Shown here: piece after piece, positions 1 through 64,000 of the stretch
Position numbering within the stretch: the stretch's first letter is position 1
How the letters are laid out: each line of letters begins with the position of its first letter
Assembly (NCBI GenBank): GCA_037310415.1
Contig: CP147780.1
Location: 1,280,001 to 1,344,000, forward strand
DNA from: Candidatus Atabeyarchaeum deiterrae
GTDB lineage: Archaea > Asgardarchaeota > Atabeyarchaeia > Atabeyarchaeales > Atabeyarchaeaceae
Direction of reading: 5' to 3'
DNA length: 64,000 nt
Program-made: the position numbers and the translations under genes
The notes under the pieces: model-generated
The model's input: the letters and a program-made list of their open reading frames with translations, nothing else
Told to the model about the DNA's origin: nothing
Database searches by the model: none

Positions 1-100
1 AAAAGATAACTGGGCACTCGGCTCATGAACCAACTGTTTCGGCACCATGACTTTGCAGGGCACTTGGGTCAATCGATGACTGTCATCCGAGGAGAGCATG

Positions 101-838
101 CTACAAGATCCCTGAGGCCGATAATCTCGGTATCTTGTCCCCAAGTATCTTCCTGGATTCCCTAATTATCGCATTACAGTACAACCATAGGAAGTTCTCA
201 AAATGGGTGAACTTTTGCAGCATACCCTTGTCGAATATTACTTCTCCATTTTGGCCTCTTCGTAGATATGTGATCTTGAATCCTGGAACTGGTTCTTTCT
301 CAATCGCCCATGATGATCCTTCGAAAGTTTTGCTCTTGCCGCCGATCGCATCAGCTACTGTCTTAGCGGTGGCGGGATCAATGTATTTGAGGACTCTCAG
401 CCTCTCTTCGATTGGCGCTTCTGCCATCTCCAACTTCTCAGATGAGAACTCTTGTTCATTGAGAACTCTTTTGCCTTCTTTAGCCAGCAGAGCCGCGAAC
501 ACCCATGAGTAGACAATTATGTCCTCCGTTGGTACCTTCCCTAAAGCAGACCTCGAGTAATAGGTGTAGAAATCGTTTCCAAACTCGGGGTCCAATGAGA
601 GAACCATCAGTACCTCAAGGTATGGGAGAGGGTGAACCTTGACTGACCATGCAACACTCTCGTACAGTTTCCGGTCTACGATTTCTCCGCCCATTGCGCG
701 TACGGCTTCCTTGAGCTTCTCCCCAGAGAGTTGCTCAAAGACTTTAATGAACCTTAGACCATCGCTGTGTACTCTTGCGTCCCATCCGGTTCCGCCGTCA
801 AACTCTTTCAGGCTTACAAATTCACCAGTGTCACTCAA
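101..838 (-). CDS. DUF3786-like protein with two internal repeats
   Basis: 245 aa. The segment 'GEFVSLKEFDGG...AMGG...VHPLPYLEVLMVL..DPEFG...PTEDI' matches the DUF3786 pattern. A second degenerate copy follows ('AIGG...EPVPGFKITY...IFD'). Last gene of the ilvD-GH38 run. Confidence 0.55.
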   Translation of the reverse strand: MSDTGEFVSLKEFDGGTGWDARVHSDGLRFIKVFEQLSGEKLKEAVRAMGGEIVDRKLYESVAWSVKVHPLPYLEVLMVLSLDPEFGNDFYTYYSRSALGKVPTEDIIVYSWVFAALLAKEGKRVLNEQEFSSEKLEMAEAPIEERLRVLKYIDPATAKTVADAIGGKSKTFEGSSWAIEKEPVPGFKITYLRRGQNGEVIFDKGMLQKFTHFENFLWLYCNAIIRESRKILGDKIPRLSASGIL

Positions 839-881
839 GGGTCTTTGTCCCTCAAAACGGAATGCGGATAACGAGTTGTGC

Positions 882-3470
882 CTAGAGCTCTCTGAATATT
901 ACTCTTATGGTCTTGATCTCGCTCGGAGAAATGGCAAGGTCTACACGGTGTTCATGAGTGGTTAGTTTCTTCACGTTCTCCTCTAGAAGATTGGTCTCCC
1001 AACACTCTTTGACATCTCTGTGGAACTCTATTGTGAAGTTCTTCTCTAACCCCTCTGCCTCATACAATCTAACTATGAATCCTTCCTTGTTTTCTGCCTT
1101 TTTTAGTGCAGTGACGATTATGTTTGAGACGTCGACTCTCATGAAGCTCATTTCTCTCGGAAGAAATGCAGAGTGTTGTGGAGTCATTACTGAGATCAAT
1201 GGAAATGCTATGCTCAACCCTTGTCGATATGCTTGAGACGCGCGCCACCCGCCCCGATGAGGTATGATTGAGAATGTCAGAGTATGAGTTCCTTTCTGAC
1301 GATATCTTTCTCCACTGAAGAAGCTTCTTTCATTATCCATTGACCAGAGGATGATTGCTGCCGGTGCCATCGTGAAGTCAAAACAAGGCCAATTGGTTAG
1401 AAGAGTGGCTCCGCCGCCACTGTCTGCAATGTCAACCCAGTGCTGAACTCCTCTGACTTTGAACTGCACCGGGTCAGTCGGTTTCACCCAAAAGCCAGGC
1501 ACGATATCGCTGAAGTTGACCGCAGCGTAGGGGACATTAACAACCATGCTGGTCGGAGGCTCAAGATTAAGAGGTAACATCAACATGACGGCAACAAAGT
1601 TCTTCCCTGACCACTCAAGGGTTGTTCGCAAATCAACTCGGTTCAACCTCTCGTAGATCGTGATCTCCTGCCGCTTGACTGAATCTATGAACTTTCCTTC
1701 AACCAGTATCGTTGCCTTGACAGGTCCGTTTTCGACTATGGTGACACTGCATGGGTACTTGTCTGCCCTGAAGAGGTCCCCTGTCGGGTCAACCGTTATC
1801 AAATCGTTAGTTCTATCTAGCACTGTGGGAACTGGTTTTATGGTCAGCTTCAACCCCATGCCGAAGAGTTCATTGAGCAAGAAGTTGAATCTCATCGGAC
1901 CAAGCGCACATTGCCTTTCTCCACCAATTTCGGTTCCTCTCTCCTTATCAAAGAAACGCGATATCCCTCTGCCACTGCGATCAACTTCAAGCTTAACCCA
2001 CCTATTCTCGAGCGTACTATCTTCCGCCCTCAGCAGGGTCTCCACGTTCTGGGAAGAAGCATTGAAGTTTACAAAGAAGGTCTTGTAGCCTGTTGGCGGA
2101 ACGTCTTCAGCGACAAACGACACACGAAGCTTCTTCTGATCCTCTACTTCACCGATTATCATGGTTTGAGATGGAACATACCCCCCATCATGTGAGCTAA
2201 TCTGGATCTTGGTGGGGTCAACTTGGTTGTCGACTTCGAATTCGATTACGTCGGTTCTTGACCAAGGAAGCTGATTGAAGACTACTAGAGGAATCTCCTC
2301 ACTGTTAGGGGATGTTGCATCGATCTTGGAGGCTATGTTCTCAAGGGCTCTATCCAATTGCTTCTTACAGAGGGTCTTCGCTCTTTTGAGGTACCTCAGT
2401 TTCTCTTCATCACTGAATTCTCCATGTCTTGTCGGATCTTTTCCACCCCAATTATGATCAGCGGTAAGCAGAATAAGTCTCCATGCTTCTTCCATGTCTG
2501 CGGAATTGTACTCGCCTCCGAGGAGACTACTGATGGACATGAACTCTTCAGTTGAAAAGGTCATGTTCTGAATCGATCTGAGTCTCCTAATCGTCTCAGC
2601 TTCTACTGTGGATACGCCAACCCACTGGTTGGGCATGTCTCCGCTTAACACCGGAACCTTTTCATGTTTTTCGACCGAGGATAGGAACTCTTGAGCAGTT
2701 CCAAGCTTGAGTCCAGGCTTCCCGACTTTCTCGTTCCAGACTCTGACTATCTCGAGCAATTCTGGATTTGGAGAGGTCAAGTCGTCTCCGTCTGGGATCA
2801 TCAATTCACTGATTCTATAATTCTTACTTGCTCTCTCCAACTCAGTAGGTAATCTTGTCAACGTCTCTTCGGGTGAGTATCCGAGGAGAGAGTGATGAGA
2901 CCATGAGTACTCCGCAACATAAGTCAAAACTGATGATCCGTCGGGAGCAACCCAATAGAATATTGATGGAGGACCACGTGAGATCTTGAAGTACCTTACA
3001 CCTGTCTTCTTTAGTATCTGCGGCATCTGCAGAGTGTGACCAGGCACGTCTTCTTCATAGACAAGCTTGGTATCATAGTCGAAAGAATGCTTCAGCCAGC
3101 CTTTCCCATAATAGAGATTCCTAGCAATGCATTCGTCATAGCAATAGTCCACAGTTGGATGAATGTATTCTCCTCCAACCTCCAGCCTTCCTGCCTTGAT
3201 GAGATCAGCAACATCAACTACCCGCTCGGAGTGCCTTCCAATGAACTCATGAAGCGGGTAAACATTTTCCAAGGAAAAGCGGAACTCGGGGTTTTGCTTG
3301 CAGACATCAAGGACTTCGCCAATTATGTCCAGATTCCTTTCAAGACATTCCTGAGGAGTTCCGGCCCAGGTGTTATCCATATGCGAATGATTGACGAAGT
3401 AGACAAGGTTAAACCTGTTTTCCGATTCACCACCCTTCTTTCGCTGGCTAAGGTCAAGATCATCATCCAT
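882..3470 (-). CDS. Glycoside hydrolase family 38 (alpha-mannosidase-like)
   Basis: N-terminal HSHMD Zn-binding motif; 'EDVPGH..QMPQILKK.G' nucleophile region; 'FYWVAPDGS'; 'VFNQLPWSR'; C-terminal 'ALKKAE...IVRLYE...ETNLLE...PSEIKT'. ATG at 3470 has a GGGGAG RBS (ORF track starts at 3551). Confidence 0.9.
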   Translation of the reverse strand: MDDDLDLSQRKKGGESENRFNLVYFVNHSHMDNTWAGTPQECLERNLDIIGEVLDVCKQNPEFRFSLENVYPLHEFIGRHSERVVDVADLIKAGRLEVGGEYIHPTVDYCYDECIARNLYYGKGWLKHSFDYDTKLVYEEDVPGHTLQMPQILKKTGVRYFKISRGPPSIFYWVAPDGSSVLTYVAEYSWSHHSLLGYSPEETLTRLPTELERASKNYRISELMIPDGDDLTSPNPELLEIVRVWNEKVGKPGLKLGTAQEFLSSVEKHEKVPVLSGDMPNQWVGVSTVEAETIRRLRSIQNMTFSTEEFMSISSLLGGEYNSADMEEAWRLILLTADHNWGGKDPTRHGEFSDEEKLRYLKRAKTLCKKQLDRALENIASKIDATSPNSEEIPLVVFNQLPWSRTDVIEFEVDNQVDPTKIQISSHDGGYVPSQTMIIGEVEDQKKLRVSFVAEDVPPTGYKTFFVNFNASSQNVETLLRAEDSTLENRWVKLEVDRSGRGISRFFDKERGTEIGGERQCALGPMRFNFLLNELFGMGLKLTIKPVPTVLDRTNDLITVDPTGDLFRADKYPCSVTIVENGPVKATILVEGKFIDSVKRQEITIYERLNRVDLRTTLEWSGKNFVAVMLMLPLNLEPPTSMVVNVPYAAVNFSDIVPGFWVKPTDPVQFKVRGVQHWVDIADSGGGATLLTNWPCFDFTMAPAAIILWSMDNERSFFSGERYRQKGTHTLTFSIIPHRGGWRASQAYRQGLSIAFPLISVMTPQHSAFLPREMSFMRVDVSNIIVTALKKAENKEGFIVRLYEAEGLEKNFTIEFHRDVKECWETNLLEENVKKLTTHEHRVDLAISPSEIKTIRVIFREL

Positions 3471-3602
3471 AGCTAGTAGCTCCCCATTACCTCTACATTG
3501 GTACCTAAAATATAACACTATCCTCGGGGGCATGTTCTGTGTTCCAGTCAAATTCTGTCAGTTCTCTTGAGCGATGCACTATAGTTTGAGAAGTTGCCTT
3601 TT

Positions 3603-5252
3603 CTATTCCAAATAAGCTCCTGTTGATGCTGAAGAGACTTGTTTGGCATATCGTACCATATAACCTTTCGAGATGTTCTCTTTTCGTGGTTTCCACTTCC
3701 GAAGTCTTGTCTTCAGTTCTGCACCAGAGATCCCCAGATCGAGTTTTCTGTTCGGTATGTCTATTGTTATTGGATCTCCGTCCTGTGCTGCAGCGATTGG
3801 TCCACCAATTGCAGCCTCTGGGCAGACATGTCCTATGGCAAGTCCTCCTGACGCACCTGAGAATCTTCCATCTGTCACAAGTGCCACTGACTTGTCACGC
3901 CCATACATTTGGAGTGACGTTGTTATTGATAGCATCTCCCTCATCCCTGGTCCTCCCCTTGGCCCCTCATAGTTTATGACTATTACATCGCCTGAAGCAA
4001 CGACCTTTTCGAGAATTGCTTCGATCGCATCCTCCTCGCTGTGGAAGCATCTTGCCTTTCCTGTAAAGACGTACATGTTTTCTGGGACGGCTGATTGCTT
4101 CACTACGGCTCCTTCTGGCGCAAGGTTTCCTCTGAGTATCGCTATACCACCTTCTTGGTGGAATGGTATATCAAGTGGTCTTATGACTTTGTCATCTGTG
4201 ACACGTCCGTTCCTAATGACTTCTCCAAGTAGCTTTCCAGATACCGTCAGGCAATCCTTGTGGAGCATGGTTTCGATCCGTTTGAGAACTCCCATCATGC
4301 CGCCGGCCTTGTAAAGGTCGAGGATCGTGTTAGACCCGCTTGGGTAAACTGCGCATAGGCATGGCACTTTTCTTGAGATCTCATCGAAGAGCCCCATGTC
4401 TAGTTTTATCCCAAGTTCATGCGCGATTGCAGGTAAGTGAATAACATAGTTAGTAGATCCACCTATGGCCATGAGCGCCATGATGGCATTCTCAAAAGCA
4501 TTGTAAGTCATTATCTTTGAGGGAATCAGGTTTCCTTCAATCATCGCCACTATCGTCTTGCCCGATTCTTTCGATAGACTGAGTCTCGAAGTGTGCACAG
4601 CTGGTATGGTTCCTGAACCTGGCAGAGCCATACCCAGCGCTTCCATCAAGCACTGACCAGTTGTAGCTGTTCCAGCTATTTCACAGGCTCCGCAAGTGGC
4701 GCAGGTTACGGTCTCAATGATCTGTTTTGGACTCATCTTCATTGGGTCAGTGACTCTTTCGGGGGAAAACTCGATTGCCATAAAGGCTGGTCCGCCAGTA
4801 ACGACGATAGTGGGCAAGTCGAGTCTAGCTGCAGCCATCAATGTACCTGGATTGATTTTGTCGCAACTCGTTATCATGACTAATCCGTCAAAGTAGTGTG
4901 CTCTGCTCATCAATTCAATACTGTCCGCTATGATATCTCTGAGGGGCAGTATGTATCGCATTCCGTCAAGTCCATTGGGTATCCCGTCACAGGGTCCAGG
5001 GACACCAAATTCGAATGGTACACCCCCTGCTTCCCATATTCCCATCTTGACCCATTCAGCAATTTGCCTAAGGTGAGTGTGTCCTGGATTAAACTCGAAG
5101 AATGAGTTTGCCACTCCTATGAATGGCTTGCTGCGAATGTCTTCATCAGATAATCCTAAGCCTCTCATTAGTCCCATCCGTATCATTGAAGTTGGGACTT
5201 TCTCCATCTTGCCCAGCAATGCTTCGCTTACTGGTTTCTTCAAACTTGTCAC
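3603..5252 (-). CDS. ilvD: IlvD/Edd family dihydroxy-acid or sugar-acid dehydratase
   Basis: Motifs KPFIGVANS, PGHTHL, CDG, CDKINPG, GGSTN..IHL, GNLAPEGAVVK, YEGPRGGPGMREM, TDGRFSG, GHVCPEA. Confidence 0.93.
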   Translation of the reverse strand: MTSLKKPVSEALLGKMEKVPTSMIRMGLMRGLGLSDEDIRSKPFIGVANSFFEFNPGHTHLRQIAEWVKMGIWEAGGVPFEFGVPGPCDGIPNGLDGMRYILPLRDIIADSIELMSRAHYFDGLVMITSCDKINPGTLMAAARLDLPTIVVTGGPAFMAIEFSPERVTDPMKMSPKQIIETVTCATCGACEIAGTATTGQCLMEALGMALPGSGTIPAVHTSRLSLSKESGKTIVAMIEGNLIPSKIMTYNAFENAIMALMAIGGSTNYVIHLPAIAHELGIKLDMGLFDEISRKVPCLCAVYPSGSNTILDLYKAGGMMGVLKRIETMLHKDCLTVSGKLLGEVIRNGRVTDDKVIRPLDIPFHQEGGIAILRGNLAPEGAVVKQSAVPENMYVFTGKARCFHSEEDAIEAILEKVVASGDVIVINYEGPRGGPGMREMLSITTSLQMYGRDKSVALVTDGRFSGASGGLAIGHVCPEAAIGGPIAAAQDGDPITIDIPNRKLDLGISGAELKTRLRKWKPRKENISKGYMVRYAKQVSSASTGAYLE

Positions 5253-5465
5253 CAGCCATAGGTTCGTAACATGTTTCTAAAAAGCCTTTTAGTGAGGCAT
5301 CATGTCCTCCTTCGAGGATTAGATACATTTATGAATGGCTCCACCAAAAGCTAGTGACGAGGCTTCCTTATAGATTAGCACGGTAGGGTGGCAGATTCTC
5401 CATTCTTAGTTGTATCACTGTGAGCGTGTCGGGCTACTTGTCTGTAGGTTTAGGAGTGGGACTTC

Positions 5466-8324
5466 ATGGGTGTTGAAGTATACTACAAGATCAAATACGA
5501 CCCGAAGTTCTGCCCCAGAAAAAAGGATTCCGTTACAGTAGTACGCAGTGATAGGGATCGGTTCATTCTAACGAATGGAGTTGCTGAGGAAAGCTATGTC
5601 GTAGACTCAAGTGCTGCGCTCATTTGGAAACTGATGGACGGACGCCACTCGATAGACTACATTAAGAGGCGACTCGCAGACAGACACACCCCTGAAGATG
5701 TTGAAGGCTTCATAGCATTTACAGCACAAGAAAACCTCATTGATGATGCCGAGGTGGAGGGAAACAAGAGTGAGGGGAGAAATACTGATAAGAAAGGTCT
5801 ACTTAGGCCCGAAGTTGTCTCGCCACTAGTAATAAACATGCCCATTCTAAATGCATCGAAATCTTCTGCTGCGTTTCGGAAGCTCCATAGGGTGACAAGG
5901 ATATTCTTCAACAGATGGTTTCTTCTTTTTGTGATAATCCTGATAGGATTCACGACTTTCCTCATGAGAGACGTGTTCATCAGTACTCTTGCTTCAAGAC
6001 AAAGCTTCGCTATGGAAGGCTCAACTATCCTTGGCTTTCTCATTTTCTCCATAGTCCTGATATTCCCTATTCTGGTGGTTCATGAGTTGGCTCACGGAGC
6101 GGCTTTGACTCACTTCGGTGGCAACCCAGGGGCGTTGGGAACTGGTCTCTATTATTTCTCTCCCATGTTCTACGTCGATACGAGTGAGTCATGGCGTTTA
6201 ACGCGCGGGAAGAGAGTGATCGTCTCAATGGCTGGACCCATGTCAACCCTGTTTATTGGATCTGTGGCTGGACTCCTTGCACATTTCAATGTTGTGCCAG
6301 GTGCTACTTACCTGTTTCAGATGACCTTCTTCTTCTCCTACTACATAGTCCTTCTGAACTTGGCTCCTATGTTTGAGACAGACGGTTATTTCGCCCTAAT
6401 GGATTCTCTGAACATTCCGAACCTCCGGTCAGAAGCTTTTGGATACATTAAAACGCTTGTGTCCAGGGGACCGCGACAAGCCAATCTGAAGTATGACGAA
6501 TACTCCAGTAAACAAAGATTAGCAATGGTTATGTACGGCGCAGTCTCAATAATCTGGTCTGTCTTCATTATCTACCTGTCATACCTATTCTTCGCATACA
6601 TTGTTGAGGACGCTCTAACTCAACTGACTAACTTGATCGGCAGCATGGTGTCCATGACTGGCTTGTCGAGCCATAATATTGAGAGCGTCCTTATCAGCGT
6701 TGGCATTGCAGTCGTCAGCTTGGGGCTTCTCACATTCATTTCGCTGAGAATCTACGCCATGACGTACTTGCCACTGAAGACTGTTGCTTCAAGAATGCAG
6801 AGAATCGGCAGTAAGGCTCTACCAATAGACGGAACATACCTCTCCACTTTCTTTCTTGCTCCAGTCATATTTCCGCCACTAAGAGAGAAACTGCTCAAGA
6901 AGCTAAGATGGATTGCTGGGAAGATGTCTCCAGACTCAAACATAACAGAGGAAGGAGAACTCGTCCATATGAGATTGACCCTGTGGAAGAACACTGAGAG
7001 AACCTTCCCCCAGCTCAGGAGCGATGTGATGCGCTACGAAAACGTCTTGAGAAAACACTACAGCTTGTACATCAAGAAGTTGTTGAAAGGCATGCGAAAA
7101 GATAGAGTCACCAATGAACTGTACATCATGGATGAGAAGAATTCTGCCAAGGCTGCTTGTGTCCTCAAACGTAGCGACTTCACAAAGGCTTTCAAGGAGA
7201 GGATCGACAAAGTGTACTCGGATATAGGTCAACTTCTGGAGTCCTTCGCATGTTTTGTGTGGGCAGTAGATCTTCGTCCGGAAGTGTTTGCAAAGCTCAA
7301 TCCTAAGGATTTCGAGTATTCCTTCCTTGAAGATATTTCAACATCAACGAGCATCTATGATGTGGGAAACTATAGGCGAGAGCGAGTGGTAGGAAGCAAG
7401 AACATAGAGTACATGCTCAAACGGATGGGCGAATACTTCAGTCTTCTCAAGGAAGATCCCAGAATAATGCAGACGACCCATGCTTCAGTGCTTTTTGAAC
7501 CTGTAAAGAACCGGTTGATGATTTTCGGTAGAGCTAGGCGGGTCGGTTCGCTGAAAAAGATGGTTGAGCATGTCATTCTGACTCCAATCAGGTCCACTCT
7601 TGAGACCACGTACTTACAGGGTCTGTCAACGAGTCTTCTAGGACTCTCACAGTTTGTTGAGCGGTCTCCCACATTCTCGATAGAGAACATAAAGAATACT
7701 GAGTGCAAGGACCTGAAATTCCTGAATCGTATTCTCGATGACTTCATTGACAGTCTTGGAATCGTCGAGGAGAATGTACTGACTATGCAGCGTCTCACAG
7801 AGACAGTCTCCTTGAAGATGAGAGAGGCAGGGAGAGCGGTCAAGACTCTTGACTATGACGTTGCTTTACTCGGCGTCGTGGTCGGGGTAACAGCTCGCGA
7901 ACTAGAGCAAGTTGACAGCAATAGAACATTCTATGCGATGCTAGCGCGGCAAAATAGAAGGCTGCTAGGGGAATTGGAGGGTCTCAAGAAAACTGTTGCT
8001 GAAACCATCCGCAAGAAAGAAAAGGGCTTCTACGGAGACATCAGAAGGCTATGGCTGACCACGGTAATCGCACTATTCGCCTCGGCAATCATCGCGTTCT
8101 ACTTGAGTTCGCTTCTCAAGGAACTCGGTGCATGGAACCTAGTTCTCTTGATCCCCATTTTCACTATATTGTCTGGCGGAGTCCTTTCTTTGGTCAGAGC
8201 ACTCAGAATAAATAGCAAAGCTCATTCACCAATAATCGACTCGGTGCTTCTGCTGTCCAATCACTACTATTCACTGGCAACCAGCATTCCTTCGGCGAGC
8301 AAGTTTCTCAATCAGATAACATAA
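5466..8324 (+). CDS. PqqD/RRE domain + M50 (site-2) zinc metalloprotease + large C-terminal domain; multi-pass membrane protein
   Basis: The first ~95 aa show the PqqD pattern ('SYVVDSSAALIWKLMDGRHSI..I...L......DVEGFI....QENLI'). M50 motifs: HELAH, 'FYVDTS..W.L.R..RV.VSMAGP', 'NLAPMFETDGY..L.D.L.IPNLR'. Many hydrophobic helices. Confidence 0.85.
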   Translation: MGVEVYYKIKYDPKFCPRKKDSVTVVRSDRDRFILTNGVAEESYVVDSSAALIWKLMDGRHSIDYIKRRLADRHTPEDVEGFIAFTAQENLIDDAEVEGNKSEGRNTDKKGLLRPEVVSPLVINMPILNASKSSAAFRKLHRVTRIFFNRWFLLFVIILIGFTTFLMRDVFISTLASRQSFAMEGSTILGFLIFSIVLIFPILVVHELAHGAALTHFGGNPGALGTGLYYFSPMFYVDTSESWRLTRGKRVIVSMAGPMSTLFIGSVAGLLAHFNVVPGATYLFQMTFFFSYYIVLLNLAPMFETDGYFALMDSLNIPNLRSEAFGYIKTLVSRGPRQANLKYDEYSSKQRLAMVMYGAVSIIWSVFIIYLSYLFFAYIVEDALTQLTNLIGSMVSMTGLSSHNIESVLISVGIAVVSLGLLTFISLRIYAMTYLPLKTVASRMQRIGSKALPIDGTYLSTFFLAPVIFPPLREKLLKKLRWIAGKMSPDSNITEEGELVHMRLTLWKNTERTFPQLRSDVMRYENVLRKHYSLYIKKLLKGMRKDRVTNELYIMDEKNSAKAACVLKRSDFTKAFKERIDKVYSDIGQLLESFACFVWAVDLRPEVFAKLNPKDFEYSFLEDISTSTSIYDVGNYRRERVVGSKNIEYMLKRMGEYFSLLKEDPRIMQTTHASVLFEPVKNRLMIFGRARRVGSLKKMVEHVILTPIRSTLETTYLQGLSTSLLGLSQFVERSPTFSIENIKNTECKDLKFLNRILDDFIDSLGIVEENVLTMQRLTETVSLKMREAGRAVKTLDYDVALLGVVVGVTARELEQVDSNRTFYAMLARQNRRLLGELEGLKKTVAETIRKKEKGFYGDIRRLWLTTVIALFASAIIAFYLSSLLKELGAWNLVLLIPIFTILSGGVLSLVRALRINSKAHSPIIDSVLLLSNHYYSLATSIPSASKFLNQIT

Positions 8325-8360
8325 GAGAGAACAATACTTCTACTAGTCCGTTGCCGATTC

Positions 8361-8376
8361 AAAAAAGGAGAAGGGA
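8361..8376 (-). terminator. Candidate archaeal oligo-T terminator after the FGGY kinase gene
   Basis: The minus strand reads CCCTTCTCCTTTTTT about 30 nt after the stop, in a gap between convergent genes. Confidence 0.35.
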
Positions 8377-8404
8377 CTGAGCCATCTGTCAAGAGTCTCT
8401 TCGC

Positions 8405-9937
8405 TTACTTGTTTAGGATATTGTGGATGGGCGTTAGTCCCTTATAGACCTTCTTTAATGCATCATACATCCTGTTGTATGTGTTTACGTTCTCCTCGAT
8501 CGGGTTGTATGTTTCTCTGACCTTGAATATCTTTTCCAGTGAATCGAAATCTTTGTAGACGCCAAGTGCAACCGATGCCACCATCGCTGCCCCAACCGAT
8601 CCTACATCTTGGAGAACGTGAATCTGCTTGATTGGTTTGTTAAGTACGTCCGAGAATATCTGCATCCAGAGACTACTCTTTGCTCCTCCTCCAACACCGT
8701 TCAAAGCAACAATCTTCTGATTTAGGTTAACCTCAAACATGTCCTGAACCCATCTCGTGTTGTAGGCTACGCCTTCCATCACTGACCTGATCATGTCCCT
8801 CTTACTGTGATTCAGGGCCAGATTCACGAATCCACCTCTTGCTTTCGAATCGATGAATGGGCATCTCTCACCTAGCATCCATGGGGTGAATAACAGACAT
8901 TTCGATCCAGGCGGAGATTTTGTAGCCTCCTCGTCAAGAATCTGGTAGACGCCTTTGCCTGATTGCTCGGCTGTTCTTTTTTCTGATTCACAGAGTTCGT
9001 CCTTGAACCACTTCAAGCAACTACCTGCGTTCTCCATTTGACCGAGAAGCAATAGTTTGTTAGGATCTCCAGAACATATCGTTCCAACACCGCTGAGATC
9101 GAACAGTGGTTTATCCGTGTGGAGAGCTATCCAACCCGATGATCCCATGTAAAGGTGTGGATTACCATTCTTTATTGCTCCGGAGCCTATGCCGACGGCT
9201 GGAACATCTCCACAGCCACAGACAACCTGCACATTCTCCGTTAGTCCCAACTCATGGGCAGCTTCTTTAGTCAGGTTCCCAACCATATCAATCGTCTTCA
9301 CGACTTTGGATAGCTTTTCCTCTGTGAGCCCGATCTTCTCTACGATTTCCTTCTCAAACGTGTTTGTTTTCATATTGAACATTCCGTCAACAGAGGCACA
9401 ACTCCAATCCACGAAGAAATCTCCAACACACTTATAGATCATATAGTCCTTAACATCAACGAACTTTGCGGTCTTAGCGAATATCTCGGGTTCTTTTTCT
9501 TTGATCCACATTATCTTTGGTATTTGATCTTTGGCGGACATTGGTGGGATTACTGGTCTCCTGAGCAATTCCATTGGATCGAACAGCGTCATGAACTTGT
9601 CAGATTGCTTGGATGCTCTTGTATCAAGCCAAAGGAGGATCGGTCTCAGAGCCTTGCCGTTCTTGTCTACTGGAACTATCGAAGCCATCATGGCATCAAA
9701 GACCAATGCACCGATCTCAGAAGGCTTGATCTTAGTTTTCGCCAAGACTTCCCTAGTAGTCTTGACTATGGCCTCCCAGTAGACTTCAGGATCCTGCTCC
9801 GCCCAGCCAGGGTTCGGATAGCTGACATTATACTCAGCGGATGCAGTTCCAGCTATCTTGGCATCCGTGCCAACTATGGCTGCCTTGTTCATTTCTGTTC
9901 CGATGTCATGTGCCAAAATATACTTGAGTTCCGTCAT
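8405..9937 (-). CDS. FGGY-family carbohydrate kinase (xylulokinase-like)
   Basis: Motifs 'HDIGT...KA', 'PGWAEQDP', 'LWLDTRA', 'PKIMWIKE.EPE', 'GSCLKW', 'PWMLGERCP', 'VMEGVA', 'GGGAKS.LWMQI.SDV'. Confidence 0.92.
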   Translation of the reverse strand: MTELKYILAHDIGTEMNKAAIVGTDAKIAGTASAEYNVSYPNPGWAEQDPEVYWEAIVKTTREVLAKTKIKPSEIGALVFDAMMASIVPVDKNGKALRPILLWLDTRASKQSDKFMTLFDPMELLRRPVIPPMSAKDQIPKIMWIKEKEPEIFAKTAKFVDVKDYMIYKCVGDFFVDWSCASVDGMFNMKTNTFEKEIVEKIGLTEEKLSKVVKTIDMVGNLTKEAAHELGLTENVQVVCGCGDVPAVGIGSGAIKNGNPHLYMGSSGWIALHTDKPLFDLSGVGTICSGDPNKLLLLGQMENAGSCLKWFKDELCESEKRTAEQSGKGVYQILDEEATKSPPGSKCLLFTPWMLGERCPFIDSKARGGFVNLALNHSKRDMIRSVMEGVAYNTRWVQDMFEVNLNQKIVALNGVGGGAKSSLWMQIFSDVLNKPIKQIHVLQDVGSVGAAMVASVALGVYKDFDSLEKIFKVRETYNPIEENVNTYNRMYDALKKVYKGLTPIHNILNK

Positions 9938-9946
9938 CCTTCAATT

Positions 9947-11044
9947 TCACACCTCCAACAACTCATGAAGAGCCTTAACGCATCTTAGGTTATCTTCCAT
10001 TGTGGACACAGTAATACGAACATACTCTCCTTCAAGTCCCTTTGCACCAGTATAGTTCCTCACGAGAATCCCGCGCTGCATGAGCCCCATCTCTATCTTT
10101 CCTATAGGTAATTGACTATTCTCTAGCTTCACAAGTATAAAGTTTGTCTCAGAAGGATAGGGTCTTAGACCCTCAATTTTCGAGAACTCGTCGAACAGGA
10201 ATGTCCTTCCCTCAACTATCTTCCGAACGTTGCCTTGGGCATATTTGATGTCCTTCAAAGCTGCTACTGCTACCTTCTCGGCCAACAAGCTAACAGTGAA
10301 TGCGGGTCGCGCTCGTTCCAGATACTTTATGACTTTCAAGCTGCTTAATGCGTAACCAACTCTTAGACCAGCTAGACTGAACGCTTTTGAGAGCGTTCTG
10401 AGGCAAATCAAGTTCTCGTATTTGTCGATCAGTTTTGTGAGGCTTTTGCCGCAGAATTCATAGTAGGCTTCATCAAGTAGCAGTAGGACACCGGTGTCAA
10501 GTATCCTTTCTACATCCTCTTCAGGGACTACGCTTCCTACAGGGTTGTCTGGTCTGATAACAACAACGATCCTTGTCCTAGGGCTTATCTTCCTTAGTAT
10601 TCCGTCAATGTCGTATCTGAGGTCAGGTCTGGGTTTTGGGACATCCACGATATTTGCTCCAGCCACGCGAAGTCTCGCCCTGTATGGCGAGTACGTAGGT
10701 ATTGAGAGTATGGCCTCGTCTCCAGTTTCGATGAACGCTCTCGAAACAAGGTCTATTATCTCAGTTGAGCCATTTGCGACCATGATGCTTCCAGTCGTGA
10801 GCCCAGTGTAAGATGAGAGCGCTTCACGAAGTTCAAAATAGGATGAATCAGGGTACCACCCTAGTTGGTCGAACGCACCGTTCATGGCTTCCCTGACTTT
10901 GGGAGAAGGCGGATAAGGACTCTCATTCCCCATCATTCTGGCAAAGTCACTTCGATCCTTGTATAGGACACGAAGGATTGCCGTGGGATTATAGGGCTCA
11001 ACTTCCTTAACATACGGCTTGAAGAATCTGCTTACGTCTGGCAT
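9947..11044 (-). CDS. hisC: Histidinol-phosphate aminotransferase family (PLP class I/II)
   Basis: Motifs NESPY, YPD, NGSTE, PDNPVG, DEAYYEF, RTLSKAFSLAGLRVGY (PLP Lys), NFILV, RITVS. Start moved to 'MPDVSRFF' (ORF track starts at 11110). Confidence 0.85.
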   Translation of the reverse strand: MPDVSRFFKPYVKEVEPYNPTAILRVLYKDRSDFARMMGNESPYPPSPKVREAMNGAFDQLGWYPDSSYFELREALSSYTGLTTGSIMVANGSTEIIDLVSRAFIETGDEAILSIPTYSPYRARLRVAGANIVDVPKPRPDLRYDIDGILRKISPRTRIVVVIRPDNPVGSVVPEEDVERILDTGVLLLLDEAYYEFCGKSLTKLIDKYENLICLRTLSKAFSLAGLRVGYALSSLKVIKYLERARPAFTVSLLAEKVAVAALKDIKYAQGNVRKIVEGRTFLFDEFSKIEGLRPYPSETNFILVKLENSQLPIGKIEMGLMQRGILVRNYTGAKGLEGEYVRITVSTMEDNLRCVKALHELLEV

Positions 11045-11307
11045 TTCTCGCTTTACTTCCTGAACAACGCTTGCAGCAAGGGGACAGCCATATAACCCTC
11101 CATATGGCAAACCGTATTAGATAACGTTTATTGCTAGAACTGATGCCGCGTGTTTGCGAATCGTAGTGATAGAACTACTCCTCTAATGGCAACTCTGGCG
11201 TCATATGTCTTCGACAGGTCTTACGCTGAGAAATCGGTTCTCAGAAAACAAGATTGCTGAAGCGCTTCCCAAGATATGAGGGCAACCAGACAGAAAAACC
11301 AGACTTG

Positions 11308-11409
11308 CTAGGACCCGAGCCTTGGATCCATCATAACAGTCTTTGAATTCCTCTTCTGCAGCTTCTTGTAGATTATCCGTCTATCCCTCTTCAGAACCTG
11401 CTCTTTCAA
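11308..11409 (-). CDS. Candidate 33-aa basic peptide MKEQVLKRDRRIIYKKLQKRNSKTVMMDPRLGS (below the ORF-track cutoff)
   Basis: Read manually: TTG start 6 nt after GGGGG (11416-11420), TAG stop at 11308-11310. Divergent from the radical SAM gene. Confidence 0.35.
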   Translation of the reverse strand: MKEQVLKRDRRIIYKKLQKRNSKTVMMDPRLGS

Positions 11410-11553
11410 CACGATCCCCCTTAATTAGGTTGTCACATACTTCGCCTTTTCTCAAATCATGTCGGGAGGAGACTAGTGTAACTCTAATCTCCCTTTTATG
11501 TTTTTCGACCATGGAGAACTATTCTTGATTTCTATGTTATGCGAATGTAATAG

Positions 11554-11562
11554 TTTAAAATA
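11554..11562. promoter_or_regulatory. TATA-like element TTTAAAATA in the divergent region upstream of the radical SAM gene
   Basis: AT-rich box about 75 nt before the TTG at 11637. It reads TATTTTAAA on the minus strand, about 40 nt before an ATG at 11512. Confidence 0.4.
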
Positions 11563-11636
11563 ATAGTGTCGCAAGAGGCTTATCATAGCAAGATAGATTG
11601 CTGAGATTACTTTGCAAATCTAAGTTGGTCTAGACC

Positions 11637-13502
11637 TTGGCTGCCAAGATAATGCTGGTGGATCCTCCGATCCATCACTTGGTGTCTCAATTTGTGGGTG
11701 GCGTCTACTGGTATCCTTCACTTGCAGTCAGTTACCTAAGATCTGTACTCTCTTCTGTCAATGTGGAAAGTGATTGTAGGCATTGGAATGGCGAGTTCCA
11801 TAACTTTCTGGCTGATGAGCTAGATGTGATCGAGCCAGAGGATGCCATACTGGCGCTCTACACCTTCTCCTCGATGCTTTTTCCAGACTATTACGAGAAG
11901 AAAGGCACTGAAATACTGAGAACCGTCAGAGACGTGGTGAAGGAGAACCGGGACTACGATCTTGGCGACCGATATGCTTTCTTTGAATCTGAAGGCAAGA
12001 ATTGGATCGATGAGTGGATTACGGACATCGATTGGACCAATTACACACTCGTCGGAATCTCGGCTGTCACTCTAACGCAACTTATTCCTGGATTGTACTT
12101 GGCAAGACTGGTAAAACAAGCCAGTCCCAGAACACTTACTGTTTTCGGTGGATTTGCTACACATGGCAACTTCGGTGCGAAACTTATCGAAGTTTTTGAT
12201 GAAATCGACATAATTGCTGACGGCGAAGGCGAACCAATCATCAAAGACTTGGCCGCAAGCCTCGACACAAAAATGGAAATCGGCTCAGTAAAAGGGACCA
12301 TTCAACGGCATGGCTGGAACATTGTGCGCAATCCTCCCCAACCATTAATCTCAGATTTGTCTTCACTTCCCTTCCCAGATTACAGCACATATCCGAATTC
12401 AGACAAGATCGAAGAACTGCTCATAGAAATGGGAAGAGGCTGTCCATGGGGAAAATGTGCCTTTTGCACTTCTTTTGCGAGTCAAATCTATCGATCCCGT
12501 CCAGCCGAACGAGTATTCGAAGAACTGCTCTATGAGAGCGATCGGCACAAGACTAGGCGTTTCGTGTTTGTCGACCTAGACTTACTCGGTAACGTCAAGA
12601 ACCTAGAGAGATTGTGCGGTCTTCTGATCGCTGAGGGTCGCGACTTCGACCTGTTCGCGGAAGCTTGCCCACAAGGTGTCACGAAGGACCTACTCGAAAA
12701 GATGTACCGAGCAGGGTTTAGAAGACTGCAAGTTGGTTTTGAATCATTTAGCGATCCTCTCCTAAGGAAAATGGTGAAAGACTCCAAGGTGATAGACAAC
12801 CTGAAGGTTCTCAAGTGGGGAAAGGAGCTTGGAGTGAAGGTTGCAGGGAACATGATCATCGGCTTCCCAGGTGAGACTATTGAAGACCTGAAAAAATGCC
12901 TTCAGGTCATCAGAAGCTGTAACCATCTAGTTCAGTACGTGACGACAGCCGACTTCAATCTCAACTACGGATCGAATGTTTATACATCGCCTAAACAGTA
13001 TGGAGTAACAATAAAATTCGGAACCGACCTAGAAAACTTCAGCAAAGACGAAGTGGCACGCTTGATGTTCGGGCAGGACATCTTTCCTTGGCTCAGGGAC
13101 AACATCAAAGACGAAATACTCCAGTACTTCTACCCATTCAAGAAAGAGAACGAAGAAGCCGCTACCACCAAACAGCTGTCAAGACTCAGAAGAGTCATTG
13201 ACGAATCACTCAGCAAATGGCAAATGGAGAACCCCAAGCTCGAATTCTACGATATGAAAACGTATCTGCAAATCAGAGATGAACGAACACACAGAGTCAC
13301 AAAGTTCTTCACAATGGAAGCCAATGAAAGGGACATATTCATACTTTGCGAGAATGTCCAGACGCTAGAATCTCTGCATCAAGCTCTTCCACACTTAACC
13401 AAGGAGCACATCAAGGAGAAACTTGATCTCTTCATGGAACATGAACTCGTCTACGGCGGGGAGGGTGAGGAGTACATCAACTTGCCCATCAAAGGGCGAT
13501 AG
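11637..13502 (+). CDS. B12-binding radical SAM protein, RiPP-maturation type (TIGR03975-like)
   Basis: N-terminal 'P...PSLAVSYLRSVL'; B12 domain 'LVGIS....Q...L.LA..VK...P...TVFGG'; 'DGEGE'; 'LPFPDYS.Y'; 'EMGRGCPWGKCAFC'; 'LQVGFESFS..LL..M.K'; 'N.IIGFPGET'. C-terminal 'LQIRDER...IF.LCE....L..L...L..F.EHELV.....YINLP' is a winged-helix/RRE-like tail. Confidence 0.8.
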   Translation: MAAKIMLVDPPIHHLVSQFVGGVYWYPSLAVSYLRSVLSSVNVESDCRHWNGEFHNFLADELDVIEPEDAILALYTFSSMLFPDYYEKKGTEILRTVRDVVKENRDYDLGDRYAFFESEGKNWIDEWITDIDWTNYTLVGISAVTLTQLIPGLYLARLVKQASPRTLTVFGGFATHGNFGAKLIEVFDEIDIIADGEGEPIIKDLAASLDTKMEIGSVKGTIQRHGWNIVRNPPQPLISDLSSLPFPDYSTYPNSDKIEELLIEMGRGCPWGKCAFCTSFASQIYRSRPAERVFEELLYESDRHKTRRFVFVDLDLLGNVKNLERLCGLLIAEGRDFDLFAEACPQGVTKDLLEKMYRAGFRRLQVGFESFSDPLLRKMVKDSKVIDNLKVLKWGKELGVKVAGNMIIGFPGETIEDLKKCLQVIRSCNHLVQYVTTADFNLNYGSNVYTSPKQYGVTIKFGTDLENFSKDEVARLMFGQDIFPWLRDNIKDEILQYFYPFKKENEEAATTKQLSRLRRVIDESLSKWQMENPKLEFYDMKTYLQIRDERTHRVTKFFTMEANERDIFILCENVQTLESLHQALPHLTKEHIKEKLDLFMEHELVYGGEGEEYINLPIKGR

Positions 13503-13560
13503 GTGAAAAGAAGGTCGAGAGAAATGCATCTTCCGGTTATCTATTTTGCATTACGTGCGA

Positions 13561-14850
13561 CTACCTCTCCTCGACGGAGTTCTGTGATTTCTTCTTCGCT
13601 TCTTCCATGACTATTCGCTCAACTTCTCTGAAAGGTTTCCCGATTTCAATCGATATGCTTCTAACGTCTTCATACTCAGGCTTCAGGTTGAGGATCCTCC
13701 CATCGTTGCTTCTTGCGACCTTCACTCTAACATTCCTGACAATATTCCCTATCTGGACTTCAACTGGTTCTACCTCACGAGATAGAACAAACCTCTTGAC
13801 TGGATAGCTACGAACACCAAGTGTCCCAGTCTCATCGATTATCATACGTGATATCCTTTCGACCTCTCCCTCATCAACGATGACCTTCAGTATTTGACCA
13901 GGACGACTCTTTTTCATCATGACAGGAACAACGCAGACATCCCTAACTCCTTCACTTATCAATCGCTCCATCAAGAAACCGATGATCTCACCGCTAACGT
14001 CATCCAGATTCGTCTCTAAAACATAAACTCCATCGGTCAGGAGCCCATGGTCGATTTGGTCTCCAATGACAATCCTGAGGATGTTCGGCACCTCAACGAA
14101 GTCTCTTCTCCCAGCACCATAGCCAGTCGCGCGAGGTCTAAAATTGGGATAGAGTCTGCTAACTTCCTTGTTCACAATGTTCACCAAAATGGAAGCTCCT
14201 GTGGGTGTCGCCAATTCTGCTTCTACAGGGCCTCCTATCATTGGGAAACCCGACCCGCGAAGAATCTCAAGTGTGACAGGTCCAGGTGACTGAAATACTC
14301 CGTGAGAGAACTTGAAAAGCCCCCCACCCACTGCTACAGGCGTACAATAAACAGCCATACTGGGAAATACGTGTAAGTCATCAAGCGCTGTAGCGGCTCC
14401 GACTATGTCGGCGACTGTATCGGTTGATCCGAGTTCGCCCAATTCAACTTCGCTCACATCCACTTTGCCATGAACTTTCATTTCAGCTTCGAACAACGTG
14501 TCAACGGTTCTCAATGCAAAGTTTCTTGCATCGTCAGACAACTCCAACCCGCGGATGGATTCACTAACAGCACGCTTCACTGAAGAAGCGCTCCTACCTT
14601 CGCCTATCTCTAAGGGATCCTCCTCTATCTCTATATCAACTTGTTTGGCTTTGATCTCTTTCTTGGCAACGTCCTTGATGTTGACATCAATGCGCCTGCA
14701 CCAATCGACATGAGCCTTGACAGACTCAATGGCGTTTACGACCCTTGATTCACTTGCACCTACTCCAAGTAACGCGGCGATTATCATGTCTCCAGAGATC
14801 CCAGACAGCTGGCAATCCACAACCATGACCTGATTGCTCGGTTTCTCCAC
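13561..14850 (-). CDS. larC: Nickel-pincer cofactor nickel-insertion protein LarC
   Basis: Motifs DCQLSGISGDM, EAE.KVHG, ELG..DTVADIVG, ELATPTGA, GYGAG, PNILR, LETNLDD.SGE, MKKSRPG, ETGTLGVR, KPEYED. Confidence 0.95.
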   Translation of the reverse strand: MEKPSNQVMVVDCQLSGISGDMIIAALLGVGASESRVVNAIESVKAHVDWCRRIDVNIKDVAKKEIKAKQVDIEIEEDPLEIGEGRSASSVKRAVSESIRGLELSDDARNFALRTVDTLFEAEMKVHGKVDVSEVELGELGSTDTVADIVGAATALDDLHVFPSMAVYCTPVAVGGGLFKFSHGVFQSPGPVTLEILRGSGFPMIGGPVEAELATPTGASILVNIVNKEVSRLYPNFRPRATGYGAGRRDFVEVPNILRIVIGDQIDHGLLTDGVYVLETNLDDVSGEIIGFLMERLISEGVRDVCVVPVMMKKSRPGQILKVIVDEGEVERISRMIIDETGTLGVRSYPVKRFVLSREVEPVEVQIGNIVRNVRVKVARSNDGRILNLKPEYEDVRSISIEIGKPFREVERIVMEEAKKKSQNSVEER

Positions 14851-14973
14851 AGCACATCCCGTCCTTTCTTCTTGAGGATAGCATCACCTTATAATACGTT
14901 GCAAAACATAGAGTAAGGTGCCTCTATAAAAATATGGGCTTACAGATGAAAACACAACTGGGCGTAGGTTCAT

Positions 14974-15753
14974 TTGAGAGACATCTTGGAGAAACTGGCC
15001 GCGGGGGAAATATCAGTAGATGAAGCTGAGAAACTGCTCAAGCTCTTCCTCATCGAAGAAGTAGGCAATATGGCCAGAATAGATATAGGCAGGGAACAGA
15101 GGAGAGGCGTCCCTGAGATAATTCTTGCCGAAGGAAAAACCCCCGAGGACGTTGTGGAAATAGCTACTAAACTTCTAGAAAACTCCGGCAGAGCAATTCT
15201 GAGCAGAGTTCAGAAAGAGCATATCGAAGCTTTGGAGAGAAGATCCAAGCGAGGCTCCTCTGGCACAATGATCATATACGAAAAGGCCAGAATCGTGGTG
15301 CTACACACAAAGGACTATCAAACACAAAAGACTGGTGGAAAAATAGGCATCTTGGCCGCAGGAACTACGGACATTCCAGTTGCAGAGGAAGTCAGAGTGA
15401 TCGCTGAAGAAATGGGTTGCGAGACAATCGCCGCATATGACGTAGGAGTAGCTGGAATTCACAGATTGTTCCCAGCTCTCAGGGAGTTCATTGAAAAGGA
15501 TGCCGACGTAGCCGTAGCCGTGGCGGGAAGAGAAGGTGCCTTACCATCTGTTGTCGCGGGCCTGCTCGATATCCCGATTATTGCGGTACCCACTTCAACA
15601 GGTTATGGGATGGGTGAAAAGGGTATGAGCGCGCTAACAGCAATGCTCCAAGCATGCGCCCTCGGAATAGCAGTAGTGAACATTGACGCAGGAGTTGCTG
15701 CAGGAACCGTGGCGGCACTAATAGCCAACCGCATAGCCAAGAAAGCTAAGTAA
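14974..15753 (+). CDS. larB: Nickel-pincer cofactor carboxylase LarB
   Basis: Motifs 'ARID..RE.RRGVPE.I.AEGKT', 'AGTTDIPVAEE', 'DVGVAGIHRL', 'AGREGALPSVVAGL...PIIAVPTS.GYG', 'ML.AC..GI.VVNID'. Confidence 0.95.
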   Translation: MRDILEKLAAGEISVDEAEKLLKLFLIEEVGNMARIDIGREQRRGVPEIILAEGKTPEDVVEIATKLLENSGRAILSRVQKEHIEALERRSKRGSSGTMIIYEKARIVVLHTKDYQTQKTGGKIGILAAGTTDIPVAEEVRVIAEEMGCETIAAYDVGVAGIHRLFPALREFIEKDADVAVAVAGREGALPSVVAGLLDIPIIAVPTSTGYGMGEKGMSALTAMLQACALGIAVVNIDAGVAAGTVAALIANRIAKKAK

Positions 15754-16011
15754 ACCTCATCTATTCTCTTTTTATGTTAGTAGGCAAAGCAACCCTCAGA
15801 AGATTGTTCACGCCAGTAAGTAATCGGATTTCTAATGAAGCCAAATGCCTACCCTTCAATTTCCTTTTGGGAAGACTGCCTTACAACCAGCAGACAACAC
15901 ACGTCGTGGCAAGGACAAGCAAAACGATATATCCAACGTCAACACGATCACATATCACAACTTCTGACGGTAACACTTCAAGTCAGTAAGATAAGGAGGA
16001 AGAAAAGGGAC

Positions 16012-17505
16012 TTGACTAGTATCTACAATGCCATAGAAGATATTGTAGGATCGAAATACGTATCTGAGGAAGACTTTGTCCGCCAGACTTATGGCAAGAG
16101 CATAGATGCTGCTCTACCTGAGCGCTGGCCTGACGTTGTCGTCCGCCCTGGATCCACCGACGAGGTGTCACAGATCCTTCACATCGCCAACAGATTCAAG
16201 GCTCCAGTTATTCCGCGAGGAGGAGCATGTGACCTCTCGGGGGGTTCAAAGCCAGTAGAGGCTGGCGGAATAGTAATAGACTTGACACGAATGGACAAGA
16301 TAATCAATATTGATGAACAAACGTTGACAGTCACAGCTCAGTCAGGAATAACATGGGCTCAACTCAATGGGGTTCTATTCGAGAAGGGATACTACACTGG
16401 AAACCTTGGTCCGGGCAGCGGTCTCTCGGCGACGATTGGCGGCGGGCTCTCGCACCATAGTGTCGGAGGCGGAGGAGGCGCAAAGTACGGAACATGCACT
16501 CAGCATGTTGTGGCGCTTCAAGTCGTCTTGCCCCAAGGCGACATAGTACAGACAGGCTCAAACTCAAGCATATACGTTAAGGAACCATTCTGCAGATATG
16601 GACTTGGACCAGATCTCTGCGCCATGTTCCTCGGGGATCAAGGACTTCTCGGAGTGAAAACAGAGGCAACCTTGGAGATATTTCCAAAACCGCCATACCA
16701 TGCTGCCAAAACATTTACATTGAAAGAACCATCTGATGTCAAAGCCGCCAAGATATGGCTGGCTTGGAGAAAGAAAGGCGACCTGGGCATATACGACTCT
16801 CAATATTGGACCCCTCTCTCCGTTCAAGGTTTGACAGGAGGCCTAGTGCCAGCAGTTAACTTCCCGATTGCCAAAGCTTGGAAGGGATTGAACAAGGCGG
16901 TTTTCTTCTACACGATGGAGGGTGAGACCCCAGAAGAGCTCGATTCCAAGCAGAAAATTGTAGACAAGATCGTAGCTGAGAATGGGGGAGAAGCACTTGG
17001 AGACACAATGGAGAAAGGCAACTGGGCGAAATGGCACTATGAGGAAAATGGTCACTGGCAAAACTTCCATGCACTTTGGGGTTCGATAGGACCAGGGAGC
17101 ATGCCGTGTTCCACCGAACATCACCTCCCGATACACAGATTCCCAGAAGTCAACAAGAAACTGGGTGAGTGGGAAATAAAGAACATGGATAAGCTGACAA
17201 AAGCTGGACCAGCTGTGCAGGGATTGGCAATGGCACTACTTTGCGGACATACAACCGTCGAAATGGATTGTGGGCTAGTATGCTGGCCAGACGAAGACAA
17301 GAGGGAGCTGAATTACGAACTCTGGATAGACCAGATCAAAATGCTCGCTAAGGAGGGCATGGTCCCATACATGATGGGCGAGGCCGTAAGCAGAGCAGTC
17401 GTGGCAGCAGGTGCATATCCTGGACCATACTACGACTTCCTGCGTTCAATAAAGAAGACATTGGATCCAAACAGAATCCTCAGCCCAGGAAAATTCTACC
17501 TGTGA
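16012..17505 (+). CDS. FAD-binding oxidoreductase, GlcD/D-lactate dehydrogenase (VAO) family
   Basis: Motifs 'PDVVVRP.ST.EVS.I', 'PVIPRGG...LSGG', 'ATIGG', 'L.VVLP.G', 'G..G.LGV.TE', 'IKK.LDPN.IL.PGK'. The TTG at 16012 follows a purine-rich RBS (ORF track starts at 15835). Confidence 0.88.
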   Translation: MTSIYNAIEDIVGSKYVSEEDFVRQTYGKSIDAALPERWPDVVVRPGSTDEVSQILHIANRFKAPVIPRGGACDLSGGSKPVEAGGIVIDLTRMDKIINIDEQTLTVTAQSGITWAQLNGVLFEKGYYTGNLGPGSGLSATIGGGLSHHSVGGGGGAKYGTCTQHVVALQVVLPQGDIVQTGSNSSIYVKEPFCRYGLGPDLCAMFLGDQGLLGVKTEATLEIFPKPPYHAAKTFTLKEPSDVKAAKIWLAWRKKGDLGIYDSQYWTPLSVQGLTGGLVPAVNFPIAKAWKGLNKAVFFYTMEGETPEELDSKQKIVDKIVAENGGEALGDTMEKGNWAKWHYEENGHWQNFHALWGSIGPGSMPCSTEHHLPIHRFPEVNKKLGEWEIKNMDKLTKAGPAVQGLAMALLCGHTTVEMDCGLVCWPDEDKRELNYELWIDQIKMLAKEGMVPYMMGEAVSRAVVAAGAYPGPYYDFLRSIKKTLDPNRILSPGKFYL

Positions 17506-17526
17506 GAATTACAGAGGAGGATAAAG

Positions 17527-18759
17527 ATGATGTCAAAACAAACGACCAAATTACCGTTCACAAACCTAAGGAAGCTACAGCAAATGGTTGTATCCTGCTC
17601 CCGAATCGGAGACTGCAGACAAATGGTCAAACCAGCGGTAGGGAGATACGATGTATGCCCCGTCAAGGACTATTTGGGTGGATTCGAGCCAATCATAGCG
17701 AGAGGAAGACTCAGGATGGCAGATGGTCTATTGAGAGGTACTCTCCAACCAAGTGACGCGCTAGCAGAGTCAGTTTATCAATGTACGCTATGTGGCAGCT
17801 GCAAGGAGGCATGCCAGAAATCGGGCAATGCTTGCGTAGAGCTCCCAATCAGCCGCTGGATCGACCACGTCAAAGTCTTTGAAGCTTTCAGAGCAGACCT
17901 TGTCGAGTCAGGGTTTGGGCCAATGCCCAGACACAAAGAGATCATGGGGTCGATCGAAAAGGACCACAACCCCTATTTCGAGAAACATGATGAAAGAGGC
18001 AAATGGGTACCAGCGGGCACGCAGCTGTCTGCAAAGGGCAAACTAGTTCTATTCACAGGCTGCACGGAACCGTACAGACAACCAGAAATACTGACCTCAC
18101 TTCTTGGCGTACTTGATGCAGCTGGGGTCAAAGTTGCGGTAATGAACCCGCAAGAGTACTGCTGTGGATCAGTAGCAATTAGAACTGGGAACAAAGCACT
18201 AGCTGAGAAACTCGCGAAGCACAACGTTGAGGCGTTGAAGGAAAGCGGAGCAAAGGATGTGTTGGTTCATTGCTCGGGTTGCTACAGAACCATGAAAGTT
18301 GATTACCCAGAAATTGTCGGGAAACTCCCCTTCAATGTCGTCCATGCAACTGAATTTATCCGCGACCTGATCAAGGATGACAAACTCGAACTACAAGAAG
18401 GCGCGAATGAGGGCAAGGTCACATACCACGACCCGTGCCACTTAGGCAGACAAGCGGGAGTCTACGATGCTCCAAGAGAAGTCCTGAAAGCCATACCTGG
18501 CTTGGAGTTCGTCGAAATGAAAAGGAATAGAGAGAACGCATGGTGTTGCGGAGCTGGAGGAGGAGTCAAGTCAGCTTTCGCAGAAATGGCTGTGAGGGTT
18601 GGAATTGACAGACTAGCTGAGGCCGAAGCAACCAAAGCCAACTTCCTTTCCTCGTCATGCCCGTTCTGCAGGGGAAACTTCATCGACGCCGCTAAAGCTA
18701 AGAAGACAAAACTGCAAGTAAAGGATGTTGTGGAGCTAGTTGCAGGCGCAATAGCATAA
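17527..18759 (+). CDS. Fe-S oxidoreductase subunit, GlcF/HdrD type (ferredoxin + two CCG domains)
   Basis: CTLCGSCKEAC; FTGC...CCG...CSGCY; YHDPCHLGR...CCGAGGG...CPFC. 21 nt downstream of the GlcD-like gene. Confidence 0.92.
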   Translation: MMSKQTTKLPFTNLRKLQQMVVSCSRIGDCRQMVKPAVGRYDVCPVKDYLGGFEPIIARGRLRMADGLLRGTLQPSDALAESVYQCTLCGSCKEACQKSGNACVELPISRWIDHVKVFEAFRADLVESGFGPMPRHKEIMGSIEKDHNPYFEKHDERGKWVPAGTQLSAKGKLVLFTGCTEPYRQPEILTSLLGVLDAAGVKVAVMNPQEYCCGSVAIRTGNKALAEKLAKHNVEALKESGAKDVLVHCSGCYRTMKVDYPEIVGKLPFNVVHATEFIRDLIKDDKLELQEGANEGKVTYHDPCHLGRQAGVYDAPREVLKAIPGLEFVEMKRNRENAWCCGAGGGVKSAFAEMAVRVGIDRLAEAEATKANFLSSSCPFCRGNFIDAAKAKKTKLQVKDVVELVAGAIA

Positions 18760-18943
18760 TGAAAGAGCCTATCCTTTGACTTGGCCTCAGTATCGAGCAG
18801 TGTTCTTCCTTTGGATTGCAGCTGGGAGAGGTTCAACAAACCTTTCCCTCCATGCACCTTAAGGCTCAAGATGATAGAACAACTAGAGATGCTGGCGTTT
18901 GCACAAAAGAAGCATATTGCTGCCAATTCCAAAACGAGATGAC

Positions 18944-19288
18944 TCAGGTACTCATAGCGAATTTCTGATCCTTGTCAATTAGTTCTCCATTCACGCGCTC
19001 GATTATTCTGTTGAACTCCATATACGCTGCTACGACGTTTTTTACCGCATCTCGGCATTCCTTCATTATTCCATGCAGCTCCTCAGGGGAAGATGCCTTA
19101 CGAATGTCAGCAACGATCTCGTCAAGCAAAACTCTTTCGCCAAAAGGATTCACGTCTGACTCAACCGACATTAGAAGTTCAATCGAGTCCTTGGCATGTT
19201 CTTTGAAGATCTCAAAATCTGCGAGTCTTGCCTCTTCAGAGGTCAAACGAGAAGGTAAGCTTGACTTCACGATGTTCCCCTGCTGCAC
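18944..19288 (-). CDS. Hypothetical alpha-helical protein
   Basis: 114-aa ORF with amphipathic, E/K-rich protein-like composition that fills the intergenic gap. Confidence 0.6.
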   Translation of the reverse strand: MQQGNIVKSSLPSRLTSEEARLADFEIFKEHAKDSIELLMSVESDVNPFGERVLLDEIVADIRKASSPEELHGIMKECRDAVKNVVAAYMEFNRIIERVNGELIDKDQKFAMST

Positions 19289-19625
19289 GTTTGCGAATAA
19301 TGCAGAGTCTCTCTAATTCTTCCTGTTAGCTTGAGAGTTCCTATAAAGTTTGTCAAGCAAATAGCAATAATCATCATGGAGATTACGAAAGTCGCAGATC
19401 CCTACCGTCAAAGTTTATTGCCGTACGGAACAGTCACGTTCCTGATTGGATATTTGAGTGAACACTCTTATCGGATCGAAAGCATTCGCCACCGTATCCC
19501 CATGTGATCGTATCAGACGCAGATGAATATCCTGTAGTCGGAACTAGCATATTGAAATACTAGGACCATAATCCGTACTGCTGTGGACCGCAATATCTAC
19601 AACTTCATCGAGGGCTTGGTGTCGA

Positions 19626-20513
19626 TTGCCTTTGACGACCCCAAAGATAAAGATGTTTTCAGTTAGGGACGGAATTCTTAAGGTTGCTCTCGCCGATGTC
19701 TGGGCACTAAAACTTCACGAGAAAGTCCTGCCTGACTTCATAAAGAAGTTGGAAGCATTCATAAAGGAAGACGGTATTGTCAAGGACCCCGTTATTGTTG
19801 ATGAGAAGACCCTAGTAGTTCTGGACGGAATGCATAGAGTCGTTGCTTTGAGAGAGCTCGGTTCCTCCTATGTTCCATGTTGCTTCATCGACTATACGGT
19901 TCCCGTTGTTCAGCTAGGCGCATGGTATCGCGTAATAATAGGGGGAGCGTCAACGAAAGAGATCGTGGAGATGACACGCACATCCTTCAAGAACTTGAGA
20001 ATAAATGAGGCGGAAACAACCAATCTTGATAGGAAGATAAACAGTTTTCAGGGAATCGGCGCGTTCCGATCATCGAGCTCCGCATGGATCATCAGAACAG
20101 GGAAGAAAACTAATCCCAAGGAAGCATATGACTCAATATACCTAATAGAAGAGAAACTCCGTTCAAGTGGCCTGAGGATCACCTTCCAGACTGAGTCCGA
20201 TGCCAAGACAATCATCCTAAACGACAAATCTTCGACATGTCTTATGGTTCCCGTACTCTCCAAGAAAGACGTTCTTCACTTTGCCCTCAGAGGCGAAGTG
20301 TTTGCTCCCAAGGCTACTCGACACGTATTTCCAGTGCGCATACTCGGCGTGAACATCCCAGTCGAGTGGCTCGACGGTGAGAAACTCGAAATCACCGAAG
20401 CGAATGAAAAGTTACAGAGTCTCCTCTCAAGCAGAAAACTTGTCAAGCTACCTGGCGGTCAGATTGTAGATGGACGTAGGTATGAGGAGCCAATCTACTT
20501 GTTTGAGAACTGA
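19626..20513 (+). CDS. ParB/sulfiredoxin-domain protein, SbnI/SerK-like free-serine kinase family
   Basis: ParB-like core 'L.LHE......L...IK.DG..KDPVIVD....VVLDGMHR..AL..LG...VP...DY' plus C-terminal 'G.VFAPKATRH..P.R'. Confidence 0.7.
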   Translation: MPLTTPKIKMFSVRDGILKVALADVWALKLHEKVLPDFIKKLEAFIKEDGIVKDPVIVDEKTLVVLDGMHRVVALRELGSSYVPCCFIDYTVPVVQLGAWYRVIIGGASTKEIVEMTRTSFKNLRINEAETTNLDRKINSFQGIGAFRSSSSAWIIRTGKKTNPKEAYDSIYLIEEKLRSSGLRITFQTESDAKTIILNDKSSTCLMVPVLSKKDVLHFALRGEVFAPKATRHVFPVRILGVNIPVEWLDGEKLEITEANEKLQSLLSSRKLVKLPGGQIVDGRRYEEPIYLFEN

Positions 20514-20555
20514 GGTAAGCAGACCAAGCTCGACAATTGGCTGATGATGCCTTTG

Positions 20556-21224
20556 CTATGACTGTCCACCTGCTCCGACACCCTTCTTACCAATCTTGTC
20601 GAGTTTCCTAATTTCGGCAACTATTTCACTGTCAGCAGCATGAATGCCCTTCAGAACATCTTCCATTCTGTTAGCCAGTCTTACGTCTTTGGGCCCCTCA
20701 GCTAGACAGCGTGCAAGTATTTCCATGAAAGCCTTGTCAACATTATCAGTCGTCTTCGCCGACGTTTCCAAGTAGTTATCCAATCTCATTGCATTGGCAG
20801 CTGCTTTTCCTTCTTCGAAACTGGTTTCACGCTTGTCCTTTAGATCAGCCTTGTTTCCTATTAGGGTCATTGGGATGCGGTATGGTATCCTCTTCCGAAC
20901 CTCGCTACACCAGTCTTCTACATGTTTGAATGTTTCTTTCCTTGTAAGGTCGAATACCATCAGAGTTGCTGCAGCTCCAGAAAAGAAGTAATCATTTACC
21001 GAGTCATGTATGCTCTGTCCTCTGACATCGAAAATTAGAAGATACAGAGTTCTGTCATTGAACTCGTAGATCCTAGTGATCACATCCGCGCCTATCGTTG
21101 CGACGTACTCAGGTCTAAACAGCATCCCCGCTTGAGCTCGGATCAGAGAGGTTTTACCGACGCGAGAGTCCCCTATTACTATTAGCTTGTAGGTACGGTT
21201 CTCGCGACTTGGTTCACCTGTCAT
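20556..21224 (-). CDS. Rab-like small GTPase (Ras superfamily)
   Basis: G1 GDSRVGKTS, G2 YVATIG, G3 DVRGQ, G4 NKAD, G5 ETSAK. RabF-like segments IGADV, FFSGA, MVFDLT. Confidence 0.93.
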   Translation of the reverse strand: MTGEPSRENRTYKLIVIGDSRVGKTSLIRAQAGMLFRPEYVATIGADVITRIYEFNDRTLYLLIFDVRGQSIHDSVNDYFFSGAAATLMVFDLTRKETFKHVEDWCSEVRKRIPYRIPMTLIGNKADLKDKRETSFEEGKAAANAMRLDNYLETSAKTTDNVDKAFMEILARCLAEGPKDVRLANRMEDVLKGIHAADSEIVAEIRKLDKIGKKGVGAGGQS

Positions 21225-21487
21225 TACCAGACCAGCTCCTTCTGCCTCGAATATCAGAGTCGTCTCAGTGAGTTGCGCTCAAGGGAAACTCGTGTCTGTT
21301 CTGTCGATTGACTTGGCGCCCGAATCTGCTAGAGAAATTATGATCACATTTCTTATTACTGTTTTCTCTCCTATGGCGCGTTCTGATATTTAGAATGCGA
21401 TCTTCTTAACGTCGAAACGCTAATGAGTGATAGATCGAATACTTCTAAGCGGGGCCCATACGTTGCCCATGGAAGGTTGAATCAGAA

Positions 21488-22477
21488 ATGAGGGTGTACG
21501 TAACCAGAAAGACGCTTCCCGATCAGGCATTAAGCATACTCCAGAAAAAGAACATCGCATCAACTTTCAATTCCAAAGATGAGCCACCAAGCGAGGGAAC
21601 CATTAAACGGGGAATCGCGACTGCTGATGGGTTAGTGTGCCTACTTACGGACAAGATCACTTCAGAGATCATCGATCGGGCAGAGAATCTGAGAGTAATC
21701 AGCAATATCGCCGTTGGATACGACAATATTGATGTGAAAAAAGCCAGTGAGAGGGGGATCTACGTAACAAATACCCCTGGGGTTCTAACCGAAACAACCG
21801 CTGATTTGGCCTGGGGCCTAATGATGGCAGTGGCAAGAAGAATAGCTGAGGCTGACCGATACCTCAGAGCAGGCAAATGGAAGATTCAATGGAACCTAAT
21901 GTTCATGACAGGACAAGACATTCATGGCAAGACCCTCGGTCTGGTGGGTCTAGGCAGAATAGGACAAGCAATGGCAAGGAGGGCGAAGGGCTTCGATATG
22001 ACTATCCTTTATTACGATGAGCTCAGAAACACGGAACTCGAAACCAAAATGGGACTCACCTACGCATCCATGGAAACAGTCTTCAAGGAATCTGACATCG
22101 TCTCTGTCCACGTTCCGCTAACCGAGAAGACTCGCAACCTGGTCAATGAGAAGTATTTGAACGTCATGAAGAGGACCGCGATTTTAGTAAACACATCCAG
22201 AGGTCCGGTTGTGGACGAAGCGGCTCTATACAACGCTCTGAGAGAAGGAAAGATCGCAGGCGCTGGACTGGATGTCTTCCAGAAGGAGCCAATATTGATG
22301 TCGAACCCTTTGCTCAAACTTGACAACATCGTGCTTGTTCCACACATAGGCTCTGCTAGCGTCGAGACAAGAACCAAGATGGCAGTCATGGCTGTTGAGA
22401 ACGCTGTAGCAGTGCTCGAAGATGGAATTCCACCAAACTTGGTAAATCCTGAGGTTCTGCGCCATGACCGGTTCTAG
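21488..22477 (+). CDS. gyaR: Glyoxylate reductase / D-2-hydroxyacid dehydrogenase
   Basis: Motifs AVGYDNID, TNTPGVLTETTAD, GLGRIG, HVPLT, NTSRGPVVDE, GLDVF..EP, PHIGSAS.ETR. Confidence 0.9.
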   Translation: MRVYVTRKTLPDQALSILQKKNIASTFNSKDEPPSEGTIKRGIATADGLVCLLTDKITSEIIDRAENLRVISNIAVGYDNIDVKKASERGIYVTNTPGVLTETTADLAWGLMMAVARRIAEADRYLRAGKWKIQWNLMFMTGQDIHGKTLGLVGLGRIGQAMARRAKGFDMTILYYDELRNTELETKMGLTYASMETVFKESDIVSVHVPLTEKTRNLVNEKYLNVMKRTAILVNTSRGPVVDEAALYNALREGKIAGAGLDVFQKEPILMSNPLLKLDNIVLVPHIGSASVETRTKMAVMAVENAVAVLEDGIPPNLVNPEVLRHDRF

Positions 22478-22732
22478 TTCCATTTTTCCGTGCATGATGA
22501 ATGAAGAAGCATTTAACCAAACATAAAACGCCCTTGGTCTCCTTGATACACAAGACAAATAGGTTTTGGACGTGCCGCGACTTGGGTGTGGTTGGCGAGG
22601 GGACGAAACATTGTAAGTGAGATCATTGGTTCCAAAGGATCATCGATCTCTGTCCTGTTCGCAGCCAAGGCGAAATCCTTAGAAACCTGTTTACCATATG
22701 GGTCTATAGAAAAAGACAAGGAGGGTAGGGGC

Positions 22733-22864
22733 GTGAACTGGAGAAGAATCGTAGGAAGGGTGGGATCCAGAGTCTTCACATTTGTCTTAGTAGTATTATT
22801 CTTGTCTATAGTATTTTGGTGGCTTGTCTCCTTACCGGTATTACCAGATTGGCATCTGTATTAG
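22733..22864 (+). CDS. Small single-TM membrane protein (43 aa: MNWRRIVGRVGSRVFTFVLVVLFLSIVFWWLVSLPVLPDWHLY)
   Basis: GTG at 22733 after GGAGGGTAGGGG; basic N-terminus followed by one hydrophobic helix. It is the C-terminal part of track ORF 22586..22864. Confidence 0.55.
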   Translation: MNWRRIVGRVGSRVFTFVLVVLFLSIVFWWLVSLPVLPDWHLY

Positions 22865-22926
22865 GCTCCTGTGAAATATCCTCTGTGCTTTAAGGTCAAG
22901 CTTTGCATAACTCTAATTCCGAGCTT

Positions 22927-23769
22927 CTATGTATTCAACGGGACAGGCTTAACGTAGTCTGTTTTTCCATAGGTTGGCATTACCCACATGTACAAACAGT
23001 ATGCGACGTTCCTGTATGTGGGTCTGACGAAATTCATGTGACCCAAGTTTCCAGGGAAGAATGCTCCTTCCCCATCTGTGAGGTCTCTGCAAATGGAAGA
23101 CCCTTCAGGGCTTATGAGATACTGGGTGACAGCTGTTTTCTTGTCAGAGATGCAGTATATGTGGACTTCAGGGATGTTCGGGTGGATGTGCGAACTTATC
23201 TCGAGTTCTCCCTCTTTATCCTTCTCCAGATTAACACTCGTCACAACTCCCTGCTTTAGTGAGTAATCTGGTATTTGTGTGAAACCGGACATGAAGAAGC
23301 CGTTCTTGATAGCTGTCCAATTGGTTCTATAAGTCGACATCTTCCTATCCGACCCTATTTCTCCTTGATGAGTAAATTTGTCAAAGCCAAATCTCTGGAT
23401 CTCAAAATCAGCGTCGACCTTTCTCACAGATGGACTGGACACGAAACAGATTTTGCTCCGCGTCTCAGATTCCTGGGGCTTAATTCGGAGTGTTTTCTCT
23501 GGCGGAATAAAAAACATATCAAACCGACCCAGATCTGAACTAGAGCCGCCATATTCAAGGATGGCTTTACCCGACAGCAGACAACCGTTTAGTACTTCCT
23601 TACTTTGAGTCTTGCATCTCAACTCTGAGTCGAGATAAGAGTACCGGAGTCTAGTCCTATCCAATTCTCTTTCAATAGCCTTGCTAACAGGATCTGCAAG
23701 GTAGAATGCATACATTGAATCCTTTGTTGGCAGTCTGCGAGGTAATGTCTTTTTCGGCTTGGGATTCAT
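22927..23769 (-). CDS. Bicupin, IolB/KduI-like isomerase (divergent)
   Basis: First cupin 'LSGKA.LE......L.RFDMFFIPP'. Second cupin has a His/Glu metal set 'SSHIHP..PEVHIY' and 'GH.....P.Y....LYMW', similar to 5-deoxy-glucuronate isomerase. Confidence 0.6.
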   Translation of the reverse strand: MNPKPKKTLPRRLPTKDSMYAFYLADPVSKAIERELDRTRLRYSYLDSELRCKTQSKEVLNGCLLSGKAILEYGGSSSDLGRFDMFFIPPEKTLRIKPQESETRSKICFVSSPSVRKVDADFEIQRFGFDKFTHQGEIGSDRKMSTYRTNWTAIKNGFFMSGFTQIPDYSLKQGVVTSVNLEKDKEGELEISSHIHPNIPEVHIYCISDKKTAVTQYLISPEGSSICRDLTDGEGAFFPGNLGHMNFVRPTYRNVAYCLYMWVMPTYGKTDYVKPVPLNT

Positions 23770-23963
23770 TGATCAGACCTCCAGCTTCTCTGATCTATGA
23801 TCAGCGGCTAGGTATTTATTACACTGCCTCTTCATCTGTCCCGTTCTAGTGCCGTAGAATGCAGCAGGTGAACGCGCTTTCCCATATCGGCCCTGCTAGG
23901 GGGGAGAAATATATACAACAGTCATGCTAATCCTCTTTGAGTGCTATCAAAGGGAGTGCGTGG

Positions 23964-24707
23964 TTGGAGATCAGTATTGGTGCCACAAAAGTGGAAACTG
24001 GTGGTGCAGCTGCCAAGAAGGCGCATGATATTCTACGTGGCGCGTTGAAATCAAAGCCGAAAGCATGCTTTGTTGCCGCAACTGGAGCGTCACAATTCGA
24101 ATTCCTCGATTCGCTCTGCAAAATGGGAGGAATTGATTGGATGCGGACGGAGATGTTCCATCTTGACGAGTATGTTGGGCTTCCTGCAAATCATCCCGCC
24201 AGTTTCCGGAAATACCTTATGGATCGTCTCATTAGCAGAGTGCGCCCAGGCAAGATACATCTAATCAAGGGTGATGCTGCAGATCCAGAAGCTGAACGCA
24301 AGAGAATCAGTGACCTGATTTCGAAAGAAAGTATCAACGTTGCTTTCGTGGGAATCGGTGAGAATGGTCATCTTGCCTTCAACGATCCGCCAGCTGATTT
24401 CGAAACCGACCAACCCTATCTCATTCTGGCTCTGGATGAGAAGTGCCGAAAGCAACAGGTTGGTGAAGGGTGGTTCCACTCTATCGAAGAAGTCCCAAAA
24501 AGAGCAATATCAATGTCAATAAAGCAGATTATGAGATCTGATAGTATCATCTGCACATGCCTCGACAAGCGCAAGGCAGAAGCAGTTAGAGACTGTCTGT
24601 CCATAGACGCGCCCGTATCTCCAATTCACCCAGCATCTATACTGAAACAACATCCTAGATGCCATATTTTCTTGGACGAAGACTCCTCTTCTCTACTCCG
24701 AAGATAG
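23964..24707 (+). CDS. nagB: Glucosamine-6-phosphate deaminase family
   Basis: Motifs ATGASQ, FHLDEYVGL...HPASFR.YL, GIGENGHLAFNDPP, QQV.EGWF...EEVP..AISM, PASIL..H. TTG start after GGGAG (ORF track starts at 23937). Confidence 0.88.
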   Translation: MEISIGATKVETGGAAAKKAHDILRGALKSKPKACFVAATGASQFEFLDSLCKMGGIDWMRTEMFHLDEYVGLPANHPASFRKYLMDRLISRVRPGKIHLIKGDAADPEAERKRISDLISKESINVAFVGIGENGHLAFNDPPADFETDQPYLILALDEKCRKQQVGEGWFHSIEEVPKRAISMSIKQIMRSDSIICTCLDKRKAEAVRDCLSIDAPVSPIHPASILKQHPRCHIFLDEDSSSLLRR

Positions 24708-24943
24708 GGAGCGAAGATTATAGTCTGCCAAAGAACGCATATGAAGTCGGTTTGAATCTCTGACAGAATACTTCTGACGACGAGACATCAATCCAAAGTA
24801 GAGTGATTGTATCGAAGGAGGTCTAATTGGAAGGCTGCAACCACTCTTAAGTAACAGCCCGGACTCACTCTTATCCTGACAAGGATCATCCACAATAACA
24901 AAATGAAGAGACCCACAAAGGCAAGGAAGAGGGAAGTCAATTA

Positions 24944-26326
24944 ATGGGCAAGACTCAAGTCGTTATAAAAGAAGTTCCCGTCGATCCGGACGACCACCTC
25001 ACTTTCATGAGTTATCTGAGTCAAGCGGTTGAAGATATTTTTGTGACCTTCGGCGGAGGGGGTCAAATGCTGAAGGCGAGTCGGGACGTGTATCTTAAAC
25101 CGAATGCAATTGACGCAAAGCGATATTGCTACACACGTCCTGAGGTTCTGGAGACAGTCATAGAGTACTTCTTCAAGGTGGGTGCTAGTGGCGTTTACGT
25201 GATTGAGAATTCAACTCAAGGGAATTACACTCGCTTGGTTTTTGAATCAAATGGGTATTCGGATATCTGTAAGCGGACAGGCGCAATTCCCGTCTTTCTG
25301 GATGAAGAACCGACGGAGCGCTTCGAATTTAAGGGGAAACCACATGCGAAGAAGAGTCCATCTGAAGGTTACGATCTCACAACCTTCGAGATGTCCCGCA
25401 CAGTAGTCGAGGAGCTGATCAAAAGGAAAAACGAGAATCTCTACGTGAATATCCCGAAGTTGAAGACCCACTCAATGGCTGGCGTAACTCTTGGAATAAA
25501 AAACCAGTGGGCATTTCCTCGTCACCAAGATCGTAAATCTGATCACAACTACAACTTACACTCTAAACTGGTTGATGTCTTGGGTTTTATCCAGCCTGAT
25601 TTCACGTTGATAGATGGAATTGAGGGAACTATATATGGTCATTATCCACCTACCGCAATTGCAGACAAATGCGTCAAGCCTTTCCGAATACTTATCGGGG
25701 GAAGGGACGTTCTAGCGACTGACTTGGTTGGTGCTCGCGTTTTTGGTTTGACACCCGATGACGTGCCTCACCTGAAGATCGCTATCGAGCGCCGAATTGG
25801 AGTTGGAGTTGAAGGAGTCGAGGACATCGACATCATCGGAGATCTGTCGAAATTCAAAGAGAAGTATTCCACTGATCTGTATCCTGAGTTTCCTCCCGAT
25901 GTCGAGATAATTCAAGGGACGAAATTGGCCTGTCGTGAAGGTTGCAAGAATAACCCTCTCGCTGTACTTCAAGTTCTGTACTTAGACTATGAAGGCAGAG
26001 GTGGGTTCGAACTAGTCATCGGAAAGGGGCACAACCCAGAGTTGATCGATCAACTTAAAGGACCAGTTCTGGTTGCAGGTCATTGTGCGATCGAGGAAGT
26101 CGGAGAGAGACTGCAGCAAAGGCTTGGTAAAAGCAATGTGTATTTCAGTGATGGCTGCAACAACTTGGCCCAAACAGTGGGTGCACTATTCGCCCTCACG
26201 AGGGTGAGCCCTCAAAAATTGGTGCCTCTAACGACGGAGAGGGCAACGGCAATAATACTCGAAGCAATTAAACATGGCTCTCATGGTAGCGCACCAAACG
26301 TATGCACGTCGATTCCAAGAAAATGA
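24944..26326 (+). CDS. DUF362 domain protein
   Basis: Motifs LKPN, T.PEV, 'NIPKLKTH..AGVTLGIKN', 'DFTLIDG', 'D.LATD'; C-terminal C..GC, GHC and GC motifs. Confidence 0.85.
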   Translation: MGKTQVVIKEVPVDPDDHLTFMSYLSQAVEDIFVTFGGGGQMLKASRDVYLKPNAIDAKRYCYTRPEVLETVIEYFFKVGASGVYVIENSTQGNYTRLVFESNGYSDICKRTGAIPVFLDEEPTERFEFKGKPHAKKSPSEGYDLTTFEMSRTVVEELIKRKNENLYVNIPKLKTHSMAGVTLGIKNQWAFPRHQDRKSDHNYNLHSKLVDVLGFIQPDFTLIDGIEGTIYGHYPPTAIADKCVKPFRILIGGRDVLATDLVGARVFGLTPDDVPHLKIAIERRIGVGVEGVEDIDIIGDLSKFKEKYSTDLYPEFPPDVEIIQGTKLACREGCKNNPLAVLQVLYLDYEGRGGFELVIGKGHNPELIDQLKGPVLVAGHCAIEEVGERLQQRLGKSNVYFSDGCNNLAQTVGALFALTRVSPQKLVPLTTERATAIILEAIKHGSHGSAPNVCTSIPRK

Positions 26327-26540
26327 GAAGAGTCAAGATCTGCTCTGTGTCACTTCTTTTGGATCATTGCGGTAATCTGAAACGGCAATTTAGGATATCA
26401 TTATAAGCCACCTGATTTGTAGGGTAAGAGCAATTGTAGGACGGAGGGATAGTCGAGAATGCCATCAATATTGAAACAAGTTTTCTCACGAAAAATGACT
26501 GCAATCTTCGGAATCTTAGGCCCCATGACAACTTATGCCT

Positions 26541-27545
26541 TTATAACGATGGCAATATTCCTCCCAGAAAAATCTTGTAAACCAGAAGAACAAGAGACAT
26601 TAAAACAAGCGATTGAGTGACTATCGTAATCCACTTTGGATTGCTAGCTGCCAAATCCGTGATCTCGTTTGCAAGTGAGCTTTTCTCGTTGGAAGCAAAC
26701 TTCTTCGAAAGAGAATAAAGCTTCTTGTATTGTCTCAGAACGTAGGCGTCAGCAAGTACTATGGCGAGCAGGAAGACGTTCAAGATCGGATAGGACCCGT
26801 TGAACAGTACCCAGAAGAAAGCGGCTCCACAGAGTACGCCTCCTATACAAAGTAGCACCATGCTAAGAGCAGATGCTTTCACAAGACCCAACCGAACAGT
26901 CATTGTTCTGACTTTCATTGCGCTATCCCCGAAGTAGTCTCGAATCTCAGTCGGTATGATCACGCTGTACACCGTCAAGGCCTGTCCCGACAGGAAAATG
27001 ATGAATAAGAGGTTCACCTGAGGTGCGAATGTGTAGAATACGAACAGCATCGGGATGATAGAAAGGACTAAGATGATGGCGATCATCTGTAGCCAAGATC
27101 TTTTCTTTAACCTTATGGGCGGCATGGAGTAAGCATAGGCGAGAAAAACGCCTACTGCCCACAGAATTGCCAAAGTCAGCGTCCCCTCGAATTGGTACAA
27201 CAGGTATAGCGGAATTAGACTCAGTAGGAATTCGGCAACTATGAATGCTTTGATTTTTCTGCGTCCTACCCTATCCACGGCTCGGACGAGGTGTTCTTTC
27301 CGCTTATCCTTCAGATCTAGCTTGTAGTCTGACAGGGTATTCAGTTGGGCTCCATAAGCTGAAATAAGGTAGATTGTGAGAAAACATAGAACTACCAGGA
27401 TTCCTAACCGCAAATAGTCTATAGGCAGACTGACAGCCCAGGAAAGCCCCAAGAAAAGCGAACCCAAGTTTGCTGGAATAAACTCTGGTCTGGACACTGT
27501 GAATATTGATCCCTTCTTCTCGGGCATTTTTGGGTCAACTCTCAA
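26541..27545 (-). CDS. UbiA-family prenyltransferase
   Basis: Multi-TM. Motifs SRP, NTLSDYKLD (NxxxDxxxD), YSMPPIRLK, EIRDYFGD....RTMTVRLG. Confidence 0.85.
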   Translation of the reverse strand: MRVDPKMPEKKGSIFTVSRPEFIPANLGSLFLGLSWAVSLPIDYLRLGILVVLCFLTIYLISAYGAQLNTLSDYKLDLKDKRKEHLVRAVDRVGRRKIKAFIVAEFLLSLIPLYLLYQFEGTLTLAILWAVGVFLAYAYSMPPIRLKKRSWLQMIAIILVLSIIPMLFVFYTFAPQVNLLFIIFLSGQALTVYSVIIPTEIRDYFGDSAMKVRTMTVRLGLVKASALSMVLLCIGGVLCGAAFFWVLFNGSYPILNVFLLAIVLADAYVLRQYKKLYSLSKKFASNEKSSLANEITDLAASNPKWITIVTQSLVLMSLVLLVYKIFLGGILPSL

Positions 27546-27787
27546 CTTCAGATATCAGGAAGTGAATTAAAAAGGCTTTTGTGTTCCAGTTTTATGAGGT
27601 TAGGTGAGCATTCGCACAATTTGCTCTTTCCGGTTGCTCAGATTAATGAGTGAAGTTCTTCCATGAAGATGACTTACTTTCTAACGCGGGATGCTATTTT
27701 GGATCTCTACAAACATATCACCTGTGTTTAGCTTAGAAAGGTTAAATAGCGCAAAGCGTAGTAAAATCTGGCACAGGTGCGAGATAA

Positions 27788-28825
27788 ATGGCAGGTTACT
27801 CCATCGGCGACTACATTTTCAGAGTTGATGACTTCTTCCCCAAGAGTCTCTTTGCCGGCATAACAGATGCTAGGGTGCACCGAACCAACATAATATCTGA
27901 GGAAAGCAAGAGAAGAGTAAGAAGAGCCAACCTTACAAAGGACGGGAGATTGACAATACTTGCTGCTGACCATCCTGCGAGAATGGTTACACAGGTTGGC
28001 GAAAACCCAGTGGCAATGGGGGACAGGTACGAACTTCTCGGACGGATACTAAGAGTGATAACAGATGAGGAATTTGACGGCGTGATGAGTACCCCTGACA
28101 TCATTGAGGAGTTACTAATCATTAATCACCTTATAAAGGAGGCCGGAGGCAGGAGCTTCCTTGACAATAAGGTCATCCTGGGATGCATGAATCGTGGAGG
28201 CTTGAGCGGCACAGCATTTGAGATGGATGATCGTATGACTGCCTATACTGCAGAGAGTATTCGAAGAACGAGGATCGATGCAGCCAAGATAATGGTCAGA
28301 TTAGAAACCAGCGAAAAGGAAAGTGGAAACACAATAGGATACTGTGTTGAAGCCATAAACCGGCTAAACGATCTTGGAATCCCGGTGTTTATAGAACCAT
28401 TGCCGGTGAAAAAGGAAGATAAGAAGTACAAGATGCTGAAAAACACAGAATCTTTGATTCAAGTTATTGGAGTCGCCACAGGTTTAGGCTACTCTTCTGC
28501 CAACTGTTGGCTTAAGATACCGTACTGCGAGAGCTTTGATAGGGTCGCTAGGGCAACGACTTGCCCGATTCTTCTGCTGGGTGGCGAAGCAACTGGAGAC
28601 CCCACTGATATATTAAAACAGTTTGTGGAAGGAATGAAGGCAGCCAAGAATGTTAGAGGTGCGCTTGTTGGAAGGAACGTTATATACCCGGGCAAAGACG
28701 ATCCGCTAGCTGTTGCTTCGGCAGTGAGTGGCATTGTTCACAAAGATTTCACCGTCGACGACGCCATTGAACATATCACCAAGACACGAGGAAAGAACAT
28801 GGATCTGCTGAGTGGGCTCTTCTAG
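27788..28825 (+). CDS. Cgl0159-like class I aldolase (TIM barrel)
   Basis: Motifs 'ILAADHPAR', 'MGDR.ELL.R', 'DGVM.TPDIIEEL', 'MNRGGL.G..FEMDDR.T', 'WLKIP', 'ATTCP.LLLGG', 'GALVGRN..YP'. Confidence 0.8.
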   Translation: MAGYSIGDYIFRVDDFFPKSLFAGITDARVHRTNIISEESKRRVRRANLTKDGRLTILAADHPARMVTQVGENPVAMGDRYELLGRILRVITDEEFDGVMSTPDIIEELLIINHLIKEAGGRSFLDNKVILGCMNRGGLSGTAFEMDDRMTAYTAESIRRTRIDAAKIMVRLETSEKESGNTIGYCVEAINRLNDLGIPVFIEPLPVKKEDKKYKMLKNTESLIQVIGVATGLGYSSANCWLKIPYCESFDRVARATTCPILLLGGEATGDPTDILKQFVEGMKAAKNVRGALVGRNVIYPGKDDPLAVASAVSGIVHKDFTVDDAIEHITKTRGKNMDLLSGLF

Positions 28826-28876
28826 CTTGTGTATTTAATTTGGCTTGATCAATAGAAAGGTGGTTGAGGATCGAAT

Positions 28877-30106
28877 ATGGTTGAGAAACTCAAGGGGAAA
28901 CTTGTTGTAGGACAATCAGGTGGTCCGACTGCGGTGATTAACAGCAGTCTAGCAGGAGTTATCGAGGAAGCCAAGCGACATTCTGAGATCAATGGGGTCT
29001 ACGGGATGCTGAATGGCATAGAAGGAATTCTGAATGAGCGCCTCATCGACTTGAGACAGGAGTCTCCATCAACGATTAAGAAGTTGACTTCTACCCCGTC
29101 AGCCGCGCTTGGCTCATGCAGGCACAAGTTGGTAGTTGACAATTATGCCAAGATCGTGAGTGTGTTGAGAGCTCACGACATCCATTACTTCTTCTATATT
29201 GGCGGAAATGACTCAATGGATACAAGTCTAAGGATATCTCAACTGGCCCAGAAAGAAGGTTATGACCTTAGGGTGATTGGCGTTCCAAAGACAATAGACA
29301 ACGATCTTGAGGCAACTGATCACTGCCCCGGTTACGGAAGCGTTGCTAGGTGGGTTGCCATATCGACCATGGAAGCGGGACTAGATAGCGTGGCAATGAT
29401 AACGTTCGACAAGATCAAAGTAATCGAGACCATGGGACGTTACGCAGGTTGGATCACAGCAGCATCAGCTTTAGGCAGGAGGTCTGAGGATGATCCACCG
29501 CACCTGATCTATGTTCCAGAAATCCCATTTAGCCGCGAAAAGTTTATTGCTGACGTCAAGGAGGTCTATGATCGACTTGGCTTCTGTTTCGTAGTAGCAT
29601 GTGAAGGATTGAAGGATGAGAACGGCAAGCCCCTCGTAGCATCCAGGAAGGGACTCGATTTGGACGCTTTTGGCCACGAACAATTCGGCGGTATTGCCGA
29701 CTACCTCTCCCAACTCGCCTCTAGCAAACTGAATTTGAAAGGACGTTTTGATAAGCCAGGTACTCTACAGCGGGTGTCAATGACAACTGCATCAAAAGTG
29801 GATTTGGAGGAAGCATACTCAGTCGGAGAGGCAGCTGTGAGACAAGCGGTGAGTAACCAAGAAAATGACAAAATGATCACCTTGATCAGAAAACCCGGCA
29901 GAGTTTACCAGTCAACAACTGGTTTAGTCGAACTGGAGAAAGTTGCCAATGCCACCAAGTTTTTGCCGAGAAACTTCATCAACAACGATGGAAATGGTGT
30001 TACAGAAGAGTTTCAGAAATATGCCATGCCTTTGGTAGGTGACCCCCTGCCAGAATACGTTATCCTTAAGAAGGTGCTCATCCAAAAGAAGTTGACAACC
30101 TCATAA
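28877..30106 (+). CDS. PfkA-family 6-phosphofructokinase, probably PPi-dependent
   Basis: Motifs QSGGPT.VIN, LGSCR, IGGNDSMD, PKTIDND, ETMGR.AGW, Y.PE. Confidence 0.93.
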   Translation: MVEKLKGKLVVGQSGGPTAVINSSLAGVIEEAKRHSEINGVYGMLNGIEGILNERLIDLRQESPSTIKKLTSTPSAALGSCRHKLVVDNYAKIVSVLRAHDIHYFFYIGGNDSMDTSLRISQLAQKEGYDLRVIGVPKTIDNDLEATDHCPGYGSVARWVAISTMEAGLDSVAMITFDKIKVIETMGRYAGWITAASALGRRSEDDPPHLIYVPEIPFSREKFIADVKEVYDRLGFCFVVACEGLKDENGKPLVASRKGLDLDAFGHEQFGGIADYLSQLASSKLNLKGRFDKPGTLQRVSMTTASKVDLEEAYSVGEAAVRQAVSNQENDKMITLIRKPGRVYQSTTGLVELEKVANATKFLPRNFINNDGNGVTEEFQKYAMPLVGDPLPEYVILKKVLIQKKLTTS

Positions 30107-30164
30107 AGATGACAGACAGCTTCAATAAGCAAAGAGTACTCGAAAAAGGAGGCGCGAACTAGCA

Positions 30165-30827
30165 ATGGCTTCTTTTTTAAAACGTTTGTCTCAGCCAAAC
30201 GTGGCTGCACTATGTGGTTTCACAGGTCCCTTCTTCGCTTTTCTATGCATAATGATAGCAATCTTGGTTTCACCGTGGTTTACCTGGCAAGGTAATGCTT
30301 TGAGTGACTTGGGACACCCTTCAAGATATGCTGAGTCTCCCTTGTCATCATTTGTCTTTAATTATGGTCTCATCATAGCTGGCATAATAACGCTATTCTT
30401 CGTATTTGGACTTTGGACGAAGGTCAAATCGATTCTTGCACGCATATCCACAGTGATATTGCTTGTTGCTGACATAGCCCTAATTTGCATCGGGGTTTTT
30501 CCTGAAACCATGCCGCCTTGGCACTTTATATTCTCGGTGATGCTGTTCGCATCAGCAGCACTGTCCATACTCTTCTTCGCTGCAGCCTTGATGGTTCATC
30601 GACCAACAAGGAGGATTGGTCTGCTTTCCCTCATAATAGGTTTCATTGCAGCAATCCCATGGATACTAGTCCTCGTATTCGGTGCCATCGATGGAATCCC
30701 TGTGTTTCTTAACTATTGGCAGCATGCTGCAGTACCTGAGACCATCTCGGCAGTAGCAGCGTATGTTTGGATATTGTTCATGAGCACTAAGTTAACTGGC
30801 GACACTGATATCATACCCCGAAAGTGA
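30165..30827 (+). CDS. DUF998 membrane protein (copy 1)
   Basis: 'SPWFTW..NALSDLG...FN.GLI..G', 'GVFPE.....H', 'AVPE'; about 6 TM helices. Confidence 0.85.
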   Translation: MASFLKRLSQPNVAALCGFTGPFFAFLCIMIAILVSPWFTWQGNALSDLGHPSRYAESPLSSFVFNYGLIIAGIITLFFVFGLWTKVKSILARISTVILLVADIALICIGVFPETMPPWHFIFSVMLFASAALSILFFAAALMVHRPTRRIGLLSLIIGFIAAIPWILVLVFGAIDGIPVFLNYWQHAAVPETISAVAAYVWILFMSTKLTGDTDIIPRK

Positions 30828-30899
30828 ACCACCTGAATACGGAATCATGAAACGGATGGAAGGTAGAGGAGCAGGCAAGAAAGGAGGGATAAAATAGCA

Positions 30900-31514
30900 A
30901 TGGCATCAGTTTTGGGACGCATCTTTGGATCGAAACCGACTGCAATATGTGGTATTCTTGGCCAGTTGTTGGTTTTCATTGCCATTGGTATAGCGATCTC
31001 AGTCTCCCCATGGTTCACATGGACAGGCAACGCGTTAAGCAATTTGGGTGACCTAAACAATCCTATCTCCGCACCAATCTTCAACGTTGGACTCATAATC
31101 GGCGGAATAATAACCGTTTTATTCACTCTTGGGCTTGCATGGAATGCAAGAACTCATGCTCTGGCTCTCATAGGGGCAATCGCACTCTTGTTCGCAGGCG
31201 TAGGTTCAGTCGGAGTCGGGATATTTCCGGAGAATTTCATAATGCCACACGTCATATCTGCGGTACTGATCTTTGTAGGAGTCATTGTGGGGTTGCTGTT
31301 ATTCGGGTTTGCCTTAATCCTTCGAAGATCCACGAGGATACTTGGTGTTCTCTCTATCATACTAGGTTTGATCGCAATGTTGATCTGGTTCCTTCCATGG
31401 CAAGGCATGGGTGTAGCAATACCTGAAACAGTCGCAGCGGTCGCGGGATATATATTGAGTCTAATAATGAGTGCCAGGTTGTTGGCTGGTAAGGAAGTAA
31501 TACCTAAGAAGTAA
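30900..31514 (+). CDS. DUF998 membrane protein (copy 2, tandem paralog)
   Basis: Same motifs: SPWFTWTGNALSNLG, FNVGLI, GIFPE, H, AIPE; shared C-terminal 'IP.K'. Confidence 0.85.
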   Translation: MASVLGRIFGSKPTAICGILGQLLVFIAIGIAISVSPWFTWTGNALSNLGDLNNPISAPIFNVGLIIGGIITVLFTLGLAWNARTHALALIGAIALLFAGVGSVGVGIFPENFIMPHVISAVLIFVGVIVGLLLFGFALILRRSTRILGVLSIILGLIAMLIWFLPWQGMGVAIPETVAAVAGYILSLIMSARLLAGKEVIPKK

Positions 31515-31718
31515 TACGATGACCTGGGAATTTCAGTCTCATGGGAGCGAGACTAGCAATAGTCTCGTCCAGTCTTTTTCGAGTTTTGCAGACAAAACTT
31601 CTTATAATAGTTTTAAGATGAGTTCTTACACGTTACTGACGTCAGCACAGAAATCTATTCAAGGATTCTGTCAGACTGACGTCGAGCGAATCATCATGAT
31701 TATCGAGAGGAGTCTCCT

Positions 31719-32651
31719 ATGAGCGACATATGCGTAGTCGGAGATAGTGGCCTCGTGTTCACAATTGCCAACGAGTTAGCTGCCGAATCCATCAAAATTG
31801 ACAACAGAGTATTTCCTGACGGTGAGCTCCAGCCTAGGATACTCCTGAGACGAATCGAGGACATCAAGGGCAATAATGTGGTAGCTGTTTTTCAGAAATT
31901 GGAAAGCGAAAATGTCAACAACTACGTTTTGAGAAGCTTCATTACGCTATCGACCTTGACTAGATATGGCGCGAAGAGACTGATTGCGGTGTTTCCATAT
32001 TTCGCTTATGCAAGACAGGACAATGAATTCAGGTTGGGTGAGCCTGTTTCCTGTGGAATCGTCGCGAAGATCTTTGAGGACATTGGAGTTACAGACTTCA
32101 TAACGGTCACCTCACACGTTCACCGCATCACTGGAATAGAGAAGTGGTTTCCTAAAATCAAGGCTTATGATGTCTCTGGGGTAACCGCACTCGCTGAGTT
32201 TGTGAAAACCAAGGTTGAAAACCCAGAAGAATGCATGGTCTTCTCTCCCGACGGAGAAGGACTGGGATGGGCAAAAGAGATGGCAGCGATCATAGGTTCT
32301 AGCCAAGCGTCTGCCTTGGAGAAAGTACGCGATGTTAACACGGGTGAAATCACCCAGAAGTTGGTTCAGGATGTCGATGTGAAAGGGAAGTCGATTGTGA
32401 TAGTAGATGACATCGTTAGCACAGGTAAAACGATCGCTCGGGCAGCGCACATTCTCAGAAAAGAGAGGGGTGCCAAGAGAGTTGCTTTCACCTATGTCCA
32501 CGCTGTTCATAGTCCCGGAGCGGTTGAGTTAATGAGAAAGGAGTCACCACCCTTCATAGCTACCACAGATACTGTGGCAACCTCAGCAAAAGGCATCGAA
32601 GTTGTGAGTGTGTCAAATCTGATCAGTGAAAAAATAAAGTCGATTATATGA
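31719..32651 (+). CDS. prs: Ribose-phosphate pyrophosphokinase
   Basis: Motifs FPDGE, PYFAYARQD..F..GEP, SPD, LEK.R, IVDDIVSTG.T, VH. Confidence 0.93.
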   Translation: MSDICVVGDSGLVFTIANELAAESIKIDNRVFPDGELQPRILLRRIEDIKGNNVVAVFQKLESENVNNYVLRSFITLSTLTRYGAKRLIAVFPYFAYARQDNEFRLGEPVSCGIVAKIFEDIGVTDFITVTSHVHRITGIEKWFPKIKAYDVSGVTALAEFVKTKVENPEECMVFSPDGEGLGWAKEMAAIIGSSQASALEKVRDVNTGEITQKLVQDVDVKGKSIVIVDDIVSTGKTIARAAHILRKERGAKRVAFTYVHAVHSPGAVELMRKESPPFIATTDTVATSAKGIEVVSVSNLISEKIKSII

Positions 32652-32694
32652 TGTTCTTGAAGAAAAATGGTATTGGCTTCTTGAGTGATCCTAG

Positions 32695-33711
32695 ATGCCT
32701 CGACCCGGTGTGTCATTCTCAGCACTGGTAGGCTTATTCGCTCTTCCCCTGATCTTGGTATTGGTGATTGGCTACGCCCCTGCCGCCATCACACCAAACT
32801 CCAATTTCTTCACTCTTTCCATTAATGGGACCCCCAATATCAACGTGTCTAGCTGGACTCTGGTCGTGGATGGGCGGGTGAACTACCCACTGACCTTTGA
32901 TTACGCGAATTTTACTGTCCAGCCAAACGCGACGGAGATTGCTAAGCTGCATTGTGTGTCGGGACCGTCTGGCACAGCATCATGGACTGGGATCCCTCTC
33001 AACAATATCCTAGCGATGGCTGGCGTTCAGTCAGGTGCAATGGACGTGGTTTTCTACGGGGCGGACGGATACACTTCCTCACTCACGTGGCCAACCGAAA
33101 ATGCATCCGATGTTCTACTCGCTTTCATGATGAACGGGGAGACACTGCCACCAGATCAAGGGTTCCCTATGCGGGTTGTGGCGCCGAATGACCAGGGGTA
33201 CAAGTGGGTTAAGTGGGTGTATCGGATCGAAGTGGTCGACTACGACTACAAGGGATACTGGGAAACTCGTGGGTGGAGTGACAATGCCCGCATGGCAATT
33301 CTAAGTGACTGGCCGTTGCATGCTGCCCTATTGTCAGTTTCATTCTTGTTTGGCGGTCTCGCGGCGATCTCAGGGGTGAGGTTCTCCCCGACTATGAATG
33401 CATTCAAGGACTTGCCAAGGTTTGTGTCACGCAAGTTCCATCTCATTGCATCCGTGTTCTTCGTCGTCTCTGCAACAATTACCTTTGGTTACTGGGTTGT
33501 CGCAACTTTGCTCGCGCGAGGGTCAATCTTCTTCACGCTTCATGGGATAATAGGGCTATCCAGTATCGGCCTACTCATCGCCGGGGCGTTAATACAATTA
33601 GTAACAATGAGGCGGTCCTCGGCTAAGCGATCGTGGCATGGGAGGATGAGTCTGTACGGATTCGTACTCTTCGCAATAACTATCTTCTTAGGATTCCTAA
33701 TGGCCGCCTAG
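32695..33711 (+). CDS. Sulfite-oxidase-family molybdopterin oxidoreductase (MsrP/YedY-like) fused to a C-terminal 4-TM His-rich domain
   Basis: Motifs LHCV (Mo Cys), W.G.PL, DGY.SSL, MNGE.LP..QGFP.R...P...GYK.VKW, GYWE.RG. Four TM helices follow, each near a His. Confidence 0.85.
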   Translation: MPRPGVSFSALVGLFALPLILVLVIGYAPAAITPNSNFFTLSINGTPNINVSSWTLVVDGRVNYPLTFDYANFTVQPNATEIAKLHCVSGPSGTASWTGIPLNNILAMAGVQSGAMDVVFYGADGYTSSLTWPTENASDVLLAFMMNGETLPPDQGFPMRVVAPNDQGYKWVKWVYRIEVVDYDYKGYWETRGWSDNARMAILSDWPLHAALLSVSFLFGGLAAISGVRFSPTMNAFKDLPRFVSRKFHLIASVFFVVSATITFGYWVVATLLARGSIFFTLHGIIGLSSIGLLIAGALIQLVTMRRSSAKRSWHGRMSLYGFVLFAITIFLGFLMAA

Positions 33712-33875
33712 CTTGTGCCGATATAATGATCTAGGCCACCGAAACACCGCCCAAAGAAGTGGATAATCTCATTCTTAGGTATCGAAAGGGAGACGTATGA
33801 CAGCCTTCCGTACATTCGTCAATTGCCGAAGATTGACACGAATTTTTTGGAGGTGATTATCTAATTTGGCTAAAG

Positions 33876-33884
33876 TTTAAAATA
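33876..33884 (+). promoter_or_regulatory. TATA box upstream of the HU gene
   Basis: TTTAAAATA preceded by AAAG, about 55 nt upstream of the GTG start; GGGGGTGA RBS. Confidence 0.5.
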
Positions 33885-33939
33885 GCAGATAGGACATTAA
33901 AAGAGAAATGACGTTCGAAACTGGGGGTGAAAAAGGCAA

Positions 33940-34227
33940 GTGAATAAAGGCGATTTGATTGACCAAGTAGCCAAAGCAATCGAGGGCACCAAAGTGACTG
34001 CAACGAAAGCGGTAGACGCCATCTTCGAGCATATGACTGCCGCTCTGGTGAAAGGGGATAAGGTATCCATAGTTGGATTTGGAACTTTCCTGGTAAAGAA
34101 GAGAAAAGCCAGGACGGGAATTAATCCGAAGACAAAAGAAAAGATAGAGATTCCTGCCAAGCATGTTCCGGCATTTAAGCCTGGCGCTGAGTTGAAGTCC
34201 AAAGTACTTCACTTGAAAGCTCAGTAG
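33940..34227 (+). CDS. hup: Bacterial-type HU DNA-binding protein
   Basis: MNK.DLI..VA......K..A...VDA.F......L.KG.KV...GFGTF....RKARTG.NP.T...IEIPA..VPAFKPG..LK..V. Confidence 0.95.
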   Translation: MNKGDLIDQVAKAIEGTKVTATKAVDAIFEHMTAALVKGDKVSIVGFGTFLVKKRKARTGINPKTKEKIEIPAKHVPAFKPGAELKSKVLHLKAQ

Positions 34228-34297
34228 TGCAAACGCAATCAGGGAGATTTGCCCGAGGCGAGAAGCTGGAGCTATCGAATATTTGGCTGGTCTTCTT

Positions 34298-34804
34298 TCA
34301 GAGAAACTCCAGTAGTTCTGACAGATGGTGGATGTCTTTTCCCATTTGCAGAACTATACCTTTTCCTTTCAATGCCTTTTTAACATCAAGGCAGAATTTC
34401 TCAACATCATCTATGAACATGACTTCATCAGGCGATATATCTAAGTTATCCTTTTTCTTGAATTCCTTGAGGATCTCAAGAATGTTGTTCCCCTTGTCAC
34501 CGAAATTGATCTTGCGATGTTCGAAGAAATCGCCGAGTTCCAACACTTGGAGGATTGTTTCAGCTTCACGGAGTTTATTGACACTGTCCAACGAGATGTG
34601 AATCCCTCTCTTCTTAAGCTCGCTCAGGACAGCTCTAGCTTCCTCATCGAGGATGATCTTGCAGCGTTTGGAGTCCTCCACCAGGTCGCGATCGAGTCTC
34701 TTTACTGGTAGAGTCACCTGACCTAGGTAACAATCTGAATTGCTGCTGAATATTACGTCGTCAGCATCGAAAACTACTAACTTGATTCTGGCCATGACAA
34801 CCAC
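34298..34804 (-). CDS. HAD-IIIC magnesium-dependent phosphatase-1 family
   Basis: Motifs LVVFDADD, S.N, K, FIDD; capless HAD size. Confidence 0.8.
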   Translation of the reverse strand: MVVMARIKLVVFDADDVIFSSNSDCYLGQVTLPVKRLDRDLVEDSKRCKIILDEEARAVLSELKKRGIHISLDSVNKLREAETILQVLELGDFFEHRKINFGDKGNNILEILKEFKKKDNLDISPDEVMFIDDVEKFCLDVKKALKGKGIVLQMGKDIHHLSELLEFL

Positions 34805-34952
34805 AATAAGCTAATGATTTCAGCTTTTGTTCCGAGATTCCTCTATCGTGAATAATGTAAGTAACTATATTACTTTTCACATGCCTAAGAACATATCAGA
34901 TTTGTTGTCTACCCAAGCTAGGTTGAATAACTAATCGAGGGTCGGGTGTCAA

Positions 34953-35873
34953 ATGGTGGCTTCCACATTTGATCTTGGTGAGGGCATCATTCTAATCGAC
35001 AGCGGTGCCCTAGGAGTAAAACACTACTGCTCGAGCTACGTGATCTCTTCCGATGATGAGCACATCCTAATAGAAACTGGTCCGGGCACCTCTGTGCATA
35101 CTCTGCTTGATGGGATCAAAGAACTGAAGCTGAGTTTGAACTCATTTACGAACATAATTGTGACACACGTTCACCTTGATCATGCCGGGGGAGTCGGAGA
35201 CATAGCCAACAAAATGACAAACGCGAAAGTTGTAGTTCATGAGACTGGGGCGAAGCACCTCGTCGATCCATCACGACTCGTTGAGAGTGCAAGGAGAGTC
35301 TTTGGTGAATCTTTTTACCTCTATGGAGACCTCAAACCCGTTGACGAAAAGAGAATTCAACCCGTCAAAGACGAGGACGAAGTCAGGTTCCGAAGCGGCA
35401 AGAAACTCAGAATAATCTATGCACCTGGACATGCATCGCATGAAATCTGCATCCTTGATGAACAGACGAAGGCACTATTCACTGGTGATGCAGCGGGACT
35501 ATATTTCGATGATACCGATGAGGTTGTCCCAACAACTCCGCCGCCTGACTTCGACTTGGACCTCTCGCTCCAAACGATAGACAGACTGCTTAAGCTGGCA
35601 CCGAGTCGCCTGTTCTTCTCCCACTTTGGAGTAGTCAATCAATCCAAGAAGATACTTGCAGAAGCTAAAGAACAACTAATAGTTTGGGGTGAGAGAATTA
35701 TAACAGCTTACACAAAGGATTCTAGCGACCCCAAGATAAAACTCGAGAAGCTGTCGGCGCAACTCGAAATTAAGACAAAGACTCTGCCCATTGAAGTTAA
35801 ACAAAGACATCTCAACATGTGTGTGGACGGCTATCTGAGGTTCTACAGAAAAAAGAAGAATCTCCAAGTGTAG
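34953..35873 (+). CDS. MBL-fold metallo-hydrolase
   Basis: Motifs THVHLDHAGG, H..GAKHL.DP, PGHASH, FTGDA.G, P.TPPP.FD, HFG. Confidence 0.92.
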   Translation: MVASTFDLGEGIILIDSGALGVKHYCSSYVISSDDEHILIETGPGTSVHTLLDGIKELKLSLNSFTNIIVTHVHLDHAGGVGDIANKMTNAKVVVHETGAKHLVDPSRLVESARRVFGESFYLYGDLKPVDEKRIQPVKDEDEVRFRSGKKLRIIYAPGHASHEICILDEQTKALFTGDAAGLYFDDTDEVVPTTPPPDFDLDLSLQTIDRLLKLAPSRLFFSHFGVVNQSKKILAEAKEQLIVWGERIITAYTKDSSDPKIKLEKLSAQLEIKTKTLPIEVKQRHLNMCVDGYLRFYRKKKNLQV

Positions 35874-36039
35874 ACAGAGCCGAGTTTAGGCCTTCGCGAC
35901 CAGCTGTTCCAGCAATCCGTTTTGGGTGCAAACAGGAAGTTAGAATATCACTTTATTAGAGGGAACTCTAGAAAGAATATCATTAACTAGGGTAGCAATG
36001 CTTCTGCGAAATCGAGTCTTTCCACGGAGGAGTCTCTCG

Positions 36040-38448
36040 ATGAAGGTTGGGATAGAGAAGAACTGTTTCGTGATCAACGGGAAGGAAACAATGCTACGTG
36101 CCGGCGAGTTTCACTACTCCAGAGTCCGTAAGGATCAATGGAGCGACAGGCTGTCAAGAATGCGTGAGGCTGGACTGAATACAGTAAGCACATACATCAT
36201 GTGGAATTGGCATGAGATCGCAGAAGGAGTATTCGATTTTACTGGACGCACTCATCCCCAAAGGGACGTGGAGTATTTCCTGGATCTTGTCGGAAAATCG
36301 GGTTTGATGCTCATATCAAGACAGGGTCCTTGGGTATGCGCTGAGTGGTTGAACGGCGGATACCCACAGTGGCTGTTTGATAAGCATCCTGAGATAATGA
36401 GCTTGGACTCGACTGGCAAGGTTACCTACAGGATGGAGCCTCATGCTCCAGTTGTGTCATACCTGCACTCCACATACCTAGACTATTCGAAAAAGTGGTT
36501 TGACGCGTTCACACCTCTCCTGAAGGAATTCGAGACAAAGTATCCGGATCAGTTGCTTCTTGTACAGGCCGATAACGAGACCTGTTACGGTTTCCATGCA
36601 CCACCTTTTGAGGCAGACTACAACCCTGTAAATATCGGCTCGAAGGAGAAGGGAATTGAAGGACTATACCAGAAGTGGCTGAGACAGAAATATCGAATTA
36701 TCTCAACTCTTAACAAGCTCTACGGCACAAAACATGACGCTTTCGTCGATATAGAGCCTCCACGTTCAGCGCCCAAAAATAACGGTTCATTGTTAGCCGT
36801 ATTTGACTGGACCGCTTTCAAAGAAGATACAGTCATTGAGTTCCTGGAAATAGTTGCCAAGATGTATAGAAGGCATGGCATAAAGGCGACTGTCTCTACC
36901 AACGATATACTGAGCGACACATTGACGATTGGGAGTCCTTGCAACATCTATAAGAAATCTCGCCATTTCTTTGAAGGGATCGACATGTATCCCAGTGTCT
37001 TCAAAGACATGCTCGACGTCACAACCAAGGTGGTGGAGCCAGTTGAGATATTCAAGGCGCAGTCACCAGAGAAATATCCCACGAGCCTTGAGTTCCAAGG
37101 TGGATGGTATAATGCTAAGGTGCCGCTCAATACAACCCACCTTCATCAGAGACTCAGCTTCGCACATGGGCTGAAGGGTCTTTCGTACTATATGTGGGTT
37201 GGTGGAACCAATCCGAACGGATGGGGTACTACGGGTGAAAGCTATGATTACGACTGCGCAATACAAGAGGATGGGCTAGATGGTCGCCGTCTGCCTGTTA
37301 TGAAGCGCTTCCTTGAGTTCACGCGAACAAATGAGAAGGTCATACTTGAATCTGAGAAGGTCGCCGAAATAGGCATCTTGTATTATCAGCCATACACATT
37401 TTGGTGTGCCTCAATAAACCCAAAGTCAGCAGGGCTGGCATACAACATTGCATCTGAACACAGCCGTCTGTCCACCTTCGAGACGGCTTTGCAGATGCTC
37501 GGCTTCAATTTGGAATACTTTGACATAGAGCATACAAGTGTTGCGGATATTAGAAAGTACAAATTGCTTATTGCTCCACTCTATGAATTCCTGGATAAAG
37601 ATTCTCAGGAAATGTTGCTGGACTCAGCAAGAACCGGGGCTACCATAATTATCGGTCCAATGATCCCATACTTGGGCGGAAATCTTGAGGCTTGCCCAAG
37701 TCTACAAGACGCACTGAAGGTGAGAGTTGCGGAGAGCGTTGAAACTGATGAAGTTGAACTGGTAGGCTCTGGCAGTTTGAGTATTTCGAAAGTATGTGTT
37801 CTTAAGAGTGAGGCTGATGATGCCATTGCCGTCGCCAAGGTAAAGACTACTGAGAAAATATGCGGCTATCTAAGGAAAGTCGGCAAAGGAAGGATAATAG
37901 TTCTAGGTTTTCTGCCATCCAGACTAAAAGACGAGGCAGAAATGAAGACATTTCTCAACTTTCTGGAGAAATTTGACACCAAGCCCCTTGCCTCATCCAA
38001 TCAGAAGAATGTCAATGTCGTTGAGCGGTTGACTCCAAACGGTTCAGCTCTCCTCTATGTCTCAAACCTCTCGGAAGAAGAAAAAGAGGCAGAATTCAAG
38101 TTCATCGATCCGAAAGATCGAGCCAAGTGGATGGAAATCCAAGGTGTCTCGATCCCCAAAAGGAGTGCATTGGTTTGGCCGATCAACTTGAAAACTGGAG
38201 TTGGCGAGATAAAATACTTGACAAGCGAAATCATTGGGATCGAGGAAAAGGCTGATGAAACTATAATACGCGCCTGGGGATACTCAGGGACAAAAGGCGC
38301 AGTGATGGTGAAGCTCGCAGAGTCTGATAGGGCTGATCAGATGTATTACAAGCATTTACCGCAAGGAATGAAAATGGAATTTAGGAGCGGCAGAGGCGCA
38401 ATCATAATACTTGTGGAAGGAATAGGTCCCTTCTCCGACCTACCCTAA
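36040..38448 (+). CDS. GH35-type beta-galactosidase / exo-glycosidase
   Basis: Motifs GEFHYSR...W.DRL, GLNTV.TY..WN.HE..G.FDF, R.GP..CAEW..GG.P.W, QADNE (acid/base), LEFQGGW (nucleophile), YM..GGTN, SYDY...I.EDG. ATG at 36040 follows GGAGGA (ORF track starts at 35998). Confidence 0.9.
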   Translation: MKVGIEKNCFVINGKETMLRAGEFHYSRVRKDQWSDRLSRMREAGLNTVSTYIMWNWHEIAEGVFDFTGRTHPQRDVEYFLDLVGKSGLMLISRQGPWVCAEWLNGGYPQWLFDKHPEIMSLDSTGKVTYRMEPHAPVVSYLHSTYLDYSKKWFDAFTPLLKEFETKYPDQLLLVQADNETCYGFHAPPFEADYNPVNIGSKEKGIEGLYQKWLRQKYRIISTLNKLYGTKHDAFVDIEPPRSAPKNNGSLLAVFDWTAFKEDTVIEFLEIVAKMYRRHGIKATVSTNDILSDTLTIGSPCNIYKKSRHFFEGIDMYPSVFKDMLDVTTKVVEPVEIFKAQSPEKYPTSLEFQGGWYNAKVPLNTTHLHQRLSFAHGLKGLSYYMWVGGTNPNGWGTTGESYDYDCAIQEDGLDGRRLPVMKRFLEFTRTNEKVILESEKVAEIGILYYQPYTFWCASINPKSAGLAYNIASEHSRLSTFETALQMLGFNLEYFDIEHTSVADIRKYKLLIAPLYEFLDKDSQEMLLDSARTGATIIIGPMIPYLGGNLEACPSLQDALKVRVAESVETDEVELVGSGSLSISKVCVLKSEADDAIAVAKVKTTEKICGYLRKVGKGRIIVLGFLPSRLKDEAEMKTFLNFLEKFDTKPLASSNQKNVNVVERLTPNGSALLYVSNLSEEEKEAEFKFIDPKDRAKWMEIQGVSIPKRSALVWPINLKTGVGEIKYLTSEIIGIEEKADETIIRAWGYSGTKGAVMVKLAESDRADQMYYKHLPQGMKMEFRSGRGAIIILVEGIGPFSDLP

Positions 38449-38467
38449 AAAGCGCCTGGCGCATTTC

Positions 38468-39817
38468 TCAGTAATTCGAAACAATGAGGATATCACATGC
38501 ATCCGCTCCAGTCCACCCAGTATAGAGCAGAGCATTAGCTTCTTTCAAGAATTTCAAGGCTTCTGCTTGATCATAATAGTACGCCATTTCGGGACCTTTT
38601 TGTAGAGTTTCTGTGAATGTATTACCATCAATGATTGCTCCAGCAGTTTCAGTCATACCGTCCAGTCCTCTTGTGTCCATTGAGAGTATCTCGATTCCCT
38701 TGACTCCTGATATGTTTCGAAGAGCGTTGAATGCCGTGTATATGTTCGACTCATAATCCTGCACTTCGCTGGTAATCCCGATGTTTCCCGAGAGCACCAG
38801 GGCGCTTGGCTTCTTGAACTGCTTCCTCATGTCCCTGCCTATCATAGAAATCAAGTTGCCCACAGGGCCAGACCTTTCCCTTATTGTTGCAGACATCAAA
38901 TAGGTGTTAATCCCTCTTTTCTGCAGAGCTTCTAGAAGCTTGTCAACAAAGATTCTGTTGTTCATAAGTACATAGTTCTTCACGCGCGAGAACGCTCTGT
39001 CCTCCGACCTCAGAGGTTCTGGCGCTCCCCCGCCCACTCCTCTGTTGATGTAGTTCTTTATGCTGTTTGGTGCCTCATTCCAGACATTATACTTCTGAAG
39101 GATCTTCAGGACGTCCGCAAAAGTTGTATCATCATGGTAGGTTGGTCCTGCGCCCATTACGCTCAGATCATTGCCCAGCGCGTCAGACATCACCAAAGTG
39201 TAGATCTTTGAGACTTTTGTATGGGTGGCCAGCCATCCACCTGATATAGCAGAGAGATGTGTCAAAACGCTGGCTATCTCCGTTTCTTCCGCGCCTTGCC
39301 TTATGAGCATGTTTCTGAGCAGACCCACCTCGATCGTGGTCACTCCTTCCACTGGCATGCACATCATGGATGAAGCTCCGCTGCTGAGAAGGAGAAACAC
39401 AACATCCCTTCCACCAGCTTGTTGAACGTAGTTGATAGCTTGTTGGGCTATCTTGATTCCGTTGTCGTCAGGTGTAAGAGGGTTCGCCTTCTGAATGTAG
39501 AGCTTCTTGAGTCCTTGCACATCTTTTGGATCAAAGGGAACGGAAACAATTCCGCCAGCGAGCTTGTACTCGACGACCTCTTGAAACGCAAGAGCCATCT
39601 GAGCAGCTAATACTCCTGCTCCGACTATGAATATCCTATCGATCTCTTTGAGGCCTATTATGTCCTTTCCAATCATTATGCTGTCTCCAGCAACGACGCG
39701 AGAAATGTTCCGTCTGATTGCTTCACGTGCACTTGCATAAGTGATAGCTTCTTCAAGGGATTCTAGCGTGTAGCGTCTGATCCTTCTTCCGAACTCAGAC
39801 TCTGCTCTTGACACCAA
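38468..39817 (-). CDS. Glycerate 2-kinase (DUF4147/MOFRL)-fold protein with degenerate catalytic motifs
   Basis: Fold motifs are recognisable (GAG, P.PD, HLS...GG.LA, SD..G.D, GPT..D.TT, G.DG....AGAI.DG, TG.TG), but several catalytic residues are replaced. Confidence 0.8.
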   Translation of the reverse strand: MVSRAESEFGRRIRRYTLESLEEAITYASAREAIRRNISRVVAGDSIMIGKDIIGLKEIDRIFIVGAGVLAAQMALAFQEVVEYKLAGGIVSVPFDPKDVQGLKKLYIQKANPLTPDDNGIKIAQQAINYVQQAGGRDVVFLLLSSGASSMMCMPVEGVTTIEVGLLRNMLIRQGAEETEIASVLTHLSAISGGWLATHTKVSKIYTLVMSDALGNDLSVMGAGPTYHDDTTFADVLKILQKYNVWNEAPNSIKNYINRGVGGGAPEPLRSEDRAFSRVKNYVLMNNRIFVDKLLEALQKRGINTYLMSATIRERSGPVGNLISMIGRDMRKQFKKPSALVLSGNIGITSEVQDYESNIYTAFNALRNISGVKGIEILSMDTRGLDGMTETAGAIIDGNTFTETLQKGPEMAYYYDQAEALKFLKEANALLYTGWTGADACDILIVSNY

Positions 39818-39975
39818 TTCCTCCTTGTTGAGAATCGTAGACGTGAACCGTACACCTCCTCATTCTTCCCGTCTCCACAAGTGCCCAACCAGAACTCTGC
39901 TCAACTGAACCAGATTCTGCTTTCTTGCATCACTTACAGTTGAAGAGTAGCGTATTATTGCGACAGCTGGTTGAA

Positions 39976-41052
39976 TTACCCTAATTCCTTTTTCCAGGTT
40001 CTCACTTTCTCGAGAATTTGCTTTTTCTCTGATAGTGACAGTGCAAGCCCTTCATGGTACTGGAACATTTTTCTTGAGACAGAACCCATATCGAGATAAG
40101 CCTTGTTCCAGAGTCCCATCTTTCTAAACTCGTCTCTAACTTTTTCGATATTGTCTGATATGAATCTAGCTGGCAAATCAGCTTGTATCAACCTCTCAAG
40201 GAACTCAAGCATAGTCCGAGGATCTTCTTTGGGCATCTGAGGAAGCTGTTCGATTATGGCCGCTTTTCGCGGGAGGTACTCTTTTTCAACCACAGGCTCC
40301 TCAGCCTTAACAAAAGGTACAATGGGGCGACCAGTAGCGCTCGATTCAGCAAATTTCTGAACAAACTTGGATCCTTTCTCCTGATCCTCCTTGAGAAAAC
40401 GAATTATGCTAGCAGGACTCTCAGCTGATGCGCCTCCTGTTCCAGCCGCAACAGATGTCTGCACTGTACCCGTATGAGCCATAACAGGCGCTTGTCTTAT
40501 GGTAGGCGTTAAGGGCTCGACGAGTTCCTCTATCTCTCTCCAGGACTCCTTGAATTCCCTTCTTACTTTCTGATCGAATTTCTCATTCTCTTTTCTCGCC
40601 CAATCATGTATCTTGAGCCTGCCTTCAATTGGCTTGGTTGACAAGAATTCCAAAACACTTCGTATGAGATGCTTCTTCTGCGTCTGTGCTGTTACCATTC
40701 CGCCTTGATACTTGTCAACGGCAACGAAAAACGACACGTCGAAGGTTTCCTCGGGTTCATTCAACATATACTTCCTGTCTTCAACAAATCCTTTCAACAG
40801 CTGCTTAAGCAGTAACTCGTCTACGTCTCCTTGTTTTGGTATTCTGACCGAGAGCGTGGCTGAGCTTCCTGCTCTTCTCATCACTCCGTCTCTAAACTCG
40901 ATCTCCTTAGTCTCGACTTGCTCGCATTCCTTGTTCTCATCACAAGAGACACAAGGTATCCCTCGCCTCGGATATTTCTCGCAGGATACTGGTGTGACTC
41001 TGAAGAATTCGTCTAATACTTCTTCGGGAATTGTTATCTTCATCAAAAGCAT
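39976..41052 (-). CDS. ARPC4 (Arp2/3 complex subunit 4)-like domain + linker + C-terminal helical bundle
   Basis: 'SATLSVRIPKQGDVDELL...EPEETFDVSFFV...KKHLIRSVLEFL...RLKIHDWARKENEKF' is colinear with eukaryotic ARPC4 'SVRVSIAVKQADEIEKIL...KPVEGYDISFLI...KHKLVDFVIHFM...KLSVNARARIVAEEF' (recalled from memory). ATG at 41052 follows GGGGGA. Confidence 0.75.
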   Translation of the reverse strand: MLLMKITIPEEVLDEFFRVTPVSCEKYPRRGIPCVSCDENKECEQVETKEIEFRDGVMRRAGSSATLSVRIPKQGDVDELLLKQLLKGFVEDRKYMLNEPEETFDVSFFVAVDKYQGGMVTAQTQKKHLIRSVLEFLSTKPIEGRLKIHDWARKENEKFDQKVRREFKESWREIEELVEPLTPTIRQAPVMAHTGTVQTSVAAGTGGASAESPASIIRFLKEDQEKGSKFVQKFAESSATGRPIVPFVKAEEPVVEKEYLPRKAAIIEQLPQMPKEDPRTMLEFLERLIQADLPARFISDNIEKVRDEFRKMGLWNKAYLDMGSVSRKMFQYHEGLALSLSEKKQILEKVRTWKKELG

Positions 41053-41306
41053 TGTTCCCCCAATCTTTTGACCATGAGGACTCACATTGATACCCACACG
41101 TGTGGCGCGTATGTCATTTCAACAAGATCGTACAACTATATTTTTAAGTATAGCCTGTAATTTAACTATTTGCCTTACCCAGACTCAAGATGGGGAAGCA
41201 GACGGAGATTCGCAATGACGGTGAAGTGACGGCACATCAGGCTTCTTCCTTCAATGAGCAGTACAGCTTCTCGGAGTCACTAGGAATCTTAGTGAGGGCA
41301 TCCAAT

Positions 41307-41591
41307 TTGCCTAAAGTGAAGTTACGCCTATTGGGTCCGTTCTGGTTTTCGACGGGAGTAAAGGAAATGGATACTGAAGGTAATACTGTCGACGAGGTAA
41401 TATCCAAGTTCGTTCAGAAATTCAAAGACAAGATTCCAAAACCTTACCTCGTGGACAGCAGTCTGCATCTTCATTCTCTAACATTGATTCTCCTCAACGG
41501 TTCAGACATCGAATTTGTCGAAGGAAAAAGAAGTGCGAAGTTGAAAGATGGAGATGTCATAGCAATAGCGCCGCCAGTGTCAGGCGGATAG
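41307..41591 (+). CDS. MoaD/ThiS/SAMP ubiquitin-like sulfur carrier
   Basis: Beta-grasp pattern 'ILLNG.DI.......LKDGD.IAI.PPVSGG' with C-terminal GG. TTG at 41307 follows GTGAGGG (ORF track starts at 41190). Confidence 0.88.
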   Translation: MPKVKLRLLGPFWFSTGVKEMDTEGNTVDEVISKFVQKFKDKIPKPYLVDSSLHLHSLTLILLNGSDIEFVEGKRSAKLKDGDVIAIAPPVSGG

Positions 41592-41670
41592 CAGATCCAA
41601 ATTCTTCTATTACCCACGCGTGTGACAAAGAAAAAGGGAAAGAGTAGACTTCGATTGGGTCCGACTTTTG

Positions 41671-42987
41671 TTAAGTCTTCGCAGAAAGCAATTTGGCTAG
41701 TTTGCTCGCCGATGCGGCAGCGACATTCATCCCAGGCGCAGGGTCTCCTGTACCATCACCCACGAAGTACAATCCTTCTATCTCCTTGCACTTCACATCC
41801 AGCCTGTACTTCTGGTTCCCGACAAACTCTCCAGCGCTATAGGCTGGATTGTCCTTGGTATTGGTGGTGACTTTGCTCCAGTGAACCTTGATGTCTGGGA
41901 ACTTCTTATGGAAGTCACCTAGAATTGCCTCCTCAGTCTTCTTGAATTCAGACTCGCTCTCTACCGTGTGTGCTATCTTGACAATGTGCTTTCCAGCAGG
42001 GGCTAAGCCAGGGTTTATGTTTGTTGGTTCAAGCATCTCATAGAGTTCCGTTCCAGGAACGAAATATAGGGTCTGCGAACCACTCCGGACAGGTTTGTCT
42101 GTGCACAATGATACTAAGACATCTAGGACTGGTTTGAGGTTCTTCGCTTTCTCGACAAGATCCTTTGGAGCGCTGGTTCCCAATACTTTCACGATGTTCT
42201 TGGGAGGCAAATTCAGCACGACTATCTCAGAGTCCACTTTGGTGCCATCTGCAAGCTGGACTCCCTTGGCCTTGCCTTTTTCAACTATGACCGCCTTGAC
42301 TTCACTTTTGAGCTTGATTTCACCTTTGTTTTCCTTGATGACCTTCTCAAGTCCGCTTGAAATGCTGGAGACACCTTGCTTTGGATATGCCTGAAACTTG
42401 GATGTTTCAAGATTTGACCTATAGAGAGCGATTAGCGCCCATGTCGAACATATCTTGCTGCTGTAAACATGGAGGTTGCACCTTGCGAGTGCCTCCATGA
42501 CCGTTTGGTACTTCTCGTCTGGCAGTCTCTCGTTGATAAAATCATGTAACGATGTTTCATCCAGCTTTTTCAGTTCATCAATAGGTTTACTCACAGCCTG
42601 CAAGGCGATGTCAGCCATATCCATCCTTGCGTCCACCGGTATCGCCTGCCACTTGTTGAGTTCAATGGGGTTTCGCGGGAATGTGTAATCCTTATCGGTG
42701 ATCATTATTTGTGGTTCGTCATCTTTCCCCATTGGGACGTATTTGTCGGCTCCTGTAGCTTTTAGAAGCTTGCCTAGGTCTCCTGCCGAGCCGAAAGCAG
42801 CGACATCTATACCGCTGTCTAAAGTGCATCCTTCATGCTGATATGAAAAAGCTCTGCCCCCAATTCTATTCTCCTTTTCAAGTAACTTAACCTTGTACCC
42901 TTGTTTTGTCAGCAAAGCTCCAGCACCCAGACCGCCGATTCCGGCTCCGACGATGACAATATTCTTGCTAATAGACATCTTGAGCAA
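41671..42987 (-). CDS. FAD-dependent oxidoreductase, phytoene-desaturase/amine-oxidase superfamily
   Basis: Motifs IVGAGIGGL, LEK..RIGGR, D.G, YP..G...I...L, GLYFVGD, G...A..SA. Confidence 0.85.
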   Translation of the reverse strand: MLKMSISKNIVIVGAGIGGLGAGALLTKQGYKVKLLEKENRIGGRAFSYQHEGCTLDSGIDVAAFGSAGDLGKLLKATGADKYVPMGKDDEPQIMITDKDYTFPRNPIELNKWQAIPVDARMDMADIALQAVSKPIDELKKLDETSLHDFINERLPDEKYQTVMEALARCNLHVYSSKICSTWALIALYRSNLETSKFQAYPKQGVSSISSGLEKVIKENKGEIKLKSEVKAVIVEKGKAKGVQLADGTKVDSEIVVLNLPPKNIVKVLGTSAPKDLVEKAKNLKPVLDVLVSLCTDKPVRSGSQTLYFVPGTELYEMLEPTNINPGLAPAGKHIVKIAHTVESESEFKKTEEAILGDFHKKFPDIKVHWSKVTTNTKDNPAYSAGEFVGNQKYRLDVKCKEIEGLYFVGDGTGDPAPGMNVAAASASKLAKLLSAKT

Positions 42988-43210
42988 CTCCTATTTTGGA
43001 GTGAATTCCCGAAGGGGTTCCTCCGATCCTCTCCTTCCAGATGTTATAGAGGAGAATATCTTACTTCTGGCTATATATTAATAGCTATGTCTAAGGGCTT
43101 TTGCTCAAGCCTAACTCAGATCCCTATCTTTCATTCTAGAGAAATAATACATCATACTCGTTTGGGAAGAAAGATAGGGTGGAATTGCAGGCTCTGAAAT
43201 GCACGATGCA

Positions 43211-45076
43211 CTAAGTCCAGAGATCTTTTGCTATGCTATCCAGCCCCAGCTCGATAAGCTTCTGTTTGGTCGGTTTTCCTTCGGGCGTCCATCCTCGGAT
43301 GCGGTAGTAATCGTCGAGTTGTATTTTCAGATTTGGTACCTTGCCTTGGGTTCCCCCTTCAGCTAGCGGTTGGGTAAGCAGCTTAGGGTAATCACTGTCG
43401 TCGCGTTTCACTCCACACCTGACACTAAATGCTCTCTTTACGTTAACAGCTCTTTCACCTATTTTCACCAGTTCAGGCATCTTTAGATCAACTCCCGTTG
43501 CAGCGACTGTAGCAGCCGCTATCAGCGAAGGCAGAAATCCGACTCCGGCATAGGCGCACATCACTGTCGCGCTTGCTGCATGCATCAAGTTCTGCATCTT
43601 GACATTCAGGTCGCCTTTTCCTTCATCCTTATGTCGATCCAGTCTTTTCATTACGCCAACATCTGGGAAGATTATGCCTATCTCCGGTGCGAGCGGAAAT
43701 GCGTCAAAATGGTATGCACCACGCGTGGACGTAGCGTAGGCCGCAGCCAAGCTGAAGAATGCTCTAGGATCGTGCATAGGCACAGACATCCCCTTAGTGT
43801 GCACGGCATATTGTTCTGAGCCTTTGCCGATCTTCTTTGCCGCTTCTCTAACGTCGTCTGCAAGGACGTTTCCAAACCCTTTTCTGAAAGCCATATCCTC
43901 AATCAACTGCAGAATTACCTTGGGGTCGCCCCACTTAATCTCCAATCCTCCGGTGTCTTTGTTGTTAATAATGCCCTTCTCGTATAGAGTCATGGCAAAG
44001 CCAATGGATGCTCCAGCTGATATTATGTCTATTCCGTATCTGTTGCAGAGTTCGTGGGCTTTGAAGACAGATTCGATGTTATCATTCATTAGCAGGGTTC
44101 CGAAGCTGGCCATGCCCTCGTACTCAGGGTTACCGCCCTTGATAGGAGCGTACGGTCCTTCATTCACTTCGATGTATCGTGCACAACCGATTGGGCATCC
44201 ATAACATGGCTGTGGATGTTTCAGGTACTTATTGGTGATGACACTAGCTGCGAGTTTTTCAGCACCCTCTGGCCAATAGCCCTTCTGCCAGTATTTGATC
44301 GGCACATCGCCGACTTCATGGTATGTGTCCAGCCATCCACAGTTGCCATGCGGCTTGAAGAGTGATACCGTCAGGAGGTGGTTGTCGATCAGTTCTCGGG
44401 CTTTGTCGGTAACTTCTTTGAATTTCTCTGGGTTGGCAATTGGTACTTTCCTGGTTCCCCTCACTGCTATTGCTTTGAGTTTCTTTGATCCCATGACTGC
44501 GCCCATTCCGCATCTTCCGGCGGCCCTGTGTTTGTCGTTGATTATGCACGCAATCTTCACGAGTTTCTCTCCGGCTGGTCCTATTGAGGCTACCTTAATC
44601 TTGGGGTCATTAAGTTCCTTCTTGATCGCGTCCTCAGTCTCAAACGTGTCCTTTCCCCAGAGTTTGCTTGCGTCCTTGAGTTCGGCTTTCTCGTCGTGAA
44701 CGAAAAGGTATGTGGGTTTCTCGGAGACTCCTTGAATGGCTATTCCGTCAAATCCTGTCCATTTTAGTTCTGCTCCCCAGAACCCTCCCGAAGATGACTC
44801 ACCAAAGATTCCAGTTAGTGGAGACTTCGATACTACGGTGTGTCTACCGCAGCATGGAGCTGCGGTCCCAGTCAGCGCTCCCGTCATGATATAGATCCTG
44901 TTCTTGGGACCGAGTGGATCTACGGCAGCAGGCACCTCATCGTACAGCATCTTGGCTGAAAATGCGCTTCCGCCACCAAACTTTGTGAGCAGGTCCTGAG
45001 ATAGATCTTCGACTTTGATCGTTTTGCTGGTCAAGTCTACGCGGAGCAGCTTTTGCCAAAAACCACCTTTTTCCAT
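43211..45076 (-). CDS. aor: Tungsten aldehyde:ferredoxin oxidoreductase family
   Basis: Motifs LRVDLT, SKSPLTG...SSSGG, IGPAGE, AAGRCGMGAVMGSKKLKA, C.GCPIGC, PEYE, C..YG.D..S.G, HDPR, STRGA.H, YY..RGW...G.P....L..LGL. ATG at 45076 follows GAGGTGA. Confidence 0.95.
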   Translation of the reverse strand: MEKGGFWQKLLRVDLTSKTIKVEDLSQDLLTKFGGGSAFSAKMLYDEVPAAVDPLGPKNRIYIMTGALTGTAAPCCGRHTVVSKSPLTGIFGESSSGGFWGAELKWTGFDGIAIQGVSEKPTYLFVHDEKAELKDASKLWGKDTFETEDAIKKELNDPKIKVASIGPAGEKLVKIACIINDKHRAAGRCGMGAVMGSKKLKAIAVRGTRKVPIANPEKFKEVTDKARELIDNHLLTVSLFKPHGNCGWLDTYHEVGDVPIKYWQKGYWPEGAEKLAASVITNKYLKHPQPCYGCPIGCARYIEVNEGPYAPIKGGNPEYEGMASFGTLLMNDNIESVFKAHELCNRYGIDIISAGASIGFAMTLYEKGIINNKDTGGLEIKWGDPKVILQLIEDMAFRKGFGNVLADDVREAAKKIGKGSEQYAVHTKGMSVPMHDPRAFFSLAAAYATSTRGAYHFDAFPLAPEIGIIFPDVGVMKRLDRHKDEGKGDLNVKMQNLMHAASATVMCAYAGVGFLPSLIAAATVAATGVDLKMPELVKIGERAVNVKRAFSVRCGVKRDDSDYPKLLTQPLAEGGTQGKVPNLKIQLDDYYRIRGWTPEGKPTKQKLIELGLDSIAKDLWT

Positions 45077-45103
45077 TCGACATTTCACCTCATTCTTACT
45101 CTT

Positions 45104-46405
45104 CTAGAACTCTAAATATGATTCTCTTCTCTTGAAGCCTCCCTTAGGAACGGCTTCGTATTTTGCGTATACTTCTCTTAGTCTTTTTCCTGTTGGAGTA
45201 GGAGCTATTCCAAACCTCCAAGAGTCCTTGCAAGGCTGGACTTCAACAACCTGGTACTCTTGAGTCCCCATCTTTAGCTTTGCAGCTGCGTTAATCTGGT
45301 TTCTCTCATCCTCGCCCAAAGGCGCGCTGCAAATCGTAAACTTTGGTGTTCCTGGATCCATTGCACCTTTCTCTTCGGCTTGTGAGCCTGGCATCCCATG
45401 GCTATTCATACTCATGTCTATGCAAGCGGTATCGATTGCAACGATATCCTTCGAAGCGAATACTCCCAGACTTGGCACTATTGCTCGGTCGGAGAAACTA
45501 ACGCAATCACACCATGGGGCTATGTCAATAGCATAATTGATGAATCCCACTCTCCCCTTCATTATTTTCATGCAGGCGGCAGCGGAGTCGGCGATTCCCA
45601 CCTGCGTTCCTTTGAAGTACTCATAGGGTGGGTACCAGACAAGGCAGTTTTGCGCCACATATATGCAAGAAAAGCAACTAACACATTTCTCCTTATCCCA
45701 CTTTACCTCGGTGTCAGTGAATTCTATTGCTCCGACTGGACAGCAACCACTACATATTTCGAATTTGTCGCACTTCTTCAGTTTACACTTGCCTGGGTTG
45801 AAGGTTGAAGCGTTTACGCCATACTTTGGATGATGAGCCATGTGAAGATTCAACTTACCCCTTTTGCTGGCGCATCCTACTCCAACATTCTTTATTGAGC
45901 CCCCCACAGTTCCCTGCGGATGCCCTTTGAAATGGGTGACGACAATCAGAGCATCAGCTTCGGCTATCTTCTTACCGATGTATTGCTCCTGCAACAAAAG
46001 GCCCTCAGGCAGATCGACATGGACGTCATCAAGTCCATACTCTCCATCAGCAATGACAAGAGGGCAATCCATGGTCTCGGCTGTGAATCCATTCCTTGCA
46101 GCTGTCTTGCGGTATTCGGCTGCAGTTGTCCGAGAAGCGAAGGGACTATAATTCAGGCACGTGCAGTCGGTAACAAAGGGTTTGCCTCCATGCTCTTTGA
46201 CCTTCTCAACGATGCCTCTGACGAGAACCGGACGCAGATAACCTGTATTGTTGTACTCTCCCATGTGACACTTTACAGCTACATTGTCTCCTTTCTTGAA
46301 GCATTCAGCCAATCCTGCTTCATCGAACAACGTCTGAGCTTTTGCAACAAGGCTCGTGGGGATAGTCGTACTCCTGTCATTCATATAGAATACTTTCGAT
46401 GGCAT
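45104..46405 (-). CDS. DUF362 protein with inserted ferredoxin-like Fe-S domain
   Basis: Motifs VAVK.HMGE, HFKGH...GG.IKN.G.GCAS..GK, C...CP..AI...C..C..C...C, CDC, AS.D.VA.D.AC. Directly upstream of aor. Confidence 0.88.
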   Translation of the reverse strand: MPSKVFYMNDRSTTIPTSLVAKAQTLFDEAGLAECFKKGDNVAVKCHMGEYNNTGYLRPVLVRGIVEKVKEHGGKPFVTDCTCLNYSPFASRTTAAEYRKTAARNGFTAETMDCPLVIADGEYGLDDVHVDLPEGLLLQEQYIGKKIAEADALIVVTHFKGHPQGTVGGSIKNVGVGCASKRGKLNLHMAHHPKYGVNASTFNPGKCKLKKCDKFEICSGCCPVGAIEFTDTEVKWDKEKCVSCFSCIYVAQNCLVWYPPYEYFKGTQVGIADSAAACMKIMKGRVGFINYAIDIAPWCDCVSFSDRAIVPSLGVFASKDIVAIDTACIDMSMNSHGMPGSQAEEKGAMDPGTPKFTICSAPLGEDERNQINAAAKLKMGTQEYQVVEVQPCKDSWRFGIAPTPTGKRLREVYAKYEAVPKGGFKRRESYLEF

Positions 46406-46730
46406 ATCATCTCAACTCCTTCACTACAATTAACAAGTAAAACCTAGATGTACAGAACTCTTCCGTCGGCAAGTTCTCCTTCCCATAGGGAACTAATCTG
46501 TTCGGTCACCCTTAAAATACCTTTTCTATTGGGAGAGGCACTTATCAAAACGGGCAATCTGGTGATACGTGAGAATAGAATCAGTTTCCCCAATGTGATT
46601 CGTCCAAGGAGGTTCCGTTGAATTACTGTCTTGTTTTGGTGAAAGAGACTCTTATTAAACATGCGAAACTCATCGCTCTGTAAAAAAGAATTAAAAGCGT
46701 TTTCAACATAGCTAACCTGTAACCAAGGAA

Positions 46731-47537
46731 GTGTCGGTCAGTTTGAGCAAGAAGAAAGAAGCAGAAGACAGCCTAATTACCAAAGCGGCGAAGATAGTCG
46801 TCGACTCGAAGAAGCTTGTCGTATTCACCGGCGCGGGCGCATCTACTGAGAGCGGCATACAAGATTTCAGAAGCCCAGGAGGTCTCTGGACAAAATATGA
46901 TCCGATGAAGGTAGCTAGCATAGACGCCTTTAGAAGTGACCCCAAATCTTGGTGGAATTGGATCATAGAACTGGGCCCAAAAGTCTTGGACGCACAGCCA
47001 AACAGAGCGCACATAGCGATAGCTGAGCTTGAGAAGATGGGTAAAGTTGATTCAGTTATCACTCAGAACATCGATGGCCTGCATCAGAAGGCAGGGAACA
47101 GCTACGTCCTTGAACTGCACGGATCAACAGCAACAGCATCATGCACAAGATGCAGATCAAGTTATCCGCGTGATCAAGTCATCGAACTCATAAAGAACGG
47201 TGAGAACCCACCTCTGTGTGATGTTGATGGTGGCATTCTAAAACTAGATGTAGTACTGTTTGGAGAACCTCTTCCACCGATCATCTTTCAAGAAGCAACA
47301 CAGAAAGCGATGGCGTGCGATGCGATGCTTGTCGCGGGATCCTCTTTAGTAGTCTACCCTGCTGCCTTGATCCCGAAACTGGCCAAAGAACAAGGAGCGA
47401 AACTCATAATTGTGAATGATGAGGAGACAGAGATGGACAATGAATGCGACGTCGTGATCAGAGGCAAGGTAGGAGATATTCTCCCGAAGATAGTCGATGT
47501 ATGCAAAAAACAGCTATTCACGAGAACAAGGAAATGA
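46731..47537 (+). CDS. cobB: Sir2-family NAD-dependent protein deacylase
   Basis: Motifs TGAG.STESGI.DFR...GLW, PN.AH, ITQNIDGLHQ.AG, ELHGS, C..C, VVLFGE, GSSL.VYPAA. Confidence 0.95.
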   Translation: MSVSLSKKKEAEDSLITKAAKIVVDSKKLVVFTGAGASTESGIQDFRSPGGLWTKYDPMKVASIDAFRSDPKSWWNWIIELGPKVLDAQPNRAHIAIAELEKMGKVDSVITQNIDGLHQKAGNSYVLELHGSTATASCTRCRSSYPRDQVIELIKNGENPPLCDVDGGILKLDVVLFGEPLPPIIFQEATQKAMACDAMLVAGSSLVVYPAALIPKLAKEQGAKLIIVNDEETEMDNECDVVIRGKVGDILPKIVDVCKKQLFTRTRK

Positions 47538-47624
47538 ACGAAGAAAGAAGATGGAATGCTCTTAATTAGTAGAGCCAGTCTCCTTTTCTGCCGAATCATT
47601 TCTGAAGGATCACTGAAGAAAATA

Positions 47625-47649
47625 TTTATAAAAACTGGAAGTAGTTTTT
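47625..47649 (+). promoter_or_regulatory. TATA box (TTTATA) overlapped by inverted repeat AAAAACT-N6-AGTTTTT upstream of dnaJ
   Basis: TTTATA at 47625-47630; perfect 7-bp arms at 47630-47636 and 47643-47649. Confidence 0.45.
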
Positions 47650-47710
47650 CACTCTGAGATCACAAAAAAAGGGACATGCTTTGACTGCGTGTCAGGGGAG
47701 ATGGCGAGCA

Positions 47711-48859
47711 ATGAGCGAGAAAAGAGATTACTATGAGGTGCTCGGTGTTTCAAAGGATGCTTCGAAGGATGACATCAAACATGTGTATAGAGAGCTTGCG
47801 CTAAAGTACCACCCTGACCGCAACAAATCCCCTGGCGCCGAAGAGAAATTCAAGGAACTCTCAGAGGCGTATGCTGTTCTCTCTGATGATGAAAAGCGAG
47901 CTCAGTATGATAGATTCGGGCACGCTGGCATATCGGGCAGATACTCAACTGAAGACATTTTCCGAGGGAGCGACTTTGAGAGCATCTTCAGAGACTTAGG
48001 GTTCGGATTTGGTGGATTTGACAGCATCTTCGACAGACTCTTCGGAAGAAGTGGAAGATATGGATCGGCAAGGCGTCCTGAGCCGACACAAGGCAGAGAT
48101 CTCGAACAGGAACTCACGATAACACTTCAAGATGCTGCACAAGGAAAGAATGAAGAGCTCGAAATCCCAAGGACAGTTGTCTGCGACAATTGCCGCGGAA
48201 CCGGTGCAAAGCCTGGAACTCAGCCTCAAACTTGTCCCAAGTGCGGGGGCAGTGGGGAATTACGGTACGTTCAAACACAAGGTTTCACTCAAATAGTTCA
48301 GATTGCCGCCTGCGACAAGTGCCGTGGCACAGGAAAAGTCATAGCTAAACCATGCGATGTGTGTCGCGGAACAGGGGTAACTAGGAAACACGGAAAGATT
48401 GAAGTGAAGATTCCGCCTGGAGTCGACACGGGCTCAGTGCTCAGGCTAACTGGCGAAGGAGAAGCTGGAGAGAGAGGCGGGTCTTCAGGCGATCTCTACA
48501 TAGTGATAAGAGTTAGACCGGATGATGTCTTTGAGAGACGTGGTCCTGACATACTATACAAGTTGCCTGTGACCTACGCTCAGCTGGCACTCGGAGACGA
48601 AGCTATGGTTCCTACGTTGGATGGGGTTGTGAAGCTTCGAATTCAAGCAGGGACTCAGAGTGGAACAGTTCTGCGCCTGAAGGGCAAAGGTTTGCCGAAG
48701 CTCAAAGCCCATGGAAGAGGAGACCAGCTTGTAAAGGTGGTTCTACGGACTCCAACCAAACTTACAGGTGAACAGAAGAAGCTAATAGCTGAGCTATCTA
48801 GACTCGAGCCGAAAGTTAACCCTCCTGGCTTAGAAGGAGACGAAGACAGAAGAAAGTGA
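47711..48859 (+). CDS. dnaJ: Chaperone DnaJ
   Basis: [11 protein letters not shown] motif, G/F-rich region, four CxxCxGxG repeats, C-terminal domain. Start at MSEKRD (ORF track starts at 47681). Confidence 0.97.
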
Positions 48860-48888
48860 GCGACTGTCCGCCGATGTTCTCATTTCTG

Positions 48889-50643
48889 TTAACTTTTGAT
48901 TTTGCCGACAAAGTATCTGTCTGGGTCAAATAGCCGGAGCAATTGAACGTCTTCTTTAGTAACTGGACTCATCTTCCTTAGTGTTTCAGCTCTCTCCAGC
49001 TTCCAGCCAGTTTTCTTCGAAATCTCACTAACAATTGCTTCTTCCGAAAGATCACCAAGCGGATAGTACTTGGTCAAAACCATGCGCTCTTGAATCTTCT
49101 CAAACACAGCCTTGTCCGTAACAATCTTCGAGACTCTCTTGCCTGGAACAGTAATGTAGGTAACTTCCTTGACAAGTCTCAGTGGCCCATGAGGAACAAC
49201 TACTACTATCTCTTTTGCATTTGATCCAACATCATTCGCCCCTCCTGAGCCGACCAAGAAGAAATCACCAACTCTAGTATCATTAATATTCCCTTCCAAG
49301 TCTATCTGGGCGGCTGCTAACACACCAATGCTGTCTGTGCTATGAAGTGTCATCCCGAGTGCCTCAAAGGAATCCGTCAGCATCGTGCAAGTTGGTATGT
49401 TGCTCTTATTGAAAATGAATGGGCTTGAGGGTCGCGGAAGATAACCAAAGAATCCTATCTCAGCAAGTAGATTCACAGACAACCCTTTGTCCTGCAAAGC
49501 GTAAGTAGAAATCCAAGCGGCTAAGTTTGAAACGCCCTGACCTGCAAGTATAACCCTGTGTCCCCCACGGATGGTCGACTCGACAATCTCGTGAGAAGCA
49601 TTGATTATCATCTTCTCGACATCATTGCATTCAGTCTCAAATGAAATAGTGGTCAACTTGCCCCCTATCTCAGACTTCCAGGACTCGGGGTTTCTCAGTT
49701 CGACGAGAGACTTAAGCCTATTTGCTCCAAGTTTCTCAAGATACCTATTGTGGTCGACTCCTAGTATCCAGTCTTCGATCCATTTTCTCAGGGTTCCTTC
49801 TTCTTTGCCAGCTTGTCTAAGTTTCACTATGAAATCTAGATCCTCACTATAGCCTTCACCATTAAGCCCGAAGTGTGAACTTGGATGCGCACCGAAAGGC
49901 AACTCCACGACAGCGTTCACAATGAAAGCGGGGATCTTGACCATTGAGGCATGACGCCTAATGAACTCCGTTGAAACAATCTTCTCTGCACTGAGAATGA
50001 CACCATCTTTGCTCGCATAAAACCCAAAGTTGCTGTCACCCAGAGGAGGCACTATAATCGCGTTGCCAGAACGGTCGGCACACCAAACATGCACAATAGA
50101 GAGGTCAGGCTTCAAAGCCTTAACCAGTCCAACCTTTCCATCTCCACCAAAGGGATCGTCGATAACCCTGAACGACTCATTGTTCTCATCTGCCATCGAA
50201 GAGCCAGAGACGGATCTCGTTGGAAGGAACTGAAGCCCCATGGCACCAGCAGCTAACCTTGAAATGAAGGACAATATCGACCAGTTCTGAATCTTCACAC
50301 CTCTTTTGAATGCTCTTTGAAAGACAGATGAAACATTGGGTCTAGGATAAACGTCACCTGCATAGCTAGTGATGAAAAGTTCAACAAGATCAGCGGCACA
50401 AAGCAGCTGGCCCAGATTCGTGGCTCCCAAAGTCGCAACCTTGAACTCTGGCTTCTTGTCAAAGAATTGCCTAATGACTTCGTAGCCAATCCCATAAGGT
50501 ATAGTGCCAGCGCAAGAAAAGTGAAGCATCATGCCGGACTTCACATATGTCTTTACTGCCTCTTCAACAGTAACTTGTTTGTCCTCTCGCTCCTCAGATT
50601 CAATGAGGAATCTCTTGTTGATGTAGTCAGACGGGGTCACCAT
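48889..50643 (-). CDS. Family I CoA-transferase, fused alpha+beta (glutaconate CoA-transferase-like)
   Basis: Alpha part: 'RL.AGAMGL.F.P', 'AL.PD...VH...AD..GN', 'V..P.GAHP'. Beta part: 'AEIG' (catalytic Glu), 'AQID..GNIN', 'GSGGAND', 'V.YIT.PG', 'VTD.AVF'. Confidence 0.88.
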   Translation of the reverse strand: MVTPSDYINKRFLIESEEREDKQVTVEEAVKTYVKSGMMLHFSCAGTIPYGIGYEVIRQFFDKKPEFKVATLGATNLGQLLCAADLVELFITSYAGDVYPRPNVSSVFQRAFKRGVKIQNWSILSFISRLAAGAMGLQFLPTRSVSGSSMADENNESFRVIDDPFGGDGKVGLVKALKPDLSIVHVWCADRSGNAIIVPPLGDSNFGFYASKDGVILSAEKIVSTEFIRRHASMVKIPAFIVNAVVELPFGAHPSSHFGLNGEGYSEDLDFIVKLRQAGKEEGTLRKWIEDWILGVDHNRYLEKLGANRLKSLVELRNPESWKSEIGGKLTTISFETECNDVEKMIINASHEIVESTIRGGHRVILAGQGVSNLAAWISTYALQDKGLSVNLLAEIGFFGYLPRPSSPFIFNKSNIPTCTMLTDSFEALGMTLHSTDSIGVLAAAQIDLEGNINDTRVGDFFLVGSGGANDVGSNAKEIVVVVPHGPLRLVKEVTYITVPGKRVSKIVTDKAVFEKIQERMVLTKYYPLGDLSEEAIVSEISKKTGWKLERAETLRKMSPVTKEDVQLLRLFDPDRYFVGKIKS

Positions 50644-50835
50644 GAGGCTATCATCCTCCTTTGCATTGGAAACAAAAACAGTCTTTGTTAGGAGCTCGAA
50701 TTGATGTTGGGACTCGGTTGATCCTGAGGCTCAACGGTTGTTCATCTATTGAAGGGGATATTTATAGCTAGTTTTTCTCCAGTTGTAGTTATTCATAATT
50801 GTTGAATTCGCAACCCGGATCGTTGATATACGCAG

Positions 50836-50861
50836 TTGTTAGGAAGAAATATTAGGCGTCC
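50836..50861 (+). repeat. Promoter-region repeat copy 1 (TTGTTAGGAAGAAATATTAGGCGTCC)
   Basis: 23/26 identical to 53856-53881. Each copy starts exactly 80 nt before its ORF start. Confidence 0.75.
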
Positions 50862-50915
50862 TCGAGTAATTGTTTTTGGGATAGGTAGTCGCGTATCCAA
50901 GAGAAGAAGGGACCA

Positions 50916-53642
50916 GTGATGATAAGGAACCACGCCTCCTTGTCGACGTGTTTAGTTATGTCAGTTCTAATCCTGCTCCTTCTCCTTCCAGTGGGACAGG
51001 TCTCCTCACCACAGAGCCTAACGGACACTGCCAAGCCACAGCACTTCCTGACTGGGCCGCCGCCGAACGAAAACGGGTTTGGAGCGGCCTTGAATTTAGC
51101 TGACTCCGTGAATGGATATCAGGCGCATAGCCTAACGACGAGTGACAATTTGTCAACATGTCAAAGTCCATATCGCAACGTTACTCTTACCCAAAACCCG
51201 CCCAGTGGTTTCTCGGTCGCATGGCAGAACCTGTCGGTGTCCACGTTGACAGCTGTTCCAGATTTTAGAGAAGTTCAATACGCATCTGGCTCGACAAGTT
51301 ACCTGAGCCTAGTAAGAACTGGAGGCTTTTCTCGAGCTGCTATGAGATTTAGTCCGCCTGATGCAGTCAATCTGACGAGCGTGTGGCTATACTACGAATC
51401 AGACGAGGCTATACCAAGTGCGCAGCTGCAAGTTTGGTCAAAGGGCACCAACAATGGTACCACTCCTCAGGGAGGATCGGTTATCGCGACTGTCTCGCCT
51501 CTTCCATCAGGACCGGCTGCCTGGCGTAACCTGACATTAAGCAATCCCGTGTTCCTGGCAAATGGCAGCTATTACTGGATTGTGGTAGATGCAAGTAGTA
51601 TCAATCCTAGTAAGTATGTGCGGTGGTACTACATCAATGATTCAGGTGGGCTTTTTGATCAGAAGCTAGCGGCGGCATACACGAGCTCATGGATAGATGA
51701 GATCAACTTCCCTCTCTATTCCCAGCCTTATCTGAACCTCATGCTGGTGCTCAAAGTCTTGCCAGTCGTCAGCGGCAATCCTTCCAAAGTGATGACTTAC
51801 TCTTCGCCGGGTAAGGTCAAGATGAGGGAATTGACCAGCGGTACGCTGATGTCAAATAACTCCACAGGAATACTCGCAACTACTCACAGGTTTATTCTGA
51901 GCACAAACACGTCAGTTAGCTTTGCCGAAAACTGGACTGCAAGATTTGAGAAATATCAGATCGGCGCCGTGCAAACAACCTACAATGCGTTACCCGGATC
52001 GACGTCGTGGGAAGCTCTGTTTTCAAGTTTAGCAAAACCATCGAGCCCGTACGCATGGTACAATAGGACTCTGAAAGTTGTTTCAATCCCGAGCGGCTGG
52101 CAGATCGATCCATTGAACAATGTGACAAATGACAATAACATTAACTTTACAGCATCATTCTTCAATGCCAGCGGGTACCTTTTAATAACGCAGACAGATA
52201 ATTTGATCGTGACTGGAATATGGGATGCATGGTGGACAATCGATGCGAAATCATCTTACCACGTTACTCTGTCAGCGCCCTCACAGGTCATAACGGGACA
52301 ATTATTCAATATTAGCATAACTCCGCCTATTGCCTCCTCCAACTGCAATATTACATTGTATGATGGAGCAGGCTCTAACATATTTAGCAGAAGCTTAGTC
52401 GTACCCCCATTCTCAACGTATTACTTCCCCATCAGACTAAACCAAACTGGGAACTTCAACGTAACCATTTTCGATAGACTCGCTTCTATTCCTGAGGCTA
52501 GTTACACAATACTGCCAACAATCAGCTCCTTACCTGCATTGACTTCTTTAGATCTTCAGTCTTCAACACTCAAGGCAAGCTGGGGAGACATTGTTGCAGT
52601 AACGTTCAGATACATGAACACAACTCTTGGCTCCAACAGAGAGTTCCCTAACCTCCCAGACGTAACCGTTTATTCAGTCAGCGATAACTTCACCATAAGA
52701 AATCTTGAAAGTTTAGGCAGTGGATGGTACTCATTCAATTTTGAAACAAGGTTGCTGCCCACATCCGGTAGCTACATTCTCACGATTGCCCTTTCATATG
52801 AGGGAACCTACCTAAACCAGGAGACCCTGACACTCCAACTGGATCCGCCAGGAATCTCCCCGATATTGTTAGTACTTGTTGGAGGCGGCTCTGGAGGAGC
52901 AGTCATAGCAGTTGTAGCAGCTCGGAGATACTTCGGTGGCAGGAAACTGAAAGAAGAAAAGAAGAGCAAGGTTCTCCTGCAGACCGCAAGTCTAGCCCAG
53001 CTAGTTGTGGTGGACCTTGCAAGCGGTCGATCAGTCTACAGCAGAAGCATTGGAACCGAGGAAAGTGTCGACCCTAACCTCATAAGCGGATTCCTCTCAG
53101 CCAACCAGTCAATCTTGGGCGAAGTTTTCAGGAAGAAAGCCCGCACAGGCTTAAGGTTTGCCGACTACGGTGAATACAAAGTCATTTCCAATGTTGGCGA
53201 TCACGTTCTGTCAGCGTTGTTCGCCACGGAAGCCGCAGGTGAGGAGCTAACAGGTGTGCTTGAGAAATTTACACAGAAATTCGAGAGAAAATACAGTAAG
53301 ACACTCGAAACCTGGGACGGAGATCCCAATGCATTCAAAGATGCCGATGCGATTGCTGACGAGGTGTTTTCACTACCATTGACATCCCCATACGTTCTAA
53401 TGGAACAGGATTTCAGCAAGAGAAGACTTAGCGGCATCGAGAAAAAGGTCGTAGAGGAAGCTAGAAGAATATCGTCTGATCGCGGATTCTTCTTCATGCC
53501 TCGTATTATCGACTTCCTTCTGACAAAGGAAGGAGTGAAGAGAAGCGAGACTATAGATGTCATCAGATCTCTTGTAGACAAAGGCATACTCAAACAGCTC
53601 ACCGTGAGTCAAGCTGCGGAACTCAGCGACAAAGGAGGATAA
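50916..53642 (+). CDS. Single-pass membrane protein: signal peptide, beta-rich ectodomain, TM helix, cytoplasmic longin + winged-helix domain (paralog A)
   Basis: Hydrophobic N-terminus; S/T/N-rich ectodomain with many NxS/T sequons; TM 'ILLVLVGGGSGGAVIAVVAA' + RR; longin pattern 'LVVVD..SGRSVYSR......DPNLISGFLSA...I..EV...F...FE.KY...L..W.G....F'. Confidence 0.85.
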   Translation: MMIRNHASLSTCLVMSVLILLLLLPVGQVSSPQSLTDTAKPQHFLTGPPPNENGFGAALNLADSVNGYQAHSLTTSDNLSTCQSPYRNVTLTQNPPSGFSVAWQNLSVSTLTAVPDFREVQYASGSTSYLSLVRTGGFSRAAMRFSPPDAVNLTSVWLYYESDEAIPSAQLQVWSKGTNNGTTPQGGSVIATVSPLPSGPAAWRNLTLSNPVFLANGSYYWIVVDASSINPSKYVRWYYINDSGGLFDQKLAAAYTSSWIDEINFPLYSQPYLNLMLVLKVLPVVSGNPSKVMTYSSPGKVKMRELTSGTLMSNNSTGILATTHRFILSTNTSVSFAENWTARFEKYQIGAVQTTYNALPGSTSWEALFSSLAKPSSPYAWYNRTLKVVSIPSGWQIDPLNNVTNDNNINFTASFFNASGYLLITQTDNLIVTGIWDAWWTIDAKSSYHVTLSAPSQVITGQLFNISITPPIASSNCNITLYDGAGSNIFSRSLVVPPFSTYYFPIRLNQTGNFNVTIFDRLASIPEASYTILPTISSLPALTSLDLQSSTLKASWGDIVAVTFRYMNTTLGSNREFPNLPDVTVYSVSDNFTIRNLESLGSGWYSFNFETRLLPTSGSYILTIALSYEGTYLNQETLTLQLDPPGISPILLVLVGGGSGGAVIAVVAARRYFGGRKLKEEKKSKVLLQTASLAQLVVVDLASGRSVYSRSIGTEESVDPNLISGFLSANQSILGEVFRKKARTGLRFADYGEYKVISNVGDHVLSALFATEAAGEELTGVLEKFTQKFERKYSKTLETWDGDPNAFKDADAIADEVFSLPLTSPYVLMEQDFSKRRLSGIEKKVVEEARRISSDRGFFFMPRIIDFLLTKEGVKRSETIDVIRSLVDKGILKQLTVSQAAELSDKGG

Positions 53643-53855
53643 GTGGACGACTGATAACTACAATGGAGGACCGATTTTACCTGCGACTGGCAAGAACGAC
53701 AATTCGACCGACGACATCACGGTCATGTAGTTGAAGTTTGCATCAGAAAGAAACAGTTCTGGCAAGAATCGGGCACAACCTACTGAAGAACTGATTTGCT
53801 GTTATGACTTTGCCGTTATGGGCTTTTCGCAATAGAATTTCGTGAGGCTGCGAAA

Positions 53856-53881
53856 TTGTTAGGAAGACATATTAAGCGCCC
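53856..53881 (+). repeat. Promoter-region repeat copy 2 (TTGTTAGGAAGACATATTAAGCGCCC)
   Basis: 23/26 identical to 50836-50861. Confidence 0.75.
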
Positions 53882-53935
53882 CCATTGAGTACTAGTTCTT
53901 AGAGAGCGGAAATCACTGATGTAGGGGACCCTTTC

Positions 53936-56900
53936 ATGAGGCGAAAGTCTTCACGCCTTTTCACTCTACTCATCTTGTCAACTCTGATTGTTTCAATGGC
54001 AAGCATCCCAAGCCTTGTTCCTACGACATTTTCGTCGATTAACTCTGCTAAGCCTGAGAATTCCTTCTTCGCGCCACCTGCGAACCAGAATGCTTCTGGA
54101 TCACCAGCGAATCTGATGGAGTCCGTGAACGGATGGCGGGCGACCACTACGATGAAGGCGAACAACACGCGCGCGGACACGAATGACCGCAACGCGACGT
54201 TCTCGGAATCTCCAGTAAGTGGGTTCTCGCTTGCATGGCAGAACGTCACAATATCGAACCTGACGGCGACCAACGACGCTAGGGAAGTGCAGGGTGGGAG
54301 TACCGCTACCTTTGTAGGTATTAATGGGGATCCAAGCAACAATCAAGGGCTTGCTATGAGGATCACCACTACGGACAAGGTGAACCTGACGGGTATCTGG
54401 ATTTATTACACACTCACAGGATCATTGACAGTTCCCTTGACGGTTCTCTCATCAACGACGGCTTCTGCAACCCCAACCGGGTCGGTAATCGCGCAAGGAA
54501 CCGTTGAAGGAACAGGAGGAGGAGCTGTCTGGGGCTACGTGAAATTCAATGCGCCAGCCACCATTACGGAGGTTGACTACGTGTGGATAGTCGTGAACGC
54601 CTCCTCCTTGAGTAGCGCACAGTTCTTCAACTGGGGGTACAAACAGGATTCGGGAGGAGCGGATTCTCACTTGGCGTCGGCAGGCGTTGATGGTGTTGGA
54701 TGGGTAAGTGAGTTTTTCATTCTTACTCCTCACCAATATATCAATTTCTTGCTTGTCTTGAACGTCTTGCCAGTGGATGTCAGTGGACAGCACGTTAGGA
54801 CTTACAACGCTCCTGACCAAGTCAACATGTACCTGAACGCTACGACGCAGATCGTAAACAATGTTACCCGCGTCTCAAACTCCTACCACACCTTTGTTCT
54901 GAGCGCGAACACATCCATTACCTTCACGGTGAACTGGACTGCTAGGTTTGAGTTCTCTCAGCCGAATGCAGTCTCAACCCACTACATCGCGGAGAACGCC
55001 CTCACGCTCTGGAATGCGACGTTTGTTAGTGGGAGCAAGCCGTCCAACCCATACACCTGGTATAACCGGACGCTCAAGGTCAGCCCGATTCCATCACTCT
55101 GGACCGTACCAGATCCCTCATCAAATGTAACCAGCATCCCTTACATAGGCTTCAGTTTCACCGCTGGGTCAGGCTCCTTCCTGATAACACAGACGGGCAA
55201 CGTTAATGGTTCTGGTCCTTGGGGCGCAGGATGGCTGATAAGAGCCCAATCATCCTACTCTGTCAAAGGGACAGCGGCCTCACAAGTCATAAGGGGGTTA
55301 CCGTTAACAGTAGACATATCAACAGCGCCGCTCTCTCCGAGTCACTGTAGCTTCACTCTCTACAATGGTCTAGGTTCCGCCATCTACAGCAGGATTCTAG
55401 TGGTTCCTTCTACCTCATATTCTCTTCAAGTAAGGCTTAATGAGACTGGCGTTCACACGGCATATCTCTTTGACACGTGGGACAGTGGAAATGAGGTGAG
55501 CCTCAATAGCACTCTGACCGTGGCTGCCCTTCAACCCCTGTCTAATGTTACAATTACTGGCATCAACCAGCCCATACTCTGGAACGACGCAATAGTCAAC
55601 TTCAAGTTTCTCAACAACTCGGCAGGTGGAATAGCTGTTTCACCACTGCAGGTTACTATCAACGGAACACCTCCGTCGGGTGGATTCACCTATAACGGTG
55701 GCACTGGCGTTGTGACGGCGACGTGGAGTACTGCCACAGGCGGATGGCACTCAGGTATTAACTATGTCAACATAACCGCTGTGAGTGGCGTGTTCAGCAA
55801 TAAGACGGTTACTTTGATCAACATAACCGCCCCGAACGCTCTATTGCAGCTGAACGCAGCGCCTTACTCTGGCACCTACGGAGAGTCCATCTTGATTCGT
55901 TTCAGGTTTCTCAATAATACTGGTGGGATTCCTTCTGACATGCCTTCGTTAACGAGCTTTCTACTTAACAGTACCCTTTTTAGCCACACCTCTGCTGTAG
56001 GCGGATGGTATAATTGCACTGTTGATACGGCAGGCAGGTTCCCCATGACGGGGAATGTATCATTCCCCTCTGTGACATATTTCCTCAACTTCACTGCGAC
56101 GTATGGCGCCTATACTGCAAAGAACATAACGAGATTGACACTCTCAAGGATCCCTATGACGTTGGTGCTCACCGTGGACCAGACATCTGTTACAGCAGGA
56201 TCGTCCATCTCCGCTTCAGCGACATTGAGATACAACCTTGGGGCGAATCAGAGCTTTGCCCCTAATGGGCTCACGATCAGTTTCCAGTTTATAGTCAAAT
56301 ACACCAACGGCTCCACAGGCAACATAACCAAAGATGCAAGCATTCTCAGCGGGGTGGCCTCATCCTCACTTGCTACTGCAGGCGACATGACGTCAATTAC
56401 AGTCAATGCGACTTTTGTGCAGGACTATTTCAGGCTAAATGCAACCGCTTTGAGTAGCGAAGTCCTCGTAACACCGCCTCCTCCATTCCCCACAATGTTA
56501 GTCGTGCTGGCGGGCGGCGGAACTGGTGCCATTATCATAGGTGCCATAGTTGCAGCGAGAGTTCGGAGTAGGCGTAGGCTTCGCGAAGAGGCGAAGGCAT
56601 TAGTTCTCAGGCAGACCGCGAGCCTAGCTCGTCTAATTGTTGTGCACCTTGCGAGTGGCCGAAGCGTCTTCAGCAGGAGTCTTGGAACGGAAGAGGCTGT
56701 TGACCCCAACCTCATAAGCGGATTCCTCTCAGCCAACCAGTCAATCCTGCAAGAAGTCTTCCAGAAGAAGACTGGTGCGGGACTAAGATTTGCAGACTAC
56801 GGTGAATACAAGGTTGTCTCGCATCTGGGCAATTACGTCATGGCAACGCTGTTCTGCACGGAGGCTGCAGGAGAGGAATTACGGAGTGTGCTTGAGCAGT

Positions 56901-57292
56901 TCTCAGAGAAGTTCGAGAAAAAATATTCCAAGACCCTTGAGGCCTGGGATGGAGACATGGAAGCATTCAAAGACGCTGATGCAGTCGCCGACGAATACTT
57001 TAGTCTTCCGCTATGTTCGCCGTATGTCGTTGTTGGAGAGGATTTCACCCACAGAAGGCTAAGCGGCGACGAGAGAAAGGTCATAGAGGAAGCACAAAGA
57101 CTCTCCGCTGGAAGAGGATTCTTCTTCATAACCCTCATAATTGACTTCTTACTGACCAAGCAAGGCATGAAGAGAAGCAAGACGGTAGAAGTAATCAGAT
57201 CGCTCACGAACAGAGGGATATTCAGACAAGTGACTGTGGACGAAGCCGCGGAACTAGGCAGAGTGCAACAAGAAGCCAGTACACAACCCTGA
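53936..57292 (+). CDS. Single-pass membrane protein with cytoplasmic longin + winged-helix domain (paralog B, longer ectodomain)
   Basis: Same architecture as paralog A. Shared blocks: SVNG, SGFS.AWQN, REVQ, AMR, VNLT..W.YY, WIVV.AS, NWTARFE, PY.WYNRTLKV. Near-identical longin (DPNLISGFLSANQSIL, GLRFADYGEYKV). Confidence 0.85.
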   Translation: MRRKSSRLFTLLILSTLIVSMASIPSLVPTTFSSINSAKPENSFFAPPANQNASGSPANLMESVNGWRATTTMKANNTRADTNDRNATFSESPVSGFSLAWQNVTISNLTATNDAREVQGGSTATFVGINGDPSNNQGLAMRITTTDKVNLTGIWIYYTLTGSLTVPLTVLSSTTASATPTGSVIAQGTVEGTGGGAVWGYVKFNAPATITEVDYVWIVVNASSLSSAQFFNWGYKQDSGGADSHLASAGVDGVGWVSEFFILTPHQYINFLLVLNVLPVDVSGQHVRTYNAPDQVNMYLNATTQIVNNVTRVSNSYHTFVLSANTSITFTVNWTARFEFSQPNAVSTHYIAENALTLWNATFVSGSKPSNPYTWYNRTLKVSPIPSLWTVPDPSSNVTSIPYIGFSFTAGSGSFLITQTGNVNGSGPWGAGWLIRAQSSYSVKGTAASQVIRGLPLTVDISTAPLSPSHCSFTLYNGLGSAIYSRILVVPSTSYSLQVRLNETGVHTAYLFDTWDSGNEVSLNSTLTVAALQPLSNVTITGINQPILWNDAIVNFKFLNNSAGGIAVSPLQVTINGTPPSGGFTYNGGTGVVTATWSTATGGWHSGINYVNITAVSGVFSNKTVTLINITAPNALLQLNAAPYSGTYGESILIRFRFLNNTGGIPSDMPSLTSFLLNSTLFSHTSAVGGWYNCTVDTAGRFPMTGNVSFPSVTYFLNFTATYGAYTAKNITRLTLSRIPMTLVLTVDQTSVTAGSSISASATLRYNLGANQSFAPNGLTISFQFIVKYTNGSTGNITKDASILSGVASSSLATAGDMTSITVNATFVQDYFRLNATALSSEVLVTPPPPFPTMLVVLAGGGTGAIIIGAIVAARVRSRRRLREEAKALVLRQTASLARLIVVHLASGRSVFSRSLGTEEAVDPNLISGFLSANQSILQEVFQKKTGAGLRFADYGEYKVVSHLGNYVMATLFCTEAAGEELRSVLEQFSEKFEKKYSKTLEAWDGDMEAFKDADAVADEYFSLPLCSPYVVVGEDFTHRRLSGDERKVIEEAQRLSAGRGFFFITLIIDFLLTKQGMKRSKTVEVIRSLTNRGIFRQVTVDEAAELGRVQQEASTQP

Positions 57293-57357
57293 TGACATAC
57301 AAGAAGTGAAAGAGAAGAGTTGTGAGAGATCTTTCCCGTTAGGCTGCGAAGACCTCT

Positions 57358-57549
57358 CTATTTCTTTTGCCTCTTCAGTCTCTCTTCGAACAGCTCGCTG
57401 GCCTTCTCCTTGTCCATGATTTTACCTGGCTTACTTTTCTCAAGTTCCTCTTTTCTCCTGTTCTGCAACTTGGCTATCATTTCTTTGTCCTTTTTCAGCT
57501 GCTCAGGACTCGGAGGAGCTTCATCGTCATCCTTTGGCGTCACAACCAC
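57358..57549 (-). CDS. Small highly charged hypothetical protein (61-63 aa)
   Basis: K/E-rich helical ORF with a GAGGG RBS and a TTTATA-like box upstream. The real start may be the GTG at 57543. Confidence 0.6.
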   Translation of the reverse strand: MVVTPKDDDEAPPSPEQLKKDKEMIAKLQNRRKEELEKSKPGKIMDKEKASELFEERLKRQKK

Positions 57550-57627
57550 CCTCTAGGGATCCTGCGATAGGGTAAGGAGAGCACATGATATAAACCATAT
57601 TGCCGTGGTACGCCACCTTTTCTCCAA

Positions 57628-58326
57628 TCATAGGACCAGTTCCTCTAGTTCTGTCAGCGAACTGAGTTGAAAGGTGGTATTTGCGCTTTTCTGTTTCATT
57701 TTGTCTTTCATTCTTGCCCTTTTTCCTCGCGTGATGAGTGCTGTGAGTGCCCCACTCTTTTCGCCTGCGATAATATCGGTTTCGTTGTCCCCTACTACGA
57801 TGGATTTTGAAGGATCTTCGTGCAACTCATTTAGGCAGCGGAGTATTCCGTCTGGCTCAGGCTTGGGCCTCAGATTGTTCCTGAAATCACCCAAAGCTAC
57901 AACGCTGTCAAAGTACTTGCTGAGCTCAAAGTACTGAAGTTCCAATGAGACAGCTTTTAACGAAGAATTCGAAACCAAACCCAGCTTCAGTTTGCCCCAT
58001 AATTTGCCCAGAATGTCTGCATCATCGTACAGCCGCACCTTACCTGTTCCCATGAGTTCCTTTTTCAGGTCATACTCATTGGAGCTGAGAATGTCGAGAA
58101 AGGACCTCCTGTCTGCAGCGTCTTTGATGCCCCATTTTCGAAGTAGAAGTAAAAATCCACCGCCAGAGAACCAAAACCCAATTCTATCTTTTGAGCTGGT
58201 TCTCTTCACACCGAACTGACGGAGAGTCCTCTTGAGCAATTCATCGCCAACCCACCTGAGGTTGTCGACTTCGATAAGTGTCCCATCGAGGTCAAAAATG
58301 ACCGCCGAGAACCCATTGTCCGTCAT
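57628..58326 (-). CDS. HAD-family hydrolase (phosphoglycolate phosphatase-like)
   Basis: Motifs IFDLDGTL, LVSN, KP.PDGI, VGDN.TDI.AG. Start at MTDNG (ORF track starts at 58401). Confidence 0.9.
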   Translation of the reverse strand: MTDNGFSAVIFDLDGTLIEVDNLRWVGDELLKRTLRQFGVKRTSSKDRIGFWFSGGGFLLLLRKWGIKDAADRRSFLDILSSNEYDLKKELMGTGKVRLYDDADILGKLWGKLKLGLVSNSSLKAVSLELQYFELSKYFDSVVALGDFRNNLRPKPEPDGILRCLNELHEDPSKSIVVGDNETDIIAGEKSGALTALITRGKRARMKDKMKQKSANTTFQLSSLTELEELVL

Positions 58327-58455
58327 TCTGACTCTCCCATACTGTTTTTCCAACAGAGTTTTATGTCTCGTAGCCTCTTCAAATATGCGACTGATGATCA
58401 CATTTAGTCATATACGCTGCCCTATCAACAAATAAATGTGCATATTGGCGGATGA

Positions 58456-59004
58456 TTGAAGATGTTGAAAGCTGAAAAGAAAGATACAGACTTCCTTGCT
58501 GAGTTGTCGAAGCGGAAGCTGATCGACCTCCTTTTACTTCATGTACGGAACCTATGGAGAGTAGACGGGCTTTACTTCATGGGAATAGAGAAAAAGTTTG
58601 GCACTGAAGCCGCTACTGAGATAGATGCAAGTTGCTGGAAAACCATGGGGAAATTGGAGGCAAGGGAACTCCAGGAAAAGCTCCACGTTAAGAAAGAGCA
58701 CTTGGATATCCCGTCAGTTTTGTGGATTCTGAGGAATACCAGTTGGGCGCTCTACCAACTTCATAAGGAGGTGGAACTGATGGAAGATGGAACGGGAATC
58801 TTCAGAGTGAGGAAGTGCAGGACACAAGAAACGCGAATCCAGAAAGGGTTACACGAATTCCCCTGCAAAAATGTAAGGTATGATTACCTTAAGAGTTTCG
58901 TTGAAGAACTCAATCCAGAACTTGAAGTTGTCAGTAAAACCTGTCCACCAGATGCCCATCCGCAAGACGTTTGGTGTGAATGGGAGCTCAGAAAGAAGAA
59001 GTGA
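58456..59004 (+). CDS. DUF6125-family protein (V4R/ATC-hydrolase-like)
   Basis: Motifs 'W.VDGL.F..IE..FG.E.A...D...W', 'CR.Q..R..KGL.EFPCK', 'NP......CPPD.HP...WC.W'. Confidence 0.75.
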   Translation: MKMLKAEKKDTDFLAELSKRKLIDLLLLHVRNLWRVDGLYFMGIEKKFGTEAATEIDASCWKTMGKLEARELQEKLHVKKEHLDIPSVLWILRNTSWALYQLHKEVELMEDGTGIFRVRKCRTQETRIQKGLHEFPCKNVRYDYLKSFVEELNPELEVVSKTCPPDAHPQDVWCEWELRKKK

Positions 59005-59139
59005 TCATGACAGCGGAAATGCTTTGACAGAAGTGTAATATGCGACGAGGCGCACAGATCATACAGGTCGCCTCGTTTTGTTGGCGCGCTGCTCACGTTC
59101 CTCGCTTCCCATATCTGCGTCTCATCAAGGAGGAAGATT

Positions 59140-59850
59140 ATGTCGATTAGTAGGTTCAAGACATTCTCGCCAGCTCTTGACAAGATTTTGGGTGGTGGAC
59201 TGCCCCGGTCAAGTCTCATCCTATTCGAGGTTTCTCCCGGCACCTACGCTTGGCACTATGCTGTGAAAGTTCTAGTTGATGGCCTCAATGAGGGGGACCT
59301 CGGAATCTACTTGACCTTCGATCACTCACCGAATCTGATTAGGAACCGCTTGAAGAGTTTCGACTGGGATATTGCGGAGTCTGAGACTTCGCGCAGGTTC
59401 TTCATAGTCAACGCCTTCAGGTGGGGCGAGAAGGAGGAAAAGTATGTCATCAAAGATCCTTCAAATGATGGTGAAGTCGTGAATGTCTTCGCTACAATAA
59501 GAGACAATGCGTCTGGTGCACTGCTCGACAAATGCCGGTGCGTCGTAGATTCAACTATCGCATTGTTCTTCAATTATGGGGCGGCGAAGATGGTTTCATT
59601 CGCACTTCTTCTCAGAGAAGTGTCCGTCAAGTTGGGCATTACTTCAATTCTCATCTCGCCGATGGCTATTGGGAGACGTATCAATGATATCCTCGCGTAC
59701 AACTCTGATGTTGTTATTGAATTCAAGGAATTTGAAGAAGGCGAAAGGCTAGTCAGTAAAATGCGTGTCAAGAAAATGTTAAGCCGAGGATCGTCTTCTT
59801 GGATACCTTATACGCTCAGTGGTAACAAGATCTCAATCGAAGGTGACTAG
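59140..59850 (+). CDS. KaiC/RAD55-family ATPase domain with degenerate Walker A
   Basis: Motifs LD..LGGGLP, IYLT, VVDS (Walker B), SDVVIE, R..RV.KM. The P-loop reads SPGTYAW. Confidence 0.85.
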   Translation: MSISRFKTFSPALDKILGGGLPRSSLILFEVSPGTYAWHYAVKVLVDGLNEGDLGIYLTFDHSPNLIRNRLKSFDWDIAESETSRRFFIVNAFRWGEKEEKYVIKDPSNDGEVVNVFATIRDNASGALLDKCRCVVDSTIALFFNYGAAKMVSFALLLREVSVKLGITSILISPMAIGRRINDILAYNSDVVIEFKEFEEGERLVSKMRVKKMLSRGSSSWIPYTLSGNKISIEGD

Positions 59851-59996
59851 ACACCACTACTCACTGGCTCAACTATCTTGGGCTTTGGATCTCCGCAAGT
59901 CTGCGGGAAGATGAAGTAAATACAGTATATTCATCGAGTCCGATCTTCAAAGTCACGGAAGGCATGAGAATACTGATCTTCAATGTGCCCTTGATG

Positions 59997-61334
59997 TCAG
60001 CCTGACTTCTTACCTGTCACGTCGTGGTATGCCTTCAACGCCTTCATTGCGCCATGAATATCGTCAACGTAAACTGGTATGTTGAACTCCTCTACCTTCC
60101 TGACTACTTCTTGCATAAGAGTGTTCTCAAGTTGGATACATGCCAGAATTATCGGCTTCTTGTGTAGATTCTCAATTTTCTTCAGCATCAACTTGAAGTC
60201 AAAATGGATCTCCCTGAATGCTTCATATAATATGAGTATGCCGTCCACATTCTCATCTTTGATGAAGCAGTCGATGGCGGTAGAATACTTCTCGTACATT
60301 TCGATTCCGCTGAGCATTCTTGGAGGCCATAGGTCTACTGGGTTCTCGGCTTTCAAGATGCCTACATTTCTCAACCTTTCAATAGACTCCTTGGAGAGTT
60401 TCGCTAGCTTCAGTCCATTCTCGCCTATTGCGTTTACCGCGATTGATATTGGTCCCGAGCTTGGGCTGACAATGCCTATGTTAATCCCTTTCAGTGGGGC
60501 CTTTGTAAGGGCGAATAGCTTCGCATAACTGAACAGCTCACGGTATGTTGTTGCCACTATTGTTCCAGATTCCTGCAGGCGTGGAACCCAATAGTTGTCA
60601 ACGCAGTAGGTGATGACGGGTTTCTTCTTAGTTACATTCTGTAGGGCATCGAGTAGCGCGGATTCACGTACAGTCTTCAGAAAAACCATGATTACGTTCG
60701 ACTCAGGGTCGTCACCGAAGTAGTTCAGGATATCGCTTTCCTTCAAGTCGCAAGCATTGCCTGGAGCTATGATCTTGCTGAACCTGCAAGAAGTCGTCTC
60801 CCACCAACCAAGCCCTCCACTCAACCCTCCGCTTTGGGCAAGAAATGCTATCGGGCCTGGTTTAAGCAAGCGAAAAGGAAGTATCTGTGTCGTGAATCTT
60901 GAATGGAGGTTTGCAAGGCCCGTGGTATTCGGGCCGATGATTCTGCTGTCGGTTTCCTTGATCACCTTGAGCAGTTCTTCCTCGTATTTTGCACCAGTTA
61001 CACCGATTTCAGAGAAGCCCGAGCACTGAACCAAGATTGCCTTGATGCCTAAGCTGGCACAGCCTCTGACCACCCTAACTGTGTCTATAGGCTGGCAGAG
61101 CACGACAGCAAGGTCGGGAACCTTGGGAAGAGAACGAATGTCCTTGTAACCCTTCAACCCCAGCACCGATTTCCCTGATAGGTGAACCGGAAATATCATG
61201 CCGGGATACTTCAGAGTCTTCAGATTCTTAATAACTTGGTTTCCAAATTTGCCTCGCCTGTCAGAAGCCCCGACGATTACGACGCTCTTAGGCTCAAAAA
61301 AGAGGTCAAGAATGTCGCCGTCCTTTGAAGACAT
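59997..61334 (-). CDS. ADP-forming acyl-CoA synthetase alpha-like (CoA-binding) protein lacking the phospho-His loop
   Basis: Motifs FFEPKSV..VGAS...GK.G, GF.E.G..G, GPN..G, QSG, GN.CD, NPVD. No SHTG motif. Confidence 0.85.
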   Translation of the reverse strand: MSSKDGDILDLFFEPKSVVIVGASDRRGKFGNQVIKNLKTLKYPGMIFPVHLSGKSVLGLKGYKDIRSLPKVPDLAVVLCQPIDTVRVVRGCASLGIKAILVQCSGFSEIGVTGAKYEEELLKVIKETDSRIIGPNTTGLANLHSRFTTQILPFRLLKPGPIAFLAQSGGLSGGLGWWETTSCRFSKIIAPGNACDLKESDILNYFGDDPESNVIMVFLKTVRESALLDALQNVTKKKPVITYCVDNYWVPRLQESGTIVATTYRELFSYAKLFALTKAPLKGINIGIVSPSSGPISIAVNAIGENGLKLAKLSKESIERLRNVGILKAENPVDLWPPRMLSGIEMYEKYSTAIDCFIKDENVDGILILYEAFREIHFDFKLMLKKIENLHKKPIILACIQLENTLMQEVVRKVEEFNIPVYVDDIHGAMKALKAYHDVTGKKSG

Positions 61335-61534
61335 GTTGCCGATCTCACCCTCTTCAACTGAAACGAAGACACGTGAATTTATGCAAGCCTCTTCGAGTTA
61401 GAGGTCATGAGTAATCATCATCTTTCTCCATATCTACTTTGCTTTTTTCCAGGGCGTCCCCTTCTCGCTGCCATTGTCTTGTTCATACCTCTCCTCGAAC
61501 CCAGAAGACTCTGCATGTCTTCTAAGCGATCCCT

Positions 61535-62656
61535 CTAGTTCACTTTCATTGCTTCCTCAAGAGCGGAGCATCCACCGCACCGCGGGCAGCCTGCTTTGCT
61601 GATTCCAGGGTGAAGTCCAAACTCGTTTAACACGTCTGCCACTTCTGTGTAGAGCCTTATCATTCTTTCAGTCGATGGAGGTTTCATGTTCTCCATTGTG
61701 GTTCCAGTTATTGGTCTGAAAGGAACAAGATAGGGTATGACTCCCAAGTTGGCAAGTAGTCTTGCGGCAGGGACTATGTTGTCGTCACTTTCTCCGAGAC
61801 CGGCAATGACATAGGTGCTTACCTGTCCTTCTCCGAAAAGTTCGACCGCAAATCTCCAAGCCTCAAAATACTCTTCCATTGCGGTTCTCGATTTTCCGGG
61901 GCAGATTCTCTTAAAGACAGCTTGGTCGAATGATTCAACGTGGATGCCGACAGATTCGACACCTGCCCTGGACAACTCATCCATAGTGATCATTGTCTTA
62001 GGCGGTTCGAATTGAACTTGCATCGGAAGCGAAGGGTGAATTGCCTTTAACGCTTCAACGATCCCAACATAATTCTTGATTCCCTTGTCTTCCGCAGGGG
62101 GAGTTCCCGTAGTCAACGTGACATGACTGCATACTCTCTCAGCTATTGCTTCATCGATTACTTCGATTAGCTGCCGGGGAGTCTTCCTTCCAACGGTATC
62201 ATTATCTCTAAGTGAAAGCTCGATTCCACAGAACCTGCACTGTTCTCCGCTTCTCCAGTATACACATGCCTGCAAAATCGTAGTGGCAATACAGTCAACG
62301 CTGTGGCTTAGAGCAATCTTGCTCATGGGAATACCGTCACGGGTAAGCAAGTCATAATACTTTGGCCTCTGCAGAGGTCTAACCTTATACTCAAGATCTC
62401 CGTCTCTTACTATCCATGAGTCGCCACCAAGATTAAGTAGAGAAAGGCTGGACTGCTGCGCAAACTTTGGCCAAGTTGCAGCATTTACTCCTATGTGATC
62501 GCCAAGCTGCAGGTAGAGCCCACCTGCTGGTCCAGCACCGGCTTTTCTTCCCTTCGCAATTCCTTCTGGAACCCTTATTCCTTCACAAAGTAGTTTTACT
62601 TTTAGCTCAAATAGGGATCCTGGTCCACTTGCTCTGTTGCCTTCGTCCATCGTCAT
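61535..62656 (-). CDS. Radical SAM protein, MSMEG_0568-like family
   Basis: Motifs RK.GAGP, 'P.YY.L.T.DG.P..KIAL.H..D..ATT.LQ.C..W....CRFC.I..SL', TTGTP, QFEPP, G.H.ES.D, PGK, FG.GQVSTY..AGLG, VPF.P..GT, AGC..CG.CS. Confidence 0.85.
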   Translation of the reverse strand: MTMDEGNRASGPGSLFELKVKLLCEGIRVPEGIAKGRKAGAGPAGGLYLQLGDHIGVNAATWPKFAQQSSLSLLNLGGDSWIVRDGDLEYKVRPLQRPKYYDLLTRDGIPMSKIALSHSVDCIATTILQACVYWRSGEQCRFCGIELSLRDNDTVGRKTPRQLIEVIDEAIAERVCSHVTLTTGTPPAEDKGIKNYVGIVEALKAIHPSLPMQVQFEPPKTMITMDELSRAGVESVGIHVESFDQAVFKRICPGKSRTAMEEYFEAWRFAVELFGEGQVSTYVIAGLGESDDNIVPAARLLANLGVIPYLVPFRPITGTTMENMKPPSTERMIRLYTEVADVLNEFGLHPGISKAGCPRCGGCSALEEAMKVN

Positions 62657-62875
62657 CAGAACTACCTCAAACCAATGCGAACTGTCATGGCGGTGATCGC
62701 ATACACGGCTTTCCCGACAAAGAGAGTATTGTGGCTCATTCTTTTAATCCTCTTGCCTCAAACAAACCATTAACTCATTTTCATGCCGGAGAAACAATTC
62801 ACGCCTGATCTGCTTGGCGCAAGGAGAAATGAAGAATAAAGAGTTCAAAAAAGGATAGAAGATAGAGAGGACTTT

Positions 62876-64000
62876 TCACTTGTTCTTATCCTCGTCTCCT
62901 ACTTCCTTGAATTCAGCATCAACCACATCTTCTCTACTCTTTGCTTGGGACTCCGTCTGTTCCTTCTTTCCCTCGGTTGAATATGGCTGCTGTTCTTGTT
63001 GTTGCTTCGCTTGTTGTTGCTGTTGCGCCGCTTGTTGGTAAATCGCTGCCCCTGCTTCCTGTAAGACTTTGGACAGCTCTTCGGACTTCGACTTGATCTC
63101 TGAAATATCCTTTCCAGCGAGTGCTTCTCTTGCTTCTTTTGTAGCTTTTTCTATCATGTCTTTGCTATCCTTCGGTATCTTATCACCCATGTCTTTGATC
63201 AGTTTCTCTCCCTGGTAGATAATTGAATCAGCATTGTTGCGTACTTCGGCTTCTTCTTTCTTTTGCTTATCCTGTTCAGCATAGGTTTCAGCATCTCTGA
63301 CCATGCGATCCTTCTGGTCACCTCTCAACTTCGTGGAAGCAGTTATTGTTATCTCCTGCTTGTTCCCTGTACCCAAGTCCTTTGCACTCACATGAAGGAT
63401 GCCACTTGCGTCGATATCAAACGTCACCTCGACCTGCGGAACCCCCCTCGGTGCTGGTGGTATGCCTGTGAGATTGAACATTCCAAGCGATATGTTATCT
63501 GATGACATCGCCCGCTCACCCTGGAGAACATGAATGGTCACAGCAGTTTGGAAGTCTGCCGCCGTGCTGAACACTTGACTTCTCCTTGCAGGTATCGTTG
63601 TGTTCCGATCCATCACTCTCGTCATAACTCCACCGAGAGTTTCAACGCCGAGCGAAAGGGGCGTCACATCCAGCAACAGTATGTCGCCGATCTCTCCTGC
63701 CAATGCGGCACCCTGTATAGATGCGCCGATGCATACGCATTCCATTGGGTCAATGCCTCTCTCAGGCTTCTTTCCCAGCCTCTGTTCAACGAACTTATGA
63801 ACGATGGGCATCCTTGTTGGTCCACCGACAAGGATTACCTTGTCTATCTCTTGAGTAGTAGTCTTAGCGTCGTCCAATGCCATCCTCAGAGGCTCCTTCA
63901 TTTTCTCGAATATAGGAGCCACGAGTTCCTCAAGCTTCGCCCTCGTCAGCTTGTAGCCCAAGTTCTTGGGGCCACTTGCATCAGCTGCTATGAAAGGTAG
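62876..64000 (-). CDS. dnaK: Chaperone DnaK (Hsp70), C-terminal part; 5' end lies outside the window
   Basis: Motifs [64 protein letters not shown]. Confidence 0.97.

Follow-up and report, generated by a model that had tools for sequence, protein, structure and literature searches.

The locus and its gene

The window, by which we mean the whole stretch of 64,000 nucleotides analysed here, derives from a closed contig of 2.76 Mb that belongs to a genome with a completeness of 97%. It contains an intact open reading frame on the reverse strand, whose product combines an ARPC4-like N-terminal domain, a linker and a C-terminal four-helix bundle reminiscent of the C-terminal domain (CTD) of Vps28 (Table 1). 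The segment 39976-40235, for which this likeness had originally been proposed, codes for residues 288-373 and the stop codon. In the alignment, all 12 further full-length homologues have MxMKITIPEE as their N-terminus, and the ESM Atlas record of the protein begins at residue 18. Because the homologues open with MKITIPEE, the true start is probably located near 41043-41052 and not at GTG 41097; for consistency, residues are numbered here from the GTG codon.

Table 1 Features of the fusion gene (positions in the window)
Feature	Position	Strand	Remarks
Whole ORF	39976..41097	-	373 codons from GTG 41097; stop codon 39976-39978; intact
Probable true start	ATG 41052 or ATG 41043	-	product of ~355-358 aa
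ARPC4-fold N-terminal domain	40513..41043	-	residues ~19-195; includes a long C-terminal helix, 138-181
Cys cluster C39-x9-C49-x2-C52-x5-C58	40924..40983	-	inside the N-terminal domain; invariant in 13 Atabeyarchaeia homologues
Interdomain linker	40291..40512	-	residues 196-269; variable A/T/G/P-rich part, then conserved motifs (alignment)
Conserved linker motifs	40306..40422	-	residues 226-264: ESP..I[IL]RFLKED...F.ES..TGRP...K
Vps28-C-like domain by family profile	39979..40290	-	residues 270-373; N-terminal LPxxP extension and bundle
Four-helix bundle proper	39982..40221	-	helices 293-305, 310-326, 332-345 and 355-372 (AF2 model)

The genes surrounding the fusion gene are metabolic and encode a DUF4147/MOFRL glycerate-kinase-like protein, a ThiS-like protein, an amine oxidase, an aldehyde:ferredoxin oxidoreductase, a DUF362 protein and a GH35/42 glycosidase. 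No ESCRT genes were found among the flanking genes. The canonical Vps28 of the same genome, which matches PF03997 with 59.9 bits and has its own tail at residues ~196-303, is encoded about 940 kb away inside a vps23-vps28-vps22-vps25 cluster. Since the genome possesses this separate canonical Vps28, the fusion protein has to be regarded as an accessory protein and not as the Vps28 orthologue.

The ARPC4-like N-terminal domain

The N-terminal domain had been described in the original prediction as ARPC4-like. With the Pfam model of ARPC4 (PF05856), the fusion protein scores 16.2-18.1 bits (E 0.002-0.008; cut-off 22.2). The same model is matched by 24 of the 29 aligned family members at E <=0.01, with a best E of 2.3e-10, and alignable relatives exceed the cut-off, as for instance in genome G113 with 33.5 bits. 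Moreover, when the AF2 model of the domain (pLDDT 85.6) was compared with the PDB using Foldseek, the best nine matches were all ARPC4 chains of Arp2/3 complexes (E 1.4e-6 to 2.2e-5; TM 0.61-0.73 over ~160 columns), and chains of the paralogue ARPC2 ranked next. Both the PF05856 matches across the family and the nine leading ranks in the structural comparison thus support the proposed identity of the domain, which shows the ARPC4 fold, with helices packing against a beta sheet and a long helix at the C-terminal end.

The Asgard ARPC4-like family and ARPC4 itself (p20-Arc; PF05856; chain F of 1K8K) have the ..NS..LS...PE.GYD.SF.. blocks in common. Unlike ARPC4, the fusion protein remains below the Pfam cut-off and carries an additional cluster of four cysteines near its N-terminus, which probably forms a zinc knuckle. 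The stand-alone Asgard ARPC4-like proteins have largely kept this cluster, with C33 and C42 being invariant and C23 nearly so. To our knowledge, eukaryotic ARPC4 has no such four-cysteine cluster.

With the profile of the N-terminal domain, homologues were detected in 36 of 400 Asgard genomes, and most of them are stand-alone proteins of 160-210 amino acids. The genome studied here encodes one actin (G000:C1:506542-507651), which is highly conserved (454 bits). A search of the genome with the ARPC2 model (PF04045) did not reveal an ARPC2 homologue, the best match reaching 12.1 bits (cut-off 27) within a frame of 1126 amino acids. In the papers found, the Asgard ARPC4-like protein is named only as a genomic homologue, and its cellular function is called poorly understood.

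Distribution and integrity of the fusion

The two modules are encoded by one unbroken frame in 13 full-length homologues, which comprise the gene in the window and 12 others that are 63-68% identical and originate from JGI, NCBI, ENA and Logan assemblies. One of these 12 is named as Atabeyarchaeia. Among 400 Asgard species genomes, an ARPC4-like domain and the tail are combined only in G000, G002 and G003, all of which belong to the window's own family, and in these three genomes the fusion is the sole ARPC4-like gene. It could be argued that two genes have been joined artificially by an error in assembly or gene calling. However, the frame is uninterrupted in a closed contig of 2.76 Mb, it is also intact in the genomes of the family's other two species, and it recurs as a continuous frame in the 12 further homologues of varied source, in which the linker motifs are conserved as well. 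No observation in favour of an artefact was made, and we consider its probability to be negligible.

An A/T/G/P-rich linker ahead of the bundle had been noticed by eye, and the alignment of homologues places it at residues ~196-269. The conserved motifs of the linker contain the invariant columns I231, F234, E237, D238, F249, E251, S252, G256, R257, P258 and K264.

A survey of Asgard ARPC4 homologues for the same tail showed it to be conserved in Atabeyarchaeia and absent from the stand-alone proteins elsewhere. Indeed, no stand-alone Asgard ARPC4-like protein has a C-terminal extension comparable to the 180 residues of the fusion protein. In a lineage with small genomes, the ARPC4-like domain is preceded by an unrelated extension and followed by a zinc ribbon at the C-terminus. 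Furthermore, no Vps28-C-like ORF was detected within 1.5 kb of the stand-alone ARPC4-like genes. In family f13, an ARPC4-like gene is located about 6 kb from vps23-vps28-vps22; PolB and other genes lie in between, and the arrangement was discounted as support for a connection between ARPC4 and ESCRT.

Predicted fold of the tail

The original prediction had recognised a four-helix bundle in the last ~85 amino acids by eye, and AF2, supplied with an alignment of 14 sequences, likewise predicts four helices in this region (mean pLDDT 85, pTM 0.77). A Foldseek comparison of the model with 350,542 PDB chains ranked chains B and A of 2J9W, the CTD of Xenopus Vps28, first and second (TM 0.67-0.70, rmsd 1.9 Å over 84 columns, Foldseek probability 0.99-1.00, E only 0.38). 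The remaining PDB matches had TM values <=0.53 and rmsd values >=3.9 Å. Moreover, two independent aligners placed all four solved Vps28-CTD entries (2J9W, 2J9U, 2J9V and 2G3K) above any other PDB chain, with an rmsd of 1.9-2.3 Å over ~85 residues. The Vps28-CTDs are thus the best PDB matches of the modelled tail, and no unrelated bundle fits it better.

Among the clusters of the ESM Atlas, those closest to the tail contain Asgard hypothetical proteins or eukaryotic VPS28 (PF03997), the latter with a TM of 0.67 over 84-85 residues. The VPS28 match was reproduced with both the AF2 model and the Atlas's own model. A feature search of the protein in the Atlas gave no usable named match. For the predicted structure, the ranking against the Vps28-CTDs is clearly better than chance. 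Like the eukaryotic Vps28-CTD, the tail is modelled as an up-down four-helix bundle of ~85 residues that is located at the C-terminus behind a flexible linker. In contrast to the eukaryotic domain, to which it is only 5-11% identical, it is without a Pfam or HMM match.

Sequence relationship with Vps28

With PF03997 (cut-off 24.5 bits), neither the full-length protein nor its tail gave a match when E values as high as 10 were admitted, and a search of 27 members of the tail family was likewise negative. Neither phmmer nor profile searches with the tail recovered Vps28 chains from the PDB sequences, and by BLASTP the tail has no similarity to the genome's own Vps28. As a positive check, canonical Asgard Vps28 tails were compared with the solved eukaryotic tails by HMM, which they reach with E values of 2.8e-13 and 1.7e-6.

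A comparison of profiles by hhalign aligned the tail family with the canonical Asgard Vps28 tails at P 0.0086 over 43 columns, and with a merged profile at P 0.0076 over 83 collinear columns and a probability of ~5%. Over all comparisons between the tail family and Vps28 tails, the P values were 0.0076-0.028 and the probabilities 2-5%, as compared to P values of 0.06-0.68 over 1-23 columns for the controls, which consisted of the reversed Vps28 profile and unrelated alignments. At the level of sequence, the profile signal is weak and lies above the controls. In addition, the conserved loop proline, two leucines and the invariant tryptophan of the tail family align with the P/L/L/W columns of the Asgard Vps28 tails.

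The original prediction had also relied on the end of yeast Vps28, given as GDTLTETQIRELLFDLELAYKSF, which is letter-perfect in the PDB alignment to 2J9V/2J9U/2G3K. The register by which GLALSLSEKKQILEKVRTWKKEL had been set against GDTLTETQIRELLFDLELAYKSF by eye was recovered when two alignments were chained, one by hhalign between the tail family and Asgard Vps28 tails, the other by HMM between the Asgard tails and yeast Vps28. The motif L[ST]xxE/QxK/R...hydrophobic of the last helix stands in the same register in the tail and in the eukaryotic Vps28-CTD. As the motif of the original prediction was drawn from two sequences, it carries no statistical weight of its own. In summary, the resemblance to the Vps28-CTD holds for structure, with the Vps28-CTDs as best PDB matches, and is not accompanied by a significant profile match to Pfam VPS28 or to a solved Vps28. 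The case for homology comes mainly from structure, with weak support from sequence, and we regard a true homology of the tail to that of Vps28 as fairly probable.

The N-terminal core/steadiness-box hairpin of Vps28 was not found in the protein, the first 195 residues of which have the ARPC4 fold and no match to the Vps28 N-domain. With an ARPC4-like partner in place of this hairpin, the protein does not qualify as a component of ESCRT-I, nor is it a Vps28 orthologue.

A tail family with members beside ESCRT genes

Of 400 Asgard species genomes, 211 contain matches to the profile of the tail. The strongest matches are Loki-type proteins of ~460 and ~650 amino acids that share an N-terminal 'IPSWGDLLGYPTLGKY' region, and other members of the family, among them L032-L035 of other Asgard lineages, consist of a coiled coil, a proline-rich linker and the tail. 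The N-terminal part of the coiled-coil proteins recalls the ESCRT-I stalk, whereas the fusion protein has a globular ARPC4 fold in this place. A second copy of the tail in the same genome (G000:C1:1753270-1753464) is of the coiled-coil type; its gene context is uninformative. When 1.84 billion representative sequences were searched by phmmer, the tail retrieved one close homologue and two proteins of 460 amino acids that share it; the other matches, to TPR/repeat proteins, were spurious. We consider the two-module architecture of the fusion protein and its membership in the family to be highly probable.

Family f6 links the tail family to ESCRT genes. In two genomes inspected closely, the tail profile matches a frame of ~100 amino acids that lies downstream of a vps23-vps28 fusion and upstream of vps22, and the E values for these frames directly downstream of vps28 are 1.5e-6 and 1.5e-5. 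A gene for this protein of ~104 amino acids is present in 31 of the 31 genomes of the family, at a distance of no more than ~100 bp from the vps28 match wherever both positions are listed, and all 30 retrieved copies of the protein match the tail profile. By hhalign, the tail family and the ~104-aa protein are aligned over 84 columns that include all four helices (95.9%, E 5e-9). Thus, the tail of the fusion protein is homologous to a protein encoded within an ESCRT-I/II operon. From its position, we infer that the ~104-aa gene corresponds to the Vps28-C domain that is encoded separately in Asgard archaea (PMC10936438). In family f31, a Pfam Vps28 match was obtained in 0 of 26 genomes sampled, the tail-family proteins are kept and Vps22-like genes are present in 40 of 40 genomes. 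Since the tail family and Vps22-like genes persist there without a Pfam Vps28, the proposed link to ESCRT-II has survived a check that was able to break it.

According to the main rival to a relationship with Vps28, the tail represents a generic four-helix module of Asgard archaea for interaction or oligomerisation, which has its own partner outside of ESCRT and resembles Vps28 only because up-down four-helix bundles of ~85 residues have little geometrical freedom; the fusion would then carry no message about ESCRT. This explanation would account for the lack of significant sequence similarity to Vps28 (hhalign probability 2-5%) and for the very different N-terminal parts of the family, which range from coiled coils and the 460-aa and 650-aa Loki-type regions to ARPC4. 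It is also consistent with the fact that most copies of the tail family, including the fusion gene, are located outside ESCRT clusters. However, it does not easily explain why four solved Vps28-CTD entries head the lists of two independent aligners with an rmsd of 1.9-2.3 Å, nor why, in one Asgard family, all of the genomes (31 of 31) have a gene of the tail family between vps28 and vps22. Furthermore, the weak profile alignment is full-length, collinear and better than the controls, and its P/L/L/W columns coincide. On balance, we judge the generic module to be unlikely, and prefer to view the tail as divergent kin of that of Vps28.

Published context

It has been reported that Vps28-C occurs on many multidomain proteins of Asgard archaea, in which it is combined with longin, adaptin appendage, TPR, Ig-like and HTH/PCI partners (Makarova et al. 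2024, mBio, PMC10936438). Moreover, Vps28-C also occurs as a gene of its own next to a complete vps28. It has been proposed that the multidomain proteins contact ESCRT-II without ESCRT-I, and they were read as analogues of ESCRT-0 (PMC10936438). Yeast two-hybrid experiments revealed that Asgard Vps28/Vps23 interact with Vps22 (PMC9192718). The protein described here is like those of Makarova et al. (2024) in having a C-terminal Vps28-C-like bundle on a protein that does not belong to ESCRT-I, and differs from them in its ARPC4 partner, which is outside the list of partner domains in the main text. Indeed, ARPC4, Arp2/3 and Atabeyarchaeia are all absent from the text of that study, which is based on a set of 78 genomes (PMC10936438), and no description of a link between ARPC4 or Arp2 and Vps28 in Asgard archaea was found in the open-access literature. 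The original suggestion that the fusion is undescribed therefore holds for the pairing with ARPC4 in the open-access literature; the re-use of Vps28-C as such is already published (PMC10936438). Thus, the novelty is confined to ARPC4 as the partner.

Proposed role of the fusion protein

In eukaryotes, the CTD of Vps28 docks on ESCRT-II or on ESCRT-III (Vps20), and ARPC4 binds to the side of the (mother) actin filament. By analogy, the tail, as a probable distant relative of that of Vps28, could dock its owner on ESCRT-II (Vps22/Vps25) or ESCRT-III. In this way, the sole ARPC4-like module of the genome would be anchored where ESCRT assembles or, conversely, ESCRT would be brought to the partner of the ARPC4-like module. 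As judged from eukaryotic ARPC4, this partner may be the side of a filament formed by the one actin that the genome encodes. The protein would then act like the ESCRT-0-like adaptors that have been proposed for other Asgard Vps28-C proteins.

Docking of the tail on ESCRT, an analogy with the eukaryotic domain, is possible, and we would place it well short of an even chance. The explanation as a whole, which comprises the architecture, the kinship with the Vps28 tail, the docking on ESCRT and the tethering of the ARPC4 module, is the best that we can offer, and we grant it slightly less than an even chance. The role of an actin-ESCRT linker is inferred by analogy at both of its ends. It is made doubtful by the metabolic neighbours of the gene, by the lack of ARPC2, by the lack of a significant sequence link between the tail and Vps28, and by the fact that genes for ARPC4-like proteins and Vps28-C lie apart elsewhere.

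A further explanation retains the docking of the tail on ESCRT and assumes that the ARPC4-like domain, having no ARPC2, Arp2 or Arp3 beside it, functions independently of actin, either in the recognition of cargo or another partner or in a zinc-dependent manner, which would turn the protein into one more ESCRT-0-like adaptor instead of a coupler between cytoskeleton and membrane. Such a role would fit with the missing ARPC2 homologue, with the cysteine cluster of the Asgard ARPC4-like proteins, which is not known from eukaryotic ARPC4, and with the small-genome lineage in which the domain is fused to unrelated domains and a zinc ribbon. Moreover, the other Vps28-C proteins have been read as analogues of ESCRT-0 (PMC10936438). 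However, the match to the ARPC4 fold is specific, with ARPC4 in all of the best nine Foldseek matches and ARPC2 thereafter, and the genome does encode a highly conserved actin. We therefore regard an actin-independent head as rather improbable, and the tethering of an actin-binding ARPC4-like module remains our preferred reading.

Implications

Across a lineage of Asgard archaea, the fusion replaces a stand-alone ARPC4-like gene, and it unites two orphan eukaryotic-signature modules of these organisms in one testable hypothesis. If the fusion serves as a 'Rosetta stone', Asgard ARPC4-like proteins would generally work together with ESCRT, and the coupling of an Arp2/3-type actin-binding module to ESCRT would predate the eukaryotes and have become welded into a single polypeptide in Atabeyarchaeia. 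We consider this far-reaching interpretation to be improbable at present. If binding experiments turned out negative, the Vps28-C-like bundles would have to be seen as general-purpose connectors, and caution would be required in deducing eukaryote-like functions from folds. If, however, the tail binds ESCRT-II/III and the head binds Asgard actin, a connection between the actin cytoskeleton and the remodelling of membranes would be established for the archaea most closely related to the eukaryotes.

The ARPC4-like domain and its genes

The ARPC4-like domain contains a C-x9-C-x2-C-x5-C cluster that shows no variation in Atabeyarchaeia and is kept for the most part in the stand-alone Asgard ARPC4-like proteins. 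This cluster probably forms a zinc site; no such cluster is known from eukaryotic ARPC4. Five small genomes of 1.3-1.4 Mb (G299-G303; loci L039-L042 and L047) encode the ARPC4-like domain within 383-436-aa frames, in which it is preceded by a Cys-containing N-terminal domain of ~170-210 residues and followed by a C-terminal CPxC zinc ribbon. This fusion differs from that of Atabeyarchaeia.

In genome G113, the neighbour of a stand-alone ARPC4-like gene encodes an IFT52 GIFT domain, and a vps23-vps28-vps22 cluster lies ~6 kb from the ARPC4-like gene, with a family B DNA polymerase in between; the corresponding matches in G115 are spaced much as in G113. This arrangement is too loose to be taken as linkage to the vps cluster. 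In the window, the ARPC4-like gene is transcribed divergently from a gene of the ThiS/MoaD family. Since an aldehyde:ferredoxin oxidoreductase gene is located nearby, the ThiS/MoaD-family protein may have a cofactor-related or ubiquitin-like role.

Coordinates of the features (G, Asgard genomes, G000 being that of the window; L, loci drawn from Asgard genomes)
Feature	Location	Strand	Remark
ThiS/MoaD-family protein	window 41190-41591	+	~55-residue N-terminal extension
C-x9-C-x2-C-x5-C cluster	window 40924-40983	-	conservation among homologues
Second Vps28-C-like tail	G000:C1:1753270-1753464 (L035:1477-2610)	-	outside window
Stand-alone ARPC4-like gene and IFT52 GIFT neighbour	L136:9309-11216 (G113)		ARPC4 match 33.5 bits
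~104-aa Vps28-C-like gene	L101:1507-1821; L098:~1501-1797; also L106-L135	+ (L101, L098)	
Paralogous ~460-aa and ~650-aa classes	L005-L031		Loki-type genomes, families f19/f20
Pfam VPS28 C-terminal-half matches	G167:C153:8111-8401; G173:C3:131104-131391; G266:C44:12782-13054		examples among others

Further Vps28-C-like proteins

The second Vps28-C-like tail of the genome belongs to a 377-aa protein consisting of coiled-coil repeats, a Pro-rich linker and the tail; its gene neighbours, among them a zinc-ribbon protein, provided no informative context. All 31 genomes of one Asgard family possess a ~104-aa Vps28-C-like gene, which is flanked by a vps23-vps28 fusion on one side and by vps22 on the other, and whose product is strongly conserved (FELINMIEIKIDVGYILEE...KYKNKLAAFLS..E...KI..W).

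The two Loki-type classes share an N-terminal 'IPSWGDLLGYPTLGKY' region, for which no Pfam match was found, and both carry the Vps28-C-like domain of the family to which the tail of the ARPC4-like protein belongs. In the ~650-aa class, this domain lies inside the chain, with a further ~126-150 residues after it. Frames of 790-824 aa in Loki-type genomes match the Pfam VPS28 model by its C-terminal half only (positions 87-187). Such frames presumably encode the multidomain Vps28-C proteins described in the literature (Makarova et al. 2024; PMC10936438) and form a class separate from the tail family of the ARPC4-like protein.

Follow-up and report, generated by a model that had tools for sequence, protein, structure and literature searches.

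Two tandem Asgard genes encode predicted surface glycoproteins with a longin and winged-helix tail of a phylum-wide family

Asgard genomes encode dozens of small GTPases, as well as longin and roadblock proteins, without assigned partners or cellular roles, and a longin domain combined with a winged helix is the fold pair by which eukaryotes dock small GTPases. In a 64,000-nucleotide stretch of the Candidatus Atabeyarchaeum deiterrae genome (contig CP147780.1; hereafter the window), two neighbouring genes, A and B, belong to a family that would station a longin platform at one set place, on the cytoplasmic side of the membrane beneath a surface glycoprotein. The locus thereby raises a testable question: what binds the tail?

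Gene A (50916..53642; 908 aa) and gene B (53936..57292; 1118 aa), both on the + strand like every feature given below, were open reading frames at these coordinates. Translation, together with BLASTP of B against A, identified them as tandem paralogues of one architecture (signal peptide, ectodomain, transmembrane (TM) helix, longin domain and winged helix), with a longer ectodomain in B. Gene A has a second ATG at 50919, and the database genes start later than these frames (894 aa for A and 1046 aa for B), which in B leaves out the signal peptide. A putative promoter element, a 26-nt motif with a TATA-like AAATATTA box, was present upstream of gene A (50836..50861), and a paralogous element preceded gene B (53856..53881). 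The motif had just two occurrences in the 2.76-Mb genome, 55–57 nt 5' of the A and B start codons, and a similar A[AC]TATATTAGC element precedes the orthologues of gene B in both L001 and L003. Homologues of A were found in Atabeyarchaeia and Njordarchaeota. The tandem order and the flanking genes were conserved in three related contigs, and the counterparts in Atabeyarchaeia-1 have adjacent locus tags. The genes flanking the pair (DnaJ, Sir2, CoA-transferase, HAD hydrolase, DUF6125, KaiC-like ATPase and acyl-CoA synthetase-like), syntenic in relatives, point to no link, and a conserved functional neighbourhood was not found for the pair. The source genome, a single contig, contains exactly two copies of the family, A and B.

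Hydropathy analysis showed in each protein a hydrophobic signal segment at the N-terminus and a single further strong segment, at residues 646–670 in A (52851..52925; peak 2.32) and at residues 850–876 in B (56483..56560). The A helix carries a GGGSGG motif and the B helix GGGTGAIIIG, GxxxG and positive-inside statistics backing both, and both are followed by a polybasic linker. The ectodomain of A contained 22 N-x-S/T sequons, compared with 10.0 ± 2.7 in shuffled sequences, and that of B contained 34, compared with 16.2 ± 3.2; each tail contained one. In the close family, the 12 residues after the TM helix held on average 5.9 lysines or arginines, compared with 0.14 in the 12 residues before it. 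The restriction of sequon enrichment to the ectodomain and the basic bias after the helix are consistent with an N-out, C-in orientation. A and B are predicted from these features to be type-I single-pass surface glycoproteins, with a signal peptide, an N-glycosylated ectodomain, one TM helix and a cytoplasmic C-terminus. A preliminary description of the locus had likewise placed the tail in the cytoplasm, and its account of 908- and 1118-aa tandem paralogues with a signal peptide, a sequon-rich ectodomain and a Gly-rich TM helix was confirmed by the reading frames, hydropathy and sequon counts. It had also proposed dimerisation through the TM helix. The GxxxG motif is the one sign of this seen, and it is characteristic of the Atabey/Njord subfamily (23/28 members, compared with 33/112 distant members) and not general to the wider family, and the glycine content of the helix differed similarly (22% and 9%, respectively).

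The A ectodomain (51012..52850; approximately residues 33–645) is sequon-enriched and rich in serine, threonine and asparagine (30% combined), and is probably a beta-sandwich of lectin-like or Ig-like type. It matched DUF4082 weakly in Pfam (E 0.003), and Atlas feature matches to lectin-like and Ig-like domains at 0.82, a score that shuffled proteins also reach, serve as a lead only; Atlas's own model of the ectodomain had a pLDDT of 0.54. The ~200 additional ectodomain residues noted earlier for B were traced to extra, divergent copies of a membrane-proximal beta domain (approximately residues 565–735; 55628..56140), which account for its greater length. The A stalk matched B at three successive sites (E 1e-18, 1e-4 and 0.09), and secondary BLASTP HSPs were also obtained.

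In the AF2 model of the A tail, residues 692–820 (52989..53375) adopted the topology b-b-a-b-b-b-a-a, with helices packed against either side of a sheet of five strands, as in longin domains (E16-23, E29-34, H43-61, E69-73, E78-83, E87-93, H99-121 and H127-141). The model matched Sec22b with a VIA Z of 13.8 (rmsd 2.4 Å over 122 residues). Nearly all of the best 48 structural entries were longin domains, with the MglB roadblock at Z 9.3, and a wide structure search independent of Foldseek gave Z 13.1 to longins. The closest matches were the longins of SNAREs, AP sigma/mu, COPI zeta/delta and TRAPP. The corresponding region of B (residues 896–1024; 56621..57007) aligned with the A longin at 77% identity and is assigned its fold from the A model. 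The module has no model in Pfam or NCBIfam, and scanning A, B, their tails and 111 family members against these databases returned no meaningful family: Longin, Sybindin, Fuz_longin_1, NPR2/NPR3 and Robl_LC7 matched neither A, B nor the 111 members in Pfam, and A and B had no match in NCBIfam. Profile searches of PDB sequences gave no match either. The tail is predicted to contain a longin domain, with membership judged solely by modelled fold; this agrees with the earlier longin assignment, the match to Sec22b being better than that to a roadblock. Among 111 diverse members, the top conserved motif was DPxLISGFLxA...F, located where the central helix begins. Tran et al. 2024 (PMC10933270) describe this helix as the one through which roadblock proteins dimerise.

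A domain-only AF2 model of A residues 823–908 (53382..53639; pLDDT 86.7) contained the three-helix bundle and beta wing of a winged helix (H18-34, H39-49, H54-66 and E70-72). Its counterpart in B (residues 1027–1118; 57014..57289), a row in the alignment behind this model, was 61% identical to A. Structural neighbours fell in a VIA Z range of 6–8.7, including the TbtB domain (8.7), the MCM winged helix (7.5) and MecI (7.4), as well as ORC/Cdc6, RPA32C and LexA. The top Foldseek rows were also winged helices, at E > 0.1; hence, the winged helix expected after the longin is supported, but it stays generic and no specific subfamily can be named.

The tails (~230 aa) of A and B were 70% identical (longin 77%, winged helix 61%), compared with ~40% over 576 residues of the ectodomain (BLASTP), in line with the earlier remark that the tails are far more alike. 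Domain-wise estimates gave a dN of 0.215, a dS of 1.41 and a dN/dS of ~0.15 for the tail, and a dN of 0.57 with saturated synonymous sites for the ectodomain. We therefore attribute the likeness of the tails to purifying selection and not to recent copying; recent gene conversion is ruled out by the tail dS of ~1.4. In the ectodomain tree, A joined A-type and B joined B-type orthologues (support 100/100 each), and in the tail tree A and B of the source genome clustered together (support 95/94). By the AU test, the orthology topology could not be rejected (p 0.07 and 0.088). There is a hint that the tails were homogenised at an earlier time.

The architecture is very common in Asgard archaea and is not peculiar to the A/B locus. 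The tail module matched 1840 cluster representatives. Of the 201 genomes sampled from the phylum, 183 had a match, as did 85 of the 86 of high quality, and most genomes held several copies. A TM helix lay at most 60 aa upstream of the module in 135/151 relatives, with an average gap of 8.5–13.4 aa, which bears out the view that Asgards possess longin-tailed membrane proteins. In 50/151 relatives the C-terminus is extended by over 100 aa, in most cases by ~200 or ~400 aa. The extension is TPR-like (consensus TPR E 1.9e-8), with weak MIT and Vps4 MIT rows (E 0.017–0.3); Vps28-C was not detected in it, the signals being TPR/MIT-like only. In about one third of relatives the winged helix is not terminal, and TPR-like repeats come after it. 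The tail represents an unnamed family across Asgard genomes, of which the Atabeyarchaeia pair is the minimal form, with two copies in a single-contig genome, short ectodomains and no extra C-terminal domains, and is handy for expression. As the preliminary description had stated, no functional account of this architecture is known: no paper on it was found in the literature searched, subscription journals being outside its coverage.

Our preferred reading, to which we give an even chance, is that A and B are type-I surface glycoproteins whose longin–winged-helix tail is a membrane-fixed docking platform, probably paired and most likely serving a small GTPase. They would be N-glycosylated, adhesin-like or receptor-like cell-surface proteins, with the fast-evolving ectodomains facing outward and the constrained longin and winged helix held ~8–13 residues from the inner membrane face, where they would dock a cytosolic partner. 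The platform would probably be formed by A together with B, or by each protein with itself (A/A and B/B), like the longin/roadblock subunits of NPRL2-NPRL3, TRAPPC1-C4, Mon1-Ccz1 or Ragulator. Its likeliest partner would be one of the ~36 small-GTPase-like proteins of the source genome, and the tail would tie a cell-surface patch to GTPase-controlled membrane or cytoskeletal machinery. Speaking for this reading are the two modelled folds, the low dN/dS of the tail beside a saturated ectodomain, the conserved motif on the central helix, the architecture shared across the phylum, the tandem order kept in relatives and the upstream motif common to both genes.

Prediction of the A-tail/B-tail complex gave an ipSAE of 0.32, compared with 0.00 for the best control, with at least 75% of contacts shared between runs and a partner pLDDT of at least 68. 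The ipSAE mark is attained by 58/80 solved complexes and 2/110 mismatched pairs, and a pass as low as this one is rated 'weak support'; the longin dimer proposed earlier is favoured over the controls at that grade.

No GTPase gene was located within 13 kb of A and B, the nearest being ~13 kb downstream and ~30 kb upstream. However, at three Loki-type loci, giant family members (L010, L032 and L033) each adjoin an N-terminally extended GTPase of ~345–400 aa. These GTPases are orthologous to one another (41–51% identity), their extension did not match the module profile, and an orthologue is absent from the source genome. Across 23 loci, 9 GTPase genes were found at most 4 kb from a module gene, compared with ~2.8 expected from control regions, a small count from non-independent loci, many of one family. 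The overall GTPase density (8 per 329 kb of test loci and 6 per 398 kb of controls) was not clearly raised, so that only the close-range count and the three orthologous neighbours stand out. Tran et al. 2024 (PMC10933270) note that GTPases seldom stand together with their regulators in the layout of genomes. The suggested action on Rab/Rag-like GTPases is weakly or indirectly favoured by the Loki-type relatives but not by the surroundings of A and B themselves. Transmembrane signalling, in which information would pass from the ectodomain to the tail, is partly supported, by the topology, the longin, the winged helix and the constrained tail, but no GTPase gene lies beside the pair. Two further points count against GTPase docking: the best matches are longins of SNAREs, coats and TRAPP, several of which have peptides or coat subunits and not GTPases as binding partners, and the NPRL2-type match has an rmsd of 12 Å without sequence support. 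A fold in common does not prove a function in common.

The same matches bear on a second reading, in which A and B are surface-coat components or adhesins and the tail is a non-signalling handle for sorting, anchoring or turnover, leading to ESCRT-like, coat-like or cytoskeletal machinery. Eukaryotic cargo tails and longin-containing adaptors serve as such links. We regard this as possible, though on balance doubtful. The SNARE, AP, COPI and TRAPP longins as nearest structures, the TPR-like extensions with their weak MIT rows, and the multicopy family with fast-evolving ectodomains all speak for it, as do Asgard multidomain proteins combining longin, Ig-like, TPR, HTH/PCI and Vps28-C domains that are tied to ESCRT-II (Makarova et al. 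2024, PMC11188069). However, A and B have no TPR/MIT-like extension, the MIT matches are under the Pfam cut-off, and a simple anchor would not require so constrained a tail. Since a GTPase could mediate the sorting link, this reading overlaps with the docking platform. A longin acting as a small-ligand or lipid sensor (PAS/GAF-like or Ykt6-like), which would sense a metabolite or the condition of the inner leaflet instead of docking a protein, seems very unlikely: its closeness to the membrane behind a polybasic linker, Ykt6 among the structural matches (Z 9.8–11.8) and the placing of longins in the PAS/GAF superfamily (review PMC4917890) would fit, but in the model conservation is highest along the central helix and not in a cavity-forming loop. 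Also very unlikely are membrane-tethered transcription regulators, with a winged helix binding DNA at the membrane (ToxR/CadC-type) or after proteolytic release and a regulatory or dimerising longin, because against DNA-binding neighbours such as MecI, BlaI, LexA, MarR, MntR and ORC/Cdc6, all at middling scores (Z 8.7 or lower), stand a median winged-helix net charge of +1 (range -8 to +9) and a third helix without a conserved basic residue in 111 members, the many protein-binding neighbours (RPA32C, MCM C-terminus, Stn1, Nse1 and RiPP leader-binding domains) and the internal position of the domain before TPR-like repeats in about a third of relatives.

If a GTPase binds the tail, the coupling of the cell surface to GTPase platforms would be older than eukaryotes; if an ESCRT-type or coat-type adaptor does, the family bears on protein sorting in cells without visible endomembranes. 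More speculatively, the TM–longin–winged-helix design may be a prokaryotic device coupling the cell surface to small GTPases, with glycoproteins carrying their own NPRL2/3-like or Ragulator-like platform to bring in or control a GTPase of Arf-, Rag- or Rab-like type where outside contact is made. Such a device, which we propose only tentatively, would be a forerunner, older than eukaryotes, of receptor-linked GTPase platforms and would give a direct handle on GTPase roles in Asgards.

Among known systems, the only PDB representatives spanning both tail domains in order were 8fw5_B (GATOR1; Z 8.4, 175 aa, rmsd 12.0 Å) and 8adl_S (SEA complex; Z 8.2, 180 aa, rmsd 12.3 Å), which we take to be probably NPRL2/Npr2-type chains. 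In NPRL2/NPRL3 (Npr2/Npr3, GATOR1/SEACIT), as in the A and B tails, an N-terminal longin is followed by winged-helix-type domains, and these subunits, paralogous like A and B, form pairs that serve a small GTPase as a platform. They are soluble parts of a larger complex without an ectodomain or TM helix, whereas A and B have both; the order is alike, but the 175–180 residues align at an rmsd of 12 Å (Z 8.2–8.4) with no Pfam NPR2/NPR3 sequence match. 'NPRL2-like longin' families have been listed for Asgard archaea (Liu et al., bioRxiv 10.1101/2020.10.19.343400). SNARE longins were the best single-domain match (Sec22b Z 13.8, VAMP7 12.4 and Ykt6 11.8, over 120–122 residues) and are also borne by membrane-anchored proteins. 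SNAREs, however, are tail-anchored, with the longin, the SNARE coiled coil and a C-terminal TM in that order, and A and B are reversed, from ectodomain through TM helix to longin. A longin SNARE identity was rejected, as the longin stands between the TM helix and a winged helix, and neither a SNARE heptad coiled coil nor a C-terminal tail anchor is present.

Ragulator (LAMTOR1-5) with Rag, and SRalpha SRX with SRbeta, resemble what is proposed for A and B in that members of the longin/roadblock superfamily, attached to a membrane, dock a small GTPase there, and LAMTOR, MglB and SRX were among the structural matches of the tail (Z 8–10). Ragulator is attached through LAMTOR1 lipidation, and the GTPase bound by SRX is TM-anchored; neither platform belongs to a large surface glycoprotein as its tail, and the A tail is nearer to longins than to roadblocks (Z 13.8 vs 9.3). 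Structurally studied Asgard examples are the longin/roadblock proteins of Tran et al. 2024 (PMC10933270), whose text contains neither 'transmembrane' nor 'winged', and the Lokiarchaeota Roadblock-Longin dimer 8yqg, which matched the tail at Z 11.2–11.3 over 131–132 residues and whose longin is dimeric. These proteins share superfamily and phylum with A and B but, unlike them, are soluble or fused to a GTPase.

The genome is a single contig of 2,756,679 bp, and genes A (50916-53642, + strand) and B (53936-57292, same strand) are open reading frames of 908 and 1118 amino acids. Both encoded proteins have an N-terminal hydrophobic signal segment, beyond which exactly one strong hydrophobic segment was found in each (residues 646-670 in A and 850-876 in B). 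The stretch between the signal and this transmembrane segment is rich in serine, threonine and asparagine (30-33%) with few charges, and it contained 22 N-x-S/T sequons in A and 34 in B, compared with 10.0 ± 2.7 and 16.2 ± 3.2, respectively, in shuffled sequences. The C-terminal ~240 residues are highly charged and carry one sequon. In the close family, the number of lysines and arginines within 12 residues of the transmembrane helix was 5.9 after the helix and 0.14 before it. The signal peptide, the sequon distribution and the positive-inside rule thus support a predicted topology with the large domain outside the cell and the tail in the cytoplasm. The open frames, hydropathy and shuffles agree with the preliminary description of two proteins with a signal peptide, a sequon-rich ectodomain and a transmembrane helix, and the sequons and flanking charges place the tail on the side it had assumed. 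The database gene calls start 14 (A) and 72 (B) codons downstream of the frames used here, and the call for B lacks the signal peptide. Public gene calls for the family (A, B, proteins P0003 and P0006, and contigs L001 and L003) often start at internal methionines and lose the signal peptide, so that automated topology predictions from them would mislead.

Upstream of both genes, a motif of 26 nt that includes a TATA-like box was found on the + strand at window positions 50836-50861 (before A) and 53856-53881 (before B), its only two occurrences in the genome. A related element also stands before the B orthologues, and from these sequences A and B probably each have their own, similar promoter. 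A second element common to both upstream regions, TTCGCAA, lies ~30-40 nt farther upstream and recurs before B orthologues. Between B and a HAD hydrolase gene lies a K/E-rich ORF of 63 aa (57358-57549, - strand), which may encode a real small protein; the annotations of three related contigs (L001-L003) have a 60-aa gene at the equivalent position.

The AlphaFold2 model of the whole tail, based on a 17-sequence alignment (pLDDT 75.9), comprised two domains, the first with the element order b-b-a-b-b-b-a-a. By predicted fold it is a longin domain; curated sequence models (Pfam, NCBIfam) gave no match to it. Foldseek searches with the tail model retrieved longin and roadblock proteins at E ~1e-4, and VIA-align placed Sec22b first (Z 13.8, rmsd 2.4 Å, 122 aa), followed by VAMP7 (Z 12.4), Fuzzy (11.9) and Ykt6 (11.8), with further matches to TRAPP sedlin and synbindin, AP sigma/mu and SRX. 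A Lokiarchaeota Roadblock-Longin protein reached Z 11.3 and the roadblock protein MglB only 9.3, and a structure search independent of Foldseek concurred (Z 13.1). The second domain, modelled separately from 111 sequences (pLDDT 86.7), is predicted to be a generic winged helix, consisting of a three-helix bundle and a wing. It resembled diverse winged helices at Z 6-8.7 (TbtB leader-binding domain, MCM C-terminus, MecI, ORC/Cdc6, RPA32C and LexA), with every Foldseek E-value above 0.1. The per-domain searches support the two-domain tail proposed earlier. Across the family the net charge of the winged helix varied from -8 to +9 (median +1) and its third helix had no conserved basic residue, which speaks against DNA binding as a conserved function.

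A profile of the tail matched 1840 cluster representatives (50% identity) at E ≤1e-3 and 402 at E ≤1e-10, and all named members were Asgard archaea (Loki, Hod, Promethearchaeota, Harpocratesius). At E ≤1e-12, matches were present in 183 of 201 genomes of a phylum sample, including 85 of the 86 high-quality ones, usually with several per genome; some of them may cover the longin domain alone. The ESM Atlas likewise contained Asgard clusters (~750 aa) that share the two-domain shape (TM-score 0.69-0.75). Among relatives with enough upstream sequence, a transmembrane helix lay within 60 residues upstream of the module in 135 of 151, with a mean gap of 8.5-13.4 residues. Only 23 proteins, from Atabeyarchaeia and Njordarchaeota, make up the close subfamily, and the tandem A-B order and flanking genes are kept in three related contigs. 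The glycine-rich GxxxG helix that had been pointed out in A and B characterizes this subfamily (22% glycine; GxxxG in 23 of 28) but is not general in the wider family (9% glycine; 33 of 112). The organism's own genome has two full copies only, A and B, and five ORFs matching the longin part alone. Two cytosolic proteins of ~350 aa in the same genome, encoded at loci L004 (8779-9828, +) and L006 (7595-8659, +), match the tail profile with a longin-like N-terminal region (E ~1e-16 and ~1e-14, respectively) and belong to no Pfam family; they may partner the tails in soluble form or be adaptors of the NPRL2 type. Downstream of the L004 protein, at 1.7 kb, lies an ORF of 207 aa that matched V4R (TRAPPC3-like) weakly.

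The tail could serve in sorting or anchoring instead of the transmembrane signalling envisaged in the preliminary description, given that 50 of the 151 relatives continue for more than 100 residues past the winged helix, mostly for ~200 or ~400, with a TPR-like extension (consensus TPR E 1.9e-8; MIT rows weak), and that Asgard multidomain proteins combining longin, Ig-like, TPR, HTH/PCI and Vps28-C domains have been linked to ESCRT-II (Makarova et al, 2024; PMC11188069). However, A and B themselves lack this extension. The TPR/MIT-like region behind the winged helix (~200 or ~400 aa) occurs in many Loki-type members (P0046, P0084, P0139 and ~45 other relatives), and through it the family may be connected with ESCRT-III or with interactions of the Vps4 type.

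A and B could be aligned over their full length, with ~40% identity in the ectodomains and 70% in the tail (longin 77%, winged helix 61%). Nei-Gojobori estimates gave dN 0.215 and dS 1.41 for the tail, and dN 0.57 with saturated synonymous sites (pS ~0.8) for the ectodomain, in line with the earlier observation that the cytoplasmic parts are far more alike than the ectodomains. This likeness reflects constraint; recent copying is ruled out by the tail dS. B is longer than A because its membrane-proximal beta domain is repeated in additional, divergent copies at residues ~565-735. In the ectodomain tree, A grouped with A-type and B with B-type orthologues (100/100 each), so the duplication is older than the sampled relatives. 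In the tail tree, A and B of this genome clustered together (95/94), a hint of old homogenization of the tails, while the orthology topology remained acceptable under the AU test (p 0.07 and 0.088). The A-type orthologues P0007, P0011, P0017 and P0019 from other Atabeyarchaeia (alignment A1) carry an acidic C-terminal stretch of ~20 aa, including a conserved (D/S)LL(E/D)N motif, which is absent from A of this genome.

These data are consistent with a tail that would act as a membrane-anchored docking platform: the spacing between the longin domain and the inner leaflet is short and fixed, constraint on the tail is strong, and the family's most conserved motif lies on the central helix, the dimerizing element of roadblock proteins (Tran et al, 2024; PMC10933270). 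Longin dimerization had been proposed previously, and complex prediction, run for the A and B tails, supported it weakly, with an ipSAE of 0.32 against 0.00 for the best control, a mark that 58 of 80 solved complexes and also 2 of 110 mismatched pairs attained; passes so low are rated weak. Contact agreement between runs was at least 75% and partner pLDDT at least 68; the modelled pairing may reflect likeness to solved longin dimers.

The genome encodes ~36 small-GTPase-like ORFs, several with N-terminal extensions of 110-170 aa. No GTPase gene adjoins the A/B pair, the nearest being ~13 kb downstream and ~30 kb upstream. The sole GTPase-like gene in the window, a 222-aa ORF ~30 kb from A/B (20556-21224, - strand; genome ORF 1300559-1301278), matched the small-GTPase profile built here at E 6e-53. 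When the surroundings of family members elsewhere in the Asgard archaea (20 regions) were set against 20 control regions from the same contigs, GTPase gene density was similar (8 per 329 kb near family members and 6 per 398 kb in controls), but within 4 kb of a module gene we found 9 GTPase genes in 23 loci (these 20 and L009-L011), compared with ~2.8 expected, in a small sample of loci that are not independent. Each of the giant family members at L010 (Harpocratesius), L032 and L033 has a neighbouring GTPase of ~345-400 aa with an N-terminal extension, and these GTPases are mutually orthologous (41-51% identical over their full length). On the Loki-type contig L039, two small GTPase genes (9520-10086 and 14249-14791, both +) each lie 60-260 bp from a family member in divergent orientation. 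As the loci are few and not independent, gene neighbourhood lends moderate support to a module-GTPase link in a Loki-type subfamily and none directly to one for the Atabeyarchaeia pair. With regard to the proposed action of the tail on Rab/Rag-like GTPases, neighbouring GTPase genes occur in Loki-type relatives but not at the A/B locus, and the genome lacks an orthologue of the Loki-type neighbour GTPase; for A and B, we infer such a mechanism with indirect support from the relatives' loci.

'NPRL2-like longin' families and fusions have been listed for Asgard archaea (Liu et al; bioRxiv 10.1101/2020.10.19.343400), so the longin domain type is already catalogued. In the Atabeyarchaeia genome paper, 'Longin domain' appears solely among the ESP categories (PMC11291895), and our literature search yielded no account of surface glycoproteins with a transmembrane-longin-winged-helix tail. 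Among 48,161 PDB representatives, only 8fw5_B (GATOR1) and 8adl_S (SEA complex), probably NPRL2/Npr2-type subunits, aligned to both tail domains in order (Z 8.2-8.4, 175-180 residues), and at an rmsd of 12 Å the likeness to the modelled tail is one of domain order. As a rule, eukaryotic platforms (for example NPRL2-NPRL3, TRAPPC1-C4 and Mon1-Ccz1) contain paralogous longins in pairs (PMC10933270), a pattern that the conserved A-B tandem fits. The A/B pair is a compact example of a large Asgard family that has no name, and is best regarded as a novel form of the longin-platform proteins already known.
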